In this document: one piece after another, positions 1-11,475 of the stretch
How positions within the stretch are numbered: the stretch's first letter is position 1
Layout of the letters: the number at the start of each line of letters is the position of its first letter
NCBI GenBank assembly: GCA_043810775.1
Contig: JBDRNU010000008.1
Span: forward strand, 1 to 11,475
Length of the DNA: 11,475 nucleotides
Reading direction: 5' to 3'
Source: an archaeon
Lineage (GTDB): Archaea; Nanobdellota; Nanobdellia; Pacearchaeales; GW2011-AR1
The notes under the pieces: generated by a model
Database searches by the model: none
Seen by the model: only the letters and a program-made list of their open reading frames with translations
Told to the model about the DNA's origin: nothing
Made by a program: the position numbers and the translations under genes

Positions 1-147
1 AAAGGTGTGGTTTGTTGGAACTTTAGGATGCTCAGAAATGCTCATCCACATCCTAAAGCTTCAGGAATGAAAATTCCTGATAGTCATCAAAAATCTTTGA
101 TTTTTGAGAGATATGGTTTTCGCTTAGCATTTCTGACATAAAAATAG
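1..147. mobile_element. Composite palindromic repeat, copy 1 (left part cut by window edge); putative non-autonomous IS200/IS605-like miniature element
   Basis: Matches 3019-3165 at 145/147 nt (mismatches at 9 and 142). Contains nested inverted repeats: TCAGAAATGCT(32-42)/AGCATTTCTGA(126-136), CTTTAGGATG(21-30)/CATCCTAAAG(49-58), TCAGGAAT/ATTCCTGA (61-80) and TCAAAAATC/GATTTTTGA (87-107). The repeat is certain; mobility is inferred. Confidence 0.75.
59..109. repeat. Twin bulged-hairpin unit, copy A
   Basis: CT-TCAGGAAT-gaaa-ATTCCTGA-t-AG followed directly by TC-a-TCAAAAATC-ttt-GATTTTTGA-GA. Same architecture as 5070-5123. Confidence 0.85.
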
Positions 148-226
148 CTATTCTTTAAGGGATGGATTATTTGCCCCCATCTCTGATAATATCATGATTT
201 CCCCCTCTTTTTATCAAGACTTTTAA

Positions 227-475
227 TTATTGTTTATCTTTATGATAAAAATCTAAGAAAACTAATTTATTTTCTTCTTTTAAATAAACATAAGATAATC
301 TAAAGGATCCTATGTAAACTTCTCTTGTACCTTTTCTTACATATCTTATTGGTTTACCTATTTCAGGATTTTCTATTATTTTTTTAATTTTCTTCTTTAT
401 TTGATTAAGAGTAGAATTATCTTTTACTTTAGAAATTCTTCTAAGAAAATTCTCTTTTCTTTCAATATTTAACAT
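227..475 (-). CDS. Type II toxin, RelE/ParE/StbE superfamily
   Basis: 82 aa, basic. ENPEIGKPIR..RKGTREVYIGSFRLSY..LVFLDFYHKD matches the RelE-type pattern. Start overlaps the antitoxin stop. Confidence 0.85.
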   Translation of the reverse strand: MLNIERKENFLRRISKVKDNSTLNQIKKKIKKIIENPEIGKPIRYVRKGTREVYIGSFRLSYVYLKEENKLVFLDFYHKDKQ

Positions 476-738
476 TTTTCCAGTTCTTCTAGAAATTTGT
501 CAGCAGATTGAGAAATAAACTCTCCCTTTTCATAACTTTGCCATGCTTCTTCTGTTCTTTTTGCAAAATCTAAGTCTTCTCTCATTTTTTCAGTTACTCC
601 ACTAACTTTTTTTAAGATAATCCTATCATCATCTTTAATTATCAACAACTCATCACCTTCTTTTAAATTATTTCTCATTTCTGAAGGAATCACAATCTGC
701 CCTTTTGAACTTATCTTTGTTACGTTTATGCTTACCAT
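469..738 (-). CDS. AbrB/MazE/SpoVT-family DNA-binding antitoxin
   Basis: N-terminal TKISSKGQIVIPSEMR..LKEGDELLI swapped-hairpin motif and an acidic C-terminus. Lies directly upstream of the RelE-like gene. Confidence 0.9.
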   Translation of the reverse strand: MVSINVTKISSKGQIVIPSEMRNNLKEGDELLIIKDDDRIILKKVSGVTEKMREDLDFAKRTEEAWQSYEKGEFISQSADKFLEELEKC

Positions 739-834
739 AGTAAGACATATCTTACATAGTATTTAAATATTTCTATTCTAGAAAAAAACTCCCACAAATA
801 CCATCTCCTATTGAAAATGATAGATGCCACAGCC

Positions 835-1002
835 TTAAGGCTTCTTTGCATTTCTTACATTTTTACCTTCTGCCATTAAATTTTTTTCTAAGGCAAGGGC
901 TTGGTCATTAAAAGAAATATTAAATTCATCAGTAGTATCTGGGCCTTCACCTATAAAAGTAGCACTAAAACTACGTTCTTGTGCCTCAAGATACATCACC
1001 AT
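835..1002 (-). CDS. Small hypothetical protein (ATG at 1002 preferred over TTG at 1026)
   Basis: Short ORF filling an intergenic gap, co-oriented with its neighbours. No motif recognised. Confidence 0.4.
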   Translation of the reverse strand: MVMYLEAQERSFSATFIGEGPDTTDEFNISFNDQALALEKNLMAEGKNVRNAKKP

Positions 1003-1083
1003 AGAAGGATTACTAAACAAATACAACGTGGCTCTAGATATTTATTGCAAAAAATAATATAATTGTTTACTTTTAAAGTTTAG

Positions 1084-1524
1084 TTACTCTTCTTTAATAT
1101 CTCTTACTCCAATTCCAATTTTATCTCCATGTATCCATTTATAATCTCCTCTATCGTGGACACGCCTCTCATCAAATACTCCCTGTTCATATCTCAATGC
1201 TATTAACAAACCTAGAGCCATCCTTCTTTTGCATTCAACCATTCCTGCTTCATATAAAACCCCCATTGAGGAATATTCATGTTCACCAATTCTTGTCGTT
1301 AAGTCCATTTCAACACCTAAACAATCCTGTCTCTCAACTTGTCTTGATGTGATGGTAATCTTAGTAGGAAACACACTAACAAATTCATCAAATAATTCAG
1401 GCAATTTAGAATATGATTCACTTGGTATTCCTCTTTCCCATGCTACTGCCTTGTCAAATAAATTTTTTCTTCTTTCTTCTATTGCTTTATCATAATTTTC
1501 TTGCGAGGCGCCTATGTGCAACAT
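1084..1524 (-). CDS. Hypothetical protein
   Basis: 146 aa ORF with natural globular composition and an AT-rich TATA-like sequence upstream. No family recognised. Confidence 0.7.
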   Translation of the reverse strand: MLHIGASQENYDKAIEERRKNLFDKAVAWERGIPSESYSKLPELFDEFVSVFPTKITITSRQVERQDCLGVEMDLTTRIGEHEYSSMGVLYEAGMVECKRRMALGLLIALRYEQGVFDERRVHDRGDYKWIHGDKIGIGVRDIKEE

Positions 1525-1578
1525 AAAACTTATCTATTTATAGGGTTTAAAAAATTATTGTTTTTCTCTTAATAATCA

Positions 1579-2346
1579 CTAATATCTATAAAACAAAACC
1601 AGCTTTCCGCTTTCATCTCTCAAGTATAAGGAATCCCTATCATCATTCCACACCCCGCCGCACCCCTTAATTATTTTTGAGCTCCTAATTACAAGCTCAT
1701 TGCCAGAGCTAATTATTTGAGTAAGCTTATAGAAATGATTTGCATCATCCTTTATCTCCCACCCCTGCAAGTTGCAGTCAAAATTACAGCTGTTTTTCAA
1801 CTTAATATATTCAGCCTCAGCTTCGCACTCACCTTCAGGATTATTTTCAATTTCCTCAAGTTTAATACAGCTTCCGCATTCATCACTGGATTTTTCCCAT
1901 AATCCCACCTCCATTTCTCTTGCTCTTTTTTCAGCTCTCTCAATTTCACTAGTATACTTGGTTTTATCATAATAATATAAAGTTCCTAAGCCATTTCCTG
2001 CAATTTCTTCATTTACCAGCTTCCCCTCATAAAAAACATATCTAAGCTTTCTCTCATATTTATCATCCTCACTTCCATATAGCTCAACCTCACTTCCTTC
2101 TAAATAAGCTAGAAAATCCTTAGCTTCTTCATAGCCAGCTTTGCCTTTTTCGGGAGTATTTATATCAAGTAATCTTATATCTCCCATACTTGTTTCAATA
2201 GTATCCCCGTCAATAATTCTTGTAATATTTGCTAATTCAAAATTATCCTTATCTTGAAAGCCATTATAAAAATATATAAAGCCAGAAAAATTCGCTAATA
2301 CAAGCAAAAATACCAAAATTCCAAGCCAGGTTCTTGCTAATTTCAT
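1579..2346 (-). CDS. Membrane-anchored thermonuclease (SNase) with C-terminal lamin-tail domain
   Basis: N-terminal hydrophobic anchor. SNase motifs IDGDTI, IRLLDINTPE, DKYERKLRYV and AREMEVGLW. LTD-like EYIKLKN..NLQGWEIKD..VWNDDRDSLYLRDESGKLV. Confidence 0.9.
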   Translation of the reverse strand: MKLARTWLGILVFLLVLANFSGFIYFYNGFQDKDNFELANITRIIDGDTIETSMGDIRLLDINTPEKGKAGYEEAKDFLAYLEGSEVELYGSEDDKYERKLRYVFYEGKLVNEEIAGNGLGTLYYYDKTKYTSEIERAEKRAREMEVGLWEKSSDECGSCIKLEEIENNPEGECEAEAEYIKLKNSCNFDCNLQGWEIKDDANHFYKLTQIISSGNELVIRSSKIIKGCGGVWNDDRDSLYLRDESGKLVLFYRY

Positions 2347-2414
2347 AAATAAATAAAGGCATAAGCTTTTTAAACCATATCTATTACTTAATTCAATGAT
2401 AGATAAATTTAATA

Positions 2415-2448
2415 GGAAAGTTAGCCAAGAAAACCTTGGTTGTCAGGC
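2415..2448 (+). promoter_or_regulatory. Conserved 5' leader motif upstream of rpsJ (uninterrupted copy)
   Basis: GGAAAGTTAGCCAAGA-AAACC-tt-GGTTGTCAGGC ends 2 nt before ATG 2451 and recurs at 5054-5142. It can form an AGCCAAG/CTTGGTT stem. Confidence 0.65.
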
Positions 2449-2450
2449 AA

Positions 2451-2762
2451 ATGACATCTAAAGTAAGAATAAAACTAAGTAGTGTCGATATAGACATGCT
2501 TAATCAGATTTGCGATATAATCAAAGATATAGCTGAAAAATCAGGAGTCCCTATTTCAGGGCCAATACCTATTCCTACTAAAAAGCTTAAAATTACTACA
2601 CGAAAATCTCCATGCGGAGACGGTACAGCTACTTTTGATAGGTTTGAGATGAGAATTTACAAGAGAATTATAGACCTTCCTGCCAATGACCGGGTTCTTC
2701 ACGCTATTATGAGAACTTCTATTCCTCGTTCTGTAAGCATTAAAATTGAGATGAAAAACTAG
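2451..2762 (+). CDS. rpsJ: 30S ribosomal protein S10 (uS10), archaeal type
   Basis: RIKLSS..SGPIPIPTKKLKITTRKSPCGDGTATFDRFEMRIYKRIIDL is the archaeal S10 signature. ATG 2451 gives 103 aa. Confidence 0.97.
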   Translation: MTSKVRIKLSSVDIDMLNQICDIIKDIAEKSGVPISGPIPIPTKKLKITTRKSPCGDGTATFDRFEMRIYKRIIDLPANDRVLHAIMRTSIPRSVSIKIEMKN

Positions 2763-2987
2763 AATTTTTAGTTATCATGGTGATATTAATTACCTCATAC
2801 ATTTATAAAGTTTAATGGCTCCTTTTCATAATGGAATTAGAAGTCCTTTCAGAGCAGAAAAGTAAAGGCTTGTCTGATGAGGAACTTTCAGCCATGTTTA
2901 CTGATTCTTTTAAAGGAGGAACCTTAGTTGAATATAAAGATAGAAGAGGATTTACTGAAGAATTTGGCAGGGCAAGAGTTAGTAAAA

Positions 2988-3165
2988 TCAAAAAGTTCCT
3001 TGAGTTTACCACACCTTAAAAGGTGTAGTTTGTTGGAACTTTAGGATGCTCAGAAATGCTCATCCACATCCTAAAGCTTCAGGAATGAAAATTCCTGATA
3101 GTCATCAAAAATCTTTGATTTTTGAGAGATATGGTTTTCGCTTAGCATTTCTGACATAATAATAG
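2988..3165. mobile_element. Composite palindromic repeat, copy 2 (apparently complete; ends approximate)
   Basis: 3019-3165 is near-identical to 1-147. The left hairpin TA-CCACACCT-TAAA-AGGTGTAG-TTTG (3007-3032) is enclosed by AAAGTTCC(2992-2999)/GGAACTTT(3035-3042). It interrupts a reading frame. Confidence 0.75.
3077..3127. repeat. Twin bulged-hairpin unit, copy B
   Basis: Identical to 59-109. Confidence 0.85.
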
Positions 3166-3546
3166 ATGAACTGGAAATAAAAATAGAAACAGATAAGCGC
3201 CTAGAAGGGCAAAGAGGTGGAGCCTCTCTTGAATATCATGATTATAGCAAAATAAGTGCAAGAGTAACTGATGGGGTAATTTATATGGATGTGTCCTATT
3301 TATGGTGTTATGCTCTAGCGCCTAAAGGAATAGAAATACCAAGACCAGAATCTAATAATTAACTAGCCAGCCTCAAAAAAGGAAAAAGGGAAAAAATATC
3401 CCTCATTTCCCCTTAGTCTTTTACAAAATAGCTTTATCATTAGAATTTATAAGCATATAGCCACTTCTAAATATATGTTTAGAAAATTACTTCTAAATAT
3501 ATTCCTTAACCATAATATTTAAATAGTGATTCAAAGCTACATACTC

Positions 3547-3933
3547 ATGGCCACAATAGGAAACTTAGAGCTAAGAACTGGGCAAGAAACCCTATATGCA
3601 TCAAGCACCCATGATGGTGATAGGGCTTATGAAATTCTTCCAAAGTTAGTTAACTTTCTTGATTCAAGAGAAAATCCAACAATCACCCAATTTCAGGATT
3701 GGTTTAAAACAAAATCCAAAGCTCTTTTACCATATAATCATCGTAAAGAATTACTAGGTGGAGCTCCGTGTGAAGTAATAATTGATGTTCCAAGAAAGTT
3801 AGTATTGCATACTGCTCAAGATGAATTCACCACACGTTTTGAAAATGCTTGCATTTTGCTTAGAGAAAAATATAATTATGAAATTCTACCATATACTCCA
3901 CCACTAATAAGAAATTCTCAGGATACTATCTAA
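3547..3933 (+). CDS. Hypothetical protein (ATG 3547 preferred)
   Basis: ~128 aa ORF preceded by TATA-like TTTAAATA at about 3518-3525. No family recognised. Confidence 0.7.
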   Translation: MATIGNLELRTGQETLYASSTHDGDRAYEILPKLVNFLDSRENPTITQFQDWFKTKSKALLPYNHRKELLGGAPCEVIIDVPRKLVLHTAQDEFTTRFENACILLREKYNYEILPYTPPLIRNSQDTI

Positions 3934-3968
3934 AAATCATATTTTACTTAATATTTATCATATTTTAC

Positions 3969-4262
3969 TTAAATTTTCTTGACTTTGCCTAATCCAAACT
4001 TTGACATGCTTGGAGTCAGTGGTTTAAATGGGAATGGTCTCTCATTTGTAACAAATGTCATATATTTCAGGAAAATATATATTTGAGTATTCCAAATTTC
4101 GCAAAAATCTGCAATGCCCTGGTTTCTCTTGTTTGAGAATATAACTACAAAGAAGTTAACTATTCCCAATACTACAACTAGAGCTCTCCAAATTCCAAGT
4201 ATTATTCCTGAAACAATTCCCACCACAATCCTCATCCAGCCTTCTTTTCTTTCACTCATCAT
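3969..4262 (-). CDS. DUF4389-like small membrane protein
   Basis: Hydrophobic hairpin followed by KRNQGIADFCE..YIFLKYMTFVTNERPFPF, resembling DUF4389. A GAGGA SD-like site precedes ATG 4262. Confidence 0.8.
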   Translation of the reverse strand: MMSERKEGWMRIVVGIVSGIILGIWRALVVVLGIVNFFVVIFSNKRNQGIADFCEIWNTQIYIFLKYMTFVTNERPFPFKPLTPSMSKFGLGKVKKI

Positions 4263-4291
4263 TTTATCCTCCTTTTTCAAATATTAGAATA

Positions 4292-4579
4292 TTATTTATT
4301 CAAGCTTTTCCAAAGCACACCTATGATAATTCCAAGTGCAGCACCAACACCTATTCCAATTGAAAAATAACCCCCATTATCAGTTAAATTTCTCATTAGC
4401 AGTCCCAGAGCAATTCCAACAGGAATTCCTATAATAAATCCAGCCACCATGCTGGTCCCGCCAGAGCACTTCCCAGTCTTTTTAAATTCCCTGTCCCTCT
4501 TAACATTTAAGAATAAAGTTATAACTCCGGCTATTAAAAATGCAACTAGTATAATAACTATATCTAATAATAGTGTCAT
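4292..4579 (-). CDS. Small Gly-rich membrane protein (three predicted TM segments; ATG 4579 preferred)
   Basis: Three hydrophobic stretches with GxxxG repeats (GFIIGIPVGIALG; GIGVGAALGIIIG). Confidence 0.7.
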   Translation of the reverse strand: MTLLLDIVIILVAFLIAGVITLFLNVKRDREFKKTGKCSGGTSMVAGFIIGIPVGIALGLLMRNLTDNGGYFSIGIGVGAALGIIIGVLWKSLNK

Positions 4580-4649
4580 GTTTCCTGATATTTTAAAGAA
4601 AAAGCAATATTTAAAAATATGCCTCAATTGTTTTAATCACTTTAAGCAG

Positions 4650-4731
4650 GCCCACGTCGCATAATGGTATTGCACGGGACTGGAACTCCCGGCCCGTTTT
4701 GGGCGTCCAGGTTCGATTCCTGGCGTGGGCG
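4650..4731 (+). tRNA. tRNA-Ser(GGA)
   Basis: Acceptor GCCCACG/CGTGGGC with discriminator G. D arm GCA/TGC. Anticodon stem CGGGA/TCCCG with loop CT-GGA-AC. Long variable arm GCCC/GGGC. T arm CCAGG-TTCGATT-CCTGG. No CCA encoded. Confidence 0.97.
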
Positions 4732-4869
4732 TAAATGGGATTGAACGCAAGTGAAATCCCATCCCACCAGGCTTTGGGCAGAGAATTCTGAAAGTGAATA
4801 AAGGTTCGATTACTTTAATTCATAAGAATTAAATGTCACAGAGAATTTTCATCAGAAAATTGTCAAGTG

Positions 4870-4883
4870 CCTGGCGTGGGCGT
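4870..4883 (+). repeat. Direct repeat of the tRNA-Ser 3' end (att-like)
   Basis: CCTGGCGTGGGCGT is identical at 4719-4732 and 4870-4883, 151 bp apart. Confidence 0.85.
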
Positions 4884-5053
4884 CGAGCGATTTCACGAGG
4901 CAATCTTTATTAATTAAATAACAAGTGAGGTCGCGAGTTTTCTCATTTCTTATTAATTAAATTAAGGTAACAAAGAAACTCAAAGCTTAGCTTTAAATAC
5001 TAATTTAACTATATATATATAATAAATATTAATTAAATATAAGCTATCTAAAG

Positions 5054-5142
5054 GGAAAGTTAGCCAAGACTTCAGAAATAGAAGCATTTCTGAGAGTGCT
5101 CGGAAATCCAAAGATTTCCGACAAAACCGTAGGTTGTCAGGC
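5054..5142 (+). promoter_or_regulatory. Second copy of the rpsJ-type leader, interrupted by a 54 bp insertion
   Basis: GGAAAGTTAGCCAAGA (5054-5069), then the insert, then AAACC-gta-GGTTGTCAGGC (5124-5142) directly before ATG 5143. Confidence 0.65.
5070..5123. mobile_element. Twin bulged-hairpin unit, copy C
   Basis: CT-TCAGAAAT-agaagc-ATTTCTGA-g-AG (27 nt) plus TG-c-TCGGAAATC-caaa-GATTTCCGA-CA (27 nt). Absent from the homologous site at 2430/2431. Confidence 0.75.
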
Positions 5143-5682
5143 ATGGCAAAAAAGGTGAATAAAAAGCAATTATCAGGAAAAAGCTGGAAATCAATTATCC
5201 TTGCACTGGCTATAGCTATAATTCTTACAGCATTTATATTTCAGGTTATTAATACTATATACGAACGTCCTGAATGGACAGACTTCTGCCCAGAATCCCC
5301 TCCACTCTATCTAGATGAGCAAAACTGCACTCTAGCAGGAGGTATGTGGACAGGTTCAGCATTTACAGACCCTTCAATGCCAAAATCAACTGGCTACTGC
5401 GATATAAACTATAAATGCCAAAAAGAATATGAATCAGTAGATGTAGTCTACCGGGAAAAAGTATTTATTATTGCAGTAATCACAGGGCTTATAGTTTTAA
5501 TAGTAGGAATAATCTTAGGGCTACAGAGTGTTTCTCTCGGGTTAATGGGCGGCGGGGTCATCACTATGTTCATAGGAACAATTCAGTACTGGGATAGGCT
5601 TGGAAAATATCTAAGGCTGATAATTCTCGGAGTAGTCTTAGCAATTCTAATCTGGATAGGATACAAGAAACTAAAGCACTGA
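5143..5682 (+). CDS. Hypothetical membrane protein (4 predicted TM segments, Cys-containing extracellular loop)
   Basis: One N-terminal and three C-terminal hydrophobic segments, with four Cys in the loop. ATG 5143 preferred over TTG 5134. Confidence 0.8.
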   Translation: MAKKVNKKQLSGKSWKSIILALAIAIILTAFIFQVINTIYERPEWTDFCPESPPLYLDEQNCTLAGGMWTGSAFTDPSMPKSTGYCDINYKCQKEYESVDVVYREKVFIIAVITGLIVLIVGIILGLQSVSLGLMGGGVITMFIGTIQYWDRLGKYLRLIILGVVLAILIWIGYKKLKH

Positions 5683-6729
5683 TTAAGCAACTCTTACTTC
5701 TAATAAAGGTTTTAGATGAGCTAAATGCTCATGTCCTCTTTCTCGTGAATAAAATCTAGCATCCCATTGGGTAGTAAATTCAACTTTAAGTCTTCTAGTA
5801 AGGTCTTTTTTACAATTATTAAAATAGATTTGAAATCCCTTAAATGTTAAAGGATTGCAACCAACTCCATCAATTTCTGGAGAAAAGCATCCAACTTTAG
5901 TTCTAAAAGCTTGCATTTTTTCAATAATTTCAATCATCTGCATAGCTACTTCATCAGATTTAAGAGGCTTATTTTTACCTTTACTAACTTCTTCTGCCAT
6001 CCTTCTTGTATATTCAGAATTTGGAGAAGCATTAATTCCCATAAAAGTCAAAAACTTTGGCTTAATATATTCAAGAACTAGAGCAGTTTCGTTAACATGC
6101 TCTTCATAAAATCTAGCTCCACCCAATCCAGGCATAATCATCACAGAAGTAGACACTCCAGTATTGCTTATCTCAGCTGCAGCTTTTAAAATATCTTCTT
6201 GAGTTACTCCTTTCTTGACATATTTCATCAAATCAGTAGAGCCAGTTTCAACACCCCAATAAACTAAATCCAAAAGTCCTTTCTCATACAAATCCCAAAG
6301 GCCTCTATCTTTCTTATTTTTTATGCTGTCTGTTCTTCCATAAATTGCAATTCTTCTAGGTCTGTATCCACCATTACTTTTGGCAAATTTATGTCTTGTA
6401 TATTGTAAAGCATCAATTAGCTTATTAGTTTTCACAGCTAAACCATTGCCCCCGCCAACAAATATTCTAGTTAACCTATCAGCTAATTCAGGATGAACTC
6501 TAGCATATACATCATCTACATGTGCCTTATACTCCTCAAGAGTTTTTTCTCTAAATCTAACTCCATCAAAACCTCCGCAATAGGTACATTTCCCATAATT
6601 ACACCCTTCAGTCAGCTCAAACCTAATTACATGCGGAAGTCTTTCAGCTGGAGGTGAAAACATATCTTCAGATGAATATAAACTTCTGTCTTTATACAAA
6701 GTTTCAACTTGTTTGACTTTTCTTGCCAT
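5683..6729 (-). CDS. Radical SAM protein
   Basis: GCNYGKCTYC cluster motif, RIFVGGGN, VYWGVETGS, SVMIMPGLGG. Confidence 0.92.
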   Translation of the reverse strand: MARKVKQVETLYKDRSLYSSEDMFSPPAERLPHVIRFELTEGCNYGKCTYCGGFDGVRFREKTLEEYKAHVDDVYARVHPELADRLTRIFVGGGNGLAVKTNKLIDALQYTRHKFAKSNGGYRPRRIAIYGRTDSIKNKKDRGLWDLYEKGLLDLVYWGVETGSTDLMKYVKKGVTQEDILKAAAEISNTGVSTSVMIMPGLGGARFYEEHVNETALVLEYIKPKFLTFMGINASPNSEYTRRMAEEVSKGKNKPLKSDEVAMQMIEIIEKMQAFRTKVGCFSPEIDGVGCNPLTFKGFQIYFNNCKKDLTRRLKVEFTTQWDARFYSRERGHEHLAHLKPLLEVRVA

Positions 6730-6807
6730 TTCAAAGTTCAGAAACAGCAGTTTAAAAGCTTTTCTGATAATCTAAATCTTTAAAAACCTAGACTTCTATA
6801 CTCAATT

Positions 6808-7092
6808 ATGGTAGAAAAAGATATAGGCAAGATTCAGAAAAACGATAATACAGACATTTTAGTTCGTTTAGATGACTTTGGAGGAAAGCCAGGAGTAACT
6901 ATACGCGAGTATGTAACTTCAGAGCGATATACTGGCTTTACTAAAGCAGGCACGAGAATTCCTGCAGACAAGTTTCTCGAGTTTCGCGAGTTGCTTAATA
7001 AAGTAAAGCTAGATGACCTAAAAACAATGTCTAAAGTAAAAGAGTCAAAAGAAAAATCAAAAGAAGAAAGTTCTGAAGAAAGCGAAGAGTAA
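6808..7092 (+). CDS. PC4/YdbC-like single-stranded nucleic acid-binding protein
   Basis: ILVRLDDFGGKPGVTIREYV...GFTKAGTRIP resembles the PC4 (p15) fold pattern; acidic tail. Confidence 0.75.
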   Translation: MVEKDIGKIQKNDNTDILVRLDDFGGKPGVTIREYVTSERYTGFTKAGTRIPADKFLEFRELLNKVKLDDLKTMSKVKESKEKSKEESSEESEE

Positions 7093-7122
7093 ACTTTATT
7101 CTCAAAAAATACTTAAGGAAGT

Positions 7123-7470
7123 TTATATATAGCCTTTCTTTAATTTATAATCTTTACTTCCTTTTTTTATCTCTCTGAATTTTAATCTTTCTGCTAAAGC
7201 TCTAAGATTTTTATCTAAAATATTATCTTCTTCACTTGGAACTGCTTTAACACAAATAAATCCATGCTAACTATAATCAGCAGCTATTGCAGCAACAAAA
7301 CCATGCTCACCATAAGGGTATAATCTACCAACAGAGCGCACTGGTGTACCAACAATTTCAATAGGCTCTGGATTTACAGAATCAATTAAATTGCTTAATC
7401 CTTCATCTAATCTTTTGCAAGTCTCAATCAAAACCTTTTCACTTCTAGATCTTTTTTCATATATAATCAT
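7123..7470 (-). pseudogene. Hypothetical gene with an internal TAG at 7267-7269
   Basis: The 67 aa ORF continues in frame past TAG for 47 codons (HGFICVKAVPSEEDNILDKNLRALAERLKFREIKKGSKDYKLKKGYI*), filling the gap to the convergent gene. Confidence 0.55.
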
Positions 7471-7594
7471 TTTAGTAATTAAATCAGTTAATATTTAAGC
7501 ATTATTATAATGTAAAATAAACATCAAATAGATGTTGCAGAATAAAATTAGTTCTTTTAAGAGCTTATCAGGCTTGATCCTATCTCAAAGGAAG

Positions 7595-7972
7595 TTAACA
7601 GCAATAATATTTATCAGGCTTGTCCTTCTTAGTTCCAAAAGGATTGCCATACTTTCTTATGTTCTCAATCATTTCCTTGCTCTCTTCACTTTCCTGCCCT
7701 TTTTCAACCAAAACCTTTCTCGCTTTTCTAAAAGCCTCGCAAAGCTCTATTTTCTGGGCGCAAAACTCCTCGCAAGCCTTGCATAAAGTGCAGTCAAAAA
7801 TTATCTTGTCATAAACCTTATTATCAAGCAGTATTGCCTTTCCCCTAGGGCCTATGCTTTCTTCCCTCACTATTTTAAAAACAGGGCAGTTGGCCTTGCA
7901 CATTCCGCACCTGCTGCATTTAGCTACAATTTCCTTTATTTCTTCTTTGGCATTATTGGCATCAACTTTCAT
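7595..7972 (-). CDS. 4Fe-4S dicluster protein (GlcF/GlpC N-terminal-like)
   Basis: CSRCGMCKANCP..REESIGPRGK..CTLCKACEEFC and ENIRKYGNPFG. ATG 7972 overlaps the end of the upstream gene. Confidence 0.88.
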   Translation of the reverse strand: MKVDANNAKEEIKEIVAKCSRCGMCKANCPVFKIVREESIGPRGKAILLDNKVYDKIIFDCTLCKACEEFCAQKIELCEAFRKARKVLVEKGQESEESKEMIENIRKYGNPFGTKKDKPDKYYCC

Positions 7973-9122
7973 TGGTAAAAATTTCCTCCTTTTCACTCTT
8001 CTCTCTTGGGTCAACAACTTTCCCGCAATTTATTTTGCATACAGGGTCATACCTGTTTTTTAGTCTTTTTATAAGTTTTATCTCATTTGGGTCTAAAAAT
8101 TCTTTTTTAGTAATTCCAATTCCATGCTCTCCACTGACTTTTCCATGCAATTTTCTAACCCTGTACATCATCTCCTTTATTTTATGGTCTTCATCAGAGT
8201 GAAAAACAGGATGTATCAATCCATCTCCCAGATGCCCATAAAACGGGATTTTTTCCTGCTCAAGCCACTCGGCAAACTCTGGGAATTTTCCAATAAATAT
8301 CTTGGGGTCTTCAATTCTTACATAGCCTAAAGTAGCTAGGCTGGGATATACCATTGCCCTTATCTTAATAATCTTAAAATAATCCTTGCCTTTCATATTT
8401 CCTCTGTCAGATTCAAATTCAACCAGCAGGTGATAAGCTTCGTCCAAATCAAGCAAGCTTGAAATAGTCTTGTCATAAAACTCAATCATAGATACATCGC
8501 TCATAAGCTTGAATTTCCTGACAGCATCAACAACATTCTCCTTGCTTGAGAATTTAAATAATGAAGCTGTCCTCTCCTTTAAACTTTCAAGTTTTAATCT
8601 TGCCTTTACTATAACTCCTGTTATCCCCTCCATTCCTGCAATGTCATGCAAGTCAGATTTCCCAATTTTTAGAATTTCTCCCCTGCCATCTACAACTTCA
8701 ATTTCTTTTACCCAATTGCTGGTTTTCCCGTATTTGACAGCCCTGCTTCCTTCAGCATTTGTAGCTATCATGCCTCCAATAGTGCAAATCCAAAAGCTGC
8801 CCGGCTGAACTGGAAACTCTAATCCATAATCTTTAAGATACTCATTTAGCTCATTCAGTATTATTCCAGATTCAACATAAACCTCTCCTTTATCCAAGTC
8901 TAAATCTAATATCTTATTCATTTTGCTCAAGTCCATAACAATACTATCGTGAGGAACCGCCCCCCCTGCCAATCCAGTGCCCCCTCCCCTTACAACAATA
9001 TTATCTGCTTTCTTTACAAAATCCCTGACCTGTTCAATGTTCATTGGAAAAAGCACCTCTCTGACTGCTCCTTTTAATCCGCTTGCATCAGATTCATAAG
9101 CTAATTTTAAGTCTTTTTTCAT
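7962..9122 (-). CDS. FAD-linked oxidoreductase, GlcD/D-lactate dehydrogenase family
   Basis: RGGGTGLAGG, CTIGGMIATNA, GMEGITGVI, GHLGDGLIH, SGEHGIG, YDP..KIN.GK. Confidence 0.93.
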   Translation of the reverse strand: MKKDLKLAYESDASGLKGAVREVLFPMNIEQVRDFVKKADNIVVRGGGTGLAGGAVPHDSIVMDLSKMNKILDLDLDKGEVYVESGIILNELNEYLKDYGLEFPVQPGSFWICTIGGMIATNAEGSRAVKYGKTSNWVKEIEVVDGRGEILKIGKSDLHDIAGMEGITGVIVKARLKLESLKERTASLFKFSSKENVVDAVRKFKLMSDVSMIEFYDKTISSLLDLDEAYHLLVEFESDRGNMKGKDYFKIIKIRAMVYPSLATLGYVRIEDPKIFIGKFPEFAEWLEQEKIPFYGHLGDGLIHPVFHSDEDHKIKEMMYRVRKLHGKVSGEHGIGITKKEFLDPNEIKLIKRLKNRYDPVCKINCGKVVDPREKSEKEEIFTNES

Positions 9123-9145
9123 CTTAATAGTTTGATTTTCATTTT

Positions 9146-9844
9146 TTATATTTCAACCTCTAAATTTTCTTTATCCATCTTAAAAGCTTCAATATCTCCA
9201 CCGCAGTGCTTTTTAATTAATTCTTTTAGCCTGTCTTCAGCTTCATCTAATTTATTAATTTGTTCAGGAATAGGATTTTCAATAACTATAACTGCATTTT
9301 TTGTTTGTTCAGTTAGCTTAGTTCTGTCACCCTCTTTCCAATTCCAGCATCTGCAGACAACTCCCTTGTCATCTCTGTAAACTACCTCACCCTTCCAGGG
9401 GCTCTCTTTTTTATCACTTCCAAGAGCAGTAAACTCTTCATCTCCTTCAGCAAAATCTAAAACCAAATCTCCTTCTAAGGTATCAATATCCTCTCCACCG
9501 ACAGTCATTAGGTATTTTGCAGAAATATAATTGTAAATATCCACTAAACAATTAATCTTAGGAAGCTCTTTTTTTAAAGCTCTTCTTAAAATTGCTTCAA
9601 CAGAGCTCCTATAATCACTTGGTTTAGCTCCAAAAGACTTGTAAATCTCTCTCCATTTGGAAATAATTGAAACTTCTAGTATTTTATCAAATTCTATATC
9701 CTCTCTTAATTCTTTTTCGGCTCCTCTTAATAATTGTTGAATCTCTTCATTATATTTAGTATTGTCAACATTTTTAGCTACTATTACTGAAATATTAACC
9801 TCTGGATATTTTTCAATAATATTTTCTGAGATTTTGATTTTCAT
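9146..9844 (-). CDS. Stand-alone B3/B4 domain protein (PheRS beta-related, putative tRNA editing)
   Basis: WREIYKSFGAKPSDYRSSVEAILRR, LPKINCLVDIYNYIS, GGEDID, GEVVYRD, CRCWNWKEGDRTK. Confidence 0.9.
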   Translation of the reverse strand: MKIKISENIIEKYPEVNISVIVAKNVDNTKYNEEIQQLLRGAEKELREDIEFDKILEVSIISKWREIYKSFGAKPSDYRSSVEAILRRALKKELPKINCLVDIYNYISAKYLMTVGGEDIDTLEGDLVLDFAEGDEEFTALGSDKKESPWKGEVVYRDDKGVVCRCWNWKEGDRTKLTEQTKNAVIVIENPIPEQINKLDEAEDRLKELIKKHCGGDIEAFKMDKENLEVEI

Positions 9845-10065
9845 TTTTTATATTTCTCCAATAATTTATCTAAAGTTTCTATTAAATAATTTCTCCATTC
9901 ATCTTCAAGTTGGCTTCTTATAAATTCCACCATTTTCTTATCATGACTATCAATTTTTTTTCCTTCTAAAAATTTAATTTTCTTTAATATCTCAATATCC
10001 TTTTTCTCTGGAAGGGGATATTTTTTCTTATCATTATCACTAATTTTAATTTCTTCCCAATTCAT
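9841..10065 (-). CDS. Small hypothetical protein
   Basis: 74 aa charged ORF tightly coupled to both neighbours (4 nt overlap and 2 nt gap). Confidence 0.75.
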   Translation of the reverse strand: MNWEEIKISDNDKKKYPLPEKKDIEILKKIKFLEGKKIDSHDKKMVEFIRSQLEDEWRNYLIETLDKLLEKYKK

Positions 10066-10067
10066 TT

Positions 10068-10829
10068 TTAAGTTGTTTTTAATTCAATTGTGGTTTTTTC
10101 CGGCTCTAATCCAAGAGCTTCTGCAACTGTAACAGAAAACTCTTCAACTAGAATTCCAGAATTTTCCTGAATATGTGAAAAGCACAAAGGGCAGGTAGTA
10201 ATTATCTTGATTGCTCCTGTTTTTTTAGCTTGCTTTATTCTTTCTAAAGCAATAGAATTCGCAAGCTCCTGATTATTCACCCGCAATCCGCCACCGCCCC
10301 CGCAGCATAAGGCAAACTCTCTTGAATTTGCCATTTCAACTATATTATACCCTATCATTTTAAGTATCTCCCTGGGTTCATCATAAATTCCCATATGCCT
10401 TCCCAAGTGACACGGGTCATGATATGTTACCTTGTCATCATTTATTCTTGCAACTAATCTCGGCTTTTTTTCTAAAGCTTCTAAAATAACAGTGGTGATA
10501 TGCTCAACTTCAATATCCCAGTCAGGCAATAGCTCCTTGTATTCTTTTTTAAGCATCTTATAGCAGGCAGGGCACCCGGTAATTATTTTCTTAATATTCT
10601 TTTCCTTGAATTTTTCCAGGTTTTTTCTGGCAAGCTTCCTTGTATCAGCTTCATAACCGGCATTTATTGCAGGACTTCCACAGCAGAATTCATCTTCCAT
10701 CATAATATAATCAACACCAATTTTTTCAAGAATTTTCCTGTAATTCTGAGTCTCTGCCTTTAATACATACTTAGTCAAGCATCCGGGGTAGAATAAAGTC
10801 TTGCCCCTGCTAAATATTCCCTTAATCAT
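10068..10829 (-). CDS. CCG-domain (Fe-S)-binding protein (GlcF/HdrD/LutA-like), two CCG repeats
   Basis: FYPGC, EFCCGSP, TGCPAC, TYHDPCHLGR, LCCGGGGG, TTCPLC. Start at 10829 or 10835. Confidence 0.92.
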   Translation of the reverse strand: MIKGIFSRGKTLFYPGCLTKYVLKAETQNYRKILEKIGVDYIMMEDEFCCGSPAINAGYEADTRKLARKNLEKFKEKNIKKIITGCPACYKMLKKEYKELLPDWDIEVEHITTVILEALEKKPRLVARINDDKVTYHDPCHLGRHMGIYDEPREILKMIGYNIVEMANSREFALCCGGGGGLRVNNQELANSIALERIKQAKKTGAIKIITTCPLCFSHIQENSGILVEEFSVTVAEALGLEPEKTTIELKTT

Positions 10830-10921
10830 ATACAACTCATAAAATGATAGAATTTAAAGTTATCGTTAACTGGGTGTATATTTATAGTAAAATTTATTAA
10901 CAGCAGTTAGTCCTAAAAAAT

Positions 10922-11475
10922 ATGCCTAAAATAAAACTGGAAGATGACGAATTTGATGAAAACAGAATTATTGCTATAAATGGCAAAATGGGCTTGGATT
11001 CAAGAAAAAGTATTTTACATCTGCTTGAAAGCTATATGGGAAACAGGGAAAAGCCAATCCTATTATTATTAAACACAACAGGTGGCCGCAGTTCAAGTGA
11101 GCTGGAAGTATTATGCAATTATGCACATCCCAAGCCAAAATTATTTACATATGCTTATGAAAAATGCATGTCATTTGGGGTAATTGCAATGCAATATGGA
11201 ATTAAAAGATTATCTGATTCTGACACTAAATTTATGTTTCATCCAATAAAAAATCCAGATACTGGAAAAATTGCTGATTTAGGCTACGGTTTAACTATTG
11301 TTTTTTACAATGCTCTTGCCTCAAGATGCGGTGTAAGCGTGAATAAAATACTGGAAGATTTTAAGAGTGATGTGTATATGACTTCAGAGCAAGCTGTTAA
11401 TTACGGAATTATAGATAAAATAATTTCAATTCCAGAAGAACTGAAAATTATAGCAGAACAAAGAGCAGCTGAAAG
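10922..11475 (+). CDS. ClpP-like serine protease (runs off the window end; not in the ORF track)
   Basis: Hand translation from ATG 10922: NRIIAING..KPILLLLNTTGG..KCMSFG..KFMFHP..SDVYMTSEQAVNYGIIDKII. This follows the ClpP motif order, with candidate catalytic Ser, His and Asp. Confidence 0.8.
   Translation, partial: MPKIKLEDDEFDENRIIAINGKMGLDSRKSILHLLESYMGNREKPILLLLNTTGGRSSSELEVLCNYAHPKPKLFTYAYEKCMSFGVIAMQYGIKRLSDSDTKFMFHPIKNPDTGKIADLGYGLTIVFYNALASRCGVSVNKILEDFKSDVYMTSEQAVNYGIIDKIISIPEELKIIAEQRAAE

Follow-up and report, generated by a model that had tools for sequence, protein, structure and literature searches.

The window (the whole 11,475-nt stretch of archaeal DNA analysed here) carries two copies of one short motif, each lying on the forward strand immediately upstream of a protein-coding gene (Table 1). 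The short copy (2415–2448) reads GGAAAGTTAGCCAAGA-AAACC-TT-GGTTGTCAGGC and is followed by AA and the ATG of rpsJ at 2451. The long copy (5054–5142) shares the arms of the rpsJ copy, has the loop GTA and a 54-nt insert between its two parts, and is directly followed by the ATG of a membrane-protein gene whose ortholog in a genome of the same genus (G001) is 84% identical. The earlier note, made from the sequence alone, had described a leader shared by these two unrelated genes, in the same orientation at both, richer in GC than its surroundings and devoid of a canonical Shine-Dalgarno sequence, and each of these observations held on closer analysis: the copies end 2 nt and 0 nt from their respective start codons, GC content is 0.47 in the short and 0.44 in the long copy vs 0.16–0.31 in the 100-nt flanks and 0.33 in the genome, and no GGAGG-type Shine-Dalgarno sequence occurs in the motif, whose tail GGAAAG shares only 3 nt with GGAGG. 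Its author had been unable to assign an Rfam family, and a cmscan search covering the entire window with E up to 10 likewise returned no match at 2415–2448 or 5054–5142. Pairing to 16S rRNA, suggested as a further check, found no backing, as no complementarity to the 16S 3′ end (GGATCACCTCCT) was seen by eye. The strongest Rfam match in the window, and the sole strong one, was a tRNA-Ser at 4650–4731.

Table 1. Features of the two motif-bearing loci in the window.
Feature	Position	Strand	Basis
TATA-like box TTTTTAAA of the rpsJ promoter; AAnnTTTTTAAAC in relatives	2367..2374	+	sequence comparison
AT-rich 5′ module ATGATAGATAAATTTAATA, whose first bases are an upstream ATG coinciding with the predicted transcription start	2396..2414	+	
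Single-stranded tail GGAAAGTTA (family consensus GGARRGTTA)	2415..2423	+	alignment of 25 variants
Imperfect hairpin GCC-AA-GAAAACC-TT-GGTTGTC-A-GGC	2424..2448	+	fold and covariation
rpsJ (ribosomal protein S10), ATG 2 nt 3′ of the motif	2451..2762	+	Pfam Ribosomal_S10 (PF00338), 6e-28
Canonical TATA box CTTTAAAT of the membrane-protein gene, kept in same-genus genome G001	4991..4998	+	
AT-rich 5′ module ATAAATATTAATTAAATATAAGCTATCTAAAG, starting at the predicted transcription start	5022..5053	+	
Motif 5′ part: tail and beginning of the 5′ arm (GGAAAGTTAGCCAAGA)	5054..5069	+	
Nested double-hairpin element, stems TCAGAAAT/ATTTCTGA and TCGGAAATC/GATTTCCGA	5070..5123	+	fold, nhmmer
Motif 3′ part AAACC-GTA-GGTTGTCAGGC	5124..5142	+	
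Membrane-protein gene, 179 aa, no Pfam family; ATG adjoins the motif	5143..5682	+	

The assembly (995 kb in 26 contigs, 33% GC, 80% complete) holds five full copies of the motif, two of them short (contigs 8 and 23) and three long (contigs 8, 3 and 25), together with one 3′ remnant on contig 15 that consists of the last 11 nt. All five full copies and the remnant stand in sense orientation and end 0–2 nt 5′ of an ATG, the ORFs behind the full copies being 103–682 aa long, whereas only 1.5% of 200,000 random placements of an intergenic 35-mer ended 0–3 nt 5′ of the ATG of an ORF ≥60 codons long. Enrichment directly 5′ of start codons was thus confirmed for this genome, where copies scattered without regard to genes, which would mark the motif as just another small repeat, were absent; across the wider family such copies do occur in part, as set out below. 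The genes behind the copies encode S10, S3Ae, an AAA_23/SMC_N ATPase, a PUA-domain protein and two membrane proteins without a Pfam family. Degenerate copies recovered from the same genome with a covariance model lie 4 nt 5′ of a gene for a ThrRS-editing-domain protein and 1–3 nt 5′ of tRNA-Asp and tRNA-Leu. Leaders of similar appearance were also noticed by eye 5′ of tRNA-Glu(TTC), tRNA-Gly(TCC) and tRNA-Gly(GCC). The distance from GGAAAG to the ATG stays at ~36 nt although the loop ranges from 2 to 5 nt.

Upstream of the rpsJ copy, a TTTAAA promoter box starts 27 nt 5′ of the upstream ATG at 2396, compared with a genome-wide leaderless peak of 27–30 nt, and the AT-rich 5′ module that begins at this ATG is homologous to the modules ATGATAAT..TTAAATTTARGC found 5′ of copies on contigs 3, 23 and 7. 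The module at 5022 has ATA where other modules have ATG. A function as an upstream-ORF peptide was considered and rejected, since the short frames that begin at the upstream ATGs are spread over all three phases and encode, by eye, unrelated peptides. Read assembly of three DNA runs yielded short low-depth contigs, some of which end at the motif.

The core of the family unit is a 9-nt tail, GGARRGTTA, followed by an imperfect hairpin of 25–28 nt. Among 25 distinct variants the tail is nearly invariant, with variation confined to positions 4 and 5, and the pairing conserved across the family comprises GCC/GGC and GAAAACC/GGTTGTC. Of the two pairings proposed in the earlier note, AACC/GGTT falls within this conserved stem, whereas AGCCAAG/CTTGGTT can form in the rpsJ copy alone. 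In the 25 variants, many of which were collected with a structure-aware model that favours paired matches, 90.8% of cells are paired and compensatory changes occur at 4 of the 10 pairs; the third basal pair appears as CG (13), GC (5), AU (4) and UA (3) and is never unpaired. The covariation score was reached by none of 500 shuffles, and slid controls were 21–49% paired. Subtypes are lineage-specific and differ through paired changes, the three basal pairs being GCC/GGC, GCA/TGC, GCT/AGC or GCG/CGC and the inner stem GAAAACC/GGTTGTC, GGAAACC/GGTGTCC or AGAGAACT/AGTTCTCT. K-turn, hammerhead and pistol motifs were rejected by eye, as the internal loop AA/A lacks tandem G-A and CUGAGAG is unlike CUGANGA. 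These observations support the description of the motif as a structured element in fixed sense orientation at gene starts of this genome.

The insert of the long forms has a separate existence. An nhmmer profile built from the three long forms recovered the insert on its own elsewhere in the genome (E from 9e-6 upward), and a regular expression for two successive TCAGAA..TTCTGA hairpins gave 22 strand matches at ~15 loci; within the window, double hairpins of this type also lie at ~55–107 and 3074–3125. The long form folds as a four-way junction in which the basal GCC/GGC pairs are kept (z-score −4.2), and the long copy on contig 3 shows compensatory changes in both inner hairpins. Metagenome long forms bear the insert at the identical position, one adjoining tRNA-Thr (L165) and others, by eye, adjoining an ATG (L163 and L169/L188). 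The insert belongs to a dispersed repeat family of its own, is nested in the motif and does not represent the growth of a single RNA, so that the earlier idea of an element tolerating a structured insertion at its centre stands as regards tolerance and falls as regards a single regulatory RNA.

These hairpins adjoin the start codons of a genome that is mainly leaderless. The hexamer TTTWAA starts 27–30 nt 5′ of the first ATG in 171 of 930 long ORFs vs ~6 per other position, Shine-Dalgarno-like words are few, and a TATA-like hexamer stands 26–32 nt 5′ of +1 in 17 of the 29 tRNAs, though in none of the leader-bearing ones. Comparison with G001 identified the motif as an addition to such starts, for it is absent at all four orthologous sites compared. 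The G001 membrane-protein gene has CTTTAAAT, 22 nt and the ATG, and is thus leaderless; in the window the same box is followed by 23 nt, a 121-nt unit (5022–5142) and then ATGGCAAAAAAGG as in G001. At the SMC-like gene the ancestral start ATGATAATAAAAA is still in place; the unit comes next, and after it 13–14 nt of that start appear again, a duplication found in none of 200 shuffles. The S3Ae site of G001 is operon-internal, with the stop codon of an upstream L44e-like gene (named by eye) overlapping the ATG, and in this genome a 64-nt unit lies between stop and ATG, beginning with ATGATAAT, the start of the SMC-like gene. Upstream of rpsJ, G001 has a 25-nt AT-rich leader without the motif. 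The converse polymorphism occurs in ELP3, where L184 has exactly 36 extra nt (12 aa) relative to the empty site of this genome, AAAGGAAAA, which itself resembles the 5′ end of the motif. Across 54 copies there is no fixed distance between TATA box and motif (range 6–57 nt), and at six type-3 loci a canonical TATA box ends, by eye, 22–24 nt 5′ of motif base 1. The conserved TATA boxes predict that the motif lies downstream of the transcription start, in which case it would be transcribed and its hairpin would form a new 5′ leader adjoining the AUG.

Beyond this genome the family is widespread and patchy. A 21-nt pattern of the sequence type found here (type 1) matched 31 loci on metagenome contigs, whereas its exact 16-mer occurred in only one of 400 other genomes of the order, and two of eight single-mismatch 16-mer matches were true variants. 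A covariance model built from 16 short forms was run on 100 other genera of the family and found matches at E ≤1e-3 in 17. A 32-nt pattern of a sister subtype (type 3) matched 16 loci, in records whose titles name Woesearchaeota or Nanoarchaeota, plus one naming Patescibacteria. At least 117 loci with the 16-mer in genome contigs were set aside as chance-level noise, the 3′ module being present in none among the matches listed. Among 60 relatives searched with a two-mismatch pattern the 3′ module was absent from all matches listed other than those of this genome, and in viral contigs the type-1 pattern matched two loci, both without the 3′ module, and the type-2/3 pattern none. No motif was found in the rpsJ upstream regions of nine relatives. 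Certain other hosts recur in distant lineages: the motif, intact or degenerate, is found with S3Ae in this genome, G026, G011 and L269, and in 3 of 30 sampled genomes, each with few copies, the motif stands at this gene; EF-1beta, SMC and the same ELP3 loop are likewise recurrent hosts. Flanks also travel with the motif. L167 and L187 have 62 nt and the motif in common with different genes downstream, units of other lineages also open with an ATG-led fragment (such as ATGGCA.. 5′ of EF-1beta), and the fragment ATGAGCACAAAC.. opens units at three loci whose downstream sequences differ.

The contexts of these copies are dominated by the first bases of genes, with a substantial and varied remainder. 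In the type-1 set of 28 complete copies (5 from this genome and 23 from metagenomes), 16 end 0–2 nt 5′ of the ATG of an ORF ≥45 aa long and one ends at a contig edge after AT. Two stand 0–1 nt 5′ of a tRNA (tRNA-Thr by ARAGORN, the other tRNA-Val-like by eye), three, on separate contigs, sit in the intron at position 37/38 of a single tRNA-Arg(TCT) and end 1 nt short of its 3′ exon, and one is followed by a duplicated 3′ part of tRNA-Val. The remaining five lie in frame within coding sequences, namely those for a DTD-like protein, ELP3, the C-terminal region of S3Ae, the N-terminal region of uS2 and, read by eye, the N-terminus of an ORF (L183). Of the 27 covariance-model matches inspected across the family, seven lie 0–1 nt 5′ of an ATG, one occupies the 37/38 intron of a tRNA-Lys (G012) and likewise stops 1 nt short of the 3′ exon, three have antisense orientation inside or next to tRNA genes, four or five have a tRNA 3′ fragment starting in the T-loop behind them, and five were left unclassified. 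One family match sits in the ELP3 loop of L184, but is of type 3 and read in a different frame. Among 16 exact type-3 loci, eight lie 0–1 nt 5′ of an ATG, of genes identified from their N-termini by eye as RNase J-like, SMC (two), Spt4-like, L37Ae, L39e, S3Ae and uL11; two of the remainder are in coding sequence and three antisense to tRNA parts. Seven in-frame copies are known across the family, none of which stops or breaks the frame, and the encoded peptide varies with the frame (GKVSQEN.., GKLAKKT.. or REGYAKE..). Tandem arrays were found in G001 and G035, with three units each at a period of 55–57 nt, and stand at the site of the single unit that this genome has 5′ of tRNA-Leu. Assignment to CRISPR repeats was rejected: the arrays have identical 20-nt spacers and all other copies are solitary.

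The intron copies raise the question of splicing. Drawn by hand, the bulge-helix-bulge of the two sense intron copies has 2–3 of the 4 central pairs (C32-G and U33-G with the GG of the motif), and a constrained fold gives a multibranch loop, a junction that broad-specificity endonucleases may accept. On the criterion of RNA removal an archaeal bulge-helix-bulge intron was rejected, all seven coding-sequence copies being in frame and free of stops. Features of mobile elements were found unevenly. A significant flanking direct repeat was present at 4 of 32 copies tested, or 5 with L180, which lies outside the 70-nt search span, at lengths of 6, 6, 7, 14 and ~65 nt, and a MITE defined by fixed-length target-site duplication was rejected on this irregularity; presence/absence polymorphism of the MITE kind is nonetheless evident, in the empty G001 sites and in the ELP3 site filled in L184 and empty here. 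Searches of the 80%-complete genome for Y1_Tnp (PF01797), TnpB zinc-ribbon (PF07282) and RVT_1 (PF00078) gave no match, and it has two tyrosine recombinase genes. The motif has the imperfect palindrome and conserved 5′ tail of a REP/REPIN; a REP/REPIN defined by its RAYT was rejected for want of a PF01797 match. With no fixed target duplication, transposase partner or intron-like removal found, we file it as a small dispersed structured repeat.

The explanation that we favour, with confidence about evenly balanced between acceptance and doubt, is that the motif is a copy of a family of small, structured, duplicative leader hairpin elements that are transcribed. We infer that the element is, or recently was, mobile; its covarying hairpin is presumably recognised by some trans-acting factor, and the spacing of TATA boxes predicts its transcription. 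Repetition, patchy distribution, filled and empty alleles and nesting argue for a duplicative, probably mobile element rather than a gene-specific regulator, as do tandem amplification, carried-over flanks and the tolerated in-frame and intron copies. The earlier suggestion of a ribosomal-protein leader accordingly loses its basis, given that none of the nine relatives has the motif at rpsJ and that unrelated genes and tRNAs are preceded by it too, and a riboswitch-like element is contradicted by the lack of an Rfam match and by copies in tRNA introns, antisense to tRNAs and in frame in coding sequences.

A unit comprises an AT-rich 5′ module of ~20–32 nt, often opening with the first bases of a former host gene, and then the tail GGARRGUUA and the 25–28-nt hairpin, with the nested double-hairpin repeat as an option. 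On this reading units have been placed, by insertion or by copying, precisely where transcription units begin; since mRNAs and tRNAs here are otherwise mostly leaderless, they have a pre-existing promoter on one side and the start of the functional RNA on the other. Each would then be transcribed as a new 5′ leader with its hairpin adjoining the AUG or tRNA +1, and copies would survive where they are harmless or useful, as leaders, introns or in-frame protein loops. That the same genes bear the motif in lineages far apart suggests selection for function, and a selfish repeat alone does not account for the 0–2-nt precision.

That precision is also the starting point of the best-surviving alternative, which we regard as possible though unlikely: a selected cis-acting RNA leader, in which a conserved factor would bind or cleave the hairpin where mRNAs and pre-tRNAs begin. 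It comes in two versions: (i) an endonuclease would cut at the hairpin's 3′ foot and so restore leaderless mRNAs and the mature 5′ ends of tRNAs; or (ii) the hairpin would set the stability or translation of a set of highly expressed genes. In either version, copies in coding sequences and antisense would be by-products. The hairpin ends 0–3 nt from start codons, tRNA +1 and the 3′ splice sites of two tRNA introns (1 nt in both the tRNA-Arg of L186 and the tRNA-Lys of G012), units run from the predicted transcription start to just 5′ of the start codon as a discrete leader RNA would, the hairpin covaries, and the spacing from GGAAAG to ATG is near-constant across loop lengths. Downstream genes often serve translation or transcription (S10 and S3Ae by Pfam; uL11, L37Ae, L39e, EF-1beta, Spt4 and RNase J by eye), S3Ae recurs among the sampled genomes, and in Haloferax a 5′UTR intron is, according to one report, cut by the splicing endonuclease (PMC7714728). 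Against this, all seven coding-sequence copies keep their frame in essential or conserved genes (ELP3, DTD, uS2, S3Ae), so the motif is not a sufficient cleavage or shut-off signal. The motif is missing 5′ of rpsJ in every relative compared and from the G001 sites, no canonical bulge-helix-bulge could be drawn by hand at the two intron junctions, antisense copies exist, and the genome encodes an RNase P RNA (100 bits), so that tRNA leaders need no special signal.

A bolder account of how the family might spread, unlikely as it stands, is that units travel via RNA ends or integrate at the open promoter complex. By the former route a discrete leader RNA, bounded by the transcription start and the hairpin's 3′ foot, would be released, joined to the 5′ ends of abundant RNAs and then fixed in DNA. 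Of the ways considered to account for the precision, targeting of RNA 5′ ends or transcription starts fits the most junction types: it would explain why units open where transcription starts and bring along the initial bases of an earlier host gene, why their 3′ ends lie at leaderless AUGs, tRNA +1, the 5′ ends of tRNA 3′ exons and T-loop fragments, and why ribosomal-protein genes and tRNAs are favoured. The genome without an RVT_1 match and the operon-internal S3Ae site in G001 both speak against it.

The same spacing could be read at the level of DNA, with GGAAAG as a BRE-like box ~36 bp upstream, the dyad between TATA region and start as an operator, and transcription starting right after the motif to yield leaderless RNAs; we consider this quite unlikely. 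The constant ~36 nt from GGAAAG to ATG or tRNA +1 has the geometry of BRE/TATA, some variants have a real TATA replacing TTAGCCAAG 23 nt from the start (GGAAAGTTTAAAAG in G428, GGAAAGTTTGATAAAG 5′ of tRNA-Leu), and homologous promoters reused 5′ of unrelated genes are on record (PMC3575422). In type 1, however, the TATA position reads TTAGCCAA and is not AT-rich, the presence of all four Watson-Crick types at one basal pair indicates base pairing rather than a dyad read by protein, and loop length varies. Long forms shift GGAAAG 54–57 nt farther away and still adjoin the ATG or tRNA (three in this genome and L165, with L163 and L169/L188 by eye), and the canonical TATA boxes at the six type-3 loci lie farther upstream. 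We regard as very unlikely, finally, that the copies are scars of site-specific integration, each an attachment-site arm left by a tRNA-targeting element. The anticodon loop and T-loop are classic crossover sites, and four or five copies (L180, G151, G027:C18, G013:C12 and possibly G429:C31) precede a duplicated tRNA 3′ fragment that begins in the T-loop, with direct repeats of 20–65 nt, intron copies sit at position 37/38, and two tyrosine recombinases are encoded. A mobile element has moreover been proposed to have disrupted a Caldiarchaeum tRNA gene (PMC3293823). Yet the material between repeats is only ~59–79 nt, the majority of copies precede protein genes with no tRNA near, coding-sequence copies go unexplained, and the recombinases may be Xer-type housekeeping enzymes.

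As a proposed transcribed, duplicative leader hairpin, the element resembles several known repeats without matching any. Bacterial REP/BIME and pneumococcal BOX elements combine a tail with a 20–40-nt imperfect palindrome, an optional middle module and lineage-specific subtypes, and the element shares with them its conserved tail and imperfect palindrome, its modularity and its lineage subtypes. REPs are mobilised by RAYT, a Y1 transposase, and usually lie 3′ of genes in both orientations; unlike them, the element has no RAYT match in this genome. The yeast retrotransposon Ty3, 5 kb long and equipped with an integrase, inserts at Pol III transcription starts, within 1–2 nt of the start of tRNA genes. 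The insertion at the membrane-protein gene, exactly at a leaderless start, is similar, but an enzyme of that kind is not known in the present case, and S3Ae in G001 lies inside an operon. Correia elements and other promoter-bearing bacterial MITEs are short, structured and situated upstream of genes, and are like the element in being multicopy, mostly directly 5′ of genes and nested by other elements; they are co-transcribed and able to alter expression (PMC10969869), transcription being predicted in our case. The element differs in having no terminal inverted repeats apart from the hairpin, no fixed target duplication and no transposase partner found, in its length of 34–37 nt, in a 3′ end placed 0–2 nt from the start codon or tRNA +1 and in its archaeal host, no DPANN example being listed in the MITE review (PMC10969869). 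Rickettsia palindromic elements provide a parallel for the seven in-frame copies, being palindromic repeats in frame in conserved protein genes, but they are ~150 bp long and mostly intragenic (PMC10969869), whereas the copies described here are mostly leaders and their peptide differs with the frame. In Thermoproteales, near-identical short sequences are reported in introns of different tRNAs and also, as leader/intron similarity in split tRNAs, before tRNA parts (PMC4090602); in contrast to these transposed tRNA introns, the element is found mainly in mRNA leaders, also in coding sequences, and has no canonical bulge-helix-bulge by hand. Putative mobile promoters, highly similar upstream sequences before unrelated genes, are called to mind by the stretch common to L167 and L187, but the conserved core here is a hairpin downstream of the TATA box rather than the promoter boxes (PMC3575422). 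A full-text literature search on DPANN archaea and Woesearchaeota, supplements aside, turned up no account of an element of this kind.

Accounts of small dispersed repeats in DPANN archaea are very scarce, and the placement rule of this one is unusual, its 3′ end lying at the first base of a functional RNA in a lineage that is otherwise leaderless. In practical terms the element breaks assemblies and misleads the calling of tRNAs and start codons, and it is a possible strain-level marker. If it is passive, it provides a natural experiment in which essential leaderless genes such as those for S10 and S3Ae tolerate a structured leader without a Shine-Dalgarno sequence at the AUG, and thereby addresses how archaeal translation starts on structured leaders of this kind. 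If it is active, it points to a new processing or targeting activity, and, should the route via RNA ends or the open complex prove true, it would represent a new archaeal means of targeting the first nucleotide of transcription units, by which leaderless genes become leadered.

The number of leader units, each with a 9-nt tail and a 25-28-nt imperfect hairpin abutting a gene start, is variable between genomes before tRNA-Leu(CAA), where a single 57-nt unit in the Pacearchaeales genome studied here compares with three tandem units in both a same-genus genome and a genome of another genus in the family. A second, degenerate motif-like unit (GGAAAGGTCTTGGAAAACATAGGTTTTCTGAG) lies within the 62 nt common to three metagenome loci (L167, L187 and L205) 5' of the motif, so units can be stacked in tandem before protein genes too. 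By eye, a truncated unit (..CATACTCAAGGGAAAGTTTAC) also precedes a contig 11 tRNA gene with an intron, called 'tRNA-Stop (tta)' by ARAGORN, which looks like tRNA-Gln(TTG) when its sequence is inspected.

Among motif-preceded genes, S3Ae occurs twice in this genome, the two copies sharing 52% identity. The motif-bearing copy resembles that of the same-genus genome (69%). Similarity of the second to the query is about equal to that of other genera's genes (44-56%), as might result from paralogy, gene transfer or contamination of the bin. In five other genomes, the S3Ae matches have one in-frame stop apiece.

Coordinates of genes, leaders and repeats (own genome unless stated)
Feature	Location	Remark
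tRNA-Leu(CAA) leader	contig 6, 29907-29941	one unit
tRNA-Leu(CAA) leader, same-genus genome	contig 6, 7708-7801	three units
tRNA-Leu(CAA) leader, other genus	contig 3, 478-567	three units
'tRNA-Stop (tta)'	contig 11, 40010-40098	
tRNA-Ser(GGA)	window 4650-4731	57 bits
S3Ae gene, motif-bearing	contig 23, 4717-5274	
S3Ae gene, second	contig 11, 1419-1967	
Composite repeat, ~120 nt	window 4-125	outer stem around double-hairpin element
Composite repeat, ~120 nt	window 3022-3142	outer stem around double-hairpin element
Composite repeat, further copies	contig 5 near 4780; contig 22, both ends	
Double-hairpin copy	contig 15, 144492-144540	one of pair around RNase P RNA gene
RNase P RNA gene	contig 15, 144540-144917	double-hairpin copy on each side
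Double-hairpin copy	contig 15, 145133-145187	one of pair around RNase P RNA gene
16S rRNA gene part	contig 3, 86839-87649	at contig end
16S rRNA gene part	contig 15, 160260-160879	at contig end

The double-hairpin family (TCAGAA..TTCTGA, twice) occupies ~15 loci in either orientation. One strand of some copies carries UGAUGA..CUGA, a faint resemblance to C/D boxes. In the composite repeat, the element is enclosed by an outer stem (CTCAGAAATGC..GCATTTCTGA); for the repeat, Rfam returned only weak ES173 matches (E 2-4). Copies of this repeat are sited at contig ends, and it has therefore probably broken the assembly. The 16S rRNA gene is divided between two contig ends.

ARAGORN placed introns in 13 tRNAs of this genome. 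A TATA-like box lies 26-32 nt 5' of position +1 in 17 of its 29 tRNA genes, and 39-40 nt upstream of tRNA-Ser(GGA), farther than for most. The prevailing spacing implies that tRNA transcripts would be leaderless, despite the presence of RNase P RNA.

Follow-up and report, generated by a model that had tools for sequence, protein, structure and literature searches.

PATEs, which are gene-less derivatives of IS200/IS605 elements, have been described for Haloquadratum (PMC3119063) and Geobacillus (PMC10055086). According to the account given for IS200/IS605 elements and PATEs in the latter source, insertion takes place beside a fixed tetranucleotide and without target duplication, like hairpins are found on one strand, and the 3' end carries a fixed motif (PMC10055086). 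The REP and BIME sequences of bacteria are moved by RAYT transposases, and the enzyme, which is IS200-like, is believed to act on them in single-stranded form (PMC3733652, PMC2817692).

The window, by which we mean the whole stretch of 11,475 nucleotides that was analyzed, carries two copies of a composite element that has relatives in other DPANN archaea. Like PATEs, this element is gene-free and has like subterminal hairpins at both ends on one strand (CCACACCT-TAAA-AGGTGTRG for arm 1, CCACATC(C)-TAAA..GATATGG for arm 2, with the same arrangement in the relatives). It also shares with PATEs the position beside a fixed 4-nt motif without duplication, the fixed 3' motif, the presence of several to many copies per genome and, possibly, a pairing of the end motifs with internal bases. 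It differs from PATEs in that neither an autonomous relative nor a transposase was seen in the sampled loci, in that a second helix, which covaries, surrounds each of the end hairpins, in that extra hairpin modules are taken up in the loops, and in its hosts, which are DPANN archaea. With REP and BIME sequences the family shares short palindromic units, mosaic clusters of varied order and orientation, and a mainly extragenic location with occasional copies in genes. However, the DPANN units lack the GTAG or CGTC tag of these sequences, and their tags read GC-TCA..TGA-CAT instead. Moreover, the DPANN stems are AT-rich, the composite has two defined arms and fixed ends, the host is archaeal, and no RAYT-like gene was seen.

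Taken together, our sequence comparisons show a self-nesting, structure-defined family of non-autonomous elements with an IS200/IS605-like insertion rule, and the attribution to IS200/IS605 that had been made in a sequence-only reading of this DNA gains indirect support. On balance, we favor the view that this is a gene-less mobile element family, widespread in DPANN archaea, which would be moved in trans by a Y1/HUH transposase of the IS200/IS605 kind or by a similar enzyme. DPANN archaea have some of the smallest cellular genomes, and the family is frequent in spite of this, with three units in the 11.5-kb window. Its members disrupt genes, occur within reading frames and alter leaders, and for each arm they provide occupied as well as empty sites as a natural series. 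The insertion rule (3' of ATCA, no duplication) could be used to seek the enzyme, to correct the annotation of split genes in MAGs and to test single-strand transposition.

Anatomy of the composite element and its two copies

As had been stated in the sequence-only reading, positions 1-147 and 3019-3165 are identical at 145 of 147 bases, which was confirmed both with a repeat finder and by direct comparison. The two mismatches are located at 9/3027 and 142/3160. Judged from the relatives, the element ends at 3159 (corresponding to 141), which means that the second mismatch already belongs to the flank and that, within the limits of the element, the two copies are identical at 140 of 141 bases. 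Copy 1 (1-141, plus strand, as are all features of the element given here) corresponds to 3019-3159, its left part and left flank being located beyond the start of the window. Copy 2 (2991-3159, 169 nt) consists of arm 1, a linker, arm 2 with a nested twin unit, and a CATAA end. The bounds proposed earlier, 2988-3165, need to be shifted, since they start one base inside the flanking ATCA and end six bases past the element.

Arm 1 (2992-3042) is recognized by the covariance model R1 with 66.5 bits (E 7e-15). Its outer helix P1 is formed by AAAGTTCC (2992-2999) and GGAACTTT (3035-3042), and its inner helix P2 by CCACACCT (3009-3016) and AGGTGTAG (3021-3028) around a TAAA loop (3017-3020), the 5' loop being TTGAGTTTA and the 3' loop TTTGTT. 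The linker AGGATGC (3043-3049) contains a GAT that can pair with the flanking ATC and an ATG that can pair with the terminal CAT. In arm 2 (3050-3154), the outer helix P3 is formed by TCAGAAATGCT (3050-3060) and AGCATTTCTGA (3144-3154), is closed by ATG..CAT and has a bulged C. It encloses CAT, the inner hairpin P4, a TAAAG loop that carries the twin unit, and the 3' loop TTTTCGCTT. P4 pairs CCACATC (3064-3070) with GATATGG (3128-3134) in seven pairs, one of which is a C.A mismatch, and it is interrupted by the two-hairpin twin unit (3077-3127, 51 nt). Twin hairpin 1 (3079-3098) reads TCAGGAAT-GAAA-ATTCCTGA, and twin hairpin 2 (3105-3125) reads TCAAAAATC-TTT-GATTTTTGA. The 3' terminal motif CATAA (3155-3159) fits the family consensus GACATAA. 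The three levels of nesting and the hairpins described in the sequence-only reading are therefore all present in the window sequence, with one correction: the inner hairpin of arm 2 does exist, but its 3' half, given as GGATATGG, actually reads AGATATGG. In folding, the 196-nt stretch beat all 200 shuffles on both strands (z -4.5 on the plus strand and -5.6 on the minus strand).

Immediately after the mismatch at 142/3160, the five bases AATAG match in both flanks (142-147 and 3160-3165), for which the chance is about 0.002 for one offset. A copy at L006:6085 likewise shows AATAG past the end of the element, and either a target preference or chance could account for this. The two copies in the window are direct repeats 3 kb apart that bracket the S10 gene, and as such they could drive deletions.

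Insertion site, ends and interrupted genes

Copy 2 separates two pieces of one gene. The 5' part (2831-2990, plus strand) is 56% identical to residues 4-53 of P0001, a 120-aa protein obtained in an exhaustive profile search (E 2e-19), and its frame reads into the element, where it meets the stop codon TAA at 3017-3019 in the P2 loop. The 3' part (3160-3360, plus strand) is open, has no start codon, and is 45% identical to residues 58-115 of P0001 (E 7e-21), the matching frame being 3165-3359. For this 3' part, three representatives were found at E<=0.001 among 1.84 billion, and a 104-aa relative is in agreement. When exactly 2991-3159 (169 nt) is deleted, 58 and 67 open codons are joined without an indel, and the joined frame has 8 residues between RARV and EIKIE, which matches both homologues. 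The element-free junction expected in this gene is AAAATCA followed by TAATAGATG. In locus L077, a relative of the element splits a gene for an NYN-domain protein, the pieces of which correspond to residues 9-81 and 83-186 of an uninterrupted protein from L032. Here the deletion of 174 nt, from after ATCA to AGGATTAA, restores 92+107 codons, the junction codon gives the one missing residue, and the ATC codes for an Ile that is conserved in the uninterrupted homologue.

Colinear frames are recovered in the two interrupted genes only when the start of the element is placed behind ATCA. Exact removal at this point assigns ATCA to the target, and the two restored genes define the element as 2991-3159 of the window, with no duplication made. 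The ATCA at 2987-2990 (plus strand) is thus most likely a target-derived, transposon-adjacent motif. As read from these alignments, copy 2 split a conserved gene of about 120 amino acids, and the element inserts immediately 3' of ATCA without target duplication. Since the window copies differ at 1 of 141 bases, the insertion and the disruption of the gene are recent, and the two halves of the gene are still intact. Short joined frames with 21-29 codons on the right were obtained after removal of the element in L027, L006:392 and L062:7813, and these were left out of the count of interrupted genes.

In alignments of copies within single genomes, the copies share the element and nothing past it, there is no flanking direct repeat, and the 5' side always reads ATC(A) at the point where the flanks diverge. 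An ATCA start was found for 30 of the 37 arm-1 matches listed, a number that should be read with the fact that the covariance model itself holds ATC. In 26 of the 31 composites tested, the 3' end was marked by one of the motifs GACAT(A/T)A, CTGTAT(A/T)A and AGGATTAA, past which the flanks were unrelated. Target duplications (TA, AT and repeats of 2-4 nt) were sought by eye in the within-genome and listed copies, and none was consistent.

The lack of a target duplication, both in the within-genome alignments and in the two interrupted genes, contradicts an ordinary MITE that moves by cut-and-paste through a DDE transposase with terminal inverted repeats (ATGTCARRAA..TTYYTGACAT) as its recognition sites. 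Such inverted ends do bound single hairpin modules and some composites, and a census counts one Woesearchaea genome, with 105 MITEs per Mb, among the most MITE-rich archaea (PMC11602168). However, the ends of the window composite are only loosely inverted, and its 5' flank is fixed (ATCA) while its 3' flank is free, so that we regard this explanation as very unlikely. No description of the element family was found in the literature searched; the supplementary MITE lists of PMC11602168 may include such elements.

The interrupted genes could also be viewed as genes that still work because the element is an intron and is removed from the transcript. The element is in sense orientation in both genes, its exact removal restores the frame, and neither gene half has decayed, although intact halves are also to be expected after a recent insertion (140/141 identity). 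A fold of 2980-3175 showed that the arms pair with themselves. The ends form neither a bulge-helix-bulge nor a 3-4-3 motif, and the predicted pairing of the exons is limited to 3+4 weak pairs. In addition, the element is too small, no Rfam self-splicing intron matched, and most copies are intergenic. This makes an intron extremely unlikely.

Distribution and architecture of the family in DPANN archaea

A pattern for hairpin 1 of the twin unit was scanned against 185,579 species genomes, the window's own genome not being among the matches. The scan yielded 97 stretches, 75 of which are DPANN archaeal by title (MAGs of Pacearchaeota, Woesearchaeota, Nanoarchaeota or Nanoarchaeia) and 22 bacterial. 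The bacterial matches are without a second hairpin and look like chance matches. Under a strict definition (TC[AG]..GA, stem >=7, loop 3-9), 212 hairpins were counted in the 75 archaeal loci (518 kb), compared to 12 in the shuffled archaeal loci and 18 in the 22 bacterial loci, whereby the densities are biased upward due to the selection of loci that hold one unit each. A looser census that allowed loops of up to 70 nt was rejected, the shuffled and bacterial counts being as high (202 versus 104 and 67). Searches with the arm-1 model R1 gave 74 matches at E<=0.1, which were confined to the window and the archaeal loci, with the 22 bacterial loci giving none, and the matches above 40 bits are distributed over 8 assemblies and the window. 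The phage and plasmid collections contained no match to the element.

When weaker and hand-aligned members are counted, the composite architecture is found in at least 12 DPANN assemblies. Arm 1, which has a CCACAC-TAAA hairpin, is followed by the GGATGC linker and by arm 2, where a hairpin of this type recurs, and the end is of the CATAA type. The basal element measures about 100-140 nt, with arm hairpins CCACAY..TAAA..RTGTGG and the terminus ..GACATAA. Within the linker, G58, G59, A60, T61 and C63 (window 3044-3047 and 3049) are invariant in an alignment of 15 sequences. This distribution leaves next to no room for a segmental duplication or an assembly artefact limited to the contig of the window, which we consider refuted as a full explanation. 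The window does show two copies, one of them at its edge, and five flank bases past the element also match. However, the flanks diverge from 3160 on, and the same architecture was recovered in at least 12 other assemblies from independent studies. The objection that only two copies with shared flanks might exist, which the sequence-only reading had itself raised, is thereby removed, and its view of a gene-less, recently copied miniature element agrees with the 140/141 identity and with the copies found elsewhere.

Locus L092 has the layout ATCAAAAAGTTC..GGATGC-TCAAGATTGC-ATTCAT-CCACATCC-TAAA-GGATGTGG-..-GCAATCTTGA-CATAA and is 82% identical to the window across 98 nt. Its arm 2 is without a twin unit and represents the empty site CCACATCC-TAAA-G^GATGTGG, from which the twin unit of the window can be recognized as a 51-nt insertion between G and G after TAAA. 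In L026, a twin unit is present in arm 1 only and there is none in arm 2. Neither arm carries one in L092, L032, L027, L053, L074, L008, L006 (three copies) and others, and the unit is inverted in arm 1 in five loci (L062, L074, L033, L067 and L088). Variants that lack the inner unit, which had been proposed as a check, thus exist in arm 2 of both L092 and L026. The suggestion that the element has taken up a smaller two-hairpin unit is likewise borne out by the empty site in L092 and by relatives that lack the unit or have it in the other arm, both orientations being represented. Optional modules of other lengths also occur: L042 has one of about 63 nt, L050 has one of about 87 nt, and 3 of the 5 JBBSXX01 copies have one of 52 nt.

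Within-genome alignments gave 5 copies for JBBSXX01, 6 for JAGVWZ01, 5 for JBBSZC01 and 8 for JAHIEH01, and JACPLT01, CAYMCA01 and DATDUA01 are further copy-rich MAGs. Near-identical copies are found at unrelated places within single genomes, and composites that already carry a module go on multiplying. In L006, three near-identical basal composites (392-531, 1419-1558 and 6085-6224) lie within 6 kb of one contig and could drive deletions. At L033 5560-6020 and L074 1800-2195, a composite in the same orientation stands behind each of two TrmB-family genes that share 77% identity. These two composites have the twin unit at the same place and differ in outer helix and arm 2, which may reflect either an old insertion with a kept fold or the repeated use of one site.

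The 51-nt twin unit

In addition to the units in the two composites, the window contains a third, diverged twin unit of 54 nt (5070-5123, plus strand), which is located inside a leader motif upstream of the ORF 5134-5682. Compared to 3077-3127, its stems show compensating changes (TCAGGAAT/ATTCCTGA versus TCAGAAAT/ATTTCTGA, and TCAAAAATC/GATTTTTGA versus TCGGAAATC/GATTTCCGA). This unit interrupts the leader motif GGAAAGTTAGCCAAGA^AAACC.TGGTTGTCAGGCA, and an uninterrupted leader motif precedes the S10 gene (2415-2448). The presence of an intact and an interrupted motif implies that a site can exist with or without the twin unit. The leader motif (GGAAAGTTAGCCAAGAAAACC.TGGTTGTCAGGCA) is positioned directly 5' of the start codons of both S10 (2415-2448) and the ORF 5134-5682 (5054-5140), and in the latter copy the twin unit occupies the A-rich loop of a small CCAAG/CTTGG hairpin.

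The 75 DPANN loci contain 77 more twin units. The commonest length is 51 nt (31 of the 69 units measured), and the loops of hairpin 1 are often of the GNRA type (GAAA, GTAA, GCAA, GTGA), which is an RNA-like trait. The twin unit with a GAAA loop was present in none of the 97 stretches matched in the hairpin-1 pattern scan. With respect to their placement (n=80), 25 units are located in a TAAA-type loop in the same orientation and 5 in such a loop in the opposite orientation, so that 30 of 80 lie inside the loop of another hairpin; 28 directly follow another hairpin, 21 have other contexts, and 1 is cut by the end of its locus. No fixed 5' flank was found for the twin unit, and it may therefore move by another rule than the composite. 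IS1397 targets the hairpin loops of E. coli palindromic units, and the twin unit resembles it in sitting in a hairpin loop in the 30 cases mentioned. It differs from IS1397 in that it consists of two hairpins, measures 51 nt and is non-coding.

The palindromic elements of Rickettsia are small palindromes that can sit in frame inside protein genes. In L082 (about 3175-3234, minus strand), a 51-nt twin unit is similarly in frame and stop-free within an ORF for an ATP-dependent DNA ligase (971-3802), where it lies between the N-terminal and adenylation domains; the same gene carries an intein. The window composite, in contrast, is 169 nt long, holds stop codons and breaks a gene, and no sequence relation to the Rickettsia elements is known. 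In L009 (about 510-1177, minus strand), a twin unit is located between the genes for bAvd and a reverse transcriptase, at the position expected for the template repeat of a diversity-generating retroelement. A hairpin cluster inside an ORF of L016 was rejected as a member. It represents a 39-nt tandem repeat in a CTP synthase gene that is unrelated to the hairpin family, with three in-frame tandem copies of YESGQQVHKPLEV at 2480-2598 that are absent from the 49% identical homologue in L097.

Of the 58 twin hairpin clusters that could be classified by gene layout, 11 lie between divergent, 15 between convergent and 32 between tandem genes. Pfam searches with 44 open frames that flank or span twin units (about 20 pairs) showed that almost all flanking pairs are separate complete genes, for instance proteasome alpha with SBDS, TYW3 with FtsZ, and SpoIIM with Nre. 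The reading of such pairs as split genes was rejected on these grounds.

Conservation of the stems in DNA or RNA

In 66 distinct twin units, 94.9% of the pair cells are standard, compared to 85.7% in shuffles (0 of 500 reached the observed value) and 25-59% in slid controls. Hairpin 2 was not constrained by the search pattern, and 8 of its 9 pairs show changes on both sides. Of 1056 twin pairs, 1038 are Watson-Crick, 3 are G.T, 8 are A.C and 7 are other combinations. The 22 distinct arm-1 folds share one architecture in which the outer helices differ and yet remain complementary, with few G.U pairs. P1 was described from single-sequence folds because the MAFFT alignment A4 offsets two P1 subtypes by one column. 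A closing helix ATC/GAT was predicted in 19 of the 22 distinct arms, the diverged member L073 having GTC..GAC. Pairing of ATC/GAT and CAT/ATG with the GGATGC linker is possible and predicted, with one or two covarying cases only. Conserved RNA helices usually tolerate G.U pairs, and the scarcity of wobble pairs is in keeping with hairpins acting at the DNA level.

An explanation that we consider unlikely, but that accounts for a good part of these data, is that the host keeps a structured RNA element, namely a 3' UTR terminator, a structure protecting against exonucleases or a processing site as proposed for REP and BIME sequences, and that copying is secondary. Consistent with this, 22 of 32 composites are co-oriented with the upstream gene and lie about 0-160 nt past its stop codon (binomial p = 0.025), a bias that a strand-specific mechanism would also give. 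All CCACAC hairpins have a T-rich tail, and 3011-3026 was flagged as terminator-like in a simple scan. Furthermore, the stems covary and decayed copies are scarce. Some arm-1 sequences are nearly identical across four MAGs, for which selection by the host is as good an explanation as recent spread, and the composites that follow the 77% identical TrmB orthologues in two genomes may occupy orthologous sites. The GNRA-type loops of hairpin 1 point in the same direction. On the other hand, G.U pairs are nearly absent (3 of 1056 cells), the twin clusters are not depleted between divergent genes (11 of 58), two copies break genes, and no conserved promoter-like upstream sequence was seen. Neither the window nor the basal copies came near the threshold of an Rfam family: with Rfam 15, the window matches only tRNA-Ser, and the basal copies in L032 and L092 reached at best 25.7 bits against a threshold of 70. 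Readings as a C/D-box, H/ACA, K-turn, hammerhead or bridge RNA were rejected because the box or core motifs are absent and because the internal loops are conserved while the stems are variable.

Search for an enzyme and proposed mechanism of transposition

None of the 19 ORFs in the window is a tnpA, tnpB or iscB gene. Among the 37 arm-1 matches listed, two of which are solo or mis-registered, there was no gene between the arms, and hence no parent element with tnpA, tnpB or iscB between the same hairpins, for which a search had been advised in the sequence-only reading. The 75 archaeal loci contain 456 ORFs of at least 110 aa; the 44+18+8 locus and reference proteins that were searched with Pfam correspond to far less than one fifth of these, and no tnpA, tnpB or iscB was among them. 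A crude shortlist of HUH and CxxC..CxxC motifs over the 456 ORFs gave 3+5 candidates, none of them a transposase. An all-against-all comparison of these ORFs revealed no multicopy family, and the repeated ORF clusters were assigned by Pfam to NYN, PIN, nucleotidyltransferase, TrmB and AAA_14. The attribution to IS200/IS605 receives indirect support from two genes split 3' of ATCA without duplication and from like end hairpins on one strand, but not from any gene of the tnpA, tnpB or iscB kind in the window or the loci examined.

The element is probably moved in trans and as single-stranded DNA. In the mechanism that we propose, both like hairpins would be bound, on a single strand, by a Y1/HUH transposase of IS200/IS605 type or by an enzyme with a similar action. 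Cleavage by this enzyme would occur directly behind the flanking ATCA and the terminal CATAA, two sites that may pair with the central GGATGC. On this reading, the element would be a PATE-type derivative. The ATC/GAT and CAT/ATG pairings recall the DNA guides of IS200/IS605. In IS608, the left guide lies 5' of the hairpin, whereas the partner of the left motif of the DPANN element lies 3' of arm 1; the pairing bases may have a guide function.

A bolder version of the transposition model, which we regard as distinctly unlikely, has two parts. The composite would be a PATE whose two-arm fold serves as an omega or reRNA scaffold for a TnpB-like nuclease acting in trans, in which case ATCA would be the target-adjacent motif and the flank past CATAA the guide. 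The second part concerns the 51-nt twin unit, which would be an extremely small mobile hairpin pair in its own right and would enter single-stranded A-rich hairpin loops. If the arms were such a guide-RNA scaffold, this would suggest that an unexplored group possesses compact RNA-guided nucleases, and together with a loop-integrating twin unit this would mean that reduced genomes host a self-nesting hierarchy of structure-defined elements.

Genes and other repeats in the window

The window is AT-rich (G+C 33.7%) and its gene content is archaeal, with genes for ribosomal protein S10, tRNA-Ser, and radical-SAM, CCG and FAD-oxidase proteins. It is partly syntenic with the Pacearchaeota MAG locus L035, at 52-62% amino-acid identity. 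Copy 1 of the element is adjoined by overlapping genes for a ParE-like toxin and a MazE/AbrB-like antitoxin (227-738, minus strand), and a toxin-antitoxin pair that is 55-59% identical to this pair is present in L094. The final 13 bases of the tRNA-Ser(GGA) gene at 4650-4731, CCTGGCGTGGGCG, are repeated 140 nt downstream at 4871-4883, in a manner that resembles the paired attachment sites of an element integrated in a tRNA gene. The stretch that separates the two 13-base copies is gene-free and contains many hairpins, and the region 4870-4941 is 80% identical to positions 86-156 of L035.

Follow-up and report, generated by a model that had tools for sequence, protein, structure and literature searches.

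A structure-conserved twin-hairpin DNA unit, exactly gained or lost at many sites in a small archaeal genome

The window, meaning the whole stretch of DNA analysed here, is the entire contig C8 (11,475 bp) of an archaeal genome of 995 kb, assembled in 26 contigs, with a G+C content of about 33% and a completeness of 80%. A membrane-protein gene (5144-5682) is preceded there by a promoter-proximal 5' leader (5053-5143, plus strand) that ends at the start codon and whose two halves (5053-5069 and 5124-5143) are separated by a twin bulged-hairpin unit (copy B, 5070-5123, plus strand). In the first hairpin (5070-5096) a CT/AG foot (5070-71 with 5095-96) carries an 8-bp stem (5072-79 with 5086-93), with a bulged base on the 3' side at 5094; in the second (5097-5123) a TG/CA foot (5097-98 with 5122-23) is followed by a bulged base on the 5' side, at 5099, and a 9-bp stem (5100-08 with 5113-21). 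Two further copies on the plus strand, A (59-109) and the identical A' (3077-3127), belong to another sequence type of the same design, and in all three the sequence reads as the initial annotation had described it. Copies A and A' sit within a direct repeat of 147 nt (1-147 = 3019-3165, 99% identity). An inner hairpin with arms at 48-55 and 110-117 is interrupted by copy A one base beyond its TAAA loop, and this hairpin together with copy A is enclosed by an outer hairpin (29-138, plus strand) which itself follows the design of hairpin 2, with a TG/CA foot, a bulge at 31 and an 11-bp stem (32-42 with 126-136). Together with a long hairpin upstream, the outer hairpin forms a mosaic palindromic repeat, present in full at 2990-3168 (plus strand), where the long hairpin, with a TTAAAA loop, precedes an outer hairpin holding the inner hairpin and copy A'. 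Two mosaic copies flank a ParE-like toxin and MazE-like antitoxin pair (227-738, minus strand) and the neighbouring secreted-type protein with SNase and lamin-tail domains (1579-2346). Elsewhere in the window, an intact tRNA-Ser gene (4650-4731) is directly followed, within 4732-4890, by a partial second T-arm and acceptor 3' strand (4803-4811 and 4870-4882); this partial copy is split in its T-loop by a 58-nt insert (4812-4869), itself a double hairpin with bulges and short feet, whose sequence belongs to another family.

Folded as single-stranded DNA, copy B reaches -13.7 kcal/mol per strand (z -5.6 and -6.0), a stability matched by none of 200 shuffles. The window copies in general fold equally well on both strands as DNA (z -4.8 to -6.0; 0/200 shuffles as stable). 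The minimum-energy fold of 5070-5123 displays the 2-bp foot in hairpin 2 only, so that the feet of this copy rest on covariation. The three copies of two types initially annotated proved to be a small part of the family. A scan of the genome for structure alone, with sequence unconstrained (a 2-bp foot, one bulge and a perfect stem of at least 7 bp, twice and abutting), returned 11 sites, all of them family members and all with TCA...TGA stem bases; the same scan of five first-order Markov genomes returned none in any of the five, and the family is therefore more than a product of chance. When one mismatch per stem was allowed, 12 of 13 sites belonged to the family and the Markov controls gave 0, 1, 0, 0 and 0. 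A covariance model built from ten distinct copies, which scores copies B and A at 71.7 bits (E 3e-12) and 65.5 bits, respectively, found about 22 separate loci at E below 1e-3, among them truncated copies at both ends of contig C22, long-loop variants, a triple arrangement (C5:22031-22116) and hairpins like hairpin 2 that stand alone. Thus further copies with the conserved geometry do exist, in single and triple arrangements as well as in twins. None of 12 canonical copies falls within an open reading frame of 100 or more amino acids; copies occur after genes, between RNA genes and, in many cases, between promoter and start codon.

The unit measures 49-57 nt and consists of two abutting, head-to-head hairpins, each with a 2-bp foot and one bulged base on the inner side. 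In the ten aligned copies (57 columns) 98.5% of cells were paired, a value inflated by the selection of these copies for perfect stems, and 10 of 21 pairs had changed on both sides; the observed covariation was reached in 0/500 shuffles, and sliding the partners gave pairing in 25-56% of cells. The stem differences previously read as compensatory are borne out by these double-sided changes, and the family is one defined by structure. When the model was used to align 76 unique copies, taken from 19 genomes, 1502 of 1554 paired cells were Watson-Crick (96.7%), 23 were G-T, 12 A-C and 17 other. What is conserved is the base of each hairpin, namely the foot, the inward bulge (each bulge being occupied in 71/76) and the first three stem pairs, TCA/TGA, which like the feet are invariant or nearly so; the upper stems covary, the loops are free, at 3 to more than 40 nt, and the foot of hairpin 2 also covaries (C-G 18, G-C 32, T-A 8, A-T 7). 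Read as its reverse complement, the unit keeps this geometry. Such a pattern agrees with a protein that recognises the hairpin bases and with pairing required on either strand, and the rarity of wobble pairs, together with the equal folding of both strands, fits pairing at the level of DNA and not an RNA fold of one strand. The same data bear on two other readings. One would make the unit a structured RNA module (for end protection, as a processing mark or for protein binding) that spreads only with larger DNA duplications. Against it stand the scarcity of G-U pairs, hardly above A-C in number, the presence of both orientations inside one mosaic (C5:4612 and C5:4786) and the lack of any match to the unit in Rfam, whose covariance models, run against the window at E up to 1, matched a tRNA and nothing else. 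We return to its merits below, where the copy beside the RNase P RNA gene is considered. A C/D box sRNA was dismissed separately: a minus-strand UGAUGA in copy A is not kept in the other copies, and the C and D box motifs are not conserved. The other reading takes the unit for a site in double-stranded DNA, either paired operators or a chromatin, segregation or replication signal, in which a dimeric protein reads the central TGA-N6-TCA. The invariant TCA/TGA inverted repeats at the centre and at both ends would suit such a site, as would the many copies lying between promoter and start codon. Duplex binding, however, gives no reason to expect the upper stems to change in a compensatory way, loops of such unequal length would shift the half-sites apart, and copies are also found after genes and between RNA genes; we accord this reading very little probability.

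Filled and empty versions of the same sequence could be paired at six kinds of site, with exact ends and without target duplication at any junction, so the proposal of an exact entity, there or not there with no duplicated target bases, is upheld at all six and in environmental DNA contigs. The leader in front of the membrane-protein gene is one such site. It is an element of about 38 nt with its own A/T-rich promoter-like box, ending 0-2 nt short of the start codon in five genes unrelated to one another, filled at 5053-5143, C25:21123-21207 and C3:60790-60878, and empty at C23:5274-5305 and at 2415-2449 (plus strand), the latter preceding the gene for ribosomal protein S10 (2450-2762). Removal of 5070-5123 was predicted to restore this leader, and the unit-free versions in the window and on C23 agree. 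All five copies are found in this genome; the search for the leader in 60 relatives gave 0/60. In the three filled leaders the twin is 82-93% identical (45-50 of 54-57 positions) and the flanks 85-95%, so that twin and flanks are about equally diverged and a single insertion followed by copying of the leader suffices; the three were accordingly dropped as evidence for independent insertions. At a second site, the stem flanking copy A is uninterrupted at C25:115033-115060 (with a variant at C10:34223), as expected of the empty hairpin left on removing 59-109; the mosaic at C10:34161 is a variant of the same mosaic without any twin, and in G001, which belongs to the same genus, one contig carries the TAAA-loop hairpin both filled and empty. 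An apparent orthologous pair, C25:115033 and G001:C41, proved to be two copies of one repeat and was set aside. The first hairpin of the mosaic is empty at 3008-3029 and filled, in reversed orientation, at C5:4612; two mosaic junctions empty in this genome are filled in G001, G019 and G030; and a tRNA-trailer repeat is empty at C2:19168 and filled at C26:46465. This last repeat, of two small hairpins just past tRNA 3' ends, occurs at C26:46400-46560, C2:19168, C26:10042 and C7:36934, with the twin in one of the four. Excision junctions had also been suggested as something to look for, and in Logan contigs of two DNA runs from one study (X1 and X6) position 3076 is joined directly to 3128, skipping exactly the 51 bases of copy A' (CT to GA). 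The depth of this joint, 10.2 in X1 and 13.1 in X6 against about 2-3 for unique parts of the window, leaves its source copy ambiguous, and these short contigs may reflect another copy or strain rather than an allele of the 3077-3127 locus. In all, these comparisons have shown the twin to be a discrete, structure-conserved DNA unit that is exactly gained or lost at many sites.

How the copies multiply is a related matter. The claim that the unit nests in or beside the loops of other stems holds, the unit being multi-copy, extragenic and nested in other palindromes. Identical twin copies in two genomes, G025 (5 copies) and G012 (10), lie inside larger multi-copy repeats, and much of the copy number may be due to spread of the mosaic. 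The flanks point the same way. A purine stands at -1 in 92/95 copies and T at +1 in 80/95, among the matches listed, many of which share one mosaic context (52/57 and 42/57 in another set, where many again share it); the logo of purines at -4 to -1 and T at +1 is largely explained by that context, and it is no proof of target specificity, since the commonest flanks are the mosaic's own junction, continuing into a further hairpin of the same type. That the majority of identical copies travel within larger repeats is what the RNA-module reading would ask for, but duplication of larger units leaves the exact presence or absence of 49-57 nt at six kinds of site unexplained. A further reading dispenses with any dedicated enzyme and has the palindromes copied and lost through template switching, hairpin processing and gene conversion among A/T-rich repeats. 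No transposase has been linked to the twin, hairpins of the same type occur singly, in threes and mixed with other palindromes, and in two genomes (L063 and L073) hairpin 1 is identical, loop included, and hairpin 2 different, which suggests recombination between units. Such processes would nevertheless have to produce boundaries exact to the base at unrelated sites, where the flanking direct repeats needed for slippage are absent, and to hold the geometry of foot, bulge and TCA/TGA constant over many genera, a constancy that points to protein recognition. We therefore think this enzyme-free reading improbable and retain that of an element moved as DNA.

The mosaic repeat in which the window copies A and A' reside is present in about eight copies (window 1-150 and 2990-3168, C5:3618, C5:4598, C9:13289, C10:34161, C11:35440 and both ends of C22). 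It is 150-230 nt long and built of palindromes set within one another, whose stems covary and whose single-stranded linkers are conserved; one copy lies directly upstream of the tRNA-Trp gene. As to tRNA genes themselves, ARAGORN detected only 29 in this genome (G000), eight of them with introns of 33-68 nt, and made one call of a 'stop' anticodon (tta) with an intron at C11:40010-40098; the tRNA-Lys intron (C9:27800-27922) is 49 nt long and forms a double A/T-rich hairpin. A further reading has to be weighed here, that of an intron-like RNA element which would invade loops within RNA genes' hairpins and be cut out by the splicing endonuclease of archaea. It would account for units in or beside stem loops and could draw on the 58-nt double bulged hairpin in the T-loop of the partial tRNA-Ser copy (4812-4869), on a weak match of the covariance model (E 0.26) at C6:32376, where the site resembles a T-loop, and on the tRNA-Lys intron, a double hairpin of 49 nt. 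Archaeal introns of the bulge-helix-bulge type have two 3-nt bulges on opposite strands, with a 4-bp helix between them, at the exon-intron borders. The twin has no such motif: its two bulges, of 1 nt each, share the central strand, and there is no pairing between its ends and the flanking sequence. Moreover, the tRNA-Lys intron is not matched by the covariance model and most copies lie in ordinary intergenic DNA, so that of all the readings weighed this is the least probable.

Comparison with G001 provides orthologous loci, the contrast of filled and empty alleles that the initial annotation had called for. The twin is missing in G001 at three of four syntenic loci filled in this genome: the orthologue of the gene behind 5070-5123 has neither leader nor twin, the spacer matching C15:95604 is without the twin and some 65 further bases, and the site corresponding to C10:25101 has no twin. 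For the C9:5265 locus no syntenic match was found in G001. A lack of further copies, or a filled state fixed among relatives, had been named beforehand as grounds for giving up the proposal; further copies were found instead, along with filled/empty differences that include these three of four loci, and on both grounds the proposal stands. At the fourth locus the twin is retained. There the RNase P RNA gene (archaeal), the twin unit, a T-run and an intron-bearing tRNA-Phe gene follow one another on one strand (L003, C15:143000-146500, at 1296-1910), in an order conserved in the same-genus genome, with the twin 4 nt downstream of the RNase P RNA gene. The two genomes agree in every stem, foot and bulge of this twin; both loops have changed and the adjoining spacer has diverged. 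This strict conservation could mean that the unit is, at this place, a functional RNA or DNA signal rather than selfish, and it counts in favour of the RNA-module reading. Two copies lie 4 nt past stop codons, ahead of T-rich tracts, several others just upstream of ribosome-binding sites, and a metatranscriptome contig holds a variant of the host mosaic (the contigs of RNA run X2 cover neither 5070-5123 nor the twin copies). Weighed against the near absence of wobble pairs and the exact gains and losses described above, an RNA module as the whole account seems unlikely to us, and we keep to an element moving as DNA of which some copies serve in transcripts.

Beyond this genus the unit is patchy. 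The covariance model was positive in 19/61 relatives (E up to 1e-3) and in 20/151 genomes drawn evenly across the order (E up to 1e-5), and within single genera of the order sample the counts vary (1/5, 1/5, 2/4, 0/11). A public scan with a strict IUPAC pattern fixing few bases per arm, over one genome per prokaryotic species, matched at least 114 stretches; among the matches listed, 77/80 come from metagenome-assembled genomes labelled Nanoarchaeota, Nanoarchaeia, Pacearchaeota or Woesearchaeota. Both stems have at least 7 Watson-Crick pairs in 122/134 of the matches listed, and in 113 of those 122 the foot of hairpin 2, which the pattern does not demand, is also paired. The contigs labelled 'Methanosarcinales' and 'bacterium' among the matches listed hold true copies and may be mis-binned. 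A match in Tenacibaculum was discarded as chance, with stems of 4 and 4 pairs, and the strict pattern gave 0 matches in viral contigs. The twin family is thus real and patchily distributed across small DPANN genomes labelled Pacearchaeota, Woesearchaeota or Nanoarchaeota, and the keeping of foot, bulge and TCA/TGA geometry across so many genera points to recognition by a protein.

Which protein this may be was approached through the Y1 HUH transposases, whose co-occurrence with the unit the initial annotation had proposed to examine. The association is positive: among the 61 relatives 9 genomes have both features, 10 the twin only, 7 Y1 only and 35 neither, and the corresponding counts across the order are 10, 10, 26 and 105, for genomes that are related and incomplete and in samples that partly overlap; twin and Y1 may both simply track repeat-rich genomes. 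Other results weigh against a direct link. This genome, at 80% completeness, has no match to PF01797; of the nine genomes of the order sample with at least 9 twin matches, Y1 is present in G162 and G146 (there as a fragment only), and none was found in the remaining 7/9, which are incomplete. No twin occurs in the fetched flanks of 16/18 Y1 loci, and at the other 2/18 the matches are weak and 1-2 kb off. The hairpins that do flank Y1 genes in relatives, with a TTTA loop and C-rich/G-rich arms, differ in type from the twin. The inner hairpin around copy A is of their kind, and because of this resemblance the mosaics may descend from Y1-type elements; a BLAST comparison of the host mosaics with the Y1 loci gave a single match of 23 nt. 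TnpB (PF07282) was not matched above the cut-off in any twin-positive genome among the relatives. The Y1 HUH transposase is hence a weak candidate for the mobiliser, a lead rather than a finding. Of the original idea of a BIME-like mobile unit moved by an enzyme encoded elsewhere, the unit itself stands, as structure-defined, exact and patchy; a mobilising enzyme, HUH or other, is conjectural. In relatives L241, L250, L255, L256 and others, Y1 HUH genes stand alone, with no adjacent TnpB, beside TTTA-loop hairpins whose stems vary between copies, and these hairpins may constitute a second, REP-like family.

Overall, judged on sequence comparison, a mobile element appears the best supported of the readings weighed. 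We favour, by a modest preponderance of probability, a non-autonomous palindromic element of REP/BIME-like kind which moves as DNA and some copies of which are kept in transcribed spacers. Such an element, of the REP/BIME or IS200/IS605-end kind, would fold on single-stranded DNA into two hairpins, and the pairing of both 2-bp feet with the central four bases would bring its two ends side by side. A trans-acting and probably dimeric protein would read foot, bulge and TCA/TGA at the base of both hairpins, and would cut and rejoin exactly at the outer feet, so that no target bases are duplicated. If the excised strand were closed to a dumbbell circle, the two 2-bp feet could stack as a 4-bp helix. 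Accessible single-stranded targets would be offered by the loops and linkers of other palindromes, and copies landing in transcribed spacers may be retained as stable RNA hairpins, in the manner of bacterial REPs; candidates for such retention are the copy after the RNase P RNA gene and before the T-run, those 4 nt past two stop codons, and those in 5' leaders. A bolder version is conceivable, and we offer it tentatively as rather doubtful: that this is the first REP-like system of Archaea and mechanistically new, in that the element would consist of two protein-recognition hairpins alone, be excised as a closed single-stranded dumbbell whose junction is paired by its own centre, and enter other palindromes, tRNA-like stems and leaders where these offer a single-stranded loop or linker, with an enzyme other than an IS200-type Y1; the mosaics that it builds would then have a major part in shaping both intergenic DNA and the ends of RNAs in ultra-small DPANN genomes.

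Structure-defined palindromic repeats are well studied in bacteria, and to our knowledge REP/BIME elements have not been reported from archaea. In the literature on DPANN lineages with palindromic, MITE or hairpin repeats, with subscription journals and supplements outside coverage, no such description was found; in PMC3733652 the word 'archaea' appears in the reference list only. The matter has some weight, as genomes of about 1 Mb are thought to be streamlined: hairpins that are mobile or selected in leaders, trailers and tRNA or RNase P spacers bear on the regulation of RNA ends, and the family bears on whether selfish DNA persists in small genomes. Small enough to come near to a bare recognition site, the unit should also serve well as a substrate in the search for the protein that recognises it. 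In practical terms such palindromes break assemblies, and contigs C8 and C22 end inside them.

Among known systems, the likeness to bacterial REP/BIME elements and to REPIN-RAYT is considerable: in either case imperfect palindromes, short and outside genes, are conserved at the base and bulged, and occur in tens of copies (here about 22 loci per Mb), with a variable upper stem and loop held by compensatory change, no target duplication and some copies useful in transcripts. Opposite-polarity pairs and mosaics with other motifs are also common ground, the twin's hairpins abutting with their bulges on opposite sides. The differences are that the host is archaeal, that the hairpins abut without spacer and do not pair with each other, and that a cognate single-copy Y1 gene flanked by twin repeats, as in REPIN-RAYT, was not found. 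PMC3733652 names as a REP feature a conserved tetranucleotide, GTAG or CGTC, that marks one of the palindrome's ends; the twin carries neither tag, its feet being CT/AG and T-S/S-A, followed by TCA/TGA. The integron attC site, too, is defined by a folded single strand with extrahelical bases rather than by sequence, but an attC site folds into a single long, imperfect hairpin that contains R and L boxes and lies where cassettes end, beside an integrase platform, whereas the twin is two short hairpins scattered in intergenic DNA, an architecture that on inspection sets it apart. Classical bacterial MITEs (Correia/NEMIS, RUP, ERIC, BOX) are bounded by the terminal inverted repeats that a DDE transposon uses, and they duplicate their targets. 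The twin resembles them in being small, non-coding, multi-copy, intergenic and foldable, and departs from them in the absence of target duplication at six types of site. The ends of IS200/IS605 elements (IS608 type) are single-stranded bulged hairpins recognised by a Y1 HUH enzyme that acts as a dimer, each monomer taking one hairpin; neither excision nor insertion duplicates the target, and gene-less derivatives of this family include the haloarchaeal PATEs. Bulged hairpins, junctions without duplication, and the presence of Y1 genes in relatives all recall this family. Conversely, the twin ends at its hairpin feet and IS200/IS605 elements end some bases away; a fixed target of 4-5 nt is not established for the twin, many of whose flanks are copies of one mosaic context; the hairpins beside Y1 genes are of another type, and TnpB was not found in twin-rich genomes. 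Compared as a possible miniature element, the twin has ends that match those of no full-length element at local Y1 loci. With neither a GTAG/CGTC tag nor a cognate Y1, and with ends unlike those of local Y1 elements, the unit fails the defining tests of both REP/REPIN-RAYT and IS200/IS605; its nearest analogues are bacterial REP/BIME, REPIN-RAYT and the ends of IS200/IS605.
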